A DNA stretch of 61,978 nt, filler included. It is 9 parts of 9 records of this genome, joined end to end, with 100 filler letters (N's around TTAATTAATTAA, not from the genome) between each part and the next. Parts side by side here need not be neighbours in the genome. Positions count along the whole stretch, not along the records: positions 28,187 to 34,131 come from SRR31156797_46689; 8 more parts are not named here. One strand, written 5' to 3'. The translations under genes were made by a program, and so were the position numbers. Below are positions 1 through 61,978 of the stretch, piece after piece (positions within the stretch are counted from its first letter, which is position 1; every line of letters begins with the position of its first letter). A model generated the notes under the pieces. The model had not been told where the DNA came from. It made no database searches and saw nothing but the letters and a program-made list of their open reading frames with translations.

Positions 1-28
1 GTACGGAACAGACATGTCTGTTCCGTAC
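1..28. repeat. Perfect 28-bp palindrome (REP-like or terminator hairpin) after uxuA
   Basis: GTACGGAACAGACA-TGTCTGTTCCGTAC is its own reverse complement; lies 7 nt beyond the uxuA stop. Confidence 0.75.
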
Positions 29-35
29 ATTAACT

Positions 36-1082
36 TTAATCTTTAATCTTTTCTATTCCTTCCCAAAGGCCCGCCAAATACATGGCTCCCAGCGCCCTAT
101 CGTACAGGCCATAACCGGGTTTGCCTTCTTCGCCCCAGATCATTCGTCCATGATCAGGACGCATCACACCTTTAAAATCATGTTTTTTATACATTTTCAA
201 TACACCCAGTACATCAACGTCGCCACATTCTGTAGGATGTGCTGTTTCATGAAAGGAATGATCATCCATCATCTTGATATTCCTAACGTGAGCAAATACT
301 ATCCTGTCCGTGGCGGCATATTTATCTGTTAATCTCACCATATCATTTCGCATTTCAGCTCCAAGGGAACCGGTACAAAGTGTTAATCCATTGGATGGTG
401 AATTAACCAAGTTTAAAAATCTATCCAGATCGGTTTCGTCCTTAATGATCCGTGGTAAACCAAATATAGACCAGGGCGGATCATCCGGATGGATTCCCAT
501 GCGAACATCAGATTCTTCTGCGATCGGAATGACCTTCTCAAGGAAGTACTCCAAGTTTTCCCAGAGATCATCTTCACTGATCTGCGAGTATGCATCTATA
601 AGTGCGTTCAATTCATCTTTACCGTACGTGGTTGCCCAACCGGGTAGAGAAAAGGTACCTTCTTTCAAGTCTACCGATGAGATGGTCTCATGATCATAGG
701 ATAGACAGGTCGAGCCGTCCGGCAAGGGCATATACAAGGCTGAACGCGTCCAATCAAAAACAGGCATGAAATTATAACATAGAACCTTGATCCCTGCTTT
801 CCCCATGTTCCGGATGCTTTCGCAATATTTATCGATCCACATATCACGATTATCTTTGCCCAATTTGATATCTTCATGAACGGGAATACTTTCAATGGCT
901 GACCATTCCAACCCTGCCTTCTCGATCTTTGCTTTCAGTTCCAAAATATCTTCTACAGGCCAAACTTCACCCAGTGGAATATGGTAAAGTGCGGACACAA
1001 TACCTTTGATCACGGGCACTTGCCGTATCTGCTCCAAAGTTACCGGATCATCCGGTCCATACCATCTGAAACTTAGATTCAT
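36..1082 (-). CDS. uxuA: Mannonate dehydratase
   Basis: FRWYGPDDPVTL, ESIPVHEDIK, CYNFMPVFDWTR, HPDDPP, RPDHGR and PGYGLYDRALG motifs. Confidence 0.97.
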   Translation of the reverse strand: MNLSFRWYGPDDPVTLEQIRQVPVIKGIVSALYHIPLGEVWPVEDILELKAKIEKAGLEWSAIESIPVHEDIKLGKDNRDMWIDKYCESIRNMGKAGIKVLCYNFMPVFDWTRSALYMPLPDGSTCLSYDHETISSVDLKEGTFSLPGWATTYGKDELNALIDAYSQISEDDLWENLEYFLEKVIPIAEESDVRMGIHPDDPPWSIFGLPRIIKDETDLDRFLNLVNSPSNGLTLCTGSLGAEMRNDMVRLTDKYAATDRIVFAHVRNIKMMDDHSFHETAHPTECGDVDVLGVLKMYKKHDFKGVMRPDHGRMIWGEEGKPGYGLYDRALGAMYLAGLWEGIEKIKD

Positions 1083-1090
1083 TCTATCTC

Positions 1091-1912
1091 CTAAACCCCA
1101 CTGAAAGCGGAAAAGCCGCCGTCAATGGGAACGACGATCCCCGTTACGAATTTTGATGCATCCGAAAGTAACCAAAGAACCGTACCATTCAAATCTTCCG
1201 GATCACCGAATCGTCCCATAGGTGTATGATCCAAAATCTGTTGTCCTCTTGCGGTAAGATCACCGGTTTTTTCATCGTTTAGCAAGAATCTATTCTGTTC
1301 AGTCAGAAAAAATCCGGGAGCAATGGCATTCACTCTGATCTCGGGTGAATAATTCTGTGCCATGTGCACTGCCAGCCATTGTGTAAAATTTGAAACAGCA
1401 GCTTTGGCAGCCGAATAGGAAGCAATTCTTGTCAAGGGCCTGAAAGCATTCATGGATGATACATTCAGGATCACGCCTTTTTTCTTTTCCGAAAAATACT
1501 TTCCAAACACTTGCGAAGGCAGCATGGTACCCAGCAGATTCAAATCATTCACAAATTTCAGGCTTTCTGTGGGAAGATCGAAAAATGACATATTATCCGA
1601 GGTAGTTGCTTTGGGATGATTTCCCCCCGCCCCGTTGATCAAAATATCAACGCATGTGAATTTTTCTCTAACAAATGCCAAGGCATCTTCCAGTGATGCT
1701 TTATCCATCACATCGGTCTTGAATCCGATGACATGCGGATTGATCTTTTGTATAGTTTTGCTGACCTCAAGGATCTTGCTTTCATTGATATCCAGAATAG
1801 CAATATGAGCTCCGGCCTTAGCCAGTGCTTCAGCTAATCCGGCACCTAAGACACCTGCACCTCCGGTGATCACGATCCTTTTTTCTTTTAAATCGAATAT
1901 ATCTTTCATCAT
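1091..1912 (-). CDS. uxuB: D-mannonate oxidoreductase (SDR type, fructuronate reductase)
   Basis: TGGAGVLG, NGAGGNHP, SSMNAFRPLTRI-YSAAK; between uxuA and uxaC. Confidence 0.88.
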   Translation of the reverse strand: MMKDIFDLKEKRIVITGGAGVLGAGLAEALAKAGAHIAILDINESKILEVSKTIQKINPHVIGFKTDVMDKASLEDALAFVREKFTCVDILINGAGGNHPKATTSDNMSFFDLPTESLKFVNDLNLLGTMLPSQVFGKYFSEKKKGVILNVSSMNAFRPLTRIASYSAAKAAVSNFTQWLAVHMAQNYSPEIRVNAIAPGFFLTEQNRFLLNDEKTGDLTARGQQILDHTPMGRFGDPEDLNGTVLWLLSDASKFVTGIVVPIDGGFSAFSGV

Positions 1913-1918
1913 AACTCC

Positions 1919-3217
1919 TTAAAACCCAAATAATTTCGGCAGAACCATAGAGATCCATGGAAAATACGTAACCAACAAGAGTGCCACGATCATTGCAATG
2001 AACAATGGCATCAATGGCTTGATCACTCTGTCTATGCTTGTATTCCCTATGCCGCAGCCCACGAAGAGCACCGACCCCACCGGCGGTGTGCATAAGCCTA
2101 CACTCAAATTCAGTACCATCATGATACCGAAGTGAATGGGCGATATGCCGAGATTGACGACCACCGGCAAGAATATCGGTGTAAATATAAGCACAGCAGG
2201 CGTCATATCCATGAATGTTCCTATAAAAAGAAGTATTAAGTTAATGATCAGCAAGATCAGAATTTTGTTGCTTGTGAGATTTAACAGGAATCCTGAGATG
2301 GTTTGAGGGATATTTTCGTAACTCATGATCCAGCTCATGGCCATGGAAGTTCCTATCAAAAGCATGACGATCGAGGTCGTCATGGCAGATTTCAAGAGGA
2401 TATCACCGATCTCTTTCCATTTGACTTCTTTATAGATCAAAACTGATAAAACGAAAGTATAAAGTACCGCAATTGCCGATGCCTCGGTAGCTGTAAAAAA
2501 TCCTGCCACGATACCGCCGATCACAATAACGATCATCAATAAACTTGGTATAGCATCCAGAAATTTCTTCATGGCTTCTTTGAAAGGTATCCTTGCTGCT
2601 GTGGGATAACCTTTGCGTTTAGATATCACACCCGCAACGACCATCAGCATCAATCCGACCAATATTCCCGGAAGGTACCCTGCTATGAATAGAGCTGCAA
2701 TGGATACACCGCCTGAAGCCAGAGAATACACAATAAGAATATTGCTGGGTGGGATGATCATACCGGTTGTGGATGAGGTAATATTCACGGCAGCCGAAAA
2801 ATCACGATCATAACCCTCTTTCACCATATTGGGAACCATAAATCCACCAATAGCAGCAGCGGCAGCCACAGCAGAACCGGAAATAGCGCCGAAAAGCATG
2901 GCGGCCAGGATATTAACGAATGCAAGTCCACCCGGCAGCCAACCAACCAGAACTTTTGCAAATTCGATCAGTCTACGCGCAATACCTCCGCGGTTCATAA
3001 ATTGACCGCTGAGAATAAAGAAAGGGATGGCCAGCAAGGCAAAACTATCCAATCCTGTTGCCATGCGTTGTGCGACTGTCGTAACCGTCGGCAGAACATC
3101 AATAGAAAGCAACATCGTCGCCAAAGAAGAAATACCGATGGAAATAGAAATCGGTACACCAATAACCAGCAATGCGAGAAAAACGATCACAAGGATGAGT
3201 ACACTGGTAATGCCCAT
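1919..3217 (-). CDS. dctM: TRAP transporter large permease
   Basis: LLAIPFFIL, FGAISGSAVA, IIPPS, GLCTPPVG; probable start ATG at 3217 overlaps the dctQ stop (TAATG). Confidence 0.93.
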   Translation of the reverse strand: MGITSVLILVIVFLALLVIGVPISISIGISSLATMLLSIDVLPTVTTVAQRMATGLDSFALLAIPFFILSGQFMNRGGIARRLIEFAKVLVGWLPGGLAFVNILAAMLFGAISGSAVAAAAAIGGFMVPNMVKEGYDRDFSAAVNITSSTTGMIIPPSNILIVYSLASGGVSIAALFIAGYLPGILVGLMLMVVAGVISKRKGYPTAARIPFKEAMKKFLDAIPSLLMIVIVIGGIVAGFFTATEASAIAVLYTFVLSVLIYKEVKWKEIGDILLKSAMTTSIVMLLIGTSMAMSWIMSYENIPQTISGFLLNLTSNKILILLIINLILLFIGTFMDMTPAVLIFTPIFLPVVVNLGISPIHFGIMMVLNLSVGLCTPPVGSVLFVGCGIGNTSIDRVIKPLMPLFIAMIVALLLVTYFPWISMVLPKLFGF

Positions 3218-3696
3218 TATGCCCTCCCCTCTTTGATCGTCAGGATCATGTTCTCGATGCCATAAAAACACATCAGCAAACCGCTTAAAGGAACCGCCAG
3301 ATAGACGTATCCCAGTTTGATCTGCAAAGCTGCGGATATCTGTTCAAGTTGAAAGGTCAAATTGACAAGATAGGATCCACCTACAACCATAACAGACAGT
3401 GCAAAAAGTAGAATAAACGCATTGATCACGATATCCAGACGTCGACGAATTGTTTCGCTGACCTTTTGTTTGAGAATATCAATAGCCAAATGGATCTTTT
3501 TACCAATTCCGTAGGCCGCTCCAAGCAATCCGATCCAGATCAACAGAAACCGTGCGATCTCTTCAGTGTATGACGAAGGATTTTGTAGAATAAAGCGTGT
3601 TGCTACCTGCCATAGCACATTCAAAACGCTTGCTCCCATCAGGACGATCAGAATGATTTCCAAAACTTTATCAACTTTATTTCTAATTTTCTCCAT
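3217..3696 (-). CDS. dctQ: TRAP transporter small permease
   Basis: Four TM segments, QVATRF, TEEIARFLLIW, HLAID. Confidence 0.92.
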   Translation of the reverse strand: MEKIRNKVDKVLEIILIVLMGASVLNVLWQVATRFILQNPSSYTEEIARFLLIWIGLLGAAYGIGKKIHLAIDILKQKVSETIRRRLDIVINAFILLFALSVMVVGGSYLVNLTFQLEQISAALQIKLGYVYLAVPLSGLLMCFYGIENMILTIKEGRA

Positions 3697-3697
3697 A

Positions 3698-4675
3698 TTA
3701 TTCCATGCCCCTTATTCTGATGATCATATTACTCAAAACGGGGTCTTTTAGATACTTGTCGTATAAAATCTCGATCTTATCCTTGAACAGAGATTTGTCC
3801 GCTGTTTTTATCGTCACTCCATTCTTTTCCAATTCACTCAAAGCATGCTGAGTGGATTCATTCCACAGCACTTTTTGATGCTGTGCCGATTCATCGGCCG
3901 CTTTCTGCACCCAGGATCGTTCTTCATCGCTCAGGCTATTCCAAACCGTGGTGCTCATCACCAGCACATCCGGTACGGATGTATGTTCATCAAGCGTGTA
4001 ATATTTACATACTTCATAATGATGCGAGAGATAGAAACTGGGTGGATTATTCTCTGCACCATCAACTATTCCCTGTTGAAGCGCTGTGTAAAGTTCACCC
4101 CAGGAGATCGGAGTTGCAGAACCGCCCATGGTATTGACCATTTCAATGGCTGTAGGGGAACCCATCACACGGATCTTCAGTCCTTTCAAGTCTTCCGGAT
4201 CATTAATTTGCTCTTCTTTAGTGTAAAATGAGCGTGAGCCGGCATCATAGTAACACAATCCTCTGAATCGGGACTCCTTCCCTTTCAGCAAAAGCTCTTT
4301 ACCCACTTCACTTTCCAGCACCTTAAAGCGATGTTCATCGTTAGTAAAAATGTAGGGCAAATTAAATACTCTAAATTCAGGTATAAAACCTTCAAGTGTG
4401 TTCGCAGAGACCTTGGTCATTGCCAAAGATCCTATCTGCAGTAATTCCAGCGATTCTCTTTCGTTACCCAATTGATTTCCGGGATAGACTTTGATCTGAA
4501 GACTGCCGTCAGAATACTCTAACAATCGCTCCGCCATAAATTCCATCGCCTTATGGACAGGATGCTGGACATCCAAACCATGCGATAAACGCAGGATCTT
4601 TCCGCTTTGCCTGCCTGAACAAGCACTCAGAAATATCAGGATCAATACCAGGAAGATGTATTTTTTCATTTTCAT
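3698..4675 (-). CDS. dctP: TRAP substrate-binding lipoprotein (probably hexuronate)
   Basis: Lipobox LSAC, QLGNERE, DLKGLKIRV, ELYTALQQGIVDGAENN. Confidence 0.93.
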   Translation of the reverse strand: MKMKKYIFLVLILIFLSACSGRQSGKILRLSHGLDVQHPVHKAMEFMAERLLEYSDGSLQIKVYPGNQLGNERESLELLQIGSLAMTKVSANTLEGFIPEFRVFNLPYIFTNDEHRFKVLESEVGKELLLKGKESRFRGLCYYDAGSRSFYTKEEQINDPEDLKGLKIRVMGSPTAIEMVNTMGGSATPISWGELYTALQQGIVDGAENNPPSFYLSHHYEVCKYYTLDEHTSVPDVLVMSTTVWNSLSDEERSWVQKAADESAQHQKVLWNESTQHALSELEKNGVTIKTADKSLFKDKIEILYDKYLKDPVLSNMIIRIRGME

Positions 4676-5487
4676 ATCTTAAATAACCTTTTGGTCAAGC
4701 CGTATGCCAATTCTTTCATAATCTTATGCGCTTCAGTTTCATCAATAATGCCTCGTAGAACCATTTCTGCTAAATAATCCGCATCCACCCTGCGAGCGAT
4801 CTCATGTCGGATCGGAATGGACGGCAAAGCACGCGTATCATCCACAAATCCGGTCAAATTATAAAATCCCGCTGTTTCAACCACGGCTTCCTTAAAACGT
4901 CTCATTCCCTGGAAACTGTCATTGAACCACCAGGCAGGCCCCAGATGCATGGCGGGAAAATATCCTGCCAAAGGTGCAAGTTCTCTTGAATATGTTGTTT
5001 CATCCAAGGTATAAACGATCAATTTAAAATTTTCATTGCTACCATAGAGGTTCAGCAATTCTCTCAAGTTATGTGTGTATTCGGTCTTGACCGGAATATC
5101 ACACCCTTTATCTGCACCATACTGCATATACAACTTGGAAGCATAATTTCGATATACTCCAGGATGGATCTGCATGACCAATCCGTCTTCAGAACTCATT
5201 TCAGCCATGACCATCAGCATATGAGCGGTAAATTCCGCCCGATCTTTTGCAAAGACTTGACCATGAAGCGCTTTATTATAGATATGTGCTGCAGCTTCAT
5301 CAGACAGTCTGTGTGTATAAGGTGATAAAACACCGTGATCTGTCGAATTACATCCCAAGGCAATAAAATCTTTTCTTCTTTTTCTTAATGCTTCAATAAA
5401 ATCTTGATATGTATTGCAATAAATACCGCTGATCTCTGATAGTCTTTGAATATTTTCCAACCAGTTCGGATTCATGATATCTGTGAC
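4672..5487 (-). CDS. uxaC: Uronate isomerase, 5'-truncated by contig end
   Basis: STDHG, VMQIHPG, YSRELAPLAG, GPAWWFND, GFVDDTRA. Confidence 0.93.
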   Translation of the reverse strand, partial: VTDIMNPNWLENIQRLSEISGIYCNTYQDFIEALRKRRKDFIALGCNSTDHGVLSPYTHRLSDEAAAHIYNKALHGQVFAKDRAEFTAHMLMVMAEMSSEDGLVMQIHPGVYRNYASKLYMQYGADKGCDIPVKTEYTHNLRELLNLYGSNENFKLIVYTLDETTYSRELAPLAGYFPAMHLGPAWWFNDSFQGMRRFKEAVVETAGFYNLTGFVDDTRALPSIPIRHEIARRVDADYLAEMVLRGIIDETEAHKIMKELAYGLTKRLFKI

Positions 5488-5587
5488 NNNNNNNNNNNNN
5501 NNNNNNNNNNNNNNNNNNNNNNNNNNNNNNNTTAATTAATTAANNNNNNNNNNNNNNNNNNNNNNNNNNNNNNNNNNNNNNNNNNNN
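5488..5587. other. Artificial contig spacer; identical spacers at 10932-11031, 20918-21017, 28087-28186, 34132-34231, 39988-40087, 49676-49775, 56641-56740
   Basis: 100-nt N runs containing TTAATTAATTAA (stops in all frames); gene content and composition change abruptly across them. Confidence 0.98.
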
Positions 5588-6514
5588 AGGTTGTCTCCAT
5601 TGGTGGGCAATATTTCCAAGCATCTCTCCAAGTGAAGCAAGCTTTGATTGCTGGAACATGATTAAATCTTTTTTTCTAGAGTTTGCTACTTCTTTTTGGA
5701 TTTTTATTTCAAGATAGTCATTAAGCTCTTGTAACTCTTTTGTTTTCTCATCAACGGCATCTTCAAGTCTAAAGTGAAGTTTTCTAAAGTTATTAATTAG
5801 TAAAATTGATAAAATAATTGAGAATAAAAACACAAATACAATAGAGATATTTAATACAGTTGTTAAGGTACTAAATGTTTTTAATGTTTCTCTTCTTTCA
5901 CTAATTGCTAGGTTTAGGTCATAGTTAGAAAGATTTGTAATATAAATATTTATTGAATTAATCTCAAAATAGATTTCATTGATTAGCTCTGAGGTTTCTT
6001 GTGATTGACCTTCTTCTAAAAGTTTTACAGCCCTTTGGATTTTTCTATGTAACTCTAAAATCTTATTGTTTATATTTGAAATAATACTATCTTGTAAAAT
6101 TTGACTACTAGAGTGATAAGTTACCCCAAAAAGCTCATTGATTTTTCTAGTAACATAAGACTTTTTAAAATTTGCATCTTTTGATGTCTTTAGATAACTA
6201 TCCCAGTTTTTATTGATAAGTTGTTGCCCTAGAAGAATTATCTCTTTAGATTGTTTTATCGAGATATTGTTTTTTTGTATATCATATAAAGTGTCATAGA
6301 TATTTATTTTGTAAGTATCTTTTATCTTTTCTAGTTTGATAATAGGTTTAGTTCTTTTTTCAAAAAGAATATCAAAGTCATTTTTTAAAGTGTAAATTGA
6401 TATTTGAGAAAGAATAATAATAGAAATCATTCCTCCTGTGATAATAAATATTAAGATAGAAGTTTTATAAGAAAAGGGTAAATCGTCGAAATAAGACCAA
6501 ATTTTTTTAATCAT
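5588..6514 (-). CDS. Sensor histidine kinase (2 TM, helical periplasmic domain), 3'-truncated
   Basis: Two TM helices, coiled coil, H-box QQSKLASLGEMLGNIAHQWRQP typical of Campylobacterota kinases. Confidence 0.9.
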
Positions 6515-7652
6515 ATTTTATCTCTTTGAAGTTATTGTTTTTATATTCGTATAGATATACTTTATTTAGAAGTTGATGATTTTTATATTCAAGCTTTATG
6601 CCTTCTAATGTATTAGTAGGTAGGCTTTTAATAGCTTTTAAAAACTTAGCTTGTGTTATATCCCCATCAATTTGTCTTATTGCTTCAACAGTTGTTTTAG
6701 CAGCAAGGAAAGATTCTAAAGAGATAAACCCTAAAGGCTCTTTAGGAAAATACTTTTTCATTATGTTTCTATACTCAGCTACTATTCTGATTCTATTATC
6801 ATAATATGGTGGAACAACTTGTGAAAAAAGAATATTTGATGTTGAATCATTAAGTTCATTTACCATTTCATTTGCATCACCAAATGAGATATTACAGAAA
6901 ATTGTATCTTTAAAACTTTCATCTTCTTTAGCTTTTTTTATAAAATGAGCATTTGCTTCGTATGCTCCAATCATAATTATTGCTTCAGGATTGTGTGATT
7001 TGATTTCTAAAAAGGCATGTCTTATTGAAAGAGTATTTCTTTTATACATTCCTTCACCTTCAATATTTAACCTTTTATTACTAAGAGATTTAATTAGTGA
7101 TACATAACCTTCTTCCCCAAAGGTATCATTTTGATAGAAGACTGCAAATTTTTTTATGCCTTTGTTATCATGCAAGTATGTGACAATTTGATCAATCTCT
7201 TCTTGATAAGAACTTCTAAAGTTTATAAAGCTAGAAAGTTGTTCATTTCTTAAAAATGAAGCTCCTGTAAATGGAGCAATAAATGGAACCTCTAATTTAG
7301 TAAGCTCTGGCAAGATGTTTTTAACTGTAGGTGTTCCAACAAATCCAAAAAGAGCAAAAAGCCTATTGCTATCAATAAGTTTACTTAAGTTCTCTTTAGT
7401 AAGTTCAGGCTCGTATTTATCATCATACCAAAGAAGCTTGATTTTTTTGTTATCAGGAAGAAGTCCTATTTCATTTGCGTAATTAAAATATGCATTGGCT
7501 CCCACATATACATTATGGCCCATGGCTTTCATAATACCCGTTTTAGGAAGAGATGTTCCTAAATATAAAGTGTCTTCATTAAATTCATTTCTATTTAATT
7601 TAAAATAGCTTAAAATAAATATTAAAATAAATATTAAAATATATTTTATCAA
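6507..7652 (-). CDS. Periplasmic binding protein, type 1 (LivK-like)
   Basis: DDKYEP, LFGFVGTPT, PFTGASFLR, NFRSSY, FYQNDTFG; overlaps the kinase start by 8 nt. Confidence 0.85.
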   Translation of the reverse strand: MIKYILIFILIFILSYFKLNRNEFNEDTLYLGTSLPKTGIMKAMGHNVYVGANAYFNYANEIGLLPDNKKIKLLWYDDKYEPELTKENLSKLIDSNRLFALFGFVGTPTVKNILPELTKLEVPFIAPFTGASFLRNEQLSSFINFRSSYQEEIDQIVTYLHDNKGIKKFAVFYQNDTFGEEGYVSLIKSLSNKRLNIEGEGMYKRNTLSIRHAFLEIKSHNPEAIIMIGAYEANAHFIKKAKEDESFKDTIFCNISFGDANEMVNELNDSTSNILFSQVVPPYYDNRIRIVAEYRNIMKKYFPKEPLGFISLESFLAAKTTVEAIRQIDGDITQAKFLKAIKSLPTNTLEGIKLEYKNHQLLNKVYLYEYKNNNFKEIKYD

Positions 7653-7818
7653 ATAAAATCCTATATTTTTTTAAGATTATAGCATAACAGTCAAACAAAT
7701 TTTACCAAAAAGTAACAGTTTTAAAACAAAAGGTAAACTATATTTAACTTTTTAAGTTTCATATAAGTTTTAAGTTAATAGAATTAAGTAAAATATTTTT
7801 TACCAAAAGGCATAGGTT

Positions 7819-9513
7819 ATGCAGGAATTTATATATTATAACAAAGATGGAATAGATTTTCCATTACCTGAAACAATTTTTGTAACTCAAAGTTTATCGA
7901 ATATCCCTCAAAATGAATATATTGTATCAAATACAAAAGGTACTCAAGCAGAACTTGTAGCCGATGAAATTGATTTTTATATTAAGAACTCTCAAGACTC
8001 TTTTGCAAGTAAAATTAAAAATGTAGAAAAACTTTATGAAGTAAATGCAATTAGATTTGATAATGCAAAAGATATCACATTTACACAAGATGTATCAAAC
8101 TCTGTGTTATTAGTTAGTGACGATGAGCAAAAGAAACAAGTTTTAAAATCTATGGTTCCTGATGAGTTTAACCTATTTCATGTAAATGAAAATATAATTA
8201 AAGATATTAATGGTCACATTGGTAATTTAACAATTGTTGTAGATGATGATGGTGAAGATGTTGAGTTAAGAGTAGATCAAATCATTTGGTTTGATGAAAA
8301 AGAGTTGGGATTAAAACAAAGCGGTTGTTTTGACCCACTAAAAAGCTCAATTGATGATGTATTAGCAACAGTAAGACAAAATATAACTAATTATCAATAT
8401 AGAAAATTCACTACATATGATAAAACAATCTGTCAATACCATGAAAGAAGAGAAGAAATCTGTTCTAAGTGTGAAGAAGTATGCCCAACGGTTGCAATTG
8501 TAAAAGATGATTCTAAAAAACACTTAGAGTTTTCACAAGTAGATTGTCATGGTTGTGGTGGATGTGTTTCAGTATGTCCAAGTGGGGCAATTGATTATGC
8601 ACCAACATCAAGAGACTCTATTTTTGAAATGGCAGAACTTTATGAAGACACTCATCCTTTAATAGTTCCTCAAAAAATGAATATCTCAAATTTAGATATT
8701 GAAATAAAAGAGAATGTTTTACCTTTTGCTATTGATGGTGAAAAATTCTTGGATGAATCTACTTTATTAACAATTTCACAAATTGCTGGTTCTCAACTTG
8801 TTTTCTATACTGATTTTATCTCTAAAGGAAGTGGAGATGCAATTAGAATTGTAAATGATATCTATCGAAGTAAATATGGTAAAGATGCAATTTTAGTTGC
8901 AATGAATGAAGAAGAGTTGAAAATTGCATTAGAAGAAGTATCTTTTATAGAAGATTCTCATTTTAATTTCAATCAAGATGGACTTAAGAAAAGAGAAGTT
9001 TTCTCTCACAGAGTACAAAGAATTGTTGGTGAAGATGACTTAGGAGAAGTTAAAACAGGTGAGCATGTACACTATGGACTTGTAAAAGTAAATGAAGATA
9101 AATGTACTCTTTGTCTAGTTTGTGTAGGAGCCTGTAATGTGGATGCATTACAAGCTGATGCATCCGATAATACACTAAGATTAAACCCTTCTTTATGTAC
9201 TTCATGTGGTTATTGTGAAGTTTCATGTCCAGAAGCAGATTGTTTAACTATTGAAAGAGATGTTATTAAATTAACTCCATCTTGGTTTAAAGAGAATATT
9301 TTAGCTCAAGATGAATTATTTGCATGTGTAGAGTGTGGTAAAGAGTTTGCTACTAAAAAATCAATTGATAAGATTGCAACAATGATGGGACCTATCTTTG
9401 CAGTTGATCCTGTTAAAGAAAGATCTTTATACTGTTGTGCAGATTGTAAACCAAAAATTATGATGCAAAACTATTATGACCAAAAGAAAGAAGGAATTGT
9501 AAATGCAAGATAA
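7819..9513 (+). CDS. Fdh-associated multi-[4Fe-4S] protein
   Basis: Four CxxCxxCxxxC-type motifs (CSKCEEVCP, CHGCGGCVSVCP, CTLCLVCVGAC, CTSCGYCEVSCP) plus CVEC...CADC. Confidence 0.88.
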   Translation: MQEFIYYNKDGIDFPLPETIFVTQSLSNIPQNEYIVSNTKGTQAELVADEIDFYIKNSQDSFASKIKNVEKLYEVNAIRFDNAKDITFTQDVSNSVLLVSDDEQKKQVLKSMVPDEFNLFHVNENIIKDINGHIGNLTIVVDDDGEDVELRVDQIIWFDEKELGLKQSGCFDPLKSSIDDVLATVRQNITNYQYRKFTTYDKTICQYHERREEICSKCEEVCPTVAIVKDDSKKHLEFSQVDCHGCGGCVSVCPSGAIDYAPTSRDSIFEMAELYEDTHPLIVPQKMNISNLDIEIKENVLPFAIDGEKFLDESTLLTISQIAGSQLVFYTDFISKGSGDAIRIVNDIYRSKYGKDAILVAMNEEELKIALEEVSFIEDSHFNFNQDGLKKREVFSHRVQRIVGEDDLGEVKTGEHVHYGLVKVNEDKCTLCLVCVGACNVDALQADASDNTLRLNPSLCTSCGYCEVSCPEADCLTIERDVIKLTPSWFKENILAQDELFACVECGKEFATKKSIDKIATMMGPIFAVDPVKERSLYCCADCKPKIMMQNYYDQKKEGIVNAR

Positions 9514-10276
9514 TCAAGCAATAAACAAAGCAAGAGCTTTATACTATAACTTATTTGCAAACTTTTTTGTTCCTGCATCAGATGTAGAGAACTATTTAGA
9601 GTTAGTTAAATTAGTGGATATTTTAAAGAAAAGTCCTCTTGATACAAATTCAGGAAAGGCTTTGGAAAAAATTAGTGAATTACTTGACCCAACTTCAAAT
9701 ATAGCACTTCTTCAAGAGTATGATGAAATTTTCCATAACCCAACTTCTAAAAATATTAGAACAACTGCTTCTTATTATGATGAAGGTGTAGAGTCTGGTA
9801 AAAAAAGAGTTGAAATGATTAACTTTGTTGGAAAAACAAAATTAAGAAGAAATGAGAAGAAATATCATGAGTATGAAGATTCAGTAGGATTTATTTTCTC
9901 TTTAATGGCTCAACTTTCTGATTTAATTGCACAAGATGAAAAAGAGTATGAAAATACGGTTCACTGTATTTTTGCACAAATCTTAAATGATTTTATAGAT
10001 GAGTTTGCAAAAGAGCTTTATGAGCATAATAGTGCAGTTTTATATAGAGAACTAATAGTAGTTCTACACTCTTTTGTAGAGTTTGAAAGACTTTACCTTG
10101 AAGTATCAAAATCTGTACCAAAAGAGAAGGTTGAAAAAGTTCAAGCTTGTGAAGTTGAAGAGATTTCAGAAGAAGAGAAAGAAAGACGTGCAAGAAATAA
10201 AGCATTAAAAGCACAAGGACCAAAAGAAGAAGCTTGTCCAGTTGACATTGCATATGATGTTGAGGATAATATTTAG
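9503..10276 (+). CDS. TorD/DmsD-family molybdoenzyme chaperone
   Basis: RALYYNLFA, EYDEIF, ASYYDEG, YEDSVG; upstream of fdhA. Confidence 0.82.
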   Translation: MQDNQAINKARALYYNLFANFFVPASDVENYLELVKLVDILKKSPLDTNSGKALEKISELLDPTSNIALLQEYDEIFHNPTSKNIRTTASYYDEGVESGKKRVEMINFVGKTKLRRNEKKYHEYEDSVGFIFSLMAQLSDLIAQDEKEYENTVHCIFAQILNDFIDEFAKELYEHNSAVLYRELIVVLHSFVEFERLYLEVSKSVPKEKVEKVQACEVEEISEEEKERRARNKALKAQGPKEEACPVDIAYDVEDNI

Positions 10277-10298
10277 TAAAAGGTTTTCCTTTTACTAA
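10273..10298 (+). terminator. Intergenic hairpin (terminator or mRNA stabiliser)
   Basis: TTAGTAAAAGG-TTTT-CCTTTTACTAA perfect 11-bp stem; a second imperfect hairpin follows at about 10299-10340. Confidence 0.5.
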
Positions 10299-10375
10299 GG
10301 GGTTTTATAAAGAAAGTAAAGCTTTTTTTATAAAGTCTCTTAATCGGGGGCTTAATTTCTATAAGGAGGTCAGTC

Positions 10376-10588
10376 ATGCAACAAAGCAGAAGAGATTTCG
10401 CAAAGAAAACTGCAATTGTTACAGCTGGTGCAGCAGTAGCTGCAGGAACTAGCGTATTGGCTGCTACTGGTAATTCATCTAGGCAAGATGATTCAAATAA
10501 TGGTGTTGTAAAGGGAAGTTCTAGAAAAAAAGAGATCCTTTATAAAAAAAGTGCGGCTTGGGAAGAATTCTATAGAACCGCTAAATAA
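10376..10588 (+). CDS. Small Tat-signal protein of formate dehydrogenase regions
   Basis: SRRDFAKK twin-arginine motif, C-terminal WEEFYRTAK; SD AAGGAGG. Confidence 0.8.
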   Translation: MQQSRRDFAKKTAIVTAGAAVAAGTSVLAATGNSSRQDDSNNGVVKGSSRKKEILYKKSAAWEEFYRTAK

Positions 10589-10613
10589 TCAAAAAAGATG
10601 GTAGGAGAAGCAT

Positions 10614-10931
10614 ATGTCAGCAAACACATATGAAACTCTGAATGCAAAAGTTGGTAGACGGTCATTTATGAAAATGGCTGCTGTAGCTAGTGCATTTGGT
10701 GTTACGTCATCTTTTGCTAGTACAACTGCTACAAGACAAGCTACTGAGGAAGAGATTAAAAATCCTTTCCCTGGTTCAAAAATGGTTAAATCTATTTGTA
10801 CTGCTTGTTCTGTTGGTTGTGGTGTAATGGCAGAAGTGCAAAATGGTGTATGGGTAAGACAAGAAGTAGCTCAAGATCATCCTGTATCGCTTGGAGGGCA
10901 CTGTTGTAAAGGTGCTGATATGATTGATATG
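10614..10931 (+). CDS. fdhA: Formate dehydrogenase alpha subunit (Mo/W-bisPGD), N-terminal fragment
   Basis: Tat signal GRRSFMK; ICTACSVGCG...GGHCCKG [4Fe-4S] motif; QEVAQDHP. Confidence 0.88.
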
Positions 10932-11229
10932 NNNNNNNNNNNNNNNNNNNNNNNNNNNNNNNNNNNNNNNNNNNNTTAATTAATTAANNNNNNNNNNNNN
11001 NNNNNNNNNNNNNNNNNNNNNNNNNNNNNNNATGATCCTGTCCAACAACTTCTGAAAATGTTTGGGGCCGGTATTTTAATGCCAGAACCTGGTAAGACAT
11101 GGTGTATCCAAAGACCTTTGATGTTTCTTTCTAAAAAGTACAAGGCTTTATACCAGAGGGGGTGTTAAGGGTCAATGTTGGGGAAGACTTTTCGGAACAA
11201 TTGCCATGTAAAATCTCATTATGGTATAA

Positions 11230-11427
11230 CTCGACTATCAAGTTTTTCCCTGAGCCCTGTAAACACTGGGCTGAGAAATGGTCTTTTTCGGAGGTCAAGA
11301 ATATTTAAAAAGCATAATAGACTGATATTATTACATTTAAAAATTATGCCAAGGCTGCTTGGATTTTGTCGAAAATACATCAATATTCCGTAATATCAGT
11401 TTGTTAGAAAAAAACTTGATAGTCGAG
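11230..11427. mobile_element. MITE (198 bp), non-autonomous, possibly IS1634-related
   Basis: Perfect 18-bp terminal inverted repeats CTCGACTATCAAGTTTTT (11230-11247 and 11410-11427); 5-bp direct repeat TATAA on both flanks (11225-11229, 11428-11432); no transposase. Confidence 0.8.
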
Positions 11428-11730
11428 TATAAGGATAAAAATGCTTAGCTTGTGCGTGAAGTATCTTCAGTTTAGATTGTTAGCTCAACTTTCTGATATT
11501 GAAAATAGAATATAACAATCTGAATTTATGAAGGTATTGTTCGGAATCAACAGATTGAAATCGGTAAATATGCCGTATACAACTTCTTCAATTCACCGGC
11601 TTACAAGTGGCGGCGCTTTACCCTATAGAATTACGATGGCTTGATTGCTCATACTTTATATGAAAGAACTGAGCTAACCGATTAATTTCTTTCATGATTT
11701 GTTGAGTTTGTTTCAACGGGAACATGTTGA

Positions 11731-12969
11731 TCAGGAATCCGAGGTAAAAATTAAATCCACCTGTGTGCCATTTCCTGTTTTTTGTTTTTTTATGACCTGC
11801 CAGTTCATTTTATCACACAGACGTTCTACTATGGCCAAGCCAATACCCGGCTTTGCACAGGTGTCGAACCCAGGGCCACTATCATGAACGCTTATTCCGC
11901 CTTCGAAAATATTAATTAATACACTACCTTCTATTGTATACTGGAAGGCGTTTCTTACAAGATTTCCCAAAGCAATTTCAACAAATGCGATCGGTGCGCT
12001 CAAAGGGCTGGGATTTGATACCCGCACCTCGACTTTTACGGGTTTTGAACCCAGGATATAGATGTATTTATCAACAATGTTGTCAGTGATTCGCTTAAGG
12101 TTGCAGGTGTCATTTCTGACCGGGTCTTGCCTTTCTCTGGCCAGCATCAAAAAGGTGTTGATAAGCATCTCAATATCCGTAATGGATCTGCTTATCCTTT
12201 CCAGGGGGCTCCTCAGTGTTTGATCTGTCTTTTCAATTCTTTGGTCAAGAAGCTCAACTGCGCTTTTAATGACACTTACAGGTGTCCGAAGTTCATGGCT
12301 TGCGTGAGATGTGAATTCCCGCTCGCGGGATGTGAAATTTGAAATTTTTCTCAGCAGCTGATTTATTTTTTCTGACAGCATGCCTATTTCATCTTGAGAA
12401 GTAACAGATTGTAATTCAATGGAATTTTCATTCAGGGAGAGAGATTGAACTGTCTTGGCTAAAGTGGTAATAGGGTTGAGTATCCGGTTTGAGAGGGAAC
12501 GGGCGATTCCCCATCCTAATAAAAAAACCAGCAGGCCGATGCCGCCTGCCAGCAAGTTAATATACATTTGGAACCAGTTCGTGGCCTCAATTGATGCTAC
12601 ATGGTAGAAAATGTAAATGTTTCGGTTGGTTGCGTCAACTGGGACAATGGCTACATGGGTATCTAGGTCGTCTGTTATCTCAAAGATTCCAGGGGGTTGA
12701 TCTAAAATATATTTTTTTAACGGCTGGGGTATTTTTAAAACATCTGAGTATGCCGTAATGTGCATGGGCAGGTTTTTCGGTATTTCCCCATCCTGTTGGA
12801 ATTTTTCTATAACAATGTCTGAAATTTCTGACAATTGCCTGTTAAAGGCCCAGTCTTCTGACAATTTCAGCATTCCGGAAATCGCAATTGAATAGACAAA
12901 AAGCAGCAGGGCCAAATAACCACAGAAATAAAAAATGATACGGGATTGAAGTGTTTTCGATATTTTCAT
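11731..12969 (-). CDS. ColS-like sensor histidine kinase (HAMP, HisKA, HATPase)
   Basis: Two TM, REREFTSHASHELRTP, GNLVRNA, DSGPG, GIGLAIV. Confidence 0.9.
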   Translation of the reverse strand: MKISKTLQSRIIFYFCGYLALLLFVYSIAISGMLKLSEDWAFNRQLSEISDIVIEKFQQDGEIPKNLPMHITAYSDVLKIPQPLKKYILDQPPGIFEITDDLDTHVAIVPVDATNRNIYIFYHVASIEATNWFQMYINLLAGGIGLLVFLLGWGIARSLSNRILNPITTLAKTVQSLSLNENSIELQSVTSQDEIGMLSEKINQLLRKISNFTSREREFTSHASHELRTPVSVIKSAVELLDQRIEKTDQTLRSPLERISRSITDIEMLINTFLMLARERQDPVRNDTCNLKRITDNIVDKYIYILGSKPVKVEVRVSNPSPLSAPIAFVEIALGNLVRNAFQYTIEGSVLINIFEGGISVHDSGPGFDTCAKPGIGLAIVERLCDKMNWQVIKKQKTGNGTQVDLIFTSDS

Positions 12970-13703
12970 TGGTCGTGTCTCAAACTGAAACCGATACCGG
13001 TGATGGTTTCAATGCATGATGGCTGTCCGGGCGCATCCAGAGCCTTTCGAATGGCGTAGATATGTGTCCTCAGAGAATCACTGGCCGGTTTCCATTCCCC
13101 CCACAGATACCGCTCCAGGTCGCGTCGTGTTACAACCTCGGGGGCACAGCGGATCAGCTCTTTGAGGATACGAAAGCATGTGGGTGTCATTTTAACGGGT
13201 TTCCCTTCAACCGTTACCTTCTGGTGGCTGATATCCAGGTGGATTGCGCCAAATTCAAAGCTTTTGGATGATTCATAATGATCCGGCCGCCGGGTTAATG
13301 CCATCAGGCGTGCTTCAAGTTCTTCCAGGGCAAACGGTTTGATAAGATAATCATCTGCGCCGGCATTGAACCCTTCAAGTTTATCCTCTATTGTATCTTT
13401 GGCTGTGAGCATGAGTATCGGGTTTGATTTTTCCGTCTCCTCTCTAAATCGCCGGCATAGTGTCATCCCATCGATTCCCGGCAGCATGATATCTAACACA
13501 ATGACATCAAACGGAAGGGTCAGTGCAAGGTGTAAACCGGAAACGCCATCCATGGCATAATCGATGACATGGCCTTTATCTTCCAGGAAATCTCCGATAT
13601 TTGCAGCCAGGTCTGCATTATCTTCGATGATTAATACCCGCAGTTTCCTGAAATGGTGGGCAGTGGGACCATTCATTTTTTTCACCGAATCGTTGGGCTT
13701 CAT
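12966..13703 (-). CDS. ColR-like OmpR-family response regulator
   Basis: IIEDN...DGVSGLHLA...LDIMLPGIDG...GADDYLIKPF; LWGE.PASDSLRTH winged helix resembles ColR; start uncertain (13703 has an SD-like AAGGAC). Confidence 0.9.
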   Translation of the reverse strand: MKPNDSVKKMNGPTAHHFRKLRVLIIEDNADLAANIGDFLEDKGHVIDYAMDGVSGLHLALTLPFDVIVLDIMLPGIDGMTLCRRFREETEKSNPILMLTAKDTIEDKLEGFNAGADDYLIKPFALEELEARLMALTRRPDHYESSKSFEFGAIHLDISHQKVTVEGKPVKMTPTCFRILKELIRCAPEVVTRRDLERYLWGEWKPASDSLRTHIYAIRKALDAPGQPSCIETITGIGFSLRHDQ

Positions 13704-13808
13704 AATAATGGTGTCCTTAAAAAAGTGGTTCATCAACAATGAGAATGACATTTGACTTTGATTCAGCTTAATTCATATCGCCGTTATGGTGTCAAGCATA
13801 AAATTAAG

Positions 13809-16800
13809 TTAATGAACCGCCTTTTTATTAAAAAATCTGTATTGTTTGTCCCTGGCTGTTTTCTTTTCAAACAGCCAGAGAAAACCCGGCATCATGACCA
13901 GGGTGATAACGGTTCCGAATACAAGGCCGAAACTAATGGATATCGCCGCCGGGATCAGGAATTGTGCTTGTTCCGAAGTCTCCGTCAACAGCGGTACCAG
14001 ACCGAAAAAGGTGGTCAGAGTAGTGAGCAGAATCGGGCGGAAACGATGACAGGCAGCGTCCACAATGGCCTTAAACGGAGGCTGTCCGGATGCCTGGTGC
14101 CGGTTATATGTTGTCACCAGCACCAGTGAATCATTTACCACCACACCGGCCATGGCAATGATGCCGATGACGGACACAATGGACAGATCGCAACCAAGGA
14201 TAATATGACCCCATATCGCACCAATAAGGCTGAATGGGATTGTTGATAAAACCATGATGGGCTGGGTAAAGGAATTAAAATAAAAGGTCAGCACAAGAAA
14301 GATGGTACCCAGGATAATTAAAAACCCATTGCCCAGGGATCCTAAGGCTTCATCATTTTCCTCATCCTCTCCACCAAAGTGTATTGAAACACCTGGAAAA
14401 TCCGACAATACCTGTGGTACAATGACTTCCTCCAGCGCATCTTCCACAAGATCATCATCAATGCCGAACCCGATGTCTGCAGTCACCGGATAAATCCGTT
14501 TCCCGTCCCGCCGGGCAAGGCTTGTATAAGAGCGGTCCTGGGTGATGTCAGCAACTTCTTTAAGGTTTACCAGTTTTCCTGAAGGGGATCTGAGTTGAAT
14601 ATCCTGCAGCGAGCTTATACTGTTTCGTTCCGCCTGGGTTAAACGAACCATGGTTTTTATTTCACTGCCGTCCCTCACAAATCTGAGCGCCTCGGCACCA
14701 TGGTATCGATGACGAATCTGCAGGGCCACCATTTCTGCGGAAAACCCCATTTGCCGGCCGGACGCTTTAAGCCGTATTGTCAATTCCGGTTTGCCGGCCC
14801 TGACACCGTCATCTATTGATGTCAGTCCTGAAATGCTTCTCAGTCTCCGGCCCAGGGAAAGGGCTGCGCTGCGGGACACTTCCGGATCCGGGTGAAAGAC
14901 GTCCAGCATGATCGGTTCACCACCGGTAACATTTGTTTCGCCTGTAAAATTCAAGGATTCCAATTCACCGGGGTCACCAAACGCCTGTTGCCAGGCCGCG
15001 GCAAACTGCCGTCCGCTCAATATCCGCTCCTCTTCCGGCGGAAGTGCCATCAAAACAGAAATATAGTGAAATCCGGCAAGGGATTCAACTTCCACCTCAC
15101 CCTCTTCAAGTCTTGTGCCGATAAGCGAAAACACCCCGGGGGACTTCATCTTGTTCTCTTCTATAACAGTGTTTGCTGCCTCAACCAGTTGTTTCTGAAT
15201 TTTGATGGATTGTTTTTTAGGTGTCCCATATGGCAATGCTGCCTGGGCAATGACCGTATCTGATTCGATTGTCGGTGTGAAATCAAAATCAAGATATTCT
15301 GTAGCAACGGCACCTATGGTGAGCAGCAGCAGAACAAATGCCATGGCAAACAAGGTGCCTGTATTCCTCAGGCTGGTCTGGATAAAGGGCCGGAATCTGT
15401 TTTCGATAAAATGTTCCAGCCAGGCATTCACCATCTGTTGCGGCCGTGCCAGGGTTTTCAGCCACGACCATTCCGGGTGTCCCACGGAAAGATGTGCGCT
15501 GAGTATGAATACGGATTCAAACAGGGAAACCAGAAGAACCGCAATCACAACGGCTGGGATTTGATAGAAAAGAACACCCATTTCACCGGGAACAAAGAAC
15601 ATGGGCATAAATGCAATAATCGTGGTTGAAGTGGCAAGCAGAACAGCCCCTCCCATTTCCTCGAGTCCCCGGGCAGCCGCTTTCAGGGGAGGCAATCCGT
15701 TTTGAAGCTGAACATGGATGGCTTCTCCGATCATGATGGCATCATCCACCACGACCCCAATGGTTACGATAAATGCAAAAAGCGACAGCATATTAAGGGA
15801 ACCGCCAAGGACAGGCAGCAGGACAAGCCCTCCGAGCAGGGATGTGGGAATACCGACCATCACCCAGAAAGCAAGGCTGGGGGTTAAAAAAAGCCCCAAG
15901 GTTATGAGAACCAGGGCCAGACCGATCAGTGCATTGTCTATGAGCAATGCCATCCGGCTGCGATAGGCAGAGGCCTGATTCTCAAAGATGACGACCTGGA
16001 TCCCATTGAATTTTTTCGGTACAATGGTTTCAATATATTCCTGGACTGCGGCTTCAACTGATATCGGGGATTCATCTCCCACTGCATAAACATCAATCTG
16101 AACGGCTGGCAACCCGTTAAACCAGGACTCAATTTCAGACACGCCAAATCCGTCTTTCAGTGTGGCGATATCAGATAAATGAATCGGTATGCCTTCGGTT
16201 GTGCGGCCAATCACAACATCTTCAAATTGTGATGCCCACTCCCGGCGCTCCGACGTGCGTAGTGTGATATCCACTTCATTGGTGAAAAGGGTGCCGCCGG
16301 GCAGGTTGGGAGAACTCTGTTTGATTTTTTCTGCCACATCGGAAAGTGTCAGCCCGTATTGCCGCAACGCGTGCTCTGATATTTCAATGGAAATTTCCTG
16401 TTCCCGGGGGAAAGCCAGTTCCACATTTTTCAGGCCCTTTAAGGTACGCAGGTCGTCACGAACGGTTTCTGCATTTTTTTGCAGCCACATAACAGGCTGA
16501 TCGCCAAAGACAATAATGGAAAGCGCTTTTTCAACATGAGATGGAATACTGATCACGGGCTTTTCGGCATCTTCAGGCAGGGTCTCGATGCGGTCGACAG
16601 CGTTTTTGATATCTCCCAGCATCTTTTGCGTGTTAACATGTTCCAGCAACGTGAGTGTTATGGTTGCCGCCCCCTCGCGTGCCCTGGAATCCACCCGTTT
16701 GATTCCGTCCATTCCGCGCACGGCGTTCTCGATGATCATCAAGATGGAAGTGTTCATCTCCTCCGGGGAGGCACCGGGCAAATCTACGCTGAGTTCTACC

Positions 16801-16934
16801 ATTCGTGCTTCCTGTGCCGGCATCAATTCCTGACGGATGGTCATGGCGCTTAACACTCCTCCAATCATGATCACTGCCATGATGGTGTTTGCAAAAGCCG
16901 TCCGTTTTAAAATAAAATTTAAAAAAGACTTCAT
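13809..16934 (-). CDS. RND efflux permease (AcrB/AcrD/AcrF family)
   Basis: 1041 aa; PGASPEE, GVVVDDAI, GVVVNDSLVL, RFRPILLTTLTT. Confidence 0.95.
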   Translation of the reverse strand: MKSFLNFILKRTAFANTIMAVIMIGGVLSAMTIRQELMPAQEARMVELSVDLPGASPEEMNTSILMIIENAVRGMDGIKRVDSRAREGAATITLTLLEHVNTQKMLGDIKNAVDRIETLPEDAEKPVISIPSHVEKALSIIVFGDQPVMWLQKNAETVRDDLRTLKGLKNVELAFPREQEISIEISEHALRQYGLTLSDVAEKIKQSSPNLPGGTLFTNEVDITLRTSERREWASQFEDVVIGRTTEGIPIHLSDIATLKDGFGVSEIESWFNGLPAVQIDVYAVGDESPISVEAAVQEYIETIVPKKFNGIQVVIFENQASAYRSRMALLIDNALIGLALVLITLGLFLTPSLAFWVMVGIPTSLLGGLVLLPVLGGSLNMLSLFAFIVTIGVVVDDAIMIGEAIHVQLQNGLPPLKAAARGLEEMGGAVLLATSTTIIAFMPMFFVPGEMGVLFYQIPAVVIAVLLVSLFESVFILSAHLSVGHPEWSWLKTLARPQQMVNAWLEHFIENRFRPFIQTSLRNTGTLFAMAFVLLLLTIGAVATEYLDFDFTPTIESDTVIAQAALPYGTPKKQSIKIQKQLVEAANTVIEENKMKSPGVFSLIGTRLEEGEVEVESLAGFHYISVLMALPPEEERILSGRQFAAAWQQAFGDPGELESLNFTGETNVTGGEPIMLDVFHPDPEVSRSAALSLGRRLRSISGLTSIDDGVRAGKPELTIRLKASGRQMGFSAEMVALQIRHRYHGAEALRFVRDGSEIKTMVRLTQAERNSISSLQDIQLRSPSGKLVNLKEVADITQDRSYTSLARRDGKRIYPVTADIGFGIDDDLVEDALEEVIVPQVLSDFPGVSIHFGGEDEENDEALGSLGNGFLIILGTIFLVLTFYFNSFTQPIMVLSTIPFSLIGAIWGHIILGCDLSIVSVIGIIAMAGVVVNDSLVLVTTYNRHQASGQPPFKAIVDAACHRFRPILLTTLTTFFGLVPLLTETSEQAQFLIPAAISISFGLVFGTVITLVMMPGFLWLFEKKTARDKQYRFFNKKAVH

Positions 16935-18079
16935 TTTTTTGACGTTCCTGGTTTTGTCGAATGTTGATGTTTCGCTACGTTATGAGACAGATCAGACAGA
17001 ATCATTCCTTTCAATGGGCTTGCGATATGGGTAATAATAATTTTTTCATGCCCTGTGACACCCTTACCGATCACCACGTTTTCCATGTCCCTGGCAAGAA
17101 TCGTAACCGTTCTGACATCCAGTTTGTTGTCTTTATCCAGCACCCAAACTGTTTTCCCCTGGCGAAGTGCTTTTCCAGGGAGCAGCACAGCCTGTTCAAA
17201 AAAGGGACCGGGCAGCAATAGTCTTGCATATTCTCCTATGGTGACCTGCCTGCCCTTAAACTGCACAAGCACTTGCCTATGGCGGGTCTGTGGATGTATA
17301 TGAGAATAGACCGACTTGATAACCCCCTCATACCTGTCCGAACGGGTGGTGATCTTGACACGGTTTGATTCAGGGAGAATTGAATATCCGGCAGAAAACA
17401 GGGCGTTTATCTGATAATTTTCAGTGCAGGCGATGGTTAATCCAATATCACCGTTATCCAATATACGGCCACTGGCAATGTCTTCGGAAAGGATAATGCC
17501 GTTACAGGGCGAATGGATTCGCGTGCGGTCAAGATCAAGCCTGGCTTGATCTTCTTTTGCTGCAGCGATCTGCACTGCCGCTTCCCTTTCTTTGAGTTGA
17601 GGTTTGCGCAGGGCCAAAGGATTGTTTTTACCACCCTGCCGTCTGGATTCTTCCAACAAGCTCCATTCAGCCCTTGCAATTGTCTGCCTGCCTTTTTCGA
17701 TCTCAAGCGCCTGTAATTCCATGTTCTTGGCAGCAGTTGCACGGACCAATGAATTTTTATAATTTTGATCGTCAATCGTGAACAGCAGGTCTCCTTTTTT
17801 TACATGGGCCCCATTGAAAATATAATCCGGTACCATTTTTATTTTTCCTGGTACTTCTGCACGGATATTTATGATTTCTTCCGGTTCGATAAATCCCCAG
17901 GCCGGTATCTGGATCTGATAATCCTGTTTTCCGGCATATATTGTTTCAACGGACATGGGGGGTATGGAAGCGACCTTCATCTGTTCCTCTTCTTCAAAGG
18001 CAATCATCAGGGTGGTGAGTATGCCTCCGATTAATAAAACCAGAGCAGGGAGCCACTTGCGTATGTTGAGAGTTTTCAT
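16931..18079 (-). CDS. RND periplasmic adaptor (MFP)
   Basis: N-terminal TM, lipoyl/hairpin pattern (AEVPGKI...GDLLFTID...LDRTRIHSP); start ATG 18079 inferred. Confidence 0.9.
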   Translation of the reverse strand: MKTLNIRKWLPALVLLIGGILTTLMIAFEEEEQMKVASIPPMSVETIYAGKQDYQIQIPAWGFIEPEEIINIRAEVPGKIKMVPDYIFNGAHVKKGDLLFTIDDQNYKNSLVRATAAKNMELQALEIEKGRQTIARAEWSLLEESRRQGGKNNPLALRKPQLKEREAAVQIAAAKEDQARLDLDRTRIHSPCNGIILSEDIASGRILDNGDIGLTIACTENYQINALFSAGYSILPESNRVKITTRSDRYEGVIKSVYSHIHPQTRHRQVLVQFKGRQVTIGEYARLLLPGPFFEQAVLLPGKALRQGKTVWVLDKDNKLDVRTVTILARDMENVVIGKGVTGHEKIIITHIASPLKGMILSDLSHNVAKHQHSTKPGTSKK

Positions 18080-19481
18080 GTGCTTCACTCCATTGGGCAC
18101 TGAGGGCTTTTAACAGATGGCCTCGGTTAATAAGCAGGTCCTGTTTCAACTTAATGTCACTTTGCTGCAGGTTTTGCAGCTTTACCAACGCCAGAAGTAC
18201 GGATAAAAAAGATTGTCGACCGTTAAGGTATTGAAACTTGGCTCTGTCAACGGTCTCCATCGCAATAGAGATCTCTTCATCAAGCAGGCGTTGTTCATCG
18301 AACAGGGCGTTTTCTTTCACAAGTGCATCTTCCACTTCCTGGACCGCATTGAGTACGGATTGTTCCAGGATTGCCAGATTTTCAAGGGCCTGGGCCTTCT
18401 TAACAGAGACATTTGCCTTCAGGCGGCCGGCATCAAAAACAGGCATAAGTAATCCTGAGATAAAACTTAGTTCTTTGGCGCTTCCGATCTCCGAAATTGT
18501 CGGTCCGCTCAGGGCATAATTCAAGGAGATTGATATACGAGGCAGTCGATCTGCAATGGCCCTTGCTACCTCCTGATCAGCAGCCTGCAGCGCCAAAAAA
18601 ACAGCTCTTAAATCCGGGCGGTCACCCAACAACTCCCGTGGACTTGTGATGGCTGGTATCTTGTTTACAACAGGCCATTCACCACGCGGCTGATGACCGT
18701 AATTGGGCAGGGTGCCCAATAAAACAGCGTATGCATTTGCATATTGCTTTTTTTTTGAAATCACATCTGGAAGTGCCCGGTTAATATAAACAATATGTCC
18801 CTGCTGCTGGAGAACATCCAAGGCGTTTCCATCCCCCTGGGCTGCGCGCAATTCGATTAATTCCAAGATTTTATTATTGGTTTTTTTCTGGGCGTTTAAA
18901 ACCTCTCCCATCTGGACTGCCCCATGGTATTTAATCCAGGTCTGGACTAGAAGAAACTGTAAATCCAGTGCGACCTGATCAATCATTGCCTTTTTTTCTT
19001 CTATGGAAAGAGACGCAACTGCTTTCCCTGTCCTCAGCCGACCCCAGATATCCGGCTCCCAATGCAGTACAGTTCCGATATCAATGGTATTCCGGGTGGT
19101 TGAAAAACGATCCGCTGTTTCTTTAATTTTGGACCGCTGATAACCTGCACTTGCATTCAACGACGGCAAGGCCAGTGAACCTGCGATGTCGTACTCTGCA
19201 ATGGCCCTTTTCATTCGGGCCCTGGCGGCGTCAATTTGATAATTATTTTTAATGAGCATCTGAACATCTGCTTTAAGCGAATTTGAAGGAAAACTGTTTT
19301 GCCAGTATATCCTGTTGCCTGGGTTTTGCATGTCGAGATTGATAAACGTCTCGGGCAACCTTGATTCAACAGTGTCGCGTTTTTGGACGTGAATGGTTCG
19401 ACACGAATACATTGTAATAAGGCTACCGGAAAGCAGGATAATTATCAGCGATATGTGTTGCAAAAACTTAAACAATAGCAC
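17994..19481 (-). CDS. Outer membrane efflux factor (OprM/NodT-like lipoprotein)
   Basis: Lipobox-like YSC, WEPDIWGRLR, ELLGDRPDL, PVFDAGRL, AVQEVEDAL. Confidence 0.9.
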   Translation of the reverse strand: MLLFKFLQHISLIIILLSGSLITMYSCRTIHVQKRDTVESRLPETFINLDMQNPGNRIYWQNSFPSNSLKADVQMLIKNNYQIDAARARMKRAIAEYDIAGSLALPSLNASAGYQRSKIKETADRFSTTRNTIDIGTVLHWEPDIWGRLRTGKAVASLSIEEKKAMIDQVALDLQFLLVQTWIKYHGAVQMGEVLNAQKKTNNKILELIELRAAQGDGNALDVLQQQGHIVYINRALPDVISKKKQYANAYAVLLGTLPNYGHQPRGEWPVVNKIPAITSPRELLGDRPDLRAVFLALQAADQEVARAIADRLPRISISLNYALSGPTISEIGSAKELSFISGLLMPVFDAGRLKANVSVKKAQALENLAILEQSVLNAVQEVEDALVKENALFDEQRLLDEEISIAMETVDRAKFQYLNGRQSFLSVLLALVKLQNLQQSDIKLKQDLLINRGHLLKALSAQWSEAHENSQHTQVAPCSGFINRRHTHHPDDCL

Positions 19482-19529
19482 TCTGCCTTTATCGTTAATT
19501 AAATTGGGTTGATGCTCCGTATACTCTGC

Positions 19530-20516
19530 TTAAAAAGCATACATAATGCCAAAACCAACCTGAGTTGAGTAGTCCTCATCCACAATGGGGCTGTCCTTGA
19601 TACCGCTTCCAAATGTTGAAACTCCGATAAAACCGACGGCAGTAAAGTTTCCAAAAATGGGACGTTCGACCATAAGTTCTGCACTGATTTCATAGCTTGA
19701 TCCGGGAGAGTAGGCCTTACGATCAGCCGTGGCTTCCTTTGAAGATACACCATAAAAATAATCGACTGCGCGTCCACTCATCCAGGTCAGGCTCACGTTT
19801 GGCCGGAATTCAAAACCGGCCGCATTCCATTGGTATTCCAGAGCCAGTTCTATTTCCTGCCCATCATGTTCTCCACTGACATCCTGTAAAATTTCCAGGC
19901 TGATCTCCCATTCGGCAAACTGTTTTTCAAATCCCAGACCCGCATAAAACAATGTGTCCAGTTCATCCATACCTTTTAAAAAGGAACTGTCATCAGGGTC
20001 ATATCCCTCACCAGGCAGAATTGAACCCCTTAAGGCAGCGCTGAACAGGTCTGCATCAAAAAATTCATATGTGACATCAATAGCGTCAGTTGTCATTATT
20101 TCAAACGGCCCGTTTTCATATCTTAAAAACAATGCCGGCTGAATTTCATCATCAGTCCCTTTATAAATATCTTTCTCCGCAAAAACAGCCAAACCGATTG
20201 ATAATTCTCCTCCTATCCAGGGTAGTCCGTCATCTTCTCTTTGTACCTTCAGGATCATCCCATCATTGGAGATATATACTTCATAAGGGTTGGCGTCTTC
20301 ATCAACCAGTTCAACTTCAATCACGGCCTGTCCCTGATAAGATTCTTTACTTATGTCTGTTATTTTTGCATTGGGAAATGCCTGATCAATCGCCTTACTG
20401 ACGACCGCAGGCAGTTCTTGGGCCCCGGCGCTCCATGCCACACCCAAAATCAGATATAAACTCAAGAATAATGCTGTGCCTAAATGATTTGATCCATATT
20501 TTTTCATTTTGATCAT
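19530..20516 (-). CDS. MipA/OmpV-family outer membrane protein with N-terminal PepSY-like domain
   Basis: Signal peptide; LPAVVSKAI...FPNAKI...YEV.I..DG.IL PepSY-like segment; MipA motifs DYFYGVS.KEA, IKDSPIV; C-terminal YAF. Confidence 0.82.
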   Translation of the reverse strand: MIKMKKYGSNHLGTALFLSLYLILGVAWSAGAQELPAVVSKAIDQAFPNAKITDISKESYQGQAVIEVELVDEDANPYEVYISNDGMILKVQREDDGLPWIGGELSIGLAVFAEKDIYKGTDDEIQPALFLRYENGPFEIMTTDAIDVTYEFFDADLFSAALRGSILPGEGYDPDDSSFLKGMDELDTLFYAGLGFEKQFAEWEISLEILQDVSGEHDGQEIELALEYQWNAAGFEFRPNVSLTWMSGRAVDYFYGVSSKEATADRKAYSPGSSYEISAELMVERPIFGNFTAVGFIGVSTFGSGIKDSPIVDEDYSTQVGFGIMYAF

Positions 20517-20601
20517 TTCCTTTTTTTAAACGTAAATTATTTGAACCAGAGAAAACCCTCATCACACAATGTCGGGTGGTGGTTATAGTGTCAGAACCGT
20601 T

Positions 20602-20639
20602 GTCAAAAAGGTGTGAAGAAGATGTCAAAAAGATGTGAA
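20602..20639 (-). promoter_or_regulatory. Two tandem ColR-type boxes upstream of the mipA-OMF-MFP-RND operon
   Basis: Minus strand TTCACATCTTTTTGAC (20639-20624) and TTCACACCTTTTTGAC (20617-20602), 22 bp apart; candidate -10 TATAAC at 20587-20582. Confidence 0.7.
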
Positions 20640-20815
20640 AGGTTTATATCCCCCCCCCCAAAAAAAAAAAAATCTGCATAGCTGATTTTGGCTTGCTTTA
20701 AAAAGAATATTTTTTCTTGTCATTTATTTTTAATTTTTTAATAATCTATTCAAATTGATGATTAAAAAAATCGTATCTAAACTGGCTAAAAGGCAGAGAC
20801 GAAAGGCGGTCATAG

Positions 20816-20917
20816 ATGAAAATGGTTGAACAGGTGTACATAAAATTTTTCAGGCAGAACAGCAGGCAGATTGGAAATCAGGCAGGGTTTTCCTTTATTG
20901 AACTGATGGTGGTTGTC
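20816..20917 (+). CDS. Type IV pilin/pseudopilin, N-terminal fragment
   Basis: MKMVEQVYIKFFRQNSRQIGNQAG/FSFIELMVVV: prepilin G-1, F+1, E+5; cut by contig end. Confidence 0.8.
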
Positions 20918-21017
20918 NNNNNNNNNNNNNNNNNNNNNNNNNNNNNNNNNNNNNNNNNNNNTTAATTAATTAANNNNNNNNNNNNNNNNNNNNNNNNNNN
21001 NNNNNNNNNNNNNNNNN

Positions 21018-23234
21018 ATCATCACGGGCAGCTTCACGCCGACGGTCATCGCGGACATGGTCAACAAGCTCAACGCCGGCTCGCTGCCGGCGCGTCTGAT
21101 CGAACAGCCAATCTCCGAAAAGACCATCGGCCCGTCGATCGGTGCCGACAACGCGCGCCAAGGTATCAAGGCAGGCTTCATCGGCCTGGTGGTCGTGACT
21201 GCTGTCATGTTGGTCTACTATCTGGCAGCCGGAGCCATTGCCGACATCGCCCTGCTGCTGAATATCCTGTTCGTCCTGGCCATCATGGCGGGGCTGCGAG
21301 CGACGTTTACGCTGCCTGGTATCGCCGGTATCATCTTGACGATCGGCATGAGCGTGGATGCGAACGTGCTAATCTTCGAGCGCATCCGTGAGGAACAGCG
21401 CAAGGGTTCCGGCCTGGCCACCGCGATCAGGAACGGCTACGAACGGGCCTTCCGCGCCATCTTCGATGCCAACCTGACCACCTTTATCACAGCCGCGATT
21501 CTCTACTACGTCGCGTCGGAGGAAATCAAGGGCTTCGCCATCGTGTTGATGCTCGGTATCGCCTCGAGTATGTTCACGGCGCTATTCGTCAGTCGAGTCG
21601 TGTTTGATTTCCTCGTCTCGAAACGGATCATTAAGGACCAGATCGCGATGCTGCGGCTCATCCATGAGCCAAACGTCAATTGGATGGGCATGCGGAAGGT
21701 CTTCTTCGCGATCTCGGTGATTCTCATCGTCAGTGGCCTGGCCGTCTTCTTCACCCGGGACAGCGCCAAGAACAACAAGTACGACATTGAATTCACCGGC
21801 GGCACCAGCGTACAAATCAACTTGAAAGAGGATGTCTCGCTATCCCGGCAGGATGTGCAGGATCGCATCCAGGCCATCGGCGCCGAACTGGACAATCCCG
21901 CGCTGCGGGCCGCGAATGTCTACAGCATTGGCGAGTCGGGCCGGCAGTACGAAATTACCACCACGGCCACCAATAAGACGCGCGCCGTGGTCAGCTTCTC
22001 AGCCGGAAATACGCAGACCGCCGAGACCATTACGACGGCCATCAAAGCCGCCCAGTCGGAGCAGGGACGGCAACTGGCCAACCTCAACATCGCCCCGGAT
22101 GGTGACAAGAGCGGCGCCTTCATCATCACCACCAGTCGCGTTAACCCGTCGATCCTTCAGAACATGCTGGAAGGCGCCTTCCCTGACGCGGACGTACCGG
22201 AGCCTGAGATTGACGAAGTCGTCAGCAACGCCATCCGCAAGGCGTTTGAGGGTCAGTTGGAGATTCAGCAGAACCTCCAGCCCACCATCACCGCCGAGAC
22301 CAGGATCGGCGAGGACATGGTTGAGTCCTATCCCGAACTGGCCGACTACATCGGTGGCCTGAAGATCGAGTGCCGCCTGGCGAGAGCCGCATCGATAGAG
22401 AACATCGACCGCCGGCTGAAGGATCTACGCTTCAAGCCCGACACGCAGAACCTCATGTTCTACACGTATGAACTCTTCGCACCCGGCATCAAGCCCGTTG
22501 ACGCCAATGAGCCGCTCGATGCGTTTGTGTATGTCAGCACCGAGCCTGAAGCGGGTCTCCGGGAACTCGCCGAAGACGAGTGGGATCGTTTCACCGAGAA
22601 CGAGCGTTCCCGCGTGCTGGCTGCAACCCAGCTGGAAACGTCCCTGCCGCGCGTCACGCAGATCGATCCGTCGGTCGGTGGCGAGCAGAAGACGCGTGCT
22701 TTGATCGCCATCGTACTTTCGCTGTCGGCCATCGTCGCCTATGTCTGGGTCCGATTCGGCAACGTGCGCTACGGTCTGGCCGCGATTGCCGCCCTGGTGC
22801 ACGATGTTACAATTACGCTCGGCGCCGTGACCGCCTGTACGTACCTGGCCGGCACGGGCCTGGGCCGCGCCCTGCTGCTGGGTGATTTCAAGATCGACCT
22901 GGCGATGATTGCCGCCTTCTTAACGCTGATCGGGTATTCGCTCAACGATACCATCGTCGTCTTCGACCGCATTCGCGAGAACCGCCACAAGGCGCAATTG
23001 AATCCCCAGACAATTACGAACAGTATCAACCAAATGATTTCACGAACGATTATGACCTCGGTGACCACGTTCGTCGTCATCCTGGTGATGTACATCTTCG
23101 GTGGCCAGGGGCTACGCGGCTTCACGTTCGCCATCGGGCTGGGCGTGATCATCGGTACGTATTCGTCGATTGCCATCGCCGCCCCGCTGCTTCTGATCGG
23201 CGTTAACGGGCAGCAGGACACCAGGAAGAAGTAG
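21018..23234 (+). CDS. secDF: Fused SecD/SecF translocase subunit, 5'-truncated
   Basis: LNAGSLPA, IGPSIG, GMSVDANVLIFERIREE, IEFTGG, GYSLNDTIVVFDRIRE, GTYSSIAIA. Confidence 0.96.
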   Translation: MITGSFTPTVIADMVNKLNAGSLPARLIEQPISEKTIGPSIGADNARQGIKAGFIGLVVVTAVMLVYYLAAGAIADIALLLNILFVLAIMAGLRATFTLPGIAGIILTIGMSVDANVLIFERIREEQRKGSGLATAIRNGYERAFRAIFDANLTTFITAAILYYVASEEIKGFAIVLMLGIASSMFTALFVSRVVFDFLVSKRIIKDQIAMLRLIHEPNVNWMGMRKVFFAISVILIVSGLAVFFTRDSAKNNKYDIEFTGGTSVQINLKEDVSLSRQDVQDRIQAIGAELDNPALRAANVYSIGESGRQYEITTTATNKTRAVVSFSAGNTQTAETITTAIKAAQSEQGRQLANLNIAPDGDKSGAFIITTSRVNPSILQNMLEGAFPDADVPEPEIDEVVSNAIRKAFEGQLEIQQNLQPTITAETRIGEDMVESYPELADYIGGLKIECRLARAASIENIDRRLKDLRFKPDTQNLMFYTYELFAPGIKPVDANEPLDAFVYVSTEPEAGLRELAEDEWDRFTENERSRVLAATQLETSLPRVTQIDPSVGGEQKTRALIAIVLSLSAIVAYVWVRFGNVRYGLAAIAALVHDVTITLGAVTACTYLAGTGLGRALLLGDFKIDLAMIAAFLTLIGYSLNDTIVVFDRIRENRHKAQLNPQTITNSINQMISRTIMTSVTTFVVILVMYIFGGQGLRGFTFAIGLGVIIGTYSSIAIAAPLLLIGVNGQQDTRKK

Positions 23235-23314
23235 CACACGTCTTTGCAGGCCATTGCAGGTGAATGATTGCAGGTTCAGACAAGAGCGCTAATCCGCAGT
23301 CGAGGTTCTGTAAC

Positions 23315-23845
23315 GTGGGTAGAGATTTCAAAATAGGATTGATGTCCGGCGTGGTTCTGGGCTTCGTCGCGCTGATCTGGGTGGCCACGCGCCCCAGCCA
23401 GAGCCCACAGGCCCGCATGCTGGCCCCCTCGACAGCCGCTTCGCAGGAGGATCAATCGGGGCAGAGCGCTGTCCCTGAACCCGACGAAAGCGAGCCAACC
23501 AGCCCAGCCGGCCCAGAACCCCAGCAGGACGGCACGTTGCCATCGGAACTCCTCGCCGCCCGATCCGACGCCGCGGAGGAACTTTTCTCTCAGCCAAATC
23601 TACCTGCGTCGCGTCAGCCGGTTGCCCAGCGTACAGAGCCCCCCGATACCACGCGCGACGAACCGCAAGAGAGAATCACCACGACCCGATTTCACATCGT
23701 GCAAAGCGGTGAGACACTGTCGGGGATTTCGCAACAATACTACGGTTCGGCCAGCCGATGGCGCAATATCCTGGAAGCGAACCAGGAGACCATCAAGGAC
23801 CCCGACAGAATCTCGCCCGGAACGAAGCTGATCATCCCGGACTGA
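23315..23845 (+). CDS. Membrane-anchored LysM protein
   Basis: N-terminal TM, Pro/Glu-rich linker, LysM HIVQSGETLSGISQQYYG...PGTKLIIP; GTG start inferred. Confidence 0.88.
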   Translation: MGRDFKIGLMSGVVLGFVALIWVATRPSQSPQARMLAPSTAASQEDQSGQSAVPEPDESEPTSPAGPEPQQDGTLPSELLAARSDAAEELFSQPNLPASRQPVAQRTEPPDTTRDEPQERITTTRFHIVQSGETLSGISQQYYGSASRWRNILEANQETIKDPDRISPGTKLIIPD

Positions 23846-23885
23846 TCCGGTAGAGGCGACCGTCTGTGGTTGCCCTTACCGCCGG

Positions 23886-24647
23886 CTATGGGACCAACGT
23901 TCTTGCCGCATCGCGATCCACCAGCCAGACGATCTTATCGAGAACGGGCCACAAGACGTGGATCGGATATCGCACCTCGTCGGGCTCACTGACCAACACA
24001 TCCCCTAGGACTTGCGCTTTTTCCGGCCCCGAAACCAGGACCGCCAGTCGACGAGCGGCCTGCAAGACAGGATGGGTCAGCGTGATTCTGCTGGGCGTCT
24101 CTCCTAGAGCATAGACCACAGAAACCAAAGCATCGACATCAAACGGAGCGTAGGAATTCGGCAACAGCGATCCGGTGTGCCCATCGGCCCCCATCCCGAG
24201 CACCATTAGATCGAATTGTGGCGTCTCGTCCGGTGCGACGCCGAACGCATCTCGAATCGTCGCTTTGTACACCTCGGCAGCCTCGTGGATGTCGTCGTAT
24301 TCCGTGGGGATGCGGTGGATGTTGTCCGGCGGAATGGGAACTCTGTTCAGGAAGGTCTCAGCTGCCAGTCGGTAATTGCTGCACGGCGAATCGGGCGGAA
24401 CGTAGCGTTCATCCACCCAGAACACCTGTATCTTCGCCCAGTGAAGCGCCCGGACCTCCGGGCTGGCTCCAAGTAATTCGAAGGTCCGCTGTGGGGTTTG
24501 CCCACCGGAGAGGGCCACGTAGAACCTCTCACGCGACGCCAAAGCCTCTCGGGCCGCGGCAATGAAGAACTTGACGGTGCGAAGCGCGAGCGCTTCGGCA
24601 TCCAAGGTGATCTCGATATTCGGTCGGAATTTCGCGGTAGTCTCCAT
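23886..24647 (-). CDS. pgl: 6-phosphogluconolactonase
   Basis: ALSGGQTP, FWVDERYVP, SNY, LGMGADGHTGSL, RITLT. Confidence 0.95.
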   Translation of the reverse strand: METTAKFRPNIEITLDAEALALRTVKFFIAAAREALASRERFYVALSGGQTPQRTFELLGASPEVRALHWAKIQVFWVDERYVPPDSPCSNYRLAAETFLNRVPIPPDNIHRIPTEYDDIHEAAEVYKATIRDAFGVAPDETPQFDLMVLGMGADGHTGSLLPNSYAPFDVDALVSVVYALGETPSRITLTHPVLQAARRLAVLVSGPEKAQVLGDVLVSEPDEVRYPIHVLWPVLDKIVWLVDRDAARTLVP

Positions 24648-24664
24648 ACGTGCCGCTCCAATGG

Positions 24665-24699
24665 AATTTGAAATCCAAGATCTCAAATCTGAAGTTTCC
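24665..24699 (+). repeat. Degenerate heptamer tandem repeat
   Basis: AATTTGA AATCCAA GATCTCA AATCTGA AGTTTCC. Confidence 0.45.
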
Positions 24700-24886
24700 A
24701 GGCAGGCGGGCAGATCTCACGATCCCCCAGAGAGACGCATCTCGATGTGAAACAGCAGTCGGTCGTACGTCCATGGTCCCGCCGCTTTCATTCACAGATA
24801 GACACTACGTAGATCTTCTCACTGAGGACCGGTAATTGCCAGCGAAATCCGTCAGAAACCAGGAAAACTCCTGTGACGACCACATC

Positions 24887-27800
24887 TCATGTCGCCTTCA
24901 GCAGGGCCCGCTTCACGTCTTCCAGGATCATGTAGAGCGACGGCACCAGCAACAGCGTGATGCACGTGGCAAACACCACGCCAAACGCCAGACTGATGGC
25001 CATAGGAATGAGAAAACGTGCTTGCAGGCTCTTCTCTGTGATCATCGGGAGCAGGCCCAGAAACGTCGTCAGCGTGGTCAGCATGATGGGGCGAAAACGC
25101 TGGGTGGCACAGTCGCGCAGGATCTGCGGCAGGGGCGTGCCCGCGGTGCGTTCCCGGTTGATCAGATCGATCATAATCAGCGAATCATTGACGACGACCC
25201 CCGCCAAAGCAACGATGCCAAACATGGAAAGAAGGCTCAGATTGAACCCCATCACCAGATGGCCCAACGTGGCGCCGACCAGCCCGAAGGGAATGGCCGA
25301 CATGACGATCGCCGGCTGGGCGTAGCTACGAAACTGCACCGCCAGAAGACCATAGATCGCCATCACCGCAATGGCGAAATTGATCCAAAGGCTGCCCAGC
25401 GACTCGTTGCGCTCTCGCTGCTCGCCTCCGAAACGGAACTGAAGCCCGGGAAACGCACCGGCCAGTCGCGGTAGAACCGAGGCGTTGAGCTCCGCGTTGA
25501 CCTCGCCCGCATTGGCGACCGCTTCGTCAACATCGGCCGAGACACTGACGACCCGCCGGCGGTCGATCCGCTGGATCGTGGCATAGCCCTGGCCATACTC
25601 GATCTCTGCCACCGTCTCGAACGGAATCTCAGTCCTGTCGGGCAGGCGAATTCTCATGTTCTCCACGTCCGCCAGGCTGCGGCGCTGCTGCTGGGGATAG
25701 CGTATCATCACGCGGATATCGTCCCGACCGCGCTGGATGCGCTGCGCTTCATCGCCATAGAAGCCCTGGCGAACCTGCCGAGCCAGGTCGGCAAGTGTCA
25801 GACCCAGCATCCGACCGGTATCCTTGAGCTTGAGCCGCAGTTCGGTCTTGCCCGGTTCGAAGTCATCCGTGATATCGGTCACGCCGGTATAGTCGCGCAG
25901 AATGGCCTTGAGTTTGTCCGATGCCAACAGCAGCGTATCGAAATCCTGATGGGACAACTCCACCTCGACGGCATTGCCCATGTCGAGGATCTCCGAGTAG
26001 TACTCCAGAGACGAGACGCCGGTGATTTCGCCGACCCTCTCGCGCCAGGCGTTCTTGAGCACGACGCTGGAGACATCGCGCTGCTCCCCACCCAACAGTT
26101 CCACATTGACCTCCGCCAGATGCGATTGGGCGCTGCCACTCATATCCACCTGAACCGGGCCACCACGTCCCATGGTCGGTTGGGCCCCGACCGTGAGAGA
26201 GATGTGCTTCATCAGCGAGGGCTGATCCGGTCGCTGTCGATCGTGTTCGGCGATGACCTCCAGGGCCGCCTGTTCGACCCGCTCGATGATTTCCCGCGTC
26301 TGCTCGACCGGCGTCCCTTGCGGCATCGCAAGCATGGCCACCATATTGTCGGCTTCCACGGCATCGAAGAAGATGAACTTGATGTACCCCCCCGCCACCA
26401 CGCCCACCGTCGCCAGCAGGACCATGATGCCGGTGGCCAAGGTCAGGTACCGCCACCGCACGACTCTCTCCACGAACCCGGCAAAGGGACCATTGATAAA
26501 GGCACGTAGCGTCCGGTCGGTCCACTGGTTGATCCGGTCCGTGCCGCGTCGGAGGAGGCCCCGGCGAGCGGGGTCGCCGCTGGAGAGATGCGCGGGAAGA
26601 ATGAGCAATGCTTCCACCAGCGAGATGGCCAACACGCTGACGACCACAATCGGCAGCACCCGCAGAATCTTGCCCATGATGCCGGCGGTATACGCCAGCG
26701 GGATGAACGCGAACACCGTTGTCAGCACGGCCAGAGTCACGGGCATGGCCATCTCACGCACGCCCGCAATGGCGGCGTCGACGCGATCCAGGCCCCGCTG
26801 GCGATGGGCGAAGATGTTTTCCCCCACCACAATCGCATCATCCACCACAAGCCCCAGCACCATGATGAACGCAAAGAGACTCATCATGTTGATGGTGACA
26901 TTGAAATACTGAATGAGCCAGAACGCCCCGAGAAACGAGATGGGAATCCCCATCGTCGTCCAGAATGCCAGTCGGATATTGAGGAAGAACGTCAGGCACA
27001 GAAAGACCAGGGCCAATCCAATGTATCCATTACGCTTCAGAAGACCCAGGCGGTCTCTCAGGATCTGCGAATCGTCTTCCCACAGGGCCAGGGAGACCCC
27101 TTCGGGCAGGTACGATCGCTTCGCCTCCACGTAACGCTTGACCGTGTTGGCGACATCGACCGCGTCCTGTTCACCAATCCGAAAGACTTGGACGGAAGCG
27201 GCACGCCGGCCGTCGAACTTGGCATACAGATCCACGTCCTCAAACGCATCGCGTACCGTGGCAATGTCCCCCAGTCGCACCTGTGTCCCGTCATTCCTCG
27301 TTAGAACGATGATATCCTCAAACTCTGCGCCGCGGTACCTCTGGCCTTTGGTCCTGACGAGAATCTCGCCACCGGCCGTCTTGACCGATCCCCCTGGAAT
27401 ATCCAATGAGGAACGGCTGACCGCCTGCGACACCGCGTCGAAACTCAGATTGTATCGGCGCAGATTCTCCTCCGGAATCTCGATGGAAATCTCCAGAGGG
27501 CGCACCCCCGAAACGCTCGCCTGGCTGATATTGTCCAGAGCCGTCAGATCGTCACGAATCTGGTCGGCCAGCACCTTCAGCGTCTTCTCGGAGACATCAC
27601 CGGACAAGACAATGGAAATCACCTTCTGCCGCGTCTTGATCTCGGCAATAATGGGTTTCTCCGTCTCTTCCGGAAAGGTGATAATCGTATCCACTTCAGC
27701 CTTGATATCATCGAGCACCGCTGTCGCGTTCGCATACTCCTCGACTTCGACCAGTGTCGAGCCTCCACCCTCAGAGGCCGTCGAAGTCATGCGTTTGATC

Positions 27801-28048
27801 CCCTCCACGCCGGCAATCGCCTCTTCGACCCGAACGCACACGCCCTCTTCCACGTCGTCGGGGGACGCTCCGAGATAGGGAATAGAGACGTTGATCATGT
27901 CCAGGCTGAACTCGGGGAACACTTCCATCTTGGCCGTGAAGATCGAGAGCAGGCCGGCGACCACAATCAGCAGCATCAGCAGATTGGCCGCCACGTGGTT
28001 CGAGGCAAACCACGCCAAGATGCCTTTTCGTTCACTCGACGGTTCCAC
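24887..28048 (-). CDS. RND efflux permease (AcrB/AcrD/AcrF family)
   Basis: 1053 aa; GASPDDVEEG, GLVVDDAIVVGE, GVVVNDSLIM, RFRPIMLTTLTT. Confidence 0.95.
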   Translation of the reverse strand: MEPSSERKGILAWFASNHVAANLLMLLIVVAGLLSIFTAKMEVFPEFSLDMINVSIPYLGASPDDVEEGVCVRVEEAIAGVEGIKRMTSTASEGGGSTLVEVEEYANATAVLDDIKAEVDTIITFPEETEKPIIAEIKTRQKVISIVLSGDVSEKTLKVLADQIRDDLTALDNISQASVSGVRPLEISIEIPEENLRRYNLSFDAVSQAVSRSSLDIPGGSVKTAGGEILVRTKGQRYRGAEFEDIIVLTRNDGTQVRLGDIATVRDAFEDVDLYAKFDGRRAASVQVFRIGEQDAVDVANTVKRYVEAKRSYLPEGVSLALWEDDSQILRDRLGLLKRNGYIGLALVFLCLTFFLNIRLAFWTTMGIPISFLGAFWLIQYFNVTINMMSLFAFIMVLGLVVDDAIVVGENIFAHRQRGLDRVDAAIAGVREMAMPVTLAVLTTVFAFIPLAYTAGIMGKILRVLPIVVVSVLAISLVEALLILPAHLSSGDPARRGLLRRGTDRINQWTDRTLRAFINGPFAGFVERVVRWRYLTLATGIMVLLATVGVVAGGYIKFIFFDAVEADNMVAMLAMPQGTPVEQTREIIERVEQAALEVIAEHDRQRPDQPSLMKHISLTVGAQPTMGRGGPVQVDMSGSAQSHLAEVNVELLGGEQRDVSSVVLKNAWRERVGEITGVSSLEYYSEILDMGNAVEVELSHQDFDTLLLASDKLKAILRDYTGVTDITDDFEPGKTELRLKLKDTGRMLGLTLADLARQVRQGFYGDEAQRIQRGRDDIRVMIRYPQQQRRSLADVENMRIRLPDRTEIPFETVAEIEYGQGYATIQRIDRRRVVSVSADVDEAVANAGEVNAELNASVLPRLAGAFPGLQFRFGGEQRERNESLGSLWINFAIAVMAIYGLLAVQFRSYAQPAIVMSAIPFGLVGATLGHLVMGFNLSLLSMFGIVALAGVVVNDSLIMIDLINRERTAGTPLPQILRDCATQRFRPIMLTTLTTFLGLLPMITEKSLQARFLIPMAISLAFGVVFATCITLLLVPSLYMILEDVKRALLKAT

Positions 28049-28245
28049 CTACTCTTCCCCCGCCGCCCCAGCGCTCGGGGCCGTCANNNNNNNNNNNNNN
28101 NNNNNNNNNNNNNNNNNNNNNNNNNNNNNNTTAATTAATTAANNNNNNNNNNNNNNNNNNNNNNNNNNNNNNNNNNNNNNNNNNNNGAACTTAAATATGA
28201 GAAACGCTATAAATGATCCCTGCCCACAAGAGAAGGCGCAATAAT

Positions 28246-28644
28246 TTAATTTCGGTTAGGCACAAGATTAATTATGGTTTCGATAATCCCTTCATTATCG
28301 GCGGAAGGGCCAAAGGAGGCTGCCACGCCCATTTCCTTTAATTTAACGCTATCTCCCGGCGTAATGACCGAACCGCCAACAACGATCGGGATATTCACAC
28401 CTTTATCTTTAAAAAGCCTCAGTAATTCGGGAATGTAATACAAATATTCCCAGGAATGACAGCTGAGGCCCACAACATCCACGTATTCCTGGATGCTGGT
28501 CTGAACGATCATTGGCGGTGTATTAAATCTGCCCGCGTATATGACTTCCATGCCGGCGTCTCGAAGCATCCTCGAAACGGCGATCGCACCAACTTCATGT
28601 TGATCCAGGCCTAGTAGTCCCATAAATACTCTTATTTTACCCAT
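28246..28644 (-). CDS. Cobalamin-binding small subunit of an acyl-CoA mutase
   Basis: GLDQHEVGA (DxHxxG), LRDAGMEVIY, VVGLS, VVGG. Confidence 0.93.
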   Translation of the reverse strand: MGKIRVFMGLLGLDQHEVGAIAVSRMLRDAGMEVIYAGRFNTPPMIVQTSIQEYVDVVGLSCHSWEYLYYIPELLRLFKDKGVNIPIVVGGSVITPGDSVKLKEMGVAASFGPSADNEGIIETIINLVPNRN

Positions 28645-28656
28645 AAAAAAACCTCA

Positions 28657-30252
28657 CTACATCGGCGGGTCGACAAAACCGAACGGATCATAAGGCCAAT
28701 TATAGGCCATACGTAGAACGCCGCCGACTTCCTGGATGGTGGCGTTCGCTTCGGTTGCTTTAATAATTGGATACATCAGGTTTTGATCCGATTTTTTTGC
28801 TATTTGATACACCTCTTGTAAAACCGCTTTAATAAGGTCGGGATCCCTCCTTTTCTTAATTTCCTCGATCTGTTCAATACGCTCCCAGGAGGGTTCGATC
28901 TTGGACTCCGCCACCTCTTTCAACAAAGTATCCTCATGATCCGGAATCTGAAAAACGTTCAAACCGACTTTTTTAAGCTCCTTATCCTTGATCTGACGAG
29001 CATAACGTTCCATGGCCTCATCAATAAGTTTTTTGAACCAGCCTTTATCCGATAATTCCGCGGGATCCCCCATAGACTCGATTTTTACAATCATTTCCCA
29101 AATGCGGTTTTCGATCTCATCCGTCAGGGATTCCATATAGTAAGATCCCCCAAGAGGATCGATTACCTTGCTGACGCCTGTTTCCAGGTGGATTACCTGC
29201 TGGGTCCGGAGTCCAATCAAATGGGATTCCGGACTGGGCGTCCGGTAGGCTTCATCAAAAGCGGAAATCTCCAAGGCTTGGACGCCTGCCATCACCAGGG
29301 CCAGGCTCTGAATTGCGCCCCGCACTACATTCATGACCGGCTGCTGGGCGGTGAGAGACAAGCCGGACGTATGACAGGTGATAACCGTAGCCCATGAGCG
29401 TGGATCCTTGGCGCCGAATTCCTCTTTCATCATACGGGCAAACAAGCGTCTTGTCGCTCTAATCTTGGCGATTTCTTCAAAGAAATCCATACTACAGTTG
29501 ACAAGGACGGCGATTCTCGGGGCAAAGCTGTCAATATCCACGCCACGTCTGAGCAGTTCGCGCACAACGTGGCGTATTTCAATAAAGCCCAGGGCCATTT
29601 CTTCAACTGCGTCGAGTCCGGCTTCGCTGGGGAAATAGGTGTCTTCCACAAAGGCGTGGAACTTGGGCATTTCCTTGCTGCAAAATTCAATAGAGTCACA
29701 GGCCATTCGCAATCGAAGGTTAAAAGGCATCTGAACGGCGTATCCGCAGTCTTCAGCAAAGAAGGGCGCCTGAATCAGGGACCCACGGAGTTTCTTAGGA
29801 GAAACATTATGTTCTTTGGCCACAAGGTATAACCCGGCGATAGCGAAAGGCGCGGGCAACGAGTTTGAAATGGTAATGGAGTCCAACGGGATGTTTTTGT
29901 ACAGATCCCGGTAGTCCTGAAGACAACAAATGGAAACCCCTTGAGTCCCAACCGTTTTGGCCGCCAATGGATGGTCCGGGTCCAGATGGGCCTGTGTCGG
30001 GCTGTCGCCGATCACATCTATCCCCATCTGGCCTTTTTCGATCAAATATTTAATCTGTTCATTGGAGCGGGAGGGGCTGCCCTCCCCGGACAGCTCCCGT
30101 TGAATCCAGCCCCATGATTGGGCGCGAATACCCCGGGTAAATGGATATGCACCCGGATCATTGAGTTTTTCTTCATAATTGTCAGATTTATTATCATCCG
30201 GTTTATATATGGTTTTAAGAGGTATTTGAGAACGAGAGTATTGCTCGGTCAT
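28657..30252 (-). CDS. Divergent B12-dependent acyl-CoA mutase large (TIM-barrel) subunit
   Basis: PGAYPFTRG, FFEEIAKIRATRRL, SLTAQQP, DEA, LRTQQVI, DPLGGSYYMESLT; specificity motifs atypical. Confidence 0.92.
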   Translation of the reverse strand: MTEQYSRSQIPLKTIYKPDDNKSDNYEEKLNDPGAYPFTRGIRAQSWGWIQRELSGEGSPSRSNEQIKYLIEKGQMGIDVIGDSPTQAHLDPDHPLAAKTVGTQGVSICCLQDYRDLYKNIPLDSITISNSLPAPFAIAGLYLVAKEHNVSPKKLRGSLIQAPFFAEDCGYAVQMPFNLRLRMACDSIEFCSKEMPKFHAFVEDTYFPSEAGLDAVEEMALGFIEIRHVVRELLRRGVDIDSFAPRIAVLVNCSMDFFEEIAKIRATRRLFARMMKEEFGAKDPRSWATVITCHTSGLSLTAQQPVMNVVRGAIQSLALVMAGVQALEISAFDEAYRTPSPESHLIGLRTQQVIHLETGVSKVIDPLGGSYYMESLTDEIENRIWEMIVKIESMGDPAELSDKGWFKKLIDEAMERYARQIKDKELKKVGLNVFQIPDHEDTLLKEVAESKIEPSWERIEQIEEIKKRRDPDLIKAVLQEVYQIAKKSDQNLMYPIIKATEANATIQEVGGVLRMAYNWPYDPFGFVDPPM

Positions 30253-30299
30253 AAAAAGTCTCCACTGGCCTTTTAATATACTTAAAAGAGCCCCAGTTA

Positions 30300-31106
30300 T
30301 CAGCCTTTCATTTTTTCGATCTCTTTGACTTCCCTGCGACTTCCCAAGGTGCTGACGTTAAGTCCCATGCCGCCGTCAATAGGAATACTTATTCCATTGA
30401 TATAGGCTGCATGGTCGGAGGCAAGAAAGGCAATCAGGCGTCCCATTTCCTCGACCCGCCCGAAACGACGGGCAGGGATGGCGGCCAGCGAGTTGGCCTT
30501 GATCTCATCGGGCATCATGTTGACCAGTTCGGTGCCGATCAAACCGGGTAAAACAGCATTACAAGTAATGCCGTCCCTGGCGTGCTCCAGGGTTACGGTC
30601 TTTGTCAGACCGAGCAATCCGGCTTTACTGGAAGCGTACCCGATCTGTTTATGCAAACCTCCTGTGGCGGCGCCGGATGAAATATTAATAATGCGCCCCC
30701 ATTTCTTTTCAATCATTGGGCCGATGACTTCTTTTATCATGTTAAAGGCCCCCGATAGATTGATTGAGAGTTCCCGTTGCCAGGACTCGTGGGTCATTTT
30801 GGTTAAACGCGCAATATTAGCGACCAATCCTGCATTATTAACAAGAATATCAATGTCGCCCAAGGCCTGACGGATCTTTTCCACACCATCATGGATTTGC
30901 TCAGGATCCGCCACGTCAAAAATAGCGCTTTCGGACCGGCCGCCCATTTCACGGATTTCTTGGGCCGTATTTTCTACTTCAGGCAGGATGTCCGCAACAC
31001 CCACGGCAGCGCCTTCTTCGGCCAGCACCAAGGCGGCGGCCTTGCCTATGCCTCTGGCCGCGCCCGTAATTAATGCCGATTTTCCTTTTAGAAGCACGGA
31101 GGTCAT
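30300..31106 (-). CDS. SDR oxidoreductase (3-oxoacyl/3-hydroxyacyl-CoA type)
   Basis: TGAARGIG, NNAG, YASSK, PGLIGT; Asp after beta2 suggests NAD preference. Confidence 0.9.
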   Translation of the reverse strand: MTSVLLKGKSALITGAARGIGKAAALVLAEEGAAVGVADILPEVENTAQEIREMGGRSESAIFDVADPEQIHDGVEKIRQALGDIDILVNNAGLVANIARLTKMTHESWQRELSINLSGAFNMIKEVIGPMIEKKWGRIINISSGAATGGLHKQIGYASSKAGLLGLTKTVTLEHARDGITCNAVLPGLIGTELVNMMPDEIKANSLAAIPARRFGRVEEMGRLIAFLASDHAAYINGISIPIDGGMGLNVSTLGSRREVKEIEKMKG

Positions 31107-31113
31107 CTCCTTC

Positions 31114-32733
31114 CTATAAGTCTTTTATCGCGGCTTTGATAACTTTGCCGCCGGGATTCTTCGGAAGCATTTCCTTGGTAAACACAACATATTTGGGTTT
31201 CTTATAGCTGGCGATATGTTTTTTACAGTGCTCGATGATCTCATCTTCCGCAGCCGTCATGCCCGGTTTCAAGAAAATAACGGCTTTCACCGCCTCCTGC
31301 ATCACCTGGTCGGGAACGCCGACAACGGCAGCTTCCATGACAGACGGGTGCTGCATAAGAGCGTTTTCCACTTCCAGGCAATAAATGTTTTCTCCTCCGG
31401 AAACGATCATGTCCTTTAAGCGGTCCACAATATAGACATAACCGTCCTCGTCCATATATCCCATATCGCCGGTGTGGAGCCAGCCGTCCACAAATGTATT
31501 TCGGTCGGCCTCGGGCTTGTTCCAATAACCTTGAACTACGGTGGGGCCCTGGATGCAAACTTCACCCACTTCCCTGGTCGGGAGGTCGTCGCCGCTTTGA
31601 GGCTCTACGATTTTAACCTGCAACACCGGCATGGGCTTGCCTACTGATTCGGGGATGCGCAGGATGTCTTCATGGGTGTTCCAGGTGGCGATGGATGTCG
31701 CTTCGGTCAATCCGTAAACATTTCCGAATTGTACATTTGGAAAGGCGCTGGTCATTTGATTGAATAATTCAACAGGCACCGGGCTTCCGCCAAAGATAAA
31801 CAATTTAAGGGAGCTTAAATCGAAATCCTGGTACGGGGCCATGTTCAGGATCACCCAAAACATGGTCGCCACGCCCGCGCCAAGGGTTATCTTTTCTTCC
31901 TGAATCCTGGTCAAGGTGTCAACAGGATCAAACGCTGAGCGAATAATCGAGCAACCGCCGCTTATCACTCCCATCCCCGTTTGTGAATTAATCCCGGTAG
32001 CATGGAACATGGGGGCGATAATAAGCTGACGAGAATTTTCATCCACCTGGCTCATTTTTAATCCATTGACGGCATTACAGACATAGTTACGATGTGTTTG
32101 CAAAGCCCCTTTCGGCAGGCCGGTCGTCCCGGATGTATACAGTATCGCCGCGCCGTCATCCTCGGTTACCGGGGGATCAGCAACGATCTTTTGGCCAGAA
32201 TCATTTTTTAAAAGATCATTATAGCTGCCGGCTTCATCCGGGATTTCGTCGCCGGTGACGTAAATCCCTTTCAGGGTTTCCACATTGTCCTTGATTCCGT
32301 TTATCGTTTCCAAAAATTCCGGCCCCATTAAGAGGATATTCGCACCGGAATCATTCAACATGTATTCCAATTCAGGCCCGGCGCACCGCCAGTTCAGCAG
32401 GACATTGACAGCGCCAAGGCGTGCGTTGGCGAAATAGGAAACAACATATTCCCACGAATTGGCCATCAGGATTGCTACCCGGTCGCCTTTTTTTACTCCG
32501 AGATTCCTTAAGGAACCCGCTAAATTGTTGCAGAGCCGCTCAAATTCGTTATAGGTGAGTCTGGCGTTATCATCCACCAAGGCTTCGTGTTCGCCAAATT
32601 TACCAACTGTATTTTCCAGCATTTCAACAATTGTCCTGGGGCGATCCTGGTACACATTAATCTCAACGCCGTTGTAAACTTCCTGAACAATTCCTTCATA
32701 GGCTTCAGCGGGAAAACTACCTTTTTCCATCAT
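31114..32733 (-). CDS. Acyl-CoA synthetase (class I adenylate-forming)
   Basis: YTSGTTGLPKG, YGLTEA, GWLHTGD, DRLKDMIVSGGENIY, PGGKV. Confidence 0.95.
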   Translation of the reverse strand: MMEKGSFPAEAYEGIVQEVYNGVEINVYQDRPRTIVEMLENTVGKFGEHEALVDDNARLTYNEFERLCNNLAGSLRNLGVKKGDRVAILMANSWEYVVSYFANARLGAVNVLLNWRCAGPELEYMLNDSGANILLMGPEFLETINGIKDNVETLKGIYVTGDEIPDEAGSYNDLLKNDSGQKIVADPPVTEDDGAAILYTSGTTGLPKGALQTHRNYVCNAVNGLKMSQVDENSRQLIIAPMFHATGINSQTGMGVISGGCSIIRSAFDPVDTLTRIQEEKITLGAGVATMFWVILNMAPYQDFDLSSLKLFIFGGSPVPVELFNQMTSAFPNVQFGNVYGLTEATSIATWNTHEDILRIPESVGKPMPVLQVKIVEPQSGDDLPTREVGEVCIQGPTVVQGYWNKPEADRNTFVDGWLHTGDMGYMDEDGYVYIVDRLKDMIVSGGENIYCLEVENALMQHPSVMEAAVVGVPDQVMQEAVKAVIFLKPGMTAAEDEIIEHCKKHIASYKKPKYVVFTKEMLPKNPGGKVIKAAIKDL

Positions 32734-32787
32734 AATCCTCCTTAGTCACTATGAATCCAAATCAGAATTTGAAAGTCGAGTTCCGCA

Positions 32788-33768
32788 TTATTCGCCGTTA
32801 AAGAGGCGCCGTGGATTGTCTTCAATTATGGTTTTAATTTGTTCATCGTTTACTCCGCCTTGTTTCAGGGCGGGGATAATGTTTTTGAACAGATGAGTTG
32901 GATACCAATTGGCAACTAACGGCAAAGCAGCTTCCGGCAGATTCAAAGGTCGGCCCAACCAGGTCATGATCGTATCATGAGAAATCATCATTTTATCGGC
33001 GTTTCCTCTTTTGATCAATTCAATCAAAACCTTATACCTATCTTCATCCATGGGGCAACCAGCCAGACCTTGAAGACCCATTCGGTCCCAAGACACGTAT
33101 ACGCCCCTTTTGAGTGTATCTTCCTGGTAATCCAGATCCAGATTGTCGGACATATGGCCGATCATGAGACGTTTGGGATCCGCCCCGTTTGCGATTAGAA
33201 AATCAGCCTGTTCCGGCGCCATGGTACCTTCGTGGGTATGAGTGATTATCGGCACTCCCGTATCTCTTGAAACTTCAGCAGCGGCCTTGAAAATCATTTT
33301 TTCGTAATCAGTGATCTCCCCCTTGCTGGAGCCTACTTTTATAACGCCGGCTTTAATGCCTGTTCCACAGATGCCTTCCGTCACTTCCTTATGGAAAAGC
33401 TCATACAATTCGCCGCTGACTTCTCCCAGGGAAGCGCGAAACTTCCAATAGGTTGGAGATCCTTCCTCTTCGAAATAGTATCCAGTCGAGCAGATGATGT
33501 TTACGCCGGTTTTTTCGGAAACTTCTTTCAAGACTTCCACATTTCGACCGCCGTCCAGAGGCGTGGCGTCCACGTAGCTTTTCAAGCCATAGCCTTTTAA
33601 TTCCTCGAAGACGGCCATAGCATTGTTGACAATGGCCTCCGGATCAAAAGGGGCGATAGTCCGGTCGCCTTCCCATCCCGGATAACCAAAAAAAACGTGT
33701 TCGTGCATTAATGTAATGCCCAGTTCATCCGTGGAAATAGGACCCAAAACCGTGTTCACTTGCGCCAT
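32788..33768 (-). CDS. Phosphotriesterase-like lactonase/hydrolase
   Basis: VNTVLGPI, TLMHEH, GVIKVG (carboxylated Lys site), ITHT, IGH, ISHD binuclear metal ligands. Confidence 0.92.
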   Translation of the reverse strand: MAQVNTVLGPISTDELGITLMHEHVFFGYPGWEGDRTIAPFDPEAIVNNAMAVFEELKGYGLKSYVDATPLDGGRNVEVLKEVSEKTGVNIICSTGYYFEEEGSPTYWKFRASLGEVSGELYELFHKEVTEGICGTGIKAGVIKVGSSKGEITDYEKMIFKAAAEVSRDTGVPIITHTHEGTMAPEQADFLIANGADPKRLMIGHMSDNLDLDYQEDTLKRGVYVSWDRMGLQGLAGCPMDEDRYKVLIELIKRGNADKMMISHDTIMTWLGRPLNLPEAALPLVANWYPTHLFKNIIPALKQGGVNDEQIKTIIEDNPRRLFNGE

Positions 33769-33964
33769 GAGAGTTCCTCCTTTTCAACATTGTTTAAGTC
33801 TTAATCAGAAAGCATTACTCATTTTTGCGTCGTCAGCCTGTTATACTCGGCCTACAGACCCGAATTTTATATCTGCGCTAATTACAGTTATTATCCTTTC
33901 CATTCTCCGTTTGATTCAGGACAGGTTTTATTACAAGCCGCATTTTATTTAAGATTACTTCTGT

Positions 33965-34131
33965 TCAGGCTTTTTTAAGGGCGATTGCTTCAACGACCAA
34001 TTCCTCGGCCAGCTTGAGTGTCGGCTGTAAATGGATATCTTCATGTTTAGATTGAGATTTTATGCCGTCAAGTTGGATAACGCCGACAAAAAGCCCCCAA
34101 AGGATGTCCGTCAACTGGAAGACGTTCATCC
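33965..34131 (-). CDS. Probable TetR-family regulator, C-terminal fragment
   Basis: ...LTDILWGLFVGVIQL...HLQPTLKLAEELVVEAI* resembles deltaproteobacterial TetR C-termini; HTH not in window. Confidence 0.5.
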
Positions 34132-34232
34132 NNNNNNNNNNNNNNNNNNNNNNNNNNNNNNNNNNNNNNNNNNNNTTAATTAATTAANNNNNNNNNNNNN
34201 NNNNNNNNNNNNNNNNNNNNNNNNNNNNNNNC

Positions 34233-34580
34233 GACGTGGCCAGAGGAACGGCCAATATAGCGCGCCAGATGGCCGGCGACGAGGTGCCGATGGCCTGGTG
34301 TGCCGGCAATCCGGATCGGGGGCTCGGCACCGACGTGGCATCAATAAAAAGGGCTATTGAACAGGTGCTGAGCCCAGCCGGTGTCGCCATTCTGGTCGAT
34401 CTGGGAGGCGCCGAGACCAACAGCGAGATGGCCATCGAAATGCTGCCTGAAGAATACCAGTCGCTGGTGGTGATCTGCAATGCGCCGATTGTCGAAGGCG
34501 CGGTGATGGCCGCCACCGAGTCGGCGGGTGGCGGCAGCCTCGATGAGGTCCGCGCCACTGCCGAAGAGCTGTCGCCCTAA
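34233..34580 (+). CDS. dhaM: Dihydroxyacetone kinase phosphotransfer subunit (EIIA-Man-like), 5'-truncated
   Basis: GLGTD, ILVDLGGAETNSEMAIE, NAPIVEGAVMAA. Confidence 0.88.
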   Translation, partial: DVARGTANIARQMAGDEVPMAWCAGNPDRGLGTDVASIKRAIEQVLSPAGVAILVDLGGAETNSEMAIEMLPEEYQSLVVICNAPIVEGAVMAATESAGGGSLDEVRATAEELSP

Positions 34581-34787
34581 CAGTTATGTCGGGCATTTGT
34601 CCCGGAGTTGATTGGACGGGTAGCCGCATACGGGGCGGCCACGGGCAAGGACCTCAGTCTGTGTGGTGATATGCCCCCCGAACCGGAATGCACGCCGGCC
34701 ATTCTCCATGTGGGGATCAAGTGTCTTTCAGTGGCCCCGGCCGCATTGGCCAAGGTCAAGGAGGCCGTTTCACAATATGGGAAATGA
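34581..34787 (+). pseudogene. ptsI: C-terminal remnant of PTS Enzyme I
   Basis: Translates QLCRAFVPELIGRVAAYGAATGKDLSLCGDMPPEPECTPAILHVGIKCLSVAPAALAKVKEAV, matching the EI tail (CGE/DM...LS....I..VK); N-terminal part absent. Confidence 0.75.
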
Positions 34788-35235
34788 TATGGATAAAGTC
34801 ATCGTGGAACCCACCGCAGACCAGCCAAAAGACGAGCTGGTTGCCGAATACAAAGGCATTCTGCAGGGACTGATCAATCTACGCCCATCCGGCACCCGCA
34901 TGAAAATCGCCCGGGCCCTGAATAAGAATAAAAGCTTTGTATCGCAAATCACCAACCCGTCTTATTCGATTCCGGTCCCTGCCAAGCATCTGAGCGCCAT
35001 TTTTGATCTTTGCCGATTTTCGTTCAAAGAACGTGAAACTTTTCTAAAGGCTTACACGGCTGCGCACCCCAACTACCACTACCGGGTTGAAACAACGGTC
35101 AAAGCACCGGTTAAGCATCGCAAACTGATAATCGAAATTCCCATGCTCAAGGATCACGCCGAACAACGGAAAATAGAAGAGATGATCCGAAGTTTCGCCC
35201 ATCAGCTTTTTGAGCTGGTACTGGGGAAGAAGTAG
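34777..35235 (+). CDS. Uncharacterised protein with putative HTH
   Basis: RPSGTRMKIARALNKNKSFVSQITNP helix-turn-helix-like; SD AAGGAGG before ATG 34777. Confidence 0.7.
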   Translation: MGNDMDKVIVEPTADQPKDELVAEYKGILQGLINLRPSGTRMKIARALNKNKSFVSQITNPSYSIPVPAKHLSAIFDLCRFSFKERETFLKAYTAAHPNYHYRVETTVKAPVKHRKLIIEIPMLKDHAEQRKIEEMIRSFAHQLFELVLGKK

Positions 35236-35500
35236 ACGGATGGGCGGAGCCCAGCAGCATTTCACGAAATATGCGTCGATGATTCGAAATCCATTTTTCT
35301 TATTGAGCTCCTATTCTACTGAAATAGATGGATATTTTAGTGGAAAGCGTTTTTTATAAAATTTCATAAAAAATGAAAAAAATAATTGACATTCAGTTTA
35401 GTTTAGTTTAGGGATTAACTTAACTATGCGCTTCTCCTTTAATGGAGCGCCGGCCGTTCACCCCATGTAACCCGTAAAATTCATTTTTAAAGGAGGTCTA

Positions 35501-36862
35501 ATGATGAGATTTTCGCTTCAAAACAAACTAAAGGGTCTGTTTGTCATGGTCGCAATTTTTTCTGTCGGATTGCTCGCGCTTGCTGCCGGACCCGCGCATG
35601 CCGACGATGACAAGTTCATCACCCTGGGATGGGCGGCCTGGGACCCGGCCAATGCATTGGTTGAATTGTCCAAGGATTTCACAAAGCAAACCGGAATCAA
35701 GGTCAAATTCGAATTCGTTCCCTGGCCCAACTTTGCCGACAGGATGTTAAACGAACTAAACCAGGGAGGTAAGACATTTGATGTTTTGATCGGGGATAGT
35801 CAATGGATCGGCGGAGGGGCGGTATACGGGCATTATGTAAAATTGAATAATTTCTTTGACAAGGAAGGCATTGACATGGCCAACTTCCTTGCGCCCACCG
35901 TCTACGGCTATTCCACCTGGCCTAAAGGGACCCCCAATTATTACGCCTTGCCTGCTTTCGGCGATGCCAACGCCTGGACTTACCGAAAAGACTGGTTTGA
36001 AAAACCGGAACTTCAAAAAGAATTTAAGAAGAAACATGGATATCCGCTGGCGCCGCCCAAAACATGGACGGAGTTGAAGGATATTGCCAAATTTTTTCAG
36101 GGGCGTGTCATTGACGGCAAGAAACGGTATGGGGTCGCCATCTTTACGGAAAGGGGCTCCGAAGGGATTACCATGGGGGTTACCTCCGCCCTGTATGCCT
36201 GGGGATTTCAATATCAGGACCCGAACAAACCGTACCATATGGAAGGATATGTAAACAGCCCCAATGCCGTGGAAGCATTGGAATTCTATAAGGACCTCTA
36301 CGAATGCTGCACGCCTCCGGGCCATTCCGACGCCTACATGTCGGCGGACCTGGATGCCTATACCTCCGGCCAGGTGGCCATGCAGATGAACTGGTACGCC
36401 TTTTTCCCCGGCATCAACAAGAATGAAAAGGTTGGATTCGGAAAGACCGGCTTCTTTTCCAATCCCGACCAACTGTCCCCCGGCGCAACACTTGGCGGAC
36501 AGGGCATGTCGGTGGTCTCCTATTCCGACAAGAAGGATCTGGCGCTTCAGTACATCAAATGGTTTGCCCAACCCGAAGTTCAGAAAAAATGGTGGAAACT
36601 GGGGGGGTATTCATGTCATAAAGCGGTTCTTCTCGACCCCAAATTCGCGGAATCACAGCCTTACGCCCAGGGTTTTCTCGACTCAATGGAAAAAGTCAAG
36701 GATTTCTGGCAGGAACCCTTTTTCGTGGAGTTGATGCTGCCCATGCAAAAACGTGTTCACGATTATGTGGTCGGCAACAAGGGTACTGCAAAAGAAGCCC
36801 TCGATAAACTCAAAGACGACTGGGAAGAAGTTTTCATAGAAGAGGGAAAGCTCAAGAAATAG
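35501..36862 (+). CDS. Sugar/polyol ABC transporter substrate-binding protein
   Basis: Signal peptide, WAAWDPAN, DSQWIG, PPKTWTEL, LGGQG; strong SD. Confidence 0.92.
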   Translation: MMRFSLQNKLKGLFVMVAIFSVGLLALAAGPAHADDDKFITLGWAAWDPANALVELSKDFTKQTGIKVKFEFVPWPNFADRMLNELNQGGKTFDVLIGDSQWIGGGAVYGHYVKLNNFFDKEGIDMANFLAPTVYGYSTWPKGTPNYYALPAFGDANAWTYRKDWFEKPELQKEFKKKHGYPLAPPKTWTELKDIAKFFQGRVIDGKKRYGVAIFTERGSEGITMGVTSALYAWGFQYQDPNKPYHMEGYVNSPNAVEALEFYKDLYECCTPPGHSDAYMSADLDAYTSGQVAMQMNWYAFFPGINKNEKVGFGKTGFFSNPDQLSPGATLGGQGMSVVSYSDKKDLALQYIKWFAQPEVQKKWWKLGGYSCHKAVLLDPKFAESQPYAQGFLDSMEKVKDFWQEPFFVELMLPMQKRVHDYVVGNKGTAKEALDKLKDDWEEVFIEEGKLKK

Positions 36863-36954
36863 ACCTCCTATTCGGCATTCTCCATAAGGGCATAAATTAT
36901 GGGGAATGCTTTCTTGTTTTTTCATTTTCATGCCAGCACATAACAAATTAATAT

Positions 36955-37860
36955 ATGCTAAAAACAATCAATCATAAACTGTTGAACATGTCAGACCGTG
37001 CCATGGCATGGCTCTTTACCCTTCCCACCATCATTTTATTACTCTTTATCAATATCTACCCCCTTATCTGGACGGTCTATCTCTCTTTCACGAACTATAA
37101 GGCCAATAGACGCGGCGTTGAAATTGCGTGGGTCGGATTGAAATGGTATGAAAAAATACTAACCAGCGAAGATGTATGGCTGAATTTGCAGGCCACGGCG
37201 CATTTTTTGTTCTGGACTATTTTTCTTCAAGCCCTCCTCGGTCTCACCTTGGCGCTCCTGCTGAATAAAAAATTCAGAGGGCATGAACTGTTGACGACAG
37301 TCGTTGTTCTGCCCATGATGCTTTCACCGGCGGTGGTGGGCGTTTTTTGGAAATACATATACCAGCCCCAGGCGGGTCTCTTCAATTATATCGTTAATGC
37401 CATACACAATTTCGGTGAATTTACCATGATCGGCAATGTCTCCCTGGCCCCCTGGAGTATCATTATTGTGGATACATGGATGTGGACGCCGTTTGTAATG
37501 CTCATGTGCCTGGCAGGCCTAAGATCTATCCCCGAATATCTCTACGAAGCCGCGGAAGTCGACCGGGCCAGTAAATGGCAGCAGTTCATACACATCACCC
37601 TCCCTTCGGTGCTCCCCTTTTTGATGCTGGCGGTATTGCTCAGGGGCATAGAGAATTTCAAGATGTTCGACCTTGTCAATGAACTGACGGGCGGTGGGCC
37701 CGGATCCATTACGGAGTTGGCTTCCATACACCTTAAGAGGGCCGCCTTTGAGAAATGGAGAACCGGTTATAGCTCCGCTTTTGCCGTCATTCTTTTTGTG
37801 GCGGTTTTGGGAGCGGGAAACATCTACGTCAAGTTCTTGAATAAACTAAAAGAGAAATAA
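36955..37860 (+). CDS. Carbohydrate ABC permease 1
   Basis: EAA motif LYEAAEVDRASKWQQF..ITLP. Confidence 0.93.
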   Translation: MLKTINHKLLNMSDRAMAWLFTLPTIILLLFINIYPLIWTVYLSFTNYKANRRGVEIAWVGLKWYEKILTSEDVWLNLQATAHFLFWTIFLQALLGLTLALLLNKKFRGHELLTTVVVLPMMLSPAVVGVFWKYIYQPQAGLFNYIVNAIHNFGEFTMIGNVSLAPWSIIIVDTWMWTPFVMLMCLAGLRSIPEYLYEAAEVDRASKWQQFIHITLPSVLPFLMLAVLLRGIENFKMFDLVNELTGGGPGSITELASIHLKRAAFEKWRTGYSSAFAVILFVAVLGAGNIYVKFLNKLKEK

Positions 37861-37866
37861 CCGATC

Positions 37867-38823
37867 ATGTCAGCGCCCAAGGATACAACCCGATCTCCAT
37901 TGGAACCCTCCGGAAGCAGCCGGAAAATTGCCGCCTTTTTGATTATTCTTTATGCCGCCGTATCCTTCATCCCCATGGTATTGATCGTATCGACCGCCTT
38001 TAAAAGCGTTAGCGATGCCATTTCCTATCCGCCGAAAATCCTTTCCGAAGCGTCCCTTGAAGGGTTCGTCAATCTATTCACCCAGAGGACCCGGCAATCG
38101 GCCGATTATCTGAAAACATTGCCGCCTCCCGAAACGTGGTATGAAGAAATTGTCCGCAAAAGACAGATGGTCATCGCCGGGCCTTCGCGTTTTTTCCACC
38201 GGTTTGTCAATTCCATCATTATCGGTTTCGGCGCCACCTTTTTTTCGGTTTTCTTTGGTACCATTGCGGCATATGCCTTTTCCAGGTTTCGGATACCCCT
38301 TAAAGACGATCTTCTCTTTTTTGTCCTCTCCACGCGCATGTTTCCCCCCATCGCGGCAGCGGTTCCCATCTTTTTGATGTACCGGAAACTGGGCTTGAGC
38401 GATTCACACTTAGGGATGATTATGCTTTATACCGTTGTGAATCTAAGCTTGTCGGTATGGTTATTAAAGGGCTTTATCGATGAAATCCCCAGGGAATATG
38501 AAGACGCGGCCATGGTGGACGGTTACTCAAGAATGAGCGCCTTTTTTAAGATCATTTTACCCCAGGCGGCCACCGGTATTGCCGCCACCGCCATTTTCTG
38601 TTTGATTTTCGCATGGAATGAATATGCCTTTGCCATTCTGCTGACGTTCCGGGAAGCTCAGACACTACCGCCTTTCATCCCGACCATCATAGGGGAGGGA
38701 GGTTTGGATTGGCCGGCCATCTCGGCAGCCACCATGATCTTTTTGCTGCCGGTGGTTGTTTTTACGATTTTCTTGAGAAAACACTTGTTAAGGGGCATCA
38801 CATTTGGAGCTGTTAAACGATGA
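37867..38823 (+). CDS. Carbohydrate ABC permease 2
   Basis: EYEDAAMVDG, FAWNEY. Confidence 0.93.
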   Translation: MSAPKDTTRSPLEPSGSSRKIAAFLIILYAAVSFIPMVLIVSTAFKSVSDAISYPPKILSEASLEGFVNLFTQRTRQSADYLKTLPPPETWYEEIVRKRQMVIAGPSRFFHRFVNSIIIGFGATFFSVFFGTIAAYAFSRFRIPLKDDLLFFVLSTRMFPPIAAAVPIFLMYRKLGLSDSHLGMIMLYTVVNLSLSVWLLKGFIDEIPREYEDAAMVDGYSRMSAFFKIILPQAATGIAATAIFCLIFAWNEYAFAILLTFREAQTLPPFIPTIIGEGGLDWPAISAATMIFLLPVVVFTIFLRKHLLRGITFGAVKR

Positions 38824-39011
38824 AAACAACAAAGGGCCGCAGATTTAAAATACTGGGCAGGAATTCACTGGAAAATATTGCATCATCCATTATCGGTTTG
38901 GGGATTTTCATGTTCATGCAGCCATTTTCTTTGTCCGTATACTCCCATTCTTTCAAGTTCATCTTGTTCGGCACCATTGCATTCATTGTGGTGAGTCACT
39001 TTCCGGAATAA
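38820..39011 (+). CDS. Small 2-TM membrane protein within ABC operon
   Basis: 63 aa, ATGA overlap with the permease stop, two hydrophobic segments. Confidence 0.7.
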   Translation: MKTTKGRRFKILGRNSLENIASSIIGLGIFMFMQPFSLSVYSHSFKFILFGTIAFIVVSHFPE

Positions 39012-39022
39012 AACGGGGAACC

Positions 39023-39987
39023 ATGGCCGAGATTGAAATAAAGGATTTAAAAAAGCAGTTTGGTGATTTCGTAGCCGTAACCAACTCCAATCTTACCATC
39101 AGGGATGGAGACTTTTTCGTGTTGCTCGGACCTTCCGGATGCGGGAAGACAACCACCTTGCGGATGATCGCCGGTCTGGAATTTCCAACCCATGGAAAAA
39201 TATTTTTAGACACGGAAGACATCACCTTTTTGCGGGCGTCCCAGAGAAACATCGCGTTTGTATTTCAAATGTTTGCGCTGTATCCGCACATGAATGTGGA
39301 AAAAAACATCGGGTTCCCTTTGAAAACCCAAGGGAAGAGCAGATCCGAAATCAGAAAAAGGGTTCTGGAAACGGCCCAATTGCTGCATCTTGATAAGGTG
39401 TTGAAATCAAAGGTTTCAGCCCTGTCGGGCGGAGACAAGCAAAGGGTTGCCTTGGGAAGGGCCATTATCCGGAGACCGAAAGCGTTCCTCATGGATGAAC
39501 CGCTCGGAAGCCTGGATGCCGAATTCAGAGAGTTGATGTCCTATGAACTCAAGAAAATGCATGATGATATTAACGCAACCACCGTTTACGTCACCCACGA
39601 CCAGAATGAAGCCATGGCCATGGGGGACCGGATCGGCATCATGGATAAGGGCGTGATGCTCCAGGCGGACGATCCGTTAACCATCTACAATAAGCCGCGG
39701 GCAAAATTCGTGGGGAGTTTCATCGGAAGCCCCGCAATGAATTTTATTGACGTTAACGCCTTTGTGCAAAAGGGAAGCACATCCGTGAAAATAAACGGTT
39801 CACAACTCACCATTCCCGAGTGTTATGAAGACACCCGTATTGATTTTAACTATCTGGGCATAAGACCTGAAAACATCAAAATTGTGGACAACGGTAATAT
39901 CAAGGGCGCCGTCTATGGTGTTGAATACCTCGGCGCCAACAAAATCATAACCGTCGACACCGAATTCGGAAGGATTAAAGCGAGAAC
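39023..39987 (+). CDS. ABC ATPase (MalK-like), 3'-truncated
   Basis: GPSGCGKTT, LSGGDKQR, LMDEP, YVTHDQ. Confidence 0.95.
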
Positions 39988-40088
39988 NNNNNNNNNNNNN
40001 NNNNNNNNNNNNNNNNNNNNNNNNNNNNNNNTTAATTAATTAANNNNNNNNNNNNNNNNNNNNNNNNNNNNNNNNNNNNNNNNNNNNG

Positions 40089-41144
40089 CTGTTTGCCGGA
40101 CGGGTCAAGTTTGAGAAGCATCCTTTTTTCGTGACCCGGGAGGCCCTGTCCAAGGGGGATCTCTTGCGAATCGGGTATGAGGACGGCAAAGGCCACTCCA
40201 TCCAGCGGGTGACCCGGTCCATCCCCAAGCGGGGAAAACTGGTCCTGAGGGCAAAGCGCGGCACACGGTTCCAGAAGGGGGATCCCGTTTTTATCGTGGA
40301 TCGGCGGGAGCCCGAGGTGTACGCTCTGATCCGGGAGCTCAGGAACGAATTTGAACAGCTGGAGTCCCCGGTTGTCAGGCCCTTGAAGAAAAAATCCCTT
40401 TCCGTGAATCCGAAAAACACCCGGAACCGGGGCAAGCGGGGAGGGCGCGGCATTCAGATGACCCTGACCCGGCGGTCCGGCAGGGGCCGGTCGGACGGGG
40501 CAAAAGCCCTGTGGCTCTCGGAAGGCATCCTTCAAAAGCTTCCCGGCCGCGTGATCCGGGATACCTGGTGGTGGCTCTCTCCCGTGGTGTGGCCCGGGGA
40601 TGAAGCCGCCCACATCGCCGCTGTGAAACAGGCCCTGGCAAAGGGCGCCAGGCGCTTTGTCCTGAACCAGCCGTGGCAGCGTTCATTTTTTGCTGATGTA
40701 AGGCAGCTGGAGCTCTGGGCCGGTCCCTTTTGCAACATCGGCAACAATCATGCCCTGGAGAGCCTGCGGCTCCAGGGGTTTTCCGGGGCGTTTGCCGCGC
40801 CGGAACTGGGGGCGGAGGGATTTATATCCCTTGCCGCGACATCGCCCCTTCCCCTGGGGGTGGTGGTGGCCGGAAACTGGCCCCTTGCGATATCCCGGAT
40901 TGTTTCGGACGATATCCGCCTGGACACCCCTTTTGAAAGTCCCATGCGCGAACAGGGATGGGTATCGCGACGGGACGGCAACTACTGGGTATTTCCCGGT
41001 TGGCGACTGGACCTGACGCCGAAGATCCGGGAACTCCAGCGGGCGGGATACACCCTGTTCGCAACCCTGGAGGAGCCCGTGCCCAAGGGGATGTCCCTGA
41101 AACAGCGTCCGGGCCTCTGGAACTGGGATCACAATCTTTTATAA
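40089..41144 (+). CDS. U32 peptidase-family protein, C-terminal part
   Basis: WAGPFCNIGN...GFSGAFAAPEL...PLAISR tail resembles deltaproteobacterial U32 proteins; catalytic N-terminus absent. Confidence 0.65.
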   Translation: MFAGRVKFEKHPFFVTREALSKGDLLRIGYEDGKGHSIQRVTRSIPKRGKLVLRAKRGTRFQKGDPVFIVDRREPEVYALIRELRNEFEQLESPVVRPLKKKSLSVNPKNTRNRGKRGGRGIQMTLTRRSGRGRSDGAKALWLSEGILQKLPGRVIRDTWWWLSPVVWPGDEAAHIAAVKQALAKGARRFVLNQPWQRSFFADVRQLELWAGPFCNIGNNHALESLRLQGFSGAFAAPELGAEGFISLAATSPLPLGVVVAGNWPLAISRIVSDDIRLDTPFESPMREQGWVSRRDGNYWVFPGWRLDLTPKIRELQRAGYTLFATLEEPVPKGMSLKQRPGLWNWDHNLL

Positions 41145-41180
41145 ATAAATTGTGAAATAACGATTGACCTTTTGCGAAAA

Positions 41181-41195
41181 ATTGACTAAGTCAAT
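41181..41195. promoter_or_regulatory. Candidate operator palindrome upstream of mrp operon
   Basis: ATTGACT-A-AGTCAAT perfect inverted repeat about 80 bp before mrpE. Confidence 0.4.
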
Positions 41196-41274
41196 AATTA
41201 AACAGTATTCATAATCTGTGGCTTAGTCTTAGCAGTCGGTGCACTTAATATTTTTATAATATGAGGTTCCGGTC

Positions 41275-41775
41275 GTGAAAGTACAGCAACGCAAATCGTC
41301 ATTCGTTATCAGTTTCTTAATTCTGCTTCTCTTCTGGGTCGTCTTTTCGGGACGGTTCGATCTGTTTCATCTCAGCCTGGGCGCGGTTTCATGCGCCATT
41401 GTGGCCTGGTTTGTCTCCGATCTATCCATCCCGAACCCGCGGCCCATAGGGATTATCCGCCTCTGGTTCAACTTTCTTCTCTACTTCCCCTGGCTCATCT
41501 GGCAGATTCTTCTTGCCAACGTTCATGTGCTGGGGCTGGTGTTGAGCCCCAACATGATGGAGCGCATCGACCCCCATATCCTGCGATTCAGGAGCAGGAT
41601 TCGCGACGAGCTGGGGCTGGTGACCTTCGCCAATTCCATCACGCTCACCCCTGGAACCATTACGGTTCACATCTCTCCATACGGCGATCTTTCGGTTCAC
41701 GCCATTGACAAGGACTCGGCTGCGGCGCTCCCCGGCGAAATGGAGGCGCGGGTCGCAAGGATATTTGGTGAATAA
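41275..41775 (+). CDS. mrpE: Na+/H+ antiporter subunit E
   Basis: FANSITLTPGTIT, VHAID. Confidence 0.93.
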   Translation: MKVQQRKSSFVISFLILLLFWVVFSGRFDLFHLSLGAVSCAIVAWFVSDLSIPNPRPIGIIRLWFNFLLYFPWLIWQILLANVHVLGLVLSPNMMERIDPHILRFRSRIRDELGLVTFANSITLTPGTITVHISPYGDLSVHAIDKDSAAALPGEMEARVARIFGE

Positions 41776-42059
41776 TGGATACGTATATTCTCTATTCGGC
41801 GATAGTACTCTCTGTGTTGATGGCAATTCCCCTCTACCGTTCCGTTGTGGGGCCGACCCTGAAGGACCGGATCATGGGGGTCAACGCCATCGGCAGCAAG
41901 ACAACGGTGCTGCTGATCATGATCGGCTTTATCTTCGGGCGGGTGGATATGTTTATCGATATCGCCCTTGCCTATGCATTGCTCAATTTTATCGCGGTGC
42001 TTGCCGCATCCAGGTATTTTCATAAACGTAAAGGTCTTTACCAGGAGATGGATCGATGA
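41775..42059 (+). CDS. mrpF: Na+/H+ antiporter subunit F
   Basis: GPTLKDRI, DIALAYALLNF. Confidence 0.92.
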   Translation: MDTYILYSAIVLSVLMAIPLYRSVVGPTLKDRIMGVNAIGSKTTVLLIMIGFIFGRVDMFIDIALAYALLNFIAVLAASRYFHKRKGLYQEMDR

Positions 42060-42388
42060 ACCTTATCTCAGCCCTGTTGATCGCAATTGGTTTGTTTTTC
42101 TTTCTGGGCGGCTCAATCGGCATCATCCGGCTGCCCGACTTCTACTCACGGCTCCACGCGGCGGGCATGCTCGACACCATGGGGTTGTTCCTCTCCATGG
42201 CGGGGTTGGCCCTGTATGTGCTGACCGATTTCACCTTTGCGAATATCCTGGTGGCCGTCAAGATCATGCTGATCGTGGTGTTTGTCTATATAACCAGTCC
42301 CACGGCCACCCACGCCATCGTGGACGCCGGTGTCAGGGCGGTTCGGGAGCCGTGGACCAAAGATAAGGAGGGAGGGAACCCCATATGA
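42056..42388 (+). CDS. mrpG: Na+/H+ antiporter subunit G
   Basis: RLPDFYSRLHAA, TSPTATHAI. Confidence 0.93.
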   Translation: MNLISALLIAIGLFFFLGGSIGIIRLPDFYSRLHAAGMLDTMGLFLSMAGLALYVLTDFTFANILVAVKIMLIVVFVYITSPTATHAIVDAGVRAVREPWTKDKEGGNPI

Positions 42389-42630
42389 TCTGGCAGCTGG
42401 ATCTGATCATTCTTGTTCTGGTTATCGTCTGTGCCATCGCGGCCATCAATGTGAAGGATCTCCTGAGTGCCGCGATCCTGCTCGGTGCCTACAGCTTTCT
42501 GCTCTGTCTCCTCTGGGCCATCATGGGGGCGGTGGATGTCGCCTTTACGGAAGCCACGGTGGGGGCGGGGGTTAGCACGGTGTTCTGTGTGGCGGCGGTA
42601 TTTCATTCGACAAGGAGGACAAAGGATTGA
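42385..42630 (+). CDS. Mrp small B'-type subunit (DUF4040-like)
   Basis: AVDVAFTEATVGAG. Confidence 0.88.
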   Translation: MIWQLDLIILVLVIVCAIAAINVKDLLSAAILLGAYSFLLCLLWAIMGAVDVAFTEATVGAGVSTVFCVAAVFHSTRRTKD

Positions 42631-43454
42631 AACTCATCGGAAAATTGACCATATTTCTGTGCGGGACGCTTCTCATCGTCTTTGCGAACAAGTTTCCTGA
42701 ATTCGGGGATCCCCATTCTCCGGCGGCAACCCACCTCTCTCCTTACTTTATCGAACACACCATGGAGGACACCTCCGTGCCCAATATCGTGACCTCGGTG
42801 TTGGCCGACTACAGGGGGTATGACACCATGTTCGAGACTACGGTGATCCTTACGGCTGGCCTTGCCTGCTTTTTCCTGCTTCGTCTGCCGGAAGAGGAGG
42901 AAAAGGAGATCTATTTTCGCCATGTGCCCACGGGGGTGACCATCCGCATCGAAGAGTGCGGGGCCGCGCCCGAGGATTCCGAGGTGTTCCAGCGCATCGA
43001 CTCCCAGTGGGTGCCCCGGGATATCATCATCCGCAGCACCTGCCGGCTGCTGATTCCCTTTATCCAGATCTTCGCCCTCTATGTGGTCGCCCACGGTCAT
43101 CACAGCCCGGGGGGCGGATTCCAGGGCGGGGTGGTCCTGGGGGCGGCGGTGATTCTCTTTGCCATCTCCCACAACCTGCGGACCACCGTGGCAAAGATCG
43201 GGGAGAAGAGCGCCGCCATCATGAGCTCGGCCGGGGTGTTTATCTATGCGGGCACCGGCGCCCTCTGTCTCGTCCTTGGTGAAAATTTCCTCAATTACGG
43301 GGCCCTTGCGCCGATCCTGGGGACGGACAGGGTCATGGCCCGCTCCCACGGGATTCTCATCGTGGAGATCGGGGTGGCCCTTGCCGTCATGTCGGTGATG
43401 ATCTGGATTTACTACAACCTGTCTTCGGCAGGCAAACAGGATGAGGGGCTATAA
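42627..43454 (+). CDS. mrpB: Na+/H+ antiporter subunit B
   Basis: PNIVTSVLADYRGYDTMFE, GHHSPGGGFQGG. Confidence 0.92.
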   Translation: MKLIGKLTIFLCGTLLIVFANKFPEFGDPHSPAATHLSPYFIEHTMEDTSVPNIVTSVLADYRGYDTMFETTVILTAGLACFFLLRLPEEEEKEIYFRHVPTGVTIRIEECGAAPEDSEVFQRIDSQWVPRDIIIRSTCRLLIPFIQIFALYVVAHGHHSPGGGFQGGVVLGAAVILFAISHNLRTTVAKIGEKSAAIMSSAGVFIYAGTGALCLVLGENFLNYGALAPILGTDRVMARSHGILIVEIGVALAVMSVMIWIYYNLSSAGKQDEGL

Positions 43455-43886
43455 ATGGACTTTTTAAGCATCGTGATCGCCCGGGCTAACTACTGGACCT
43501 TCATCATTCTGATGATGGTGGGGCTCTACGCCATGATTGCCAAGAACAACCTGGTCAAAAAGATCGTCGGCATGTGTATCTTCCAGACCGCCGTGATCCT
43601 CTTTTACGTCTCCATCGGATCGAAACAGGGGGCCACCATTCCGATTCTTCTCCATGGCCACGCCCCCCATGAGGGCGGCAACCTGGCCCATGCGGCCGTC
43701 GACCACGGCGCCGCCGCCGCGGTCCATGCCGTCGATTATATCAACCCGCTTCCCCATGTGCTCATGCTCACCGCCATCGTGGTTGGCGTGGCGACCCTCG
43801 GGGTCGCCCTGGCCCTGGCGGTAAAGGTGTACAAGGAGTACGGCACCCTTGAGGAAGATGAGATAAACCAACGTTTACGGAGCTGA
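43455..43886 (+). CDS. mrpC: Na+/H+ antiporter subunit C
   Basis: NLVKKIVG, NPLPHVLMLTAIVV; His-rich loop. Confidence 0.93.
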   Translation: MDFLSIVIARANYWTFIILMMVGLYAMIAKNNLVKKIVGMCIFQTAVILFYVSIGSKQGATIPILLHGHAPHEGGNLAHAAVDHGAAAAVHAVDYINPLPHVLMLTAIVVGVATLGVALALAVKVYKEYGTLEEDEINQRLRS

Positions 43887-43894
43887 TAAAACCC

Positions 43895-45397
43895 ATGGTC
43901 AATACACTTCCTGCACTGGTCATCATCGTTCCCCTTCTGGCGGCTCTGCTGGCCGCGGCAGCGGGTTTCATCAACAAGCGGGTCTGCTTTCCCATTGCGG
44001 TCGGGGCTTTGGCTGTCGCGTTTTTCGGGGCGGCAGCCCTCCTGGTTCAGGTGGTCAAAACCGGGGTGGCCATGGAGTACCGGTTCGCCGGCTGGGCCGC
44101 TCCCATGGGCATCGTCTATGTGATCGATCACCTGAGTGCCCTTGTGCTGGTGGTGATCACCGGGGTGGCCCTGGTCAACCTTGTTTCAAGCAAGCAGACC
44201 ATTGACCGTGAGTTCACGGATAAGGAGGGGGCCTTTTACTCCCTTTATGTGCTGTTCACCGCGGGCCTTGTGGGGATGACGGCCACGGGAGACGCGTTCA
44301 ACCTCTATGTGTTGCTGGAGATCGCCTCCCTGTCCGGGTACGCCCTGATCGGGCTGGGAAAGACGAGGGCGCCCCTTGCCACCCTTAACTATCTTTTTCT
44401 CGGCACCATCGGCGCCACCTTTTACCTGCTCGGGGTGGGCTACCTTTACATCGCCACCGGTTCCCTGAACATGGCGGACCTCGCCACCATCCTGCCGGGG
44501 ATGAAGGACTCCGGCATCGTGCTCTTTGCCTTTATCATCATGCTTTCCGGCCTGTTCGTGAAGATGGCGCTCTTTCCGGTCCACGGATGGCTGCCGGGGG
44601 CCTACTCCCAGTCCTCTTCCGCGGCGGCGGGGCTCATCGCTCCCCTGACCACCAAGGTGACCGTCTATATAATGGTACGGATTTGTCTCAACCTCTTTTC
44701 CGTGGACTACACCTTCACCCATCTCCATGCCGGGGATCTCATGGTGTGGATCGCCATCATCACCATCGTGTTCGGTTCCCTGTCGGCCCTTGGCCAGACC
44801 GATTACAAGCGGATGCTCACCTACATCATCATCGCGGAGGTGGGGTACATGGTGGGCGGATTCTTCCTGGGGAACCGCATGGGTATGTCCGGGGCCATTC
44901 TCCACATCGTCAACGACGCCGTGATGACCCTGTGTCTCTTCATGGCCGCCGGGATTTTCCTGTGGAAAACCGGCACCGAGGAGAGAAGAGATCTCAAGGG
45001 GCTCTTTGCCTCCATGCCGTTTACCATGGCGGGCTTTGTGCTGGCCGGCCTCTCCATCATCGGGGTGCCGCCCACCTGCGGCTTCTTCAGCAAGTGGTAT
45101 CTGGTGTCCGGCGGCATTGCCGCGGGACAGTATGCTTTTGTCGCGGCCCTGATCTTCTCTTCGCTTATCAATGCCGTGCTCTTTTTCCGGTTGTTCGAGA
45201 TCTCCTATTTTGAACCCTTTGTCGACCACCACCACGGTTCCGGCCATGGTGGTGCCGGCGCTGTGATTCAGGAAGCGCCCATGTCCATGCTGGTGCCGTT
45301 TCTGTTGGTGTCCGGCATGCTGCTGGTGCTGGGGATCTATTCGGGTCGGATCGTCACCAATATCATTCACTTTGCCATACCTGCGGGGGTGATCTAA
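43895..45397 (+). CDS. mrpD: Na+/H+ antiporter subunit D (copy 1)
   Basis: GDAFNLYVLLEI, KMALFPVHGWLP, GVPPTCGFFSKW. Confidence 0.92.
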   Translation: MVNTLPALVIIVPLLAALLAAAAGFINKRVCFPIAVGALAVAFFGAAALLVQVVKTGVAMEYRFAGWAAPMGIVYVIDHLSALVLVVITGVALVNLVSSKQTIDREFTDKEGAFYSLYVLFTAGLVGMTATGDAFNLYVLLEIASLSGYALIGLGKTRAPLATLNYLFLGTIGATFYLLGVGYLYIATGSLNMADLATILPGMKDSGIVLFAFIIMLSGLFVKMALFPVHGWLPGAYSQSSSAAAGLIAPLTTKVTVYIMVRICLNLFSVDYTFTHLHAGDLMVWIAIITIVFGSLSALGQTDYKRMLTYIIIAEVGYMVGGFFLGNRMGMSGAILHIVNDAVMTLCLFMAAGIFLWKTGTEERRDLKGLFASMPFTMAGFVLAGLSIIGVPPTCGFFSKWYLVSGGIAAGQYAFVAALIFSSLINAVLFFRLFEISYFEPFVDHHHGSGHGGAGAVIQEAPMSMLVPFLLVSGMLLVLGIYSGRIVTNIIHFAIPAGVI

Positions 45398-45398
45398 A

Positions 45399-46883
45399 AT
45401 GACAATGGATACCGTGCTCTCCGTCAAACCGTTTCTTGCCGTTCTCGTCTCCCTGGCCGCCATTCCGTTTATTGTCGGCGCCCGGACCCATAACATGCGT
45501 GAGTCCTGGACCTTTATTGCCGCCACCATCAAGTTTTTCCTGGTGCTTTCCATGCTTCCCATGGTGTTGAAGGGCAAGACCGTCGTCTACACCGTGGTAC
45601 AGATCTTTCCCGACCTTGGGATCGCCTTCCGGGTGGATGCATTCGGCATGCTATTCGCCCTGGTGGCTTCCTCCCTCTGGATCGTCACCTCCATCTATTC
45701 CCTGGGGTATATGCGTGGCCTTGACGAGCACAGCCAAACCCGTTACTTCTCCTTTTTTGCCGTGGCATTGTCCGCAACCATCGGGGTCGCCTTCTCCGCC
45801 AATTTATTAACCCTCTACCTCTTTTACGAGATGCTCTCCCTTGCCACCTATCCCCTGGTGACCCATCACCAGGACCGCAATGCCAGAAGTTCCGGCCGGA
45901 AATACCTGTTTTACATCCTGGGCGGGTCCATCGGCCTGGCCCTGCCTGCCATGCTGATCACCTATCATTTTACCGGCACCCTTGACTTTGCGGCCCACGG
46001 GGTCATGGCCGGCCATGTGAATTCGGGCCTGGCCCTGGTGCTCTCCCTCATGTTTCTGTTCGGATTTGCCAAGGTGGGCATCATGCCCATGCATTCCTGG
46101 CTGCCCGCGGCCATGGTGGCCCCCACGCCTGTGAGCGCGCTGCTCCATGCCGTTGCCGTGGTCAAGGTCGGGGCCTTCAGCGTGGTTCGGGTCTTTACCG
46201 GCATCGTGGGCACGGATATCCTGGCCGGGTTCCATATCAACGGAATTATCTGCGTCATCGCCTCCATCACGGTGGTGGTCGCCTCCCTCATTGCGCTTTC
46301 CCAGGATGAACTCAAGCGGCGGCTGGCATTCTCAACAATCGGCCAGCTTTCCTATATCGTTCTGGGAATCGGGCTCCTGTCCGCCTCGGGCATGACCGGG
46401 GGGATGCTTCATATCGCCATGCACGCCTTTGGCAAGATCACCCTCTTTTTCTGCGCCGGCGCCATCTTTTGCGCCACCGGGATCAAGAATATCAGCCAGA
46501 TGAAGGGGATCGGCCGGCAGATGCCCATCACCATGACCGCTTTTCTGATCGGCTCCCTTTCAGTGGTGGGCCTTCCGCCCTGCGGGGGCTTTATCAGTAA
46601 GTGGTACCTTGTGGTGGGGACCATTGAATCGGGGCAGATGCTTCTGCTCCTGGTGCTGCTGTTGAGTTCCTTCCTCAATGCCGCCTACTTCTTTCCCGTT
46701 TTTTACAATGCATTTTTTCTGAGCGAGCCGGAGATGACCTTTGAAAACCGGGTGTCGGAGGCGCCGATCTGGTGCGTGGTTCCCCTGACCATCACCGCCG
46801 GCATCTCCATGGTTCTCTTTTTCTATCCCCAGCCGTTCCTGAATCTTGCCAAACTTGCGGTACAATCAATCAATGGAGGCTAA
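45399..46883 (+). CDS. mrpD: Na+/H+ antiporter subunit D-like (copy 2)
   Basis: HSWLPAAMVAPTPVSALLHAVAVVK, KRRLAFST, HAFGKITLF. Confidence 0.9.
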   Translation: MTMDTVLSVKPFLAVLVSLAAIPFIVGARTHNMRESWTFIAATIKFFLVLSMLPMVLKGKTVVYTVVQIFPDLGIAFRVDAFGMLFALVASSLWIVTSIYSLGYMRGLDEHSQTRYFSFFAVALSATIGVAFSANLLTLYLFYEMLSLATYPLVTHHQDRNARSSGRKYLFYILGGSIGLALPAMLITYHFTGTLDFAAHGVMAGHVNSGLALVLSLMFLFGFAKVGIMPMHSWLPAAMVAPTPVSALLHAVAVVKVGAFSVVRVFTGIVGTDILAGFHINGIICVIASITVVVASLIALSQDELKRRLAFSTIGQLSYIVLGIGLLSASGMTGGMLHIAMHAFGKITLFFCAGAIFCATGIKNISQMKGIGRQMPITMTAFLIGSLSVVGLPPCGGFISKWYLVVGTIESGQMLLLLVLLLSSFLNAAYFFPVFYNAFFLSEPEMTFENRVSEAPIWCVVPLTITAGISMVLFFYPQPFLNLAKLAVQSINGG

Positions 46884-46888
46884 CGACC

Positions 46889-47008
46889 ATGAACGAGGAT
46901 AAGTATGAGTTGTCCCACGACCCTGTGCCTGGGTATAAGCCGGTGTTTCTGGTGGTGTTTGCGGCAAGCGTCATCTACCTTGCCGTGATATTCTTAAGCT
47001 CAATATAG
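46889..47008 (+). CDS. 39-aa single-TM small protein in mrp operon
   Basis: MNEDKYELSHDPVPGYKPVFLVVFAASVIYLAVIFLSSI; GGAGG upstream; fills the gap between genes. Confidence 0.6.
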   Translation: MNEDKYELSHDPVPGYKPVFLVVFAASVIYLAVIFLSSI

Positions 47009-47032
47009 ACAAGGAAAAAAAGGTCTGAGGCC

Positions 47033-47281
47033 ATGGAAAAAGAAAAAACGCATCTGTTTGACAAGCCTGAAAATGTGAGGCGGTTGCTCATCATTTTTTT
47101 CAGCTCGGTAATCCTGCTGTTTGTCCTTGATTTTTTTGTGCACAAGCATGCCCACTTCCCCTGGGAAACCTGGCCGGTGTTCTACGCCATCTTCGGGTTT
47201 GTGGCCTGTGTGGTCCTGGTGCTGGTGTCCCGGTTTGTGCTGCGTCCCCTGGTCAAGAGAAGGGAGGATTATTATGACTAA
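47033..47281 (+). CDS. Small 2-TM protein in mrp operon
   Basis: FYAIFGFVACVVLV...LVKRREDYYD; overlaps the next start. Confidence 0.78.
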   Translation: MEKEKTHLFDKPENVRRLLIIFFSSVILLFVLDFFVHKHAHFPWETWPVFYAIFGFVACVVLVLVSRFVLRPLVKRREDYYD

Positions 47282-49046
47282 CGTTCTGCCACCGTTCATG
47301 ATCTTTATCCTCGGCGCGTTTGTGATACCGTTTTTACGGGGCCGGGTCCGCTCGGTCTATGTGGTTGCCCTGCCCGTGGCAGGGTTGATCAACTTGCTTC
47401 TCATTCCCGCTGACACGGTCATGACCGCCAATTTCCTGGATTACCAGCTTACCCTGGTCCGGATCGACCGGTTGAGCCTTGCCTTCGGCTATATCTTTCA
47501 TATTGTCGCCTTTGTGACGGTGATCTACATTCTCCATGTCAAGAATAGCCTCGAGTATGTGGCCGGGTTCGTCTATTCCGGGGCGGCCCTGGGGGCCGTG
47601 TTCGCCGGCGACCTCTTCACTTTCTTTGCCTTCTGGGAAACCCTGACCGTGGGGTCGGTCATGCTGATCTGGGCCCGGCGTACCAAGGCTTCCTCAGCGG
47701 CGGGATTCAGGTATCTGCTGGTCCATGTGACCGGCGGGCTGACCCTTCTTGCCGGCATCGTCATGATGGTGGTGGAAACCGGTTCCATCCATTTCGGGCA
47801 TATCGGGCTCAACGGCCTGGCATCGTGGCTCATCTTCCTGGGGGTCGGGGTCAACTGTGCCTGGCCCTTTCTCCACACCTGGCTCACCGATGCCTATCCC
47901 GAAGCCACCATCGGCGGGACGGTCTTCCTGAGCGCCTTTACCACCAAGACGGCGGTGTACGCCCTGGCCCGGGCCTATCCGGGAACGGAGCTGCTCATCT
48001 GGATCGGGGTCACCATGGCCGCCTTTCCTATCTTTTTCGCCGTGATCGAGAACGACCTGAGACGGGTGCTGGCCTACAGTCTGGTGAATCAGGTGGGGTT
48101 CATGGTGGTGGGGATCGGTATCGGGACCGAGCTGGCCCTCAACGGGGCCGTGGCCCATGCCTGTAACGATATCCTCTTCAAGGGGCTCCTGTTCATGTCC
48201 ATGGGTGCCGTGATCCATCGAACCGGCAAGATCAATGCCACAGATCTCGGGGGGCTCTACAAGTCCATGCCCTGGACTGCGGGGTTCTGCATTGTCGGGG
48301 CGGCGTCCATCTCGGCCTTTCCCTTGTTCAGCGGATTTGTGAGCAAGTCCATGGTCATGTCGGCGGCCGGCGATGGTCACATGGTCGGCGTCTGGCTTGT
48401 TCTGCTCTTTGCCTCGGCCGGTGTGTTCCACCATGCGGGCATCAAGATACCCTTCTTTGCCTTTTTCGGTCATGATGCGGGCCACCGGGTCAAGGAGGCA
48501 CCGAAACACATGCTGGTTGCCATGGGTATCACCGCCTTTCTCTGCATCTTCAACGGCACTTTTTACAAGCCGCTCTATTCCATTCTGCCCTATCCGGCGC
48601 TCTACGAACCCTATACCCTCTCCCATGTGATGACCCAGACGGAACTGCTTTTCTATTCCGCCCTGGCCTTCACCCTGCTGCTTCTTTCCGGAATCTATCC
48701 CGCTGAGATGCGGGCCATCAACCTTGATTTCGACTGGTTTTACCGAAAACCGCTGGTGGGCCTGTCCAACGGGCTTGCGGTCGTGCTGAACGGGTTGAAC
48801 AAGGTCATGGACCGGTTGCTGGTCAAGGAATTCACAGGCGCTGTGAACGAGGCTTCCATCGATGCCACGGCCAGGCTTGCCTGGGTGGCCGTCGTGCCCT
48901 TTATTAAAAATAAGGATAATCCATACCCGAGGCGGGAAATCTTCAAAAAGAAGCTGGATGCGGCATTTGCAACCGGGACTTCTCCCGTGGGACTGTTTGC
49001 GGCCTGTGCCGGACTCTTTATCGTGATGCTCTTTGCGCTTATTTAA
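47274..49046 (+). CDS. Na+/H+ antiporter D/NuoL-like subunit (copy 3)
   Basis: LHTWLTDAYPEAT, SAFTTKTAVY, RRVLAYS; start ATG 47274 after GGAGG. Confidence 0.9.
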   Translation: MTNVLPPFMIFILGAFVIPFLRGRVRSVYVVALPVAGLINLLLIPADTVMTANFLDYQLTLVRIDRLSLAFGYIFHIVAFVTVIYILHVKNSLEYVAGFVYSGAALGAVFAGDLFTFFAFWETLTVGSVMLIWARRTKASSAAGFRYLLVHVTGGLTLLAGIVMMVVETGSIHFGHIGLNGLASWLIFLGVGVNCAWPFLHTWLTDAYPEATIGGTVFLSAFTTKTAVYALARAYPGTELLIWIGVTMAAFPIFFAVIENDLRRVLAYSLVNQVGFMVVGIGIGTELALNGAVAHACNDILFKGLLFMSMGAVIHRTGKINATDLGGLYKSMPWTAGFCIVGAASISAFPLFSGFVSKSMVMSAAGDGHMVGVWLVLLFASAGVFHHAGIKIPFFAFFGHDAGHRVKEAPKHMLVAMGITAFLCIFNGTFYKPLYSILPYPALYEPYTLSHVMTQTELLFYSALAFTLLLLSGIYPAEMRAINLDFDWFYRKPLVGLSNGLAVVLNGLNKVMDRLLVKEFTGAVNEASIDATARLAWVAVVPFIKNKDNPYPRREIFKKKLDAAFATGTSPVGLFAACAGLFIVMLFALI

Positions 49047-49070
49047 CGTTCTAACGAGTGGGGGATCTCA

Positions 49071-49553
49071 ATGGTAACAAGGGATGAGTTGAAAAAGAAT
49101 ATAATTCTCGAGTATTTGACCGACGACATGCTGGATGAACTTTCCGCCATCACCATTGTCATCAAGGCGAAAAAGGGTGAGGTGGTCTACAGGGAGGGGA
49201 GCCCGGCCCAGAATGTTTATATGCTGAAATCGGGAAAGATCCTGCTGGAGCAGAAGATATCAAAAACCATTGCCGTGACGGTGAATTCCATCGATCCGGG
49301 GGAATCCTTCGGCTGGGCCTTTCTTCTGGACAAGGGGGCCAACTCCCTTACCGCCATCTGCTGTGAGGATTCGGAGATCTATGTGATCAACCGGGATGTG
49401 GTTCGAGATCTCATGGATGAGGATCATTCCCTGGGCTACATGATGATGAAACAGCTGGCAACGGTATTGAAGCGGCGACTGGACCTGCGGACGTCCCAGT
49501 TCCTGAAGTCGGTCAAGAGTCACCCGGATATCACCGAGCTCGAGGAGTGCTGA
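49071..49553 (+). CDS. Stand-alone cyclic-nucleotide-binding domain protein
   Basis: GEVVYREGSPAQNVYMLKSG, PGESFGW; 160 aa, no HTH. Confidence 0.85.
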   Translation: MVTRDELKKNIILEYLTDDMLDELSAITIVIKAKKGEVVYREGSPAQNVYMLKSGKILLEQKISKTIAVTVNSIDPGESFGWAFLLDKGANSLTAICCEDSEIYVINRDVVRDLMDEDHSLGYMMMKQLATVLKRRLDLRTSQFLKSVKSHPDITELEEC

Positions 49554-49590
49554 CGGAACAGGCTGACATTCGGTTGCTTTAGGCATAAAA

Positions 49591-49623
49591 AAAAGGGGTT
49601 ACGAAAAAATCGTAACCCCTTTT
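49591..49623. terminator. Bidirectional intrinsic terminator
   Basis: AAAAGGGGTTACGA-AAAAA-TCGTAACCCCTTTT between convergent cNMP gene and tRNA. Confidence 0.85.
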
Positions 49624-49633
49624 GGCGTCTTAG

Positions 49634-49675
49634 TGGTCGGGACGGCTGGATTTGAACCAGCGACCACTTGTCCCC
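49634..49675 (-). tRNA. tRNA-Pro (NGG), 3' half
   Basis: Minus strand GGGGACAAGTGGTCGCTGGTTCAAATCCAGCCGTCCCGACCA: T-arm GTTCAAATC, CCA end, Pro-type acceptor ...CCGA-CCA; wobble base not visible. Confidence 0.88.
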
Positions 49676-49919
49676 NNNNNNNNNNNNNNNNNNNNNNNNN
49701 NNNNNNNNNNNNNNNNNNNTTAATTAATTAANNNNNNNNNNNNNNNNNNNNNNNNNNNNNNNNNNNNNNNNNNNNAAACAGCAAAAAACCGTTGAAAAAA
49801 CTGCTAAAGTCAAATTCAGAGCAGGGCTATTCAGAACGGGTCAATGAATTCTGGGAAATGAACTTAAAATTCTGTCCGGGCAGGATAGAATAACACGCCG
49901 GCCCGGACAGATAATTATA

Positions 49920-49951
49920 TTGGCTCATGTTTCGTTTTGAAACTGAGCCAA
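49920..49951 (-). terminator. Hairpin after the secreted-protein gene
   Basis: TTGGCTCA.GTTTC...GAAAC TGAGCCAA inverted repeat. Confidence 0.5.
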
Positions 49952-49963
49952 TTTAAACGATTA

Positions 49964-50881
49964 TTACTCTACTAATTGGACTTTCATCCCACCAGGAGCC
50001 ACTGTTAATTTGAGGCCTTTCTGGCTAGATCTAAGCTGCATTACAACATTGTTTTTGTTACTCATCGCAGATGAAGACCCACCGCCTACTATTGTGATTC
50101 CTGCCTCCCCTGTAATGAAAGTTCCATTCAAATCTTTTGCCTCAACAAGATTAAAAACCTTACCCGTTGCACTTATTTTAGACATACCAAGATCAACTAC
50201 GGACAGACCATTTACCTTAAACTTGTGAGTAGTACCATCGTGCATGGTCATAACACCATTCCCCCAGGTGACACCGACCCCAAGTGCTACAGAGGTGCTC
50301 TCCAGAGTTACGGTTCCGGACACCTTTGGCGCCGGCACCAAATTGATGGCGTAAGACTCAATATAAAGGGCCTCTACCTTTTGATCAACTTTGATTTTGG
50401 AGATATCGACGTCTTCAGACACCTCAAGTGCGAGCGTGTGTTTAACACCTTCGAGTACCACAGTGCGTTTTTGGGTGTCAACAGCCTTCACGACGCCGAC
50501 AGCCGCTATCGCTTTAGAGACCCTCACGCCAGGTTTTTCTCCTTTTTTGGCCCGATCTACGCTCACGGCATCCACGCGGTCCTTAACGCCGCTTCCCTCA
50601 GGACCTAAACCAATAGCGAATCCATGATAATACGATGCCATAATCTGGTCTCCGCGTTTGATCTGGTCAAAATTTCGTACCTCAGGACCGGCAGTAATTG
50701 TCGAATAATCTCCTTCAGGGCCGACAAGGTTGATAATCCTGGTTTTTTCATCAACGCTCACAACGGTAGCAACCATAACAGCGGCGCCATCAGCCACAAC
50801 AAAAGGCTCTGCGGCATAAGCCGTAAAAGTCGATATCATGACAGCTACCAACGACACTACGATCAAAAGCATTTTCTTCAT
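49964..50881 (-). CDS. Secreted protein: two tandem beta-rich repeats plus DUF1134/EipA-like C-terminal domain
   Basis: Signal peptide AYA; repeats V..VD...R...L.G.../...IK.GD.V; C-terminus SVALGVGVTWGNG...GLSVVDLG...G.VFNL. Confidence 0.65.
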   Translation of the reverse strand: MKKMLLIVVSLVAVMISTFTAYAAEPFVVADGAAVMVATVVSVDEKTRIINLVGPEGDYSTITAGPEVRNFDQIKRGDQIMASYYHGFAIGLGPEGSGVKDRVDAVSVDRAKKGEKPGVRVSKAIAAVGVVKAVDTQKRTVVLEGVKHTLALEVSEDVDISKIKVDQKVEALYIESYAINLVPAPKVSGTVTLESTSVALGVGVTWGNGVMTMHDGTTHKFKVNGLSVVDLGMSKISATGKVFNLVEAKDLNGTFITGEAGITIVGGGSSSAMSNKNNVVMQLRSSQKGLKLTVAPGGMKVQLVE

Positions 50882-51136
50882 TTTAATCTCCTAAATTTGT
50901 TATACATAGTCAACATTAGCCCCACAGTGCTTTTTCCATTATCCATCTCTGTGAAGCTGTTACATGAAACACACTTGACTCACCATTGTCTTAATGGGAC
51001 ATCATTGTGTTTCGTTTTGCCCAACTTTAACATAGCTATCTGTGGTATGCATATTTGATGCCAGATAGCCGATCAATAGATTGACTGCCAAAGATTTTCC
51101 CCGCTTATATTAACCTGTAGTTAATGCTCAATGCAC

Positions 51137-51640
51137 TCAATCCGGATCCCTTTTAGAAGGGGTAACTTCACTCAAATCCTTCCCCAAAGGGGGATCCTTA
51201 TCAAGAACCCCCTGTTGTTTAAAATAAAACTCTTGAACCGCAGCGATAACGATGGCCGTGGTCCAACCGAACATGATGATGCCGATAGCAGCTTCAAAGG
51301 ATGCCAGCAATCGCCAATTGGGATCCAGCACAATCTCGCCATAGCCAAGGGTAGTAAAAGTAACCATGGAAAAATAAATGGCCGGTTCAAATGAACTGAA
51401 GGCACCCAGCATTAAATAGGCACCAGCCCAGAGGGCAACTTCAGCCAGAGCGACGATAAACATCAGTAATATAATGCCGCTAATACGAAACCAGGGGATG
51501 TAAATGGGATTGAAATACCGATTCATTACCTGTCGATCAAGTTTGATACGGGAAATGCGCACAGCAATAATCATACCCCCGGCATGAAAACCGGTGGTCA
51601 GTATGATAAGAGCGGTTATGATTAATGCATTAACTATCAT
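51137..51640 (-). CDS. Potassium channel family protein (Ion_trans_2-like)
   Basis: AIYFSMVTFTTLGYGEIV pore/selectivity filter; start uncertain. Confidence 0.85.
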   Translation of the reverse strand: MIVNALIITALIILTTGFHAGGMIIAVRISRIKLDRQVMNRYFNPIYIPWFRISGIILLMFIVALAEVALWAGAYLMLGAFSSFEPAIYFSMVTFTTLGYGEIVLDPNWRLLASFEAAIGIIMFGWTTAIVIAAVQEFYFKQQGVLDKDPPLGKDLSEVTPSKRDPD

Positions 51641-51685
51641 TTTTCGATTCCTTGACAGCACCTGGCAGTTGAGCTAATGCCCGGG

Positions 51686-54600
51686 TCACTTGGGTGATAC
51701 AATCCGGTAAAGTGTTGCATATAATGTCGGAACCAGAACGACGGTCAAGACCGTCCCAAACAGGAGGCCGAACATCATCACCAGGGCCATGGAGACCCAA
51801 AATGCATCCTGAATCAACGGTGCGACGCCGAGGATCGTGGTTGCCGCGCCCAGCACTACCGGTCGAACCCGGGATAAACCCGCAGCCACTGTAGCATCGT
51901 ATGGTACCATTCCCTGTTTCTTATTTGCCTCGATTTCATCCAGGAGTACGATGGAGTTTTTAATCATCAGCCCCACCAAGCTCATGGCGCCCAGAAGTGA
52001 CATGAACCCGAAGGGGGTCTGGGTGGGCAACAGAATCGCCGTAATACCGATCAGGGCAAATGGTACGGTCAGCCCCATGATCAGAGGCGGCCGAATGGCA
52101 TTAAACAGGGTAACGATGATCAGGGTCATGATCACCATGGACGGGATCAAGCCCGGTATCAGTGATAATTGGGCACGTATGGTACTGTCGTATTCACCAT
52201 CCCATTTCAGGTCATATCCCGGAGGCAGATCAATCCCATTAAACTGGTCAAGAACACTGGCTCTCAAGGCGGGATAGGTGACACCGTCCGGCGTCGCCTG
52301 GACAGCGATCTGCCGCCGCCGGTTGAAACGCGTGATCATGGGATCTTCCCATTCCAGTCGGATCTCTTTGGTGACCTGCCCCAGGGGAACGCTTTCCATG
52401 GCAAAGGAGGGCACCACCTGAACCAGATCCAGCTCAGATACATTCTGCCTTTTGTCCTTTTCAGCATCCCGGACAATGATGGGCAGCATGTTGTCTTCTT
52501 CGCGGTAGAGGCCGACAGGGGTGCCGTCAAAGGCACGCCGGGTTGCTTCGGCGACGTCGGCCCGGGATACGGCAGCCCATCGGCCGCGTTCCTGATCATA
52601 ATCCACCACCACCTTTTGCACACGCTGGCGCATATCGGTCCTCACATGCTTGGCCAAAGGACTTTTTCTCAAAATATCCATGCCCTCCTCGCCCAGCCGC
52701 CGCAAGGTGTCCAGATTGGCATTGGCAGGGCCGCCGATCCGTAATTCAAAGGGCCATGTATCACCGGGTCCTACCGTATACTTGCGGACCCGTGTTAAGA
52801 TTTGCGGATAATTTTCATTGAGCCAAGGTTCGTATTCAGAGACCAGTGGGTTCACTTCGGCAAATGTCGGGGTGTTTACAATCAACTGGGCAAAGGAGGA
52901 ATAGGGAAATTCCGGATCCACGGGCAGGTAGAACCTGGGCCCGCCAGACCCCATAAAAGTTCCCACATTCTTGACCCTGGAATCAGCAACCAATCTCGCT
53001 TCTATGGCTTTGATATCCTTTGACACCTGCTGGAGGGGGGTTCCCTGGGGAGCCCAATAGTCGATCATGAACTGGGCCCGGGTGGAGTCCGGAAAAAACT
53101 GCTGGGGTACCTTTGTGAAGCCGTATGCTGAAATACCAAGAATCACCAGCAGTGATATAATGGTCATGGCCCGCTGTCGGATGGCGCCTTCAAGGATGCG
53201 GCGGTAGACGCGGAAAAAACCAGTGTCATAGGGATCACTGTTATCCTGTGTTTCGGGCGGCTTGAGCAGTGATATACAGTTCATCGGCGTCATGGTCAAT
53301 GCAATGAGCCAACTTAAGATCAAGGAAATTCCAACCACGATAAAAAGGGTTCGGCCGTATTCTCCGGCATCGGCCTTGGCAGCGACCACCGGATAAAACG
53401 CCATCACCGCAACAATAGTGGCACCGAGAAGGGCCATTCCAGGGGTGGCGGCGCTGTCAACGGCCGCTTCCTTTGGTTTCATTCCTTTTTTAAGACGCAC
53501 TACAAAATTATCCGCCACCACAATGGCATTGTCCACCATCATGCCCAAGGCAACCACCAGGGCCCCCAAAGAAACCCGCTGCAGATTGATGTCCATCATC
53601 TTCATGATCATGAATGTACCCAGGATAGTAACAATGAGCGACCAGCCGATCACAAGGCCCATGCGCCACCCCATGGCCAGGGTCAGAACCACCAGCACGA
53701 TCAATACGGCTTCAACCAGATTGATGACAAAACCACCGATAGATTCGGCCACAAGATCAGACTGCCAGGTAAATTTGTTGACCTCAATACCAGCCGGTAT
53801 CTGGGGCCGCAGGTCTTCAAGCCGTCTGTCCAAGGCCTTTCCGGTTTCAAGAATATTTCCCCCGGCCACGTTGGCCAACTGGATGGCAAGGGCTTTTTTT
53901 CCCTGAAACCGCATCATCTGGACAGGAGGGTCCAGATATCCCACCCGGACCGTGGCAACATCCTTGATCCGGATTAATTCGTTGGCCTTGATATCACTTG
54001 CGCTACCGCCCAGGGCAGATCCGGTGGGGACCATATCACCCACGCTTCGGGAAACATAATCCGAGGAACGAACCGCCGTCACGGCTATATCCGACAGAGA
54101 CCTGCGAATCGCCAGGTCACCTATTTCCTCAGGGCTCTTGAACTCTCCACCGGTCTCTATTCTCAGTCTCAGGCTGTCGACTTCAAGATTACCGCCGCTG
54201 ACGACCATATTTTGGAGTGCCAGGGTTCCCAGCACATCTTCTTTGGTGATTTTCAATGTGGCCAGCTGGGCTTCGGAAATATCGACATAAACAACCCGGG
54301 GCTGAACACCCCATAAATCAACCCGTGAAACCCCCGGAACCAGGCTCAATTCTTTCTGGATGGCTTTGACATATTTCTCCATTTCCGCATAAGAATACCC
54401 TTCACCGGTCACAGCCAGAACAAAGCCGAAAACAAAACTGAAATCATCCATAATTTCCGATTCCATGACCCCCGGCGGCAAATGGGATTTGATGTCATTA
54501 ACCTTTCGGCGCATTTCATCCCAAACCTGGGGAAGTTTTTCGGCTGTGTTGTTCTGTTTCATATCAACTTTGATGATGGAAAGCCCTGCTCTGGAGAAGG

Positions 54601-54844
54601 AATACATGGTATCGAGCTGGGGCATCTCCTGGATGGCTTTTTCGATGGGATCGGTCACTTCGAGCTCTACCTCTCCAGGCGAGGCGCCGGGATATGCGGT
54701 CATGATCACCGCCGTTTTGACGGAAAAGTCGGGATCCTCTAACCGGCCCATTGTGAAGTAGCTGAACAGCCCCCCTATTACAACCAGGCCAACAATGAAA
54801 TTGACGAGTGTGGGTTTATCCAGGGCCAATCGGGTCAGGTTCAT
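51686..54844 (-). CDS. RND efflux permease
   Basis: RLEDPDF, YPGASPGEVE, GMMVDNAIVV, IKNSIVL, RVRPV. Confidence 0.95.
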   Translation of the reverse strand: MNLTRLALDKPTLVNFIVGLVVIGGLFSYFTMGRLEDPDFSVKTAVIMTAYPGASPGEVELEVTDPIEKAIQEMPQLDTMYSFSRAGLSIIKVDMKQNNTAEKLPQVWDEMRRKVNDIKSHLPPGVMESEIMDDFSFVFGFVLAVTGEGYSYAEMEKYVKAIQKELSLVPGVSRVDLWGVQPRVVYVDISEAQLATLKITKEDVLGTLALQNMVVSGGNLEVDSLRLRIETGGEFKSPEEIGDLAIRRSLSDIAVTAVRSSDYVSRSVGDMVPTGSALGGSASDIKANELIRIKDVATVRVGYLDPPVQMMRFQGKKALAIQLANVAGGNILETGKALDRRLEDLRPQIPAGIEVNKFTWQSDLVAESIGGFVINLVEAVLIVLVVLTLAMGWRMGLVIGWSLIVTILGTFMIMKMMDINLQRVSLGALVVALGMMVDNAIVVADNFVVRLKKGMKPKEAAVDSAATPGMALLGATIVAVMAFYPVVAAKADAGEYGRTLFIVVGISLILSWLIALTMTPMNCISLLKPPETQDNSDPYDTGFFRVYRRILEGAIRQRAMTIISLLVILGISAYGFTKVPQQFFPDSTRAQFMIDYWAPQGTPLQQVSKDIKAIEARLVADSRVKNVGTFMGSGGPRFYLPVDPEFPYSSFAQLIVNTPTFAEVNPLVSEYEPWLNENYPQILTRVRKYTVGPGDTWPFELRIGGPANANLDTLRRLGEEGMDILRKSPLAKHVRTDMRQRVQKVVVDYDQERGRWAAVSRADVAEATRRAFDGTPVGLYREEDNMLPIIVRDAEKDKRQNVSELDLVQVVPSFAMESVPLGQVTKEIRLEWEDPMITRFNRRRQIAVQATPDGVTYPALRASVLDQFNGIDLPPGYDLKWDGEYDSTIRAQLSLIPGLIPSMVIMTLIIVTLFNAIRPPLIMGLTVPFALIGITAILLPTQTPFGFMSLLGAMSLVGLMIKNSIVLLDEIEANKKQGMVPYDATVAAGLSRVRPVVLGAATTILGVAPLIQDAFWVSMALVMMFGLLFGTVLTVVLVPTLYATLYRIVSPK

Positions 54845-55965
54845 TTGTCATCTCCCTTATTAATGATACGGACCTTCTGCCCCTCTGAGAGGGCATAGAC
54901 ACCGGCTGCCACAATCCATTCACCTGGCTTAAGTCCGGAATTTACAATGATGCCGCTGCCCGAAAGCGCACCGATATCAACTGAGCGCCGGGTGACCTGG
55001 TCATTTTCAATGACCCATACATATGAGTTTTTTGTGTCTGTTCCTGCAAACAGGGCTGATGGCGGAACATGCATTCTTTTTTTCATGGATGCCGGCAGCT
55101 TGGCTGTAATATGAGCTTCACCTGCCATTCCAGGTAGAAGTTTCCCATTTTCAGGCTGAGCCATGGTGATGGTCAAAGGAAAGGTATGAGTTGCCTGACT
55201 GGCTTCTCGACCTATTTCAGAAATCTTAGCGGCAATTTTAATATCAGCAAGTGCATCAAATTGAACCGTAATATCGGTTATGTATTCCACATAACCGATC
55301 AGGTTTTCAGGCACAGAAAGGGTCATTTCAATTCTACTGGGGTTCAGCAGCCTTAGTATAGGCTGTTTGGTCACCACAGTTTCATAATTTTCCACATAAG
55401 TTTCGACAATTTCTCCGTTGAAAGGGGCTTTTAACCAGGTGTAGTTCAAACTGTCCTGCATGGTCTTGGTATTGGCTAAAGCAACCCCAACCGCGGCCCT
55501 TGCCTGATCCATGTTGGCACGCGCTAAATCCACCGCACGCTGACTTACCGCACCCGGGTCTTCCTTCTGGGCTTTGCTCAGACGCCTATAGTCAGCCTGG
55601 GCCCGTTGAAAACCTGCCTGGGCCGCGTTAAGAGATGAACGGGCACTGGTGAGCCGTACATTATAATCCGTTGGATCAATTCGCGCCAGAATGTCTCCTT
55701 TTTTCACCGAATCGCCCGGGTTTACCGAAAGTTTGATCAGGGGACCTGAGACCCTGAAGGATAGATTTACTTCCTGGGCGGCCTGGGCCCTCCCTGGAAA
55801 ACTGCGTTTTGAAAACTCGCCGGGATCAGCTATTTGTAATGCTTTCACCGCCTGGTCGGGCTTAATCTTTGGGGGCTCAGAACAGCCTGTGAAGGAAATA
55901 ACGCCAAGCGTCACAAAAACAGTCAAAGCCAATATGGTGGCGCAATAATCTGATAATCGTTTCAT
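54841..55965 (-). CDS. RND periplasmic adaptor lipoprotein (MFP)
   Basis: FTGC lipobox, LSFRVSG, LKAPFNG, LLPGM. Confidence 0.92.
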   Translation of the reverse strand: MKRLSDYCATILALTVFVTLGVISFTGCSEPPKIKPDQAVKALQIADPGEFSKRSFPGRAQAAQEVNLSFRVSGPLIKLSVNPGDSVKKGDILARIDPTDYNVRLTSARSSLNAAQAGFQRAQADYRRLSKAQKEDPGAVSQRAVDLARANMDQARAAVGVALANTKTMQDSLNYTWLKAPFNGEIVETYVENYETVVTKQPILRLLNPSRIEMTLSVPENLIGYVEYITDITVQFDALADIKIAAKISEIGREASQATHTFPLTITMAQPENGKLLPGMAGEAHITAKLPASMKKRMHVPPSALFAGTDTKNSYVWVIENDQVTRRSVDIGALSGSGIIVNSGLKPGEWIVAAGVYALSEGQKVRIINKGDDK

Positions 55966-56004
55966 AATAAATACCCTCCCACCTAAATTATTATCTATGC
56001 AATA

Positions 56005-56640
56005 TTATTTGTCCGGTTTCCGCCAGCGGCCCCGTTCTGAGTCAACAACAGGCTGTACTGTTTCGGTTTTAAGCAAGTCACCCCAGTTGGTTCTGTTCTG
56101 CATGGTTTCTCTGGTATCTGCAGGGATAAAATCCTTGCCCGTCCTAATCTGCCAGCCCCCCCCAAGGGCGCGGTAAAGGTCAACCAAATGTCTGGCCATT
56201 CTCCCCTTTGCCCCCACCAGCCGGCCCTGTTGAAGCATCAGTGCCCGCTGGGCCGTCAGGACGCGGGTAAAGTCGGCGATCCCGTCTCGATATTGAACCA
56301 GGGCCAGTTCCACGGCACGCTGGGCCATCTGGGTCGACTCGGAAATTAAAATAACCTCTTTTTGAGTCTGCATGAAGCCTGATTGAGCCGTTTCCACTTC
56401 CCTGAGCGCATTGAGCACGACGGTTTCGTAACGGGTTAAGGCCTGTTGGAGACGCGCATCATTTGCCCGAATTCGGTTTTTGATGCGCCCGAAGTTTAAA
56501 ATATTCCACCTGAATCCGGCACCGATAAGACCGCCGAAACTGTCTGAATCGAAAACATCTCCGACATTGTCGGCAGATAACCCGATCGTTCCCCCTAAGC
56601 TAAAAGAAGGATATAGATCAGCCTCGGCAATACCGATACG
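56005..56640 (-). CDS. Outer membrane efflux factor, C-terminal part
   Basis: RIGIAEADLYPSFSL...WNILNFGRI...LYRALGGGW. Confidence 0.9.
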   Translation of the reverse strand, partial: RIGIAEADLYPSFSLGGTIGLSADNVGDVFDSDSFGGLIGAGFRWNILNFGRIKNRIRANDARLQQALTRYETVVLNALREVETAQSGFMQTQKEVILISESTQMAQRAVELALVQYRDGIADFTRVLTAQRALMLQQGRLVGAKGRMARHLVDLYRALGGGWQIRTGKDFIPADTRETMQNRTNWGDLLKTETVQPVVDSERGRWRKPDK

Positions 56641-56742
56641 NNNNNNNNNNNNNNNNNNNNNNNNNNNNNNNNNNNNNNNNNNNNTTAATTAATTAANNNN
56701 NNNNNNNNNNNNNNNNNNNNNNNNNNNNNNNNNNNNNNNNAG

Positions 56743-57045
56743 AGAGAATATGAGATCGCAGGTCTGTTGAGACGTGAGTGGGTGTCAGAGATAGATGAGA
56801 TGGCACACCCTGAAAGAGTGAAGGATATAAAAGCGATCAGGTTTGGGTTTGTAATGATATCAATGAAGGAACGAGTGAAAAAACAGGACTCAGGAGCCGG
56901 CCTTGGGACAACTGTCAACTTCTGTCCATTTGAGGGGATGTGCTATGCGCATAATGATCTTAATAAGACGGCTTATGTTTTTAGAAGACTTATTCATATA
57001 AAGAATTTTGATTTCCTGCAAAGGAATTCAGATATCTCTTACTAG
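56743..57045 (+). CDS. PilW-like minor pilin, C-terminal fragment
   Basis: IKAIRFGFVMIS...FRRLIHIKN resembles PilW C-terminal pattern; directly upstream of pilX and pilY1. Confidence 0.55.
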   Translation, partial: REYEIAGLLRREWVSEIDEMAHPERVKDIKAIRFGFVMISMKERVKKQDSGAGLGTTVNFCPFEGMCYAHNDLNKTAYVFRRLIHIKNFDFLQRNSDISY

Positions 57046-57048
57046 GGG

Positions 57049-57639
57049 GTGCATATGATGATAAAACTTATAAGATCGACTTTCTCAAGCACAAAAGGGG
57101 TTGCTCTTTTTATCAGCGTTCTCATGTCAATGAGCCTTGCTGTAGTTGCAATGGCGTCAATGGCAAGACTTTCAGAGACCACACATCAGACTGGAAAAAC
57201 TTTGCAGGAAAAAAGACTTCTCATGTTTGCTGAATCTGCTGCCAATATAGTTAGTGGCGAGATTGAGCTGAAAATAGCTTCAGATATTGATTTTGCAGAA
57301 ACCCATATGGTTCATGGTCCTGACGGCGAAGAGAGTTTTAAATACTACCCTAGAGATGTATCCATGAATCCGGGAACGACAGGAAGGCCAACTCTTTTTG
57401 GATATAGAGCAAATGCAAGACTTTATGCGGAAGCAGGAAAGACCCCTCCGGGATTACAGACCGGAAATGTTATTCCTGCCGGTGTCGCGTGTTACGATAT
57501 TACTATAGATGTTGTTGAGATCATTCATGCTCCAAGCGGAATTGTTTCTCACGAAGATGAAACAGACACTCCTTCATTTAGATACTATAAAGGTAAAATG
57601 AAGACTGTCGGTGTAATTAGCTGTTTTAAAAAGGGGTAA
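57049..57639 (+). CDS. pilX: PilX-like minor pilin
   Basis: KG/VALFISVL hydrophobic pilin helix without Glu5, LMFAESA motif of PilX N-terminus. Confidence 0.72.
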   Translation: MHMMIKLIRSTFSSTKGVALFISVLMSMSLAVVAMASMARLSETTHQTGKTLQEKRLLMFAESAANIVSGEIELKIASDIDFAETHMVHGPDGEESFKYYPRDVSMNPGTTGRPTLFGYRANARLYAEAGKTPPGLQTGNVIPAGVACYDITIDVVEIIHAPSGIVSHEDETDTPSFRYYKGKMKTVGVISCFKKG

Positions 57640-57643
57640 AGAT

Positions 57644-60600
57644 ATGAAGAAAATGCTATTAAAACTTAAGCAGAAAAGATCAGGTATCGCCTACAGGGTG
57701 ATCTTACCGCTTTTCTTTCTTGTACTTCCGTTGATCCTTTTCGCCAGTCAGCTTGATGAGAGTTTGACTGATGATGTTACGGCTATGATCACGAACGCAA
57801 AGAAATTGGCGCATACTACATTTCTGATCGACACATCTGAAAGTATGAATCAGTTTGCATTTAGTGACTATATCAACACCTGCGGTGATGCAAAAGCGAA
57901 CATCAACCATGCGATCTCTCTTTGTGACAGTGCTTACAGCCAATGTAGGACTGTCGAGCAGAACGCTATGTGTGATGTTAACCTTGGTTGTGGAGATATT
58001 TTAACCAGATGTACTTCCCTAAGAACAACAAGGACATCAATAAATAACTTCTGTACCCAGATTGATAATATCTATACTGAACCTGGAAAAACAACGACAG
58101 TTGCTGACCCTCTTGGCGGTGGAGCAAACGATGCGAGAAAGTTCGTTGGTCCATGGGATCCTAGACGTGCAGACTATCTTTTAGGTCTATGTTTTTACAA
58201 CTGGACTGAAGATACTGGCGGTCAGGTAATGAGCGAGTCCACAACAGGTCACTATACCAATCCTAATGACGGATCCGGATATACGGATAGAAGGGACTGG
58301 GACTGTATGACTGACGGTGTTCAATCTCCTCAACTTAGAGGGGGGCTATGGCTTAATTGGAAATATACAACATCTCTGGATGCAGTAAAGATCATATTTG
58401 CTGATGTGCACCAGTTTGCATATGCTCCAAGAGCAAGAGGAGAAAGAAAGTGTTTTCTTACAGAGTATTTTCCATATAAGGATGATCACATTCTTGGAAA
58501 GATATGTTACAGAGAGTTCGATACTGATCCCGCAGTTCCGGCGACATTGGATAAGATCAAAGCTCAGGTTAGAACAAACTGGACTACTACTAAAGTTCAA
58601 GTGGCGGATGCCAATTGTCCCGGAGTCGATACTTTTGAAATAGAGCCCGGGCCTCCTATAATGAAGACAAGTGTTCCAAATGACATTTTTTCTGTTGATG
58701 CGGACACGGTTCCATGTGATGTTTGTTATGATTATGAAGGAAATGAGGTTAGCTGTGAGGAGTATGCTTCTGTAGCTTCCGTGACAAATGCTATCACGTC
58801 TATCAATGGTACGACCGCAACAGTTGATTATTCATGCTGTGCAAACTTTGAGTGTACAGATCCAAAATGTAGAGACGATGATACTTCATGCCGATCTGAT
58901 GGCGGAGCATGTGTTCTTGGGTATTATAGTGATTTTGATCAGGATCAGAATCACTGTTGCGATATGCTTAGTTGTATAGAGCCGGCGGATCCTGCAGTAT
59001 GTGCTGCAGGTGGTACATTTCTGCCAGGTCCCGGAAACGATTTTACAGTGGCATTTGAAGATACTTTGGGGATGCCTGCACTTGTTGCTCCGGATAAATA
59101 TCATAATGTTACACTTACTGTAAATACTTCAGCTTTATCATTTAATGCGCCGATTGCTAATGTTGATAAAGTTGCAGTAACACTTTTTTACGGATGTAAT
59201 GTAGCGGGACAGCCTGCGATACCATTAGGTTCAAAAACTTACACTTCTGAAGTTGTTGCACCTGGAGATGCTATTGTTTCGACAGCGATTGATCTTACTG
59301 GTTGTGACCAGACAGGATATAAGGTTGGTGGAACTATGCAGATCTTTCACAGCGGGGCAAACTTTTCTGCAGCTGTTGTTACAATGGACCTCGATTTTGC
59401 TGTTAGTTATGAAAGTGGTTCTGATCAGACTATAAAGGTTCTTGATCCTAATGAAAATTACTACAGAGAATATCAGCTTGAGGCTACAGGTGCTGCTTCT
59501 GAGAGAGTTAATGAATATGAGTGTAAGACAACTATGTATCATAAACAGTCAATGGTCGTTAACGGTGGATCTGGAAGTTGTCCTTCGAAGCATCCGTCCT
59601 ATGCTCATTGTGTTTACCCTGATCACATGACAATTGCTCAGGATCAGTGGGGTAGCGCTACGAAAACTGCATGTTCATGGCTGTGTCGTGATGATGCTGT
59701 CTATGATGATGTCTGGAAGTGCAGATCATTCTTTGCTCAGATGGATAATCCAGCCAGAGGTGGATCAGGAACAGCTGGAATCTGTTATGGTGATGACCCG
59801 GCAACTCTTGAGGCTTGTTGTATTCAGATCAATTTGGGAGCGTATCAGTATCTGAACCTTGAGCCACCGGAAAGAGTTGAGTTCTGTGATGCGGGCGGAA
59901 TTAACTGTAGAGACTACAACTGTTCTGTAAGTGGATTTGAGGAAGGTGAAACAAGTGATGGTGACAGAACATTTACCAGTGCTTTTATGGCTGAGGTTAT
60001 TGAAGGTCATATTAAAGAGCTGGGAGATTCTTCCTATAGGCTGAATATCGCAGGCTATACTTCACCATATGAAGATCCTACCAATAAATGGTACACTGAT
60101 GGATCTCTGATTAATAAGAGTAATGGATTCCTGGCAAATAGCTTTGTCAGTGTTTTTGAAACAGGAAAGAATGGAAGCCGGGATACAGCTTGTATCTATG
60201 ACCTTCTTAACAACTTTAACGGTGAAGACTGTATGGATTGTCTTGATCTTGGTTGTTGTAGTATAGATGTCGGTGGTGGATCTAATATGTGTGATTATCC
60301 AAGTTTCTGGATGAAGATCCCTAATACTGAAGGCGGGCAGCTTAAACTGCAGGCTTCAGTATTGACAGGTGCAGAGCTTATTGCATACAAGAATATGATA
60401 AAAGGACTCGAAGCCAGGGGAGGTTCAACTCTTGGTGAGACACTTTTTGATGTGTGGAGATACCTTGGAGGTATGCATTCTATTTATGATCCTGATCATG
60501 ATGATACAGCTGCTGACCCTGCATACACTTCTCCTTTTCAGGGTTCTGATCCAATGTGTTTTAGAAATGAGGCAATAATAGTTTCCGGTGGTCAACCTCA

Positions 60601-61978
60601 GTTTGATGATAACTACACAATATCAACAAAAACATCACAGGTGGCACCCGCGGGTGTTCCGTATATAGTTCCAGATGGTGCTGATGTAGCAACTGCTGCA
60701 AAGCCTTATGTCGAAACAAACTGGTACTTGACATCTCTTGAGGATGTTGCAACTTGGGTTCACACGAAGGACTTTTATCACTCTGTTGATGCCTGTAGAC
60801 TTGACAACAATGTTAATGTTTATGGTTACGAAGTGGGAGGCTCTACTGGTGGAAAAGATTGCAGTACCGCTGGAGGACTTGATGAGTCCGGACTTAACGT
60901 GATCAACAGTATCCATTCAGTAGGTATTGGTGATTGGGCTCTTGCGCCTCTTTACGATAATCCTAACAATACGTATCTGGAAACTTCGGTTATTCAAAAT
61001 GTGGCAGTGAATAATGACGGTCAGTTCTTTGGATTGACTGCTGAAGCTGCAAACCAGGTTGGAGATGCAAAGACTTTTAATACTCTTACAGATATGTTCG
61101 ATGCTTTTGTACAAAATGGTACCAGTGAGGATAAAGCAGCAGGAAGATTATTCTGGTCAACCTCTATGGTTCAGCCTTTTAAGGAGCAAATGAGAACAAG
61201 AGGGCCGTATGCCTACTCTTCAGTTGTTGTCCCTGTTGATAATACTATTAGTCGTTTCTGGATTGGAAACTTGAAAAGATTTTCTAAAGATGATGCGTCT
61301 ACCGGTTGTGACCTGGTGGATCTTGTTGATTGTAATGGCTGGAGTATTCAGGAAATTCCTAATACTGACTGTTTTGATCCAGGTGATGCCGGTGCGGATA
61401 TGAGCGACTCCCGTATGGCCAGAGGTCTGGCAGGTGGAGTAGCTGGTGTGCTGCAAAATACAATGGAATCTACAGCGGTTGGCTGTTCTGCTCCAGTTGG
61501 ATCAGTTGATCCTTGTTACGATAGCGGTGCAAGAAACATTCTCTATGATGACAACACCAGTCTTATTGACCTTAAAGGTGCAAGTCCTGCATGGTTTAGA
61601 GCTAAATTTAATGTTACTTATCCGGGGATCACCCTTGGAGAGTCTGTGCAGATCCTTGATTACATCTATGGTTACGATGCTTTTGATGATGATAGTGACG
61701 GGAACAGAAATGAAGTTAGATACTCTGAGCCCGGTACTGCAATAGTCACAGTTGATGATCCTTATGATATTTCATTTGATGGTACTAATACAAGTGACAT
61801 AAGACCGACGCTCATGGGTGGAATATTTCACTCCAGACCGGTAGCGGTGCATTATAATGATTCTGATACAACAAGAATCTTTGTAGGAGCTAATGATGGT
61901 ATGTTCCATTCATTTGATCAGGACGGAAATGAGACCTTTGCTTACATTCCACTTCCGGTTCTTCCAAAACTTACAGAC
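57644..61978 (+). CDS. pilY1: Giant Cys-rich PilY1/PilC-like pilus adhesin, 3'-truncated (absent from ORF track)
   Basis: Hand translation is open for 1445 codons to the window end; signal peptide; vWA FLIDTSES; FWIGNLKRF; DDDSDGNRNE; MGGIFHSRP...FVGANDGMFHSF...ETFAYIP beta-propeller start. Confidence 0.9.
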   Translation, partial: MKKMLLKLKQKRSGIAYRVILPLFFLVLPLILFASQLDESLTDDVTAMITNAKKLAHTTFLIDTSESMNQFAFSDYINTCGDAKANINHAISLCDSAYSQCRTVEQNAMCDVNLGCGDILTRCTSLRTTRTSINNFCTQIDNIYTEPGKTTTVADPLGGGANDARKFVGPWDPRRADYLLGLCFYNWTEDTGGQVMSESTTGHYTNPNDGSGYTDRRDWDCMTDGVQSPQLRGGLWLNWKYTTSLDAVKIIFADVHQFAYAPRARGERKCFLTEYFPYKDDHILGKICYREFDTDPAVPATLDKIKAQVRTNWTTTKVQVADANCPGVDTFEIEPGPPIMKTSVPNDIFSVDADTVPCDVCYDYEGNEVSCEEYASVASVTNAITSINGTTATVDYSCCANFECTDPKCRDDDTSCRSDGGACVLGYYSDFDQDQNHCCDMLSCIEPADPAVCAAGGTFLPGPGNDFTVAFEDTLGMPALVAPDKYHNVTLTVNTSALSFNAPIANVDKVAVTLFYGCNVAGQPAIPLGSKTYTSEVVAPGDAIVSTAIDLTGCDQTGYKVGGTMQIFHSGANFSAAVVTMDLDFAVSYESGSDQTIKVLDPNENYYREYQLEATGAASERVNEYECKTTMYHKQSMVVNGGSGSCPSKHPSYAHCVYPDHMTIAQDQWGSATKTACSWLCRDDAVYDDVWKCRSFFAQMDNPARGGSGTAGICYGDDPATLEACCIQINLGAYQYLNLEPPERVEFCDAGGINCRDYNCSVSGFEEGETSDGDRTFTSAFMAEVIEGHIKELGDSSYRLNIAGYTSPYEDPTNKWYTDGSLINKSNGFLANSFVSVFETGKNGSRDTACIYDLLNNFNGEDCMDCLDLGCCSIDVGGGSNMCDYPSFWMKIPNTEGGQLKLQASVLTGAELIAYKNMIKGLEARGGSTLGETLFDVWRYLGGMHSIYDPDHDDTAADPAYTSPFQGSDPMCFRNEAIIVSGGQPQFDDNYTISTKTSQVAPAGVPYIVPDGADVATAAKPYVETNWYLTSLEDVATWVHTKDFYHSVDACRLDNNVNVYGYEVGGSTGGKDCSTAGGLDESGLNVINSIHSVGIGDWALAPLYDNPNNTYLETSVIQNVAVNNDGQFFGLTAEAANQVGDAKTFNTLTDMFDAFVQNGTSEDKAAGRLFWSTSMVQPFKEQMRTRGPYAYSSVVVPVDNTISRFWIGNLKRFSKDDASTGCDLVDLVDCNGWSIQEIPNTDCFDPGDAGADMSDSRMARGLAGGVAGVLQNTMESTAVGCSAPVGSVDPCYDSGARNILYDDNTSLIDLKGASPAWFRAKFNVTYPGITLGESVQILDYIYGYDAFDDDSDGNRNEVRYSEPGTAIVTVDDPYDISFDGTNTSDIRPTLMGGIFHSRPVAVHYNDSDTTRIFVGANDGMFHSFDQDGNETFAYIPLPVLPKLTD

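Follow-up and report, generated by a model that had tools for sequence, protein, structure and literature searches.

A lactonase gene heading an operon of a divergent B12-dependent acyl-CoA mutase, with a candidate role in hydroxy acid catabolism

What does a phosphotriesterase-like (PTE) lactonase do at the head of an operon encoding a B12-dependent acyl-CoA mutase? This arrangement occurs in a 61,978-nt stretch of DNA, hereafter the window, which consists of nine contigs (GC 0.30 to 0.60) joined via N44-TTAATTAATTAA-N44 linkers. The operon fills one complete contig of 5,945 nt (28187-34131), and the RND pump and sugar ABC transporter that flank it in the window are thus not its neighbours. 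As originally predicted, it comprises five co-oriented genes, all on the minus strand, whose tight packing is reflected by intergenic gaps of 54, 7, 47 and 12 nt, calculated from the coordinates, in the order PTE, CoA ligase, short-chain dehydrogenase (SDR), mutase large subunit (mutL) and B12-binding small subunit (mutS). Pfam and NCBIfam profile matches agreed with the gene families initially assigned, and the closest relatives were Thermodesulfobacteriota MAGs, consistent with the deltaproteobacterial origin first suggested. The claim that no known mutase operon includes a PTE-like lactonase also stood, with none found in a literature search.

Physical linkage of the operon genes is supported by the assemblies of two runs. 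In run X1, probably the source run, a single contig of 7,647 nt spans all of 28187-34131. Run X2 belongs to a second, independent study; there, a 3,739-nt contig spans the SDR, ligase and PTE genes (30295-33932, 187 differences) and a 2,135-nt contig spans mutS and mutL (28187-30291, 51 differences), with no piece bridging the SDR/mutL junction among the X2 matches listed. Three more X1 contigs among the matches listed (records 2-4) overlap positions 28187-28217 only, which indicates that the assembly graph branches there. Since the contig stops 59 nt past the mutS stop codon (28187..28245), the absence of MeaB, which had been remarked upon, says little.

The probable TetR-family regulator initially proposed upstream of the PTE is in part borne out. 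Just the last 54 codons and stop codon of this gene are present (33965-34129, in the part 33965..34131, minus strand), truncated by the contig end. The fragment itself had no Pfam match, but BLASTP analyses aligned it, at identities of 42-54%, with the C-terminal ends of 12 regulators located upstream of related clusters, the group representative of which (L022:6657-7349) matches TetR_N at 4e-17. The operon is probably catabolic and under the control of this regulator, itself probably of the TetR type. The 196-nt spacer between regulator and PTE (33769..33964, minus strand) carries an AGGAGG ribosome-binding site, 8 nt ahead of the start codon of the PTE gene; a search for inverted repeats in it was negative, and promoter-like sites over the whole contig occurred at chance level (10 found versus 7.6 +/- 2.8 expected).

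The putative large, substrate-binding subunit of the mutase is encoded by mutL (28657-30252, minus strand; 531 aa; PF01642, 4.3e-135). With the methylmalonyl- (MCM), isobutyryl- (IcmF), ethylmalonyl- and pivalyl-CoA (PCM) mutases, the window enzyme has in common the PF01642 barrel, the B12 domain and, presumably, the radical 1,2-shift of the CoA-thioester group. Yet it was predicted to lie outside the characterised groups, and this view was upheld by the generic TIGR00641 being the sole NCBIfam model above cut-off, by the missing MCM, ICM and HCM pocket residues and by its separate clade, in direct sequence comparisons with MCM, IcmF/ICM and HcmA. Its identity reaches 65-68% with family copies versus 27-40% with 16 other paralogs. 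Within the clade, identities range from 52 to 84% and do not exceed 40% to any paralog; its branch has an SH-aLRT support of 100% and a stem length of 1.84, and its members span at least seven phyla. No published description of this clade was found in our literature search.

The divergence is concentrated in the substrate pocket, for which we assume the residue numbers and roles of MCM and HCM. None of the Tyr/Arg or Phe/Gln pairs that we take to be the respective signatures of MCM and ICM is found in the window mutase. A Leu occupies the MCM Tyr89 position (also HCM Ile90) in 68/68 clade sequences, Asp the Ser114 position, Ile the Ala116 position (HCM Asp117) and Gly the Phe117 position, while S-G-Y-H becomes E-D-T-Y-[FY], QTSG becomes HTSG and QNDILKE is lost. 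The catalytic His244 has no counterpart, 58 sequences carrying Phe at this position and 10 carrying Tyr, and Arg207 corresponds to either Gly/Ser170 or Tyr171. At positions aligned with the pocket, the clade has gained invariant acidic or polar residues (Asp79, Glu203, Asp204, Glu328 and Tyr171). These pocket replacements are invariant throughout the clade, and the smaller residues (Tyr to Leu, Phe to Gly and the Arg207 equivalent) would fit a larger, non-carboxylate substrate. Judged from the alignments, this widespread and uncharacterised clade has kept the CoA-binding and B12-binding parts of the enzyme around a rebuilt substrate pocket.

Which genes accompany this mutase was assessed in 51 fully flanked clade loci, SDRs being counted within 6 kb. 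The small subunit is adjacent in 46/51, and partners include an SDR of the same group as that of the window (25/51), an enoyl-CoA hydratase (21/51), a TetR regulator (18/51), a ligase (17/51) and a MeaB-type chaperone (16/51). The conserved unit thus defined comprises regulator, SDR, mutL and mutS, together with the hydratase and/or the ligase. A minimal TetR-ligase-SDR-mutL-mutS operon devoid of hydratase occurs in loci L022 and L072, and in L023 up to mutL, where the available sequence ends, suggesting that ligase, SDR and mutase may suffice. The window ligase (31114-32733, minus strand; 539 aa, AMP-forming; PF00501, 6.6e-91; PF13193, 3.1e-20; NF004837, 508.8 bits versus a cut-off of 476) has generic fatty-acyl or aryl-CoA ligases as PDB relatives and orthologs with 63-71% identity in five mutase loci (L004, L016, L022, L023 and L072). 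Orthologs of the FabG/PhaB-like SDR (30300-31106, minus strand; 268 aa; PF13561, 2.1e-58), with 65-78% identity, directly adjoin mutL in the closest relatives.

The lactonase does not belong to this unit. Conservation of the neighbourhood had been put forward as a test of the original prediction, and it fails for the PTE, which lies beside the mutase in 1/80 related loci; conversely, no mutase was detected within ~10 kb of PTE orthologs (at least 60% identity) in any of six unseeded genomes. The PTE, occasional as it is among related loci and outside the conserved module, would on our reading be an accessory feed-in enzyme of the lineage. Its assignment as lactonase-type (32788-33768, minus strand; 326 aa, Geobacillus/Deinococcus type; PF02126, 1.8e-62) was corroborated by its best solved relatives, GsP/GkaP and Dr0930, with full-length matches over residues 3-324 (3f4c, 1.1e-113; 3tn4, GkaP, 1.2e-113; 3fdk, Dr0930, 4.7e-112) and by alignment with the PDB template, in which the metal-ligand stretches MHEH, IKV, THTH, GHM and SHD agree. 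GkaP prefers delta- and gamma-alkyl lactones, with rates of 9.9e5 per M per s for delta-decanolactone and 7.3e4 for gamma-hexyl-gamma-butyrolactone (PMC4338136). The branched lactone initially envisaged found no backing, the related lactonases taking straight-chain alkyl lactones. These relatives were studied in isolation, whereas the window PTE heads an acyl-CoA operon.

With such a patchy distribution, the PTE might be a passenger, inserted between regulator and ligase of an older TetR-ligase-SDR-mutase operon and metabolically unlinked to a mutase acting on either of the rival substrate types considered below (tertiary 2-hydroxy acids or non-oxygenated acyl-CoAs), or on another. Consistent with this, L022 and L072 (and L023 as far as it extends) represent the same operon without PTE, and orthologs of the PTE are found in numerous unrelated settings. 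We nevertheless regard this as unlikely. The PTE is co-oriented with the ligase and separated from it by only 54 nt, the PTE-ligase-SDR order is retained in a ~95%-identical strain from another study, and independent cases of a PTE next to a CoA ligase are seen in L101, L102, L104/L105, L145/L146, L152 and L158. In another mutase locus, L011, a PTE and DUF7064/65 follow ~2.5 kb downstream with the same orientation, and the L011 mutase belongs to the same 10-row subclade as that of the window.

The company kept by PTE orthologs elsewhere points to a possible substrate. In metagenomes, orthologs with 53-69% identity are found in loci that also encode CoA ligases, SDRs and APH-type kinases; one adjoins a DUF6285 protein, and one adjoins an acyl-CoA dehydrogenase (ACAD) that matches ACAD11 best among PDB entries (3.6e-82 versus ~1e-46 for ordinary ACADs). 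This set matches the LvaA/B/C/D/E pattern, and the Lva and ACAD10/ACAD11 routes for levulinate and 4-hydroxy acids solve the block of beta-oxidation by the 4-hydroxyl (PMC6692424 and PMC11342911). In LvaABCDE of Pseudomonas putida, the ligase LvaE and the SDR LvaD act on 4-oxo- or 4-hydroxyacyl-CoA (same sources), and the contig likewise has a ligase and an SDR. In contrast to these systems, whose clusters with APH kinase and ACAD11-like ACAD harbour the PTE orthologs, the window contig has neither kinase nor ACAD, and a B12 mutase stands in place of LvaABC. The window ligase and SDR are 63-78% identical to copies from mutase clusters and only 32-38% to those from PTE/Lva-like clusters, which leaves the PTE as the sole link to 4-hydroxyacid genes. 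The APH kinases and DUF6285 protein of the PTE-ortholog loci had no match in any of 80 mutase loci. An ACAD11-like gene is also present in 8/11 mutase-bearing genomes of the phylum sample, so the mutase is no simple replacement of the ACAD11 route.

On these grounds, we tentatively propose a route from lactones via 4-hydroxy acids. By homology, the lactonase would hydrolyse gamma- or delta-lactones bearing an alkyl chain, and the AMP-forming ligase would convert the resulting hydroxy acid to a CoA thioester. The core of the operon, the SDR and the split adenosylcobalamin mutase, would then act in either order. The mutase could shift the thioester carbon of 4-hydroxyacyl-CoA from C2 to C3, yielding 3-hydroxy-2-methylacyl-CoA, or, if the SDR acts first, take 4-oxoacyl-CoA and yield 2-methyl-3-oxoacyl-CoA. 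After SDR oxidation, a thiolase could split this last compound into propionyl-CoA and a shorter acyl-CoA. If so, the mutase would do the job performed elsewhere by LvaA/B/C or ACAD10/11. Several observations count against a 4-hydroxyacid: GkaP favours delta- over gamma-lactones ~13-fold (PMC4338136), 5-hydroxy acids need no rearrangement, the enoyl-CoA hydratase of 21/51 loci has no clear role, and the His244 equivalent is missing. More broadly, the contig points to carbon-skeleton rearrangement via an unstudied, widespread branch of acyl-CoA mutases.

The Aquincola HCM cluster reportedly includes a CoA ligase. Ligase, mutase and FabG-like dehydrogenase are exactly the set of the known 2-HIBA/acetone pathway, and an HCM/RCM-type reaction would have a tertiary 2-hydroxy-2-methyl acid (2-hydroxyisobutyrate or longer) activated by the ligase and rearranged to 3-hydroxyacyl-CoA, from which the SDR would form 3-oxoacyl-CoA, the lactonase being unrelated or merely hydrolysing an ester precursor. 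The 2-hydroxyisobutyryl-CoA mutase HcmAB (PDB 4r3u) has the same split large subunit and ~130-aa B12 subunit, HcmA and HcmB are the best solved-structure matches of the two window subunits, and the Leu found where HCM has Ile90 represents a conservative substitution. In Desulfosarcina cetonica and Desulfococcus biacutus, the genes for a B12 mutase and for a dehydrogenase annotated as '3-oxoacyl-ACP reductase' lie in a cluster and are induced together (PMC7888143), and a FabG-like dehydrogenase gene is likewise clustered with the mutase genes here. However, the HcmA match carries little weight: mutL scores 295.9 bits (MCMs, 215-248; IcmF, 128), whereas the canonical paralogs L084 and L087 reach 589.6 and 415.8. 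Ile stands where HCM has Asp117, and mutL does not retain the HcmA stretches QADILKE and GYH. The D. cetonica cluster has a 64.7 kDa large subunit and the order SDR-MeaB-small-large (PMC7888143), versus 531 aa and SDR-large-small here. The contig encodes no thiamine-dependent lyase, and tertiary 2-hydroxy acids, as a matter of general chemistry, form no lactones. This alternative therefore appears rather unlikely.

Equally doubtful, if not slightly more so, is a PCM/ICM-like reaction on a non-oxygenated branched or alicyclic acyl-CoA, such as that of a quaternary or 2-alkyl-branched acid, with SDR and hydratase serving later beta-oxidation. The carboxylate-binding pocket positions of MCM are hydrophobic or small here, and the hydratase, together with other frequent neighbours (Liv-type ABC transporters, ligases, ACADs and 3-hydroxyacyl-CoA dehydrogenases), would suit this role. 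However, Asp79, Glu203, Asp204, Glu328 and Tyr171 would better accommodate a polar substituent than a plain alkyl, and the ACAD required before hydratase and SDR lies within 6 kb in only 4/80 related loci.

Whatever its substrate, sequence conservation supports a working B12 enzyme. For the small subunit mutS (28246-28644, minus strand; 132 aa; PF02310, 6.4e-18; TIGR00640, 91.4 bits versus a cut-off of 57.45; best PDB match HcmB, 4r3u_C, 2e-22), an alignment of 67 sequences shows D-Q-H-E-x-G-A conserved at 95% or more. A catalytically dead or non-mutase mutL, comparable to the MCM beta subunit, would account for the Phe/Tyr at the His244 position, the loss of QNDILKE and the remodelled Gln197-Glu203 stretch, but is highly improbable given that the replacements are themselves invariant over at least seven phyla, that a dedicated B12-binding subunit with intact DxHxxG is adjacent in 46 of the 51 loci, that a MeaB chaperone gene is present in 16 of the 51, and that 81 invariant positions, including those of the CoA channel and adenosyl site, are common to the clade and the canonical paralogs.

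The window comprises nine contigs of 5.2-9.9 kb each (GC 0.296-0.596), joined by eight N44-TTAATTAATTAA-N44 linkers (5488-5587, 10932-11031, 20918-21017, 28087-28186, 34132-34231, 39988-40087, 49676-49775, and 56641-56740). Gene adjacency over these linkers is therefore artificial, and the nine contigs may come from different source organisms; owing to their wide GC differences, the eight remaining contigs were kept apart from the genome of the studied contig. The operon region corresponds to one entire contig (28187-34131; 5,945 nt; GC 0.48), and the RND pump and the sugar ABC transporter that flank it in the window are located on different contigs. Its minus strand encodes the 3' end of a regulator gene (54 codons; 33965-34129), a PTE-family hydrolase of 326 aa (32788-33768), an AMP-forming acyl-CoA ligase of 539 aa (31114-32733), a short-chain dehydrogenase (SDR) of 268 aa (30300-31106), a large subunit with an MM_CoA_mutase domain (mutL, 531 aa; 28657-30252), and a B12-binding small subunit (mutS, 132 aa; 28246-28644). 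The genetic organization is compact, with intergenic gaps of 54, 7, 47, and 12 nt from the PTE gene onward and an AGGAGG preceding the PTE start. No Rfam match was obtained on the contig, promoter-like and terminator-like sites occurred there at chance level, and no inverted repeat was found in the regulator-PTE spacer.

Assemblies of public sequencing runs support this arrangement, and the gene set and its physical linkage are established. In the run that is probably the source sample (X1), a single contig of 7,647 nt spans the entire stretch and extends it by 1,702 nt, which, judging by the coordinates, probably adjoin the regulator. A run from another study (X2) yielded a 3,739-nt contig with the SDR, the ligase, the PTE, and most of the upstream spacer (30295-33932; 187 differences), as well as a 2,135-nt contig with mutS and mutL (51 differences); none of the X2 pieces listed bridges the SDR/mutL junction. 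Three further listed X1 contigs overlap just the last 31 bases (28187-28217), where their loose ends diverge, indicating that the assembly graph branches at this contig end, probably at a repeated word. The gene for the chaperone MeaB was not found on the contig, which stops 59 nt after mutS, so that the absence of this or further genes tells little.

Both subunits belong to the B12-dependent acyl-CoA mutases. PF01642 covers the full-length barrel of mutL (residues 7-516 of 531, profile positions 3-510 of 512; 4.3e-135), which scored 410.7 bits with TIGR00641 (cut-off 303.8). The mutS product, a B12-binding domain, passed the TIGR00640 cut-off and displays the DxHxxG base-off/His-on motif as D-Q-H-E-V-G, the stretch D-Q-H-E-x-G-A being at least 95% conserved in 67 aligned small subunits. 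These are generic domain models, and none of the NCBIfam equivalog models was passed by the mutase, with 331.8 bits for the MCM model NF006944 (cut-off 876) and 157.8 bits for the IcmF model NF045497 (cut-off 1500).

A scan of species-representative genomes revealed 135 confirmed mutase relatives, of which the best 80 were kept (loci L001-L080). These 80 are 52-77% identical to the window mutase and are broadly distributed among Thermodesulfobacteriota, Bacillota, Acidobacteriota, Actinomycetota, the Alpha-, Beta-, and Gammaproteobacteria (Pseudomonadota), and other phyla. One cultured carrier, Desulfotruncus alcoholivorax DSM 16058 (L020), whose cluster reads mutL-mutS-ECH-ligase-SDR, was recovered among the best 80 of 135, which makes a direct test feasible. 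A large protein collection contained 7,988 matches among 8,000 candidates, and the best 120 of the 7,988 (65-99% identity) bear generic names or are unnamed. Likewise, the ESM Atlas returned generic "methylmalonyl-CoA mutase" clusters only. Three family-bearing genomes possess 3, 9, and 12 PF01642 genes, and the window mutase shares 65-68% identity with the four family copies in these genomes versus 27-40% with their 16 other PF01642 proteins. In a maximum-likelihood tree of 68 family members and these 16 paralogs, whose canonical-motif members stand in for the characterised ICM, ECM, PCM, RCM, and D. biacutus mutases, a single branch parts the two sets (SH-aLRT support 100%; stem length 1.84 changes per site). 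Not included in this tree were 11 family ORFs whose called length was unusual, L016, L022, L023, and L072 among them. No description of the clade was found in the full-text-searchable literature, a body that does not extend to subscription journals. One family copy, L099 (G003:C246:87389-88981), has an in-frame TAG inside an otherwise full-length match.

Pocket positions were located by pairwise alignments to HcmA and human MCM together with the family alignment of 68 sequences, and the MCM, ICM, and HCM residue numbers given here are presumed equivalents of the aligned positions. In all 68 sequences, Leu occupies the position of MCM Tyr89 and HCM Ile90, Asp that of MCM Ser114, and Ile that of MCM Ala116 and HCM Asp117, and Gly is found at the MCM Phe117 position in 66/68. 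The S-G-Y-H stretch with His244 becomes E-D-T-Y-[F/Y], Q-T-[AS]-G becomes H-T-S-G (68/68), L-H-T-N becomes x-E-I-S (Glu in 68/68), and Q-N-D-I-L-K-E is replaced by Q/E-x-P-[FL]-[YF]-x-E. The equivalent of MCM Arg207 is either Gly/Ser170 or the invariant Tyr171, the two alignments being one position apart there. Both Tyr89 and Arg207, which we take to be the binders of the substrate carboxylate in MCM, are therefore missing from the family. The same applies to the presumed catalytic His beside a conserved Tyr (MCM Tyr243-His244): the Tyr is kept in 68/68 sequences and the His is replaced by Phe in 58 and by Tyr in 10, whereas Y-H is present in all six canonical paralogs (L081-L086). In alignments and tree alike, the mutase belongs to a distinct, conserved, and unnamed clade with an invariant, rebuilt pocket. 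Outside the pocket, 81 invariant positions are common to the family and the six canonical paralogs, among them the W-x-x-R Arg and the stretches F-A-P-R and D-E-A. Together with the conserved mutS motif and the MeaB gene adjacent in some lineages, this conservation gives the protein the look of a functional AdoCbl-dependent acyl-CoA mutase that acts on another substrate, not of a decayed copy.

Two explanations compete for this substrate with the gamma-oxygenated acyl-CoAs considered below. One is HCM-like chemistry on tertiary 2-hydroxy acids. The best PDB matches of both subunits are indeed HcmA/HcmB (4r3u; mutL 5.8e-87, 295.9 bits; mutS 2e-22), and the residues that we assume to form the HCM pocket (Ile90, Asp117, and Gln208) have been replaced. 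Compared with 4r3u_A, Ile is changed to Leu, the Asp of I-S-T-D-F-D is changed to Ile, and M-A-Q-K-E-Y aligns with C-G-Y-A-V, these replacements being invariant across the clade. The HcmA top match was rejected as a sign of HCM function since ordinary paralogs score far higher to HcmA (415.8 bits for L087 and 589.6 bits for L084). The other explanation has the mutase acting on plain branched acyl-CoAs; the pocket lacks the MCM carboxylate binders, and the Phe/Gln pair presumed to be the ICM/IcmF signature at the Tyr89 and Arg207 positions is not found either, the first position being Leu.

Several more groups of PF01642 proteins without the canonical Tyr/Arg/His pocket occur in G002 and G003, the genomes with 9 and 12 such genes (L087, L088, and L090-L097). 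Examples are L087, with R-E-V-T-G and Y-D, and L090/L091, with Q-Q-M-V-F-G. Other mutase specificities are probably encoded in these two genomes, and an unassigned paralog clade is thus not rare in itself. What distinguishes the clade of the window mutase is how widely it occurs, together with an invariant pocket and a conserved operon.

To describe this operon, ORFs of the best 80 of 135 loci were clustered, and representatives were named by Pfam and NCBIfam. Among the 51 of these loci that have 3 kb or more of sequence on each side, mutS was found within 6 kb of mutL in 46, the SDR in 25, a 295-aa crotonase (NF009125) in 21, MeaB in 16, the ligase in 13 (plus four with a long FadD11-like ligase), and two groups of TetR regulators in 10 and 8. 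Within the same distance, the closest 15 fully flanked loci (at least 64% identity) had 12 SDRs, 9 hydratases, 9 TetRs, and no MeaB. In typical loci, TetR-ECH-SDR-mutL-mutS are followed either by a ligase or by a Liv-type ABC transporter, and Bacillota display TetR-mutL-mutS-ECH-ligase-SDR beside beta-oxidation genes. The window-type order TetR-ligase-SDR-mutL-mutS was found again in L022 and L072, up to mutL in L023, where the available sequence ends, and in part in L004 and L016; in these five loci, identity to the window proteins is 63-71% for the ligase and 73-78% for the SDR. The usual companions of the mutase are thus SDR, hydratase, ligase, TetR, and MeaB, and the PTE is not among them. 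For the regulator, the comparison concerns its C-terminal 54 aa, the N-terminus, site of the TetR_N helix-turn-helix, lying beyond the contig end. This fragment had no Pfam match. Twelve proteins whose genes precede related mutase clusters share 42-54% identity with it at their C-termini, and the representative of these 12 carries a TetR_N domain (4e-17). This C-terminal homology makes the "probable TetR" of the original prediction a reasonable, if indirect, assignment.

PF02126 extends over residues 11-323 of the PTE (1.8e-62). Its stretches MHEH, IKV, THTH, GHM, and SHD, which presumably contain the binuclear-metal ligands (HxH, Lys, His, His, and Asp), align with identical stretches of Geobacillus 3f4c, so that the domain is full-length and its metal-ligand stretches are in place. 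The best PDB relatives are 3f4c (1.1e-113), 3tn4/3tn3 (GkaP), and Deinococcus Dr0930 (3fdk; 4.7e-112); matches to SsoPox-type enzymes (ca. 1e-46) and to Brevundimonas/Agrobacterium phosphotriesterases (ca. 1e-38) were far below these, and the OPH equivalog NF041153 gave 127.6 bits (cut-off 500). GkaP is a lactonase, with 9.9e5 per M per s for delta-decanolactone, 7.3e4 per M per s for gamma-hexyl-gamma-butyrolactone, and only trace paraoxonase activity (PMC4338136). By homology to these closest characterised relatives, the PTE is predicted to be of lactonase type, and the name "lactonase" originally proposed for it holds on the same basis.

The genomic company of the lactonase differs from that of the mutase. 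The original prediction placed it in one pathway with the mutase, and this part of the neighbourhood proved not to be conserved: among the best 80 of 135 loci, a PTE gene was found in L011 alone (70% identity), on the same strand, about 2.5 kb downstream of mutL and behind a DUF7064/DUF7065 gene. The L011 mutase belongs to the 10-member subclade of the window mutase (95% support). That the PTE is a passenger gene agrees with this single recurrence, and its place in the window, 54 nt ahead of the ligase gene on the same strand, speaks for membership of the operon.

Metagenome loci with PTE orthologs (53-69% identity) revealed a different setting. L101 (2658-11705) encodes an acyl-CoA dehydrogenase (ACAD), TetR, an APH-family kinase, PTE, ligase, SDR, ACAD, and a 3-hydroxyacyl-CoA dehydrogenase; L102 (3349-12783) has an APH kinase, TetR, ETF beta, ETF alpha, PTE, ligase, ACAD, and SDR; L103 (= L112; L103:4460-8978) has NUDIX, DUF7064/65, APH kinase, DUF6285, and PTE; and L104 and L105 have ligase and PTE. 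The L102 ACAD matched ACAD11 at 3.6e-82 versus ca. 1e-46 for ordinary ACADs. Kinase, small partner protein, ACAD10/11-type ACAD, SDR, and ligase combine here into the LvaA/B/C/D/E pattern by which levulinate and 4-hydroxy acids are catabolized (PMC6692424 and PMC11342911). The portion of the literature on Lva and ACAD10/11-like clusters that was available contains no mention of a lactonase as feed-in. The studied contig carries neither an LvaA-type APH kinase nor an LvaC-type (ACAD10/11) ACAD, whereas APH kinases and Lva-type genes do adjoin the PTE orthologs in L101, L102, and L103/L112. The three APH kinases beside PTE orthologs share 23-32% identity, and neither they nor the DUF6285 protein had a match in the best 80 of 135 mutase loci.

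In a phylum sample of 401 genomes, PTE matches at or below 1e-60 were detected in 37 genomes, and eight had a PTE of at least 60% identity. Two of the eight showed ligase-PTE beside TetR, a LolA-like protein, and a MacB-type transporter, four showed DUF7064/65-PTE (two of them with two adjacent ACADs), and two had unrelated neighbours. Only two of the eight, the seeded genomes, have a family mutase near the PTE, at a distance of 14 kb in G002 and at L011 in G003. The PTE was present in 6/11 mutase genomes versus 31/390 others (Fisher p = 1.4e-4) and, with the two seeded genomes removed, in 4/9 versus 31/390 (p = 0.0046), lineage and genome size being uncontrolled in both comparisons. ACAD11-like genes were just as strongly enriched (8/11 versus 47/390), and the best PTE and ACAD matches are concentrated in the same few genomes; co-occurrence of PTE and mutase was therefore dropped as evidence.

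The DUF7064/DUF7065 protein, 62-64% identical between loci, is encoded immediately ahead of the PTE ortholog in L011, L147, and L149, and two genes upstream of it in L103 and L112 (L011:6083-8158, L103:5408-8978, L147:7789-10537, and L149:9524-11899). Two ACADs accompany the DUF7064/65-PTE pair in L149 and are found near the PTE in L151.

As a tentative reading, we favour a 1,2-shift on a gamma-oxygenated acyl-CoA. The lactonase would open a lactone to a hydroxy acid, the ligase would activate this acid to an acyl-CoA, and the SDR and the mutase pair would then handle the product. The mutase might convert 4-hydroxyacyl-CoA to 3-hydroxy-2-methylacyl-CoA or, if the SDR acted first, 4-oxoacyl-CoA to 2-methyl-3-oxoacyl-CoA, the ketone analogue of the conversion of succinyl-CoA to methylmalonyl-CoA; thiolysis would follow. 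This reading is preferred because it assigns a step to each of the four enzymes in the order of their genes, matches the company of the lactonase elsewhere, suits a pocket without carboxylate binders and with new invariant Asp, Glu, and Tyr residues, and explains operons of ligase, SDR, and mutase alone. It is weakened by a PTE link of two loci, by a ligase and an SDR that, at 32-38% identity to their counterparts in the Lva-like loci, are not orthologous to them, by the ACAD11-like gene of most mutase genomes, by the preference of GkaP for delta-lactones, by a frequent hydratase with no clear role, and by the missing His244.

To our knowledge, acyl-CoA mutases have been assigned only a few specificities, and every addition has given access to a pathway and yielded a biocatalyst, as in the cases of 2-HIBA, pivalate, and the ethylmalonyl-CoA pathway. 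It is rather unlikely, yet conceivable, that the clade represents a new specificity interconverting 4-hydroxy- or 4-oxoacyl-CoA and 3-hydroxy-2-methyl- or 2-methyl-3-oxoacyl-CoA, and hence a B12-dependent, ATP-free alternative to LvaABC/ACAD10/11 phosphorylation for gamma-lactones, 4-hydroxy fatty acids, and levulinate in anaerobes and other bacteria. Such a specificity would explain lactone and levulinate breakdown without the kinase route in some bacteria and would offer a one-step source of 2-methyl-branched 3-oxoacyl-CoAs.

In a three-member subclade adjoining the window mutase (L008:77-1780, L009:9998-11596, and L011:3058-4656), no recognisable gene for a B12-binding subunit follows mutL; the next sequences are a fragment with a URO-D match in L008 and ORFs without Pfam matches in L009 and L011. 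Loci in the 58-64% identity band, represented by L030, L031, L033, L034, L038, L041, L043, L046, and L049 (Acidobacteriota, 'Candidatus Multivorans'), usually have the mutase pair without SDR and hydratase, followed by MeaB in 9/16, and several have PQQ-dependent alcohol dehydrogenases and a DUF3604 protein nearby, which hints at a different feed-in, possibly of alcohols or diols. In L072 (1179-5327) and L023 (907-5070), a BcrAD_BadFG/DUF2229 "CoA enzyme activase" of ca. 1,385 aa is encoded just upstream of the TetR-ligase-SDR-mutase operon.

Follow-up and report, generated by a model that had tools for sequence, protein, structure and literature searches.

The locus examined here raises the question of what reaction is catalysed by a mutase whose active site, according to a first-pass annotation of the DNA, departs from all standard specificity signatures. 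To our knowledge, few acyl-CoA mutase reactions have been characterised, acting on C3–C5 acyl groups or some substituted succinyl-CoAs. The window, i.e., the whole stretch of 61,978 nucleotides that was analysed, consists of contigs strung together with N spacers. Genes outside the operon-bearing contig, delimited by N runs at 28087–28186 and 34132–34231, are therefore not neighbours of the mutase. The contig ends only 59 bases beyond the small-subunit gene, and Rfam gave no match anywhere in the window. The features of the locus are as follows:

28187–34131, no strand: operon-bearing contig, bounded by N runs
28246–28644, minus strand: cognate B12-binding small subunit, 132 aa (PF02310 and TIGR00640, both above cut-off)
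28657–30252, minus strand: large subunit of the mutase, a substrate-binding TIM barrel of 531 aa (PF01642, TIGR00641, AF2 model)
30300–31106, minus strand: FabG-like short-chain dehydrogenase, SDR (PF13561)
31114–32733, minus strand: AMP-forming acyl-CoA ligase, long-chain type (NF004837, 508.8 bits against a cut-off of 476)
32788–33768, minus strand: phosphotriesterase-like lactonase, Geobacillus/Dr0930 type (PF02126; E 1e-113 to 3f4c/3tn4)
33965–34131, minus strand: 3' end of the family-associated TetR-type regulator, truncated by the contig end (50 aa align with the L003 locus TetR at 44% identity, E 3e-18)

The open reading frame of the large subunit is intact, and its product scores 451.6 bits with PF01642 (cut-off 22.1) and 410.7 bits with TIGR00641 (cut-off 303.8). 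It is a member of the AdoCbl-dependent acyl-CoA mutase family, a variant that still passes the family models. In the AF2 model (mean pLDDT 87.3), the eight-stranded substrate-binding barrel of mutase alpha chains is present, and its predicted strands (residues 50–55, 77–82, 127–131, 156–161, 198–204, 247–252, 290–295 and 326–329) agree with the gap-free register described below. Foldseek matched the model to mutase structures with TM 0.85–0.87; it superposes on human MCM with Z 45.8 and rmsd 2.1 over 486 aligned residues and on HCM 4R3U with Z 45.1 and rmsd 2.0, and lies nearer to alpha chains (Z 43–46) than to beta chains (Z 31–32). Superposition thus bears out the fold, whereas the residue equivalences come from sequence alignment.

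The small subunit retains DxHxxG, as the first-pass annotation had noted, in the form D14-Q-H16-E-V-G19 (DQHEVG, 28588–28605), with Asp14 and His16 in 130/130 small subunits and Gly19 in 128 of 130. This conservation supports its prediction as part of an active, B12-using mutase. The Lys four residues ahead of the Asp, part of a triad, is replaced by an aliphatic residue in 130/130 sequences. A family-specific motif, SCHSWEY (28444–28464), was also detected; within its SxHSWE, Ser61, Ser64, Trp65 and Glu66 are each found in 130/130.

The register of the large subunit was set against 4R3U, 2XIJ and 5REQ, paralogues of five carrier genomes, and a profile–profile alignment (probability 100) that is gap-free over strands 4–8; it is a register by sequence rather than a residue-level superposition. 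MCM residues are numbered in the P. shermanii scheme. All four motifs on which the first-pass annotation was built were found where it had placed them, with their four substitutions, and strand 8 adds a fifth:

30079–30108, minus strand: strand 1 motif WIQRELSGEG, residues 49–58; Arg52 corresponds to Arg87 and Leu54 to Tyr89
29743–29784, minus strand: strand 4 and loop, GSLIQAPFFAEDCG, residues 157–170; Ile160 corresponds to Gln197 and Gly170 to Arg207
29632–29652, minus strand: strand 5 motif FVEDTYF, residues 201–207; Asp204 corresponds to Ser241, Tyr206 to Tyr243 and Phe207 to His244
29368–29379, minus strand: strand 7 motif TCHT (HxQT in canonical enzymes), residues 292–295; His294 corresponds to Gln330
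29248–29271, minus strand: strand 8 motif EISAFDEA; Glu328 corresponds to His364 and Glu334 to Glu370 (kept)

Ile81 aligns with MCM Ala116 (HCM Asp117), the retained Glu210 with Glu247, and a Ser occupies the Asn366 position. Beyond the losses at Tyr89, Arg207, His244 and Gln330, Gln197 is also gone: in the ungapped register, the Gln of 'LIQ' falls at Asn198. Phmmer places a one-residue gap at 'LIQ', whereas hhalign, MAFFT and the intermediate paralogue L092 (LRGSIQNDPIHFRYCGF) place none. Overall, the equivalents of MCM Arg87, Ser164, Thr166, Thr195, Tyr243, Glu247, Arg283 and Glu370 are kept, and those of Tyr89, Gln197, Arg207, His244, Phe287, Arg326, His328, Gln330, His364 and Asn366 are replaced. 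We presume that in MCM Glu370, Tyr243 and Glu247 contact the adenosyl group or corrin and that His244 and Gln197 sit at the thioester carbonyl. Among 246 relatives, the CoA-path residues Arg52, Ser129, Ser131, Ser158, Arg246 and mostly Gln325 are retained. Among the CoA contacts, changes occur at Ser114, Ser239, Ser285, Arg326, His328 and Ser362, with Asp, Val and Thr at the outer contacts Ser114, Arg326 and His328, respectively, and a shorter Tyr75/Arg82 loop.

Conservation was assessed in these 246 non-redundant relatives, 51–99% identical to the large subunit. Leu54, Arg52, Tyr206, His294, Glu328 and Glu334 are each present in 246/246, Ile81 in 245, Asp204 in 244 and Glu210 in 237. Position 160 is L, I, V or A throughout, position 207 is Phe (215) or Tyr (31), and position 170 is G, S, A or C in 240; Cys293 varies. 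In a set chosen without regard to these motifs, no Arg occurred at position 170, and Glu328 and Glu334 were found in 200/200 and 200/201 sequences. The median frequency of the top residue across sites is 73%, in contrast to the fixed replaced pocket residues. dN/dS was 0.05–0.08 in six pairs of relatives, and synonymous sites are saturated between the large-subunit gene and six relatives. Because the pocket changes are common to the relatives, they are not due to chance or decay, and the large subunit is predicted to be an intact, non-degenerate gene product.

Comparison with known mutases supports a pocket unlike those of MCM, ICM, HCM, ECM and PCM. Every characterised reference examined has His244 and Gln197, whereas the clade has Phe/Tyr and L/I/V/A in 246/246. 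The Tyr89–Arg207 carboxylate clamp of MCM and ECM is missing (Leu54, Gly170), while the MCM- and ECM-type paralogues L081 and L097, typed by motif, carry Tyr and Arg. MCM itself (EC 5.4.99.2; 4REQ, 2XIQ) shares the barrel (Z 43–46), but the database label 'methylmalonyl-CoA mutase' is probably wrong for the large subunit. ICM (IcmAB/IcmF; 5CJT and related) likewise lacks Arg207 but has Phe at 89 and keeps His244, Gln197 and Gln330, all lost here. ICM/IcmF-type paralogues are 25–34% identical to the clade mutase, which has no MeaB fusion; it scores 157.8 bits against a cut-off of 1500 with the fused-protein model NF045497 and lacks the ICM signature.

HCM (HcmAB of Aquincola tertiaricarbonis, 4R3U; sequence reference Xaut_5021) is the best solved-structure match by sequence (E 5.8e-87, 34% identity). 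Both have separate large and small subunits, no Arg207 and an aliphatic residue at 89. HCM, however, has Ile at 89 and Asp at 116 and keeps Gln197, His244, Gln330 and His364, where the clade mutase has Leu, Ile, Ile, Phe, His and Glu; the HcmA signature of Ile at 89, Asp at 116/117, Gln at 207 and His244 is replaced by Leu54, Ile81, Gly170 and Phe207. PCM, reported by Kitanishi 2015 as Xaut_5043/5044 of Xanthobacter autotrophicus (the record reads only 'methylmalonyl-CoA mutase, large subunit'), also has two subunits, lacks Arg207 and has Leu at the Tyr89 position (WTQRQLIGLG). It is 29% identical to the clade mutase at a tree distance of 2.8, with no common clade below the midpoint root. PCM retains Gln197, His244 and Gln330, with Gln at Tyr243, whereas the clade mutase has lost the first three and kept Tyr243; the earlier view that its pocket is remodelled well beyond that of PCM is borne out.

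The claimed departure from all signatures thus stands for the pocket as a whole, although some of its elements are not unusual. HCM, ICM/IcmF-type and PCM references carry Gln or Asn at 207, and the GEG of WIQRELSGEG is shared, since IcmF-type sequences read FAGEG; the Arg ahead of the strand-4 Gly is likewise common to both. In a sample that carries some bias, His244 is absent in 76/125 other divergent cluster representatives, and His244 and Gln197 are both absent in 47/125. The clade is therefore a single branch within a wide, likewise unstudied radiation. When relatedness is ignored, His at 330 is paired with Asp/Glu at 364 in 9/17 other representatives, versus 20/109 of those without His.

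In the FastTree phylogeny, the mutase family forms a single long-branched clade (stem branch 0.81) with a patchy distribution that spans sulfate reducers, Proteobacteria, Acidobacteria and Actinobacteria; its members are labelled 'methylmalonyl-CoA mutase' in databases. Two related loci, L079 and L080, are frame-broken. Further mutase genes, some with a canonical YAGF or FAGF signature, occur in all five carrier genomes examined, so the clade mutase need not serve housekeeping. A literature search, judged from listings and abstract openings and covering few subscription papers, found no paper describing the clade, which is apparently unstudied and uncharacterised.

To analyse the genomic context, 80 genome loci and 80 metagenome loci of the family were compared. 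The cognate small subunit is present at 70 and 68 of them, respectively, and MeaB at 20/80 genome loci. The recurring module comprises a CoA ligase, an NAD-type SDR, a crotonase without both catalytic glutamates and TetR, with the lactonase as an extra at the studied locus. SDR orthologues (at least 47% identical) are the commonest catabolic partner (30/80 genome and 44/80 metagenome loci); the enzyme is probably NAD-type, as suggested by the conserved Asp39 following strand 2. No SDR orthologue was detected in the five genomes, all incomplete MAGs, with a stand-alone mutase (best match 40%). A ligase of some kind occurs at 33/80 genome loci, only five of them at least 62% identical; the ligases beside the mutase are of several unrelated kinds. 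The PRK12478 crotonase (20/80 genome and 19/80 metagenome loci) lacks Glu at both catalytic positions, has an invariant Arg in TPYSRvWG and could be a decarboxylase. The lactonase is an accessory, lineage-specific gene (1/80 and 2/80 loci); with 3/160 loci in total, a lactone-specific role for the whole family was rejected.

Other partners are less regular. At L002, L010, L014 and L018, a 3-hydroxyacyl-CoA dehydrogenase is encoded at most a few genes from the mutase, and acyl-CoA dehydrogenase, outside the recurring core, occurs at 7/80 loci. Some paralogous operons (L011, L012 and L076) contain flavin oxidoreductase, thioesterase and lipid-type genes. A Pfam scan of 119 of the 324 candidate neighbours from the genome loci revealed varied accessories, none widely recurrent: a hydantoinase-like pair, Asp/Glu-racemase and ketopantoate-reductase families, MaoC/PrpD and CoA transferases. 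Ketopantoate reductase was confined to one narrow Rhodospirillaceae group, and a pantoate-related function was dropped. A 208-aa neighbour protein had no Pfam match and only an atlas lead below 0.9. On plasmids, no mutase-family member (best 36% identity among 337 records) and no SDR orthologue at E 1e-55 was found, and no mutase surrounds three plasmid-borne crotonase relatives.

As the best explanation of the observed fold, cofactor subunit, conservation and gene partners, we hypothesize, with roughly even confidence, that an active two-subunit AdoCbl mutase converts a non-carboxylated, bulky hydroxy-acyl-CoA, of a kind that no characterised mutase is known to use, to a 3-hydroxyacyl-CoA, which is then oxidised and cleaved within a small catabolic module. 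The working analogy is HCM, a hydroxy-acyl-CoA mutase supplying 3-hydroxyacyl-CoA; we infer the substrate and catalytic steps. The first-pass proposal of a non-carboxylated substrate appears likely, because Tyr89 and Arg207 are absent and the invariant Asp204 and Glu328 lie near the site. The CoA ligase and, in the studied lineage only, the lactonase would supply the branched or cyclic substrate. The adenosyl radical, with Glu334 and Tyr206 kept, would abstract a hydrogen, and the CoA-carbonyl would migrate to the adjacent carbon; a hydroxyl already present (e.g., gamma or tertiary alpha) would thereby come to lie beta to the thioester. The NAD-type SDR could then oxidise the 3-hydroxyacyl-CoA, and the glutamate-less crotonase, where encoded, might cleave the 3-oxoacyl-CoA, possibly with ring opening. 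Leu54, Ile81, Ile160, Gly170, Phe207 and Leu250 may form a larger apolar cavity, and His294, Glu328 and Asp204 may assume the polar role of His244 and Gln197 from the opposite barrel side. A gamma-to-beta shift, as a more specific version, appears rather unlikely. Ordinary thioester migration is itself an assumption, because His244 and Gln197, kept in all references examined, are lost.

That loss also leaves room for other radical chemistry on the MCM fold, which we consider improbable: a non-thioester group (enoyl or ketone acyl; vinylogous shift, ring expansion) would migrate, or a heteroatom bound by Asp204, His294 and Glu328 would be shifted or eliminated. In all 246 relatives, apolar residues stand in for both presumed thioester-carbonyl contacts. 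A novel acid/His set is invariant, the small subunit carries SxHSWE as a motif of its own but not the Lys, and the stem branch is long. Against this, the many other representatives without one or both residues suggest that their loss may be widely tolerated, the mid-barrel CoA-path residues are retained, and His294 could be a simple substitute. A PCM-like reaction, in which a bulky acyl-CoA loses its quaternary alpha carbon, the hydroxyl plays no part and SDR and crotonase act later in the pathway, seems about as improbable. It would suit the large apolar pocket, the invariant Leu54 shared with Xaut_5043 and the lipid-type genes of some paralogous operons. This quaternary-carbon reading, put forward in the first-pass annotation, was not specifically supported: its sole basis was Leu at 89, found in 18/126 other cluster representatives, and the clade lies apart from PCM, which has Gln197, His244 and Gln330. 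PCM neighbours (MeaB, a PaaD-type protein and a phenylacetate-type ligase) include no SDR and crotonase, acyl-CoA dehydrogenase is not core, and the invariant Asp204, His294 and Glu328 would be left unexplained.

A dicarboxylyl-CoA or other charged substrate, bound in a new way, with a substituted malonyl-CoA product decarboxylated by the crotonase, is quite unlikely. The E. coli scpA–scpB pair is a precedent for a mutase with a decarboxylating crotonase. The missing glutamates and invariant Arg of the crotonase would fit, as would its L197 orthologue, which by eye adjoins a carboxyltransferase-like gene. The benzylmalonyl-CoA route of indoleacetate degradation would be comparable, and IaaGH exemplifies an aryl-succinyl-CoA mutase (PMC8360864). 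However, Tyr89 and Arg207 are absent, the invariant Asp204 and Glu328 would repel a carboxylate, and the crotonase is near the mutase at about a quarter of loci, the SDR link being stronger. That the gene is decaying, or that its product has a purely structural role as the inactive MCM beta chain does, is very improbable, although the many missing canonical residues and the two frame-broken loci might point that way. The frame is intact, the new residues are invariant, and the dN/dS of relatives, synonymous saturation, retained Glu370, Tyr243 and Glu247, own B12 subunit and closeness to alpha chains all speak against it.

Together, the Gln197 loss, invariant His294, Glu328 and Asp204, SxHSWE and the recurring SDR and crotonase, all overlooked in the first-pass annotation, are better clues to function than those it used. 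The function of the clade is directly testable, because genes for ligase, dehydrogenase and crotonase accompany the mutase and a cultured strain, Desulfotruncus alcoholivorax DSM 16058, is among the carriers; its locus L020 encodes mutase, small subunit, crotonase, ligase and SDR. A large-pocket mutase would be useful in pathway engineering; rational first-shell residue changes inactivated a related enzyme (PMC11599936). The existence of a clade without His244 and Gln197 implies that natural carbon turnover includes a carbon-skeleton rearrangement so far unrecognised, and metabolic reconstructions would be corrected. It is a tentative suggestion that the rearrangement is new to the fold, either a gamma-to-beta hydroxy-acyl-CoA shift, which would give a new degradation route for lactones and hydroxylated rings, or migration of a non-thioester group, with a relocated His294–Glu328(–Asp204) set acting instead of His244 and Gln197. 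If true, the clade would provide a handle on the many mutases without His244 that have radiated in sediment bacteria.

The gene for the 531-aa mutase large subunit sits on a 5.9-kb contig (28187-34131), where every gene is on the minus strand, in this order:

Minus strand, TetR regulator (3' end)
Minus strand, phosphotriesterase-like lactonase
Minus strand, acyl-CoA ligase
Minus strand, SDR
28657..30252, minus strand, mutase large subunit
Minus strand, B12-binding small subunit

The gaps among the five whole genes are short (54, 7, 47 and 12 bases), which is consistent with a single operon. Because the nearest named relatives of the mutase, at ~70% identity, are Desulfobacterota-type MAGs, we infer that the gene probably has a Desulfobacterota-type origin. 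GC content spans 26% to 60% across the contigs, so the window may be a mixture of organisms. Its nine contigs are separated by eight N-spacers:

5488-5587
10932-11031
20918-21017
28087-28186
34132-34231
39988-40087
49676-49775
56641-56740

All four altered active-site motifs listed in the first-pass annotation were found where it had placed them. Its residue equivalences were reproduced by phmmer against 4R3U, 2XIJ and 5REQ, by MAFFT with the paralogues of five carrier genomes, and by an hhalign comparison of the family (99 aligned sequences) with eight references: Leu54 corresponds to Tyr89, Gly170 to Arg207, Phe207 to His244 and His294 to Gln330. The residue numbers and active-site roles behind these equivalences are those we take to apply to MCM. 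Strand 4 is gap-free in hhalign and MAFFT, which aligns Ile160 with Gln197 and the 'LIQ' Gln with Asn198; phmmer places a gap there, and an intermediate paralogue (L092) favours the ungapped register. Changes absent from the earlier list are Asp79 at Ser114, Ile81 at the HCM Asp site, Asp204 at Ser241, Leu250 at Phe287, Val290 at Arg326 and Glu328 at His364, while Arg52, Ser129, Ser131, Ser158, Tyr206, Glu210, Arg246 and Glu334 are retained. The AlphaFold model of the subunit (mean pLDDT 87.3) has the eight strands in the expected positions and scores Z 43-46 against mutase alpha chains, a whole-fold comparison rather than a residue-level superposition.

To assess conservation, 383 sequences were pooled; filtering for near-complete length and a minimum identity of 48% left 363, and thinning at 90% identity left 246. 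All 246 have Leu54, Asp79, His199, Tyr206, Leu250, His294, Glu328, Ser330 and Glu334, against a top-residue frequency of 73% at the median site. Position 207 is Phe in 215 and Tyr in 31, 240 have Gly, Ser, Ala or Cys at position 170, and Gln occurs at position 160 in none. The 80 metagenome loci were retrieved with patterns including EDTY and EISAFDE, which makes those columns partly circular there; the same conservation was seen in 120 proteins and 83 ORF pieces of the genome loci, chosen independently of both patterns, none of which has Arg at position 170. The gene had been considered open to degeneration if its substitutions proved non-conserved. Instead, the new residues are fixed in the 246 relatives, and pairwise comparison among relatives gave dN/dS values of 0.05-0.08 (six pairs); when the window gene itself was compared with six relatives, synonymous sites proved saturated. 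The altered active site is not a product of decay, and an inactive or decaying gene is very nearly excluded. Frame-broken copies occur at L079:9998-11486 and L080:9995-11445; several neighbours of the latter are broken too, which suggests an assembly error.

A profile search against 1.84 billion 50%-cluster representatives showed a sharp drop between the four family representatives (826-656 bits) and full-length outsiders (at most 476 bits, 28-39% identical). A FastTree phylogeny of 156 sequences groups the 14 family rows in a single clade (support 1.0, stem 0.81), and no characterised reference joins it in a larger clade below the midpoint root. The family is widespread yet rare. Record titles place it in Desulfobacterota, Bacillota, Actinomycetes, Acidobacteria and alpha-, beta- and gammaproteobacteria; counting the centre genome each time, it occurs in 11/401 genomes of the phylum of carrier G003 (at least three copies in two), 2/162 of the class of G001 and 2/401 of the family of G004. 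Desulfotruncus alcoholivorax DSM 16058 is the sole cultured carrier among the relatives found. All five carrier genomes checked encode additional mutases, among them enzymes with canonical YAGF or FAGF signatures. Relatives are labelled methylmalonyl-CoA mutase or hypothetical in databases and the atlas, and the clade was absent from the titles and abstract openings searched, as well as from passages of the open papers PMC11599936, PMC8360864, PMC10481361, PMC2847961, PMC9850924 and PMC10832561.

The family is a real, intact, selected variant of the acyl-CoA mutases. The proposed departure from all standard signatures holds, in that those of MCM, ECM, ICM, HCM and PCM all fail, but two of its marks are not peculiar: HCM, ICM/IcmF-type and PCM references carry Gln or Asn at 207, so that loss of Arg rules out MCM and ECM only, and IcmF-type sequences read FAGEG. 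Of the 150 top representatives, 129 had sufficient length for scoring, 126 of them outside the family. His244 is missing from 76/125 outsiders, both His244 and Gln197 from 47, and Leu stands at 89 in 18/126, shares inflated by picking rows for likeness to the family, by the collapse of canonical enzymes at 50% clustering and perhaps by misaligned divergent rows. Even so, the family is a single branch within a large, unstudied radiation. PF01642 proteins P0126-P0270 have wholly different pocket residues, and each looks like its own unstudied subfamily. Carrier genomes encode further rebuilt paralogues (L092:1315-3096, L088:1-3069, L089:1477-3114, L091:1474-3237, L093:1477-3240); in two, a glycine run replaces the HxQT strand, and one is intermediate between canonical enzymes and the family.

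Intact B12 use, as first proposed from DxHxxG, agrees with Asp14 and His16 of the small subunit in 130/130 relatives. An SxHSWE motif (window 28444-28464) is invariant across the 130 related loci, where reference subunits read SxLxG, and Lys is missing ahead of DxHxxG; both may signal an altered corrin contact or subunit interface.

The cognate small subunit lies near the mutase in 70/80 genome and 68/80 metagenome loci, many of them truncated where the contig stops. An SDR orthologue (47% identity or more) is present in 30/80 and 44/80, respectively, a CoA ligase of several kinds in 33/80 and 24/80, and a PRK12478-type crotonase in 20/80 and 19/80. An Asp after strand 2 of an SDR indicates NAD, and its conservation here points to NAD dependence. 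The crotonase (L003:2272-3159 and orthologues) reads GGGS..ALL.D and TPYSRvWG; since Glu is missing at both hydratase positions, it is probably not a hydratase. None lies on the mutase contig of the window, no known function was found for its family, and relatives also occur in mutase-free plasmid clusters (L206-L208). An obligatory module is disfavoured, since a search of five genomes (incomplete MAGs) with a solitary mutase found no SDR above 40%; in three of them a crotonase was found elsewhere (62%, 57%, 48%). MeaB (20/80), TetR (14/80) and ABC transporter genes of the branched-chain type are also recurrent neighbours. So is a protein of 208-225 aa that bears conserved His and Cys motifs and lies beside the mutase (L007:2648-3274, L014:6835-7512, L018:2935-3606, L106, L107, L113; 5/80 metagenome loci at 47% or above); it has no Pfam match, and its sole atlas lead, to DUF6125, is weak (0.85). 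The window lactonase, close to Geobacillus and Deinococcus enzymes, lies near the mutase in only 3/160 loci. A hydantoinase/oxoprolinase A-B pair immediately upstream of the mutase (L075:5526-9915) is a second instance of a ring-opening hydrolase heading the operon. In Rhodospirillaceae/Alphaproteobacteria MAGs (L036, L042, L047, L048), the mutase gene runs divergently from a ligase gene and one of the ketopantoate-reductase family.

The active site suits a bulky, uncharged-acid substrate: Tyr89, Gln197, Arg207 and His244 have given way to apolar residues and Gly, and a free carboxylate would be repelled by two invariant acids. His294 and Glu328, on adjacent strands, may form a pair substituting for His244; in raw counts over mutually related rows, Asp/Glu at 364 occurs in 9/17 outside representatives with His at 330 versus 20/109 without. 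Were the substrate carboxylated, the crotonase would act as a decarboxylase; IaaGH, likened by its description (PMC8360864), offers a precedent for this reading, which seems improbable. The quaternary-carbon substrate raised in the first-pass annotation would imply a PCM-like mutase, for which Leu54 is the sole argument; Xaut_5043 is 29% identical and retains the remainder of the canonical pocket, and this reading is unlikely. Other radical chemistry within the same fold, which the absence of the two carbonyl contacts would permit, is slightly less so.

Reading the chemical steps from the observed fold, cofactor subunit, selection and partners, we give about even chances to a mutase that shifts the CoA-carbonyl over one carbon and thereby leaves an existing hydroxyl beta to it. 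HCM performs such a shift on a tertiary alpha-hydroxy acid (the family chemistry is described in PMC2847961). If the carbonyl moves in this way, the partners form a sensible sequence: the ligase would activate the acid, the mutase would place the hydroxyl beta, the NAD-type SDR would oxidise the product and the crotonase would cleave it. The same shift would convert a gamma-hydroxy acid, for example a ring-opened lactone or a ring acid with a 3-hydroxy group, to a beta-hydroxy form open to oxidation and cleavage. Two MAGs carry three family copies apiece in different operons (L011, L023, L076; L012, L013, L016), some without an adjoining small subunit, which suggests that the family serves a class of related substrates.
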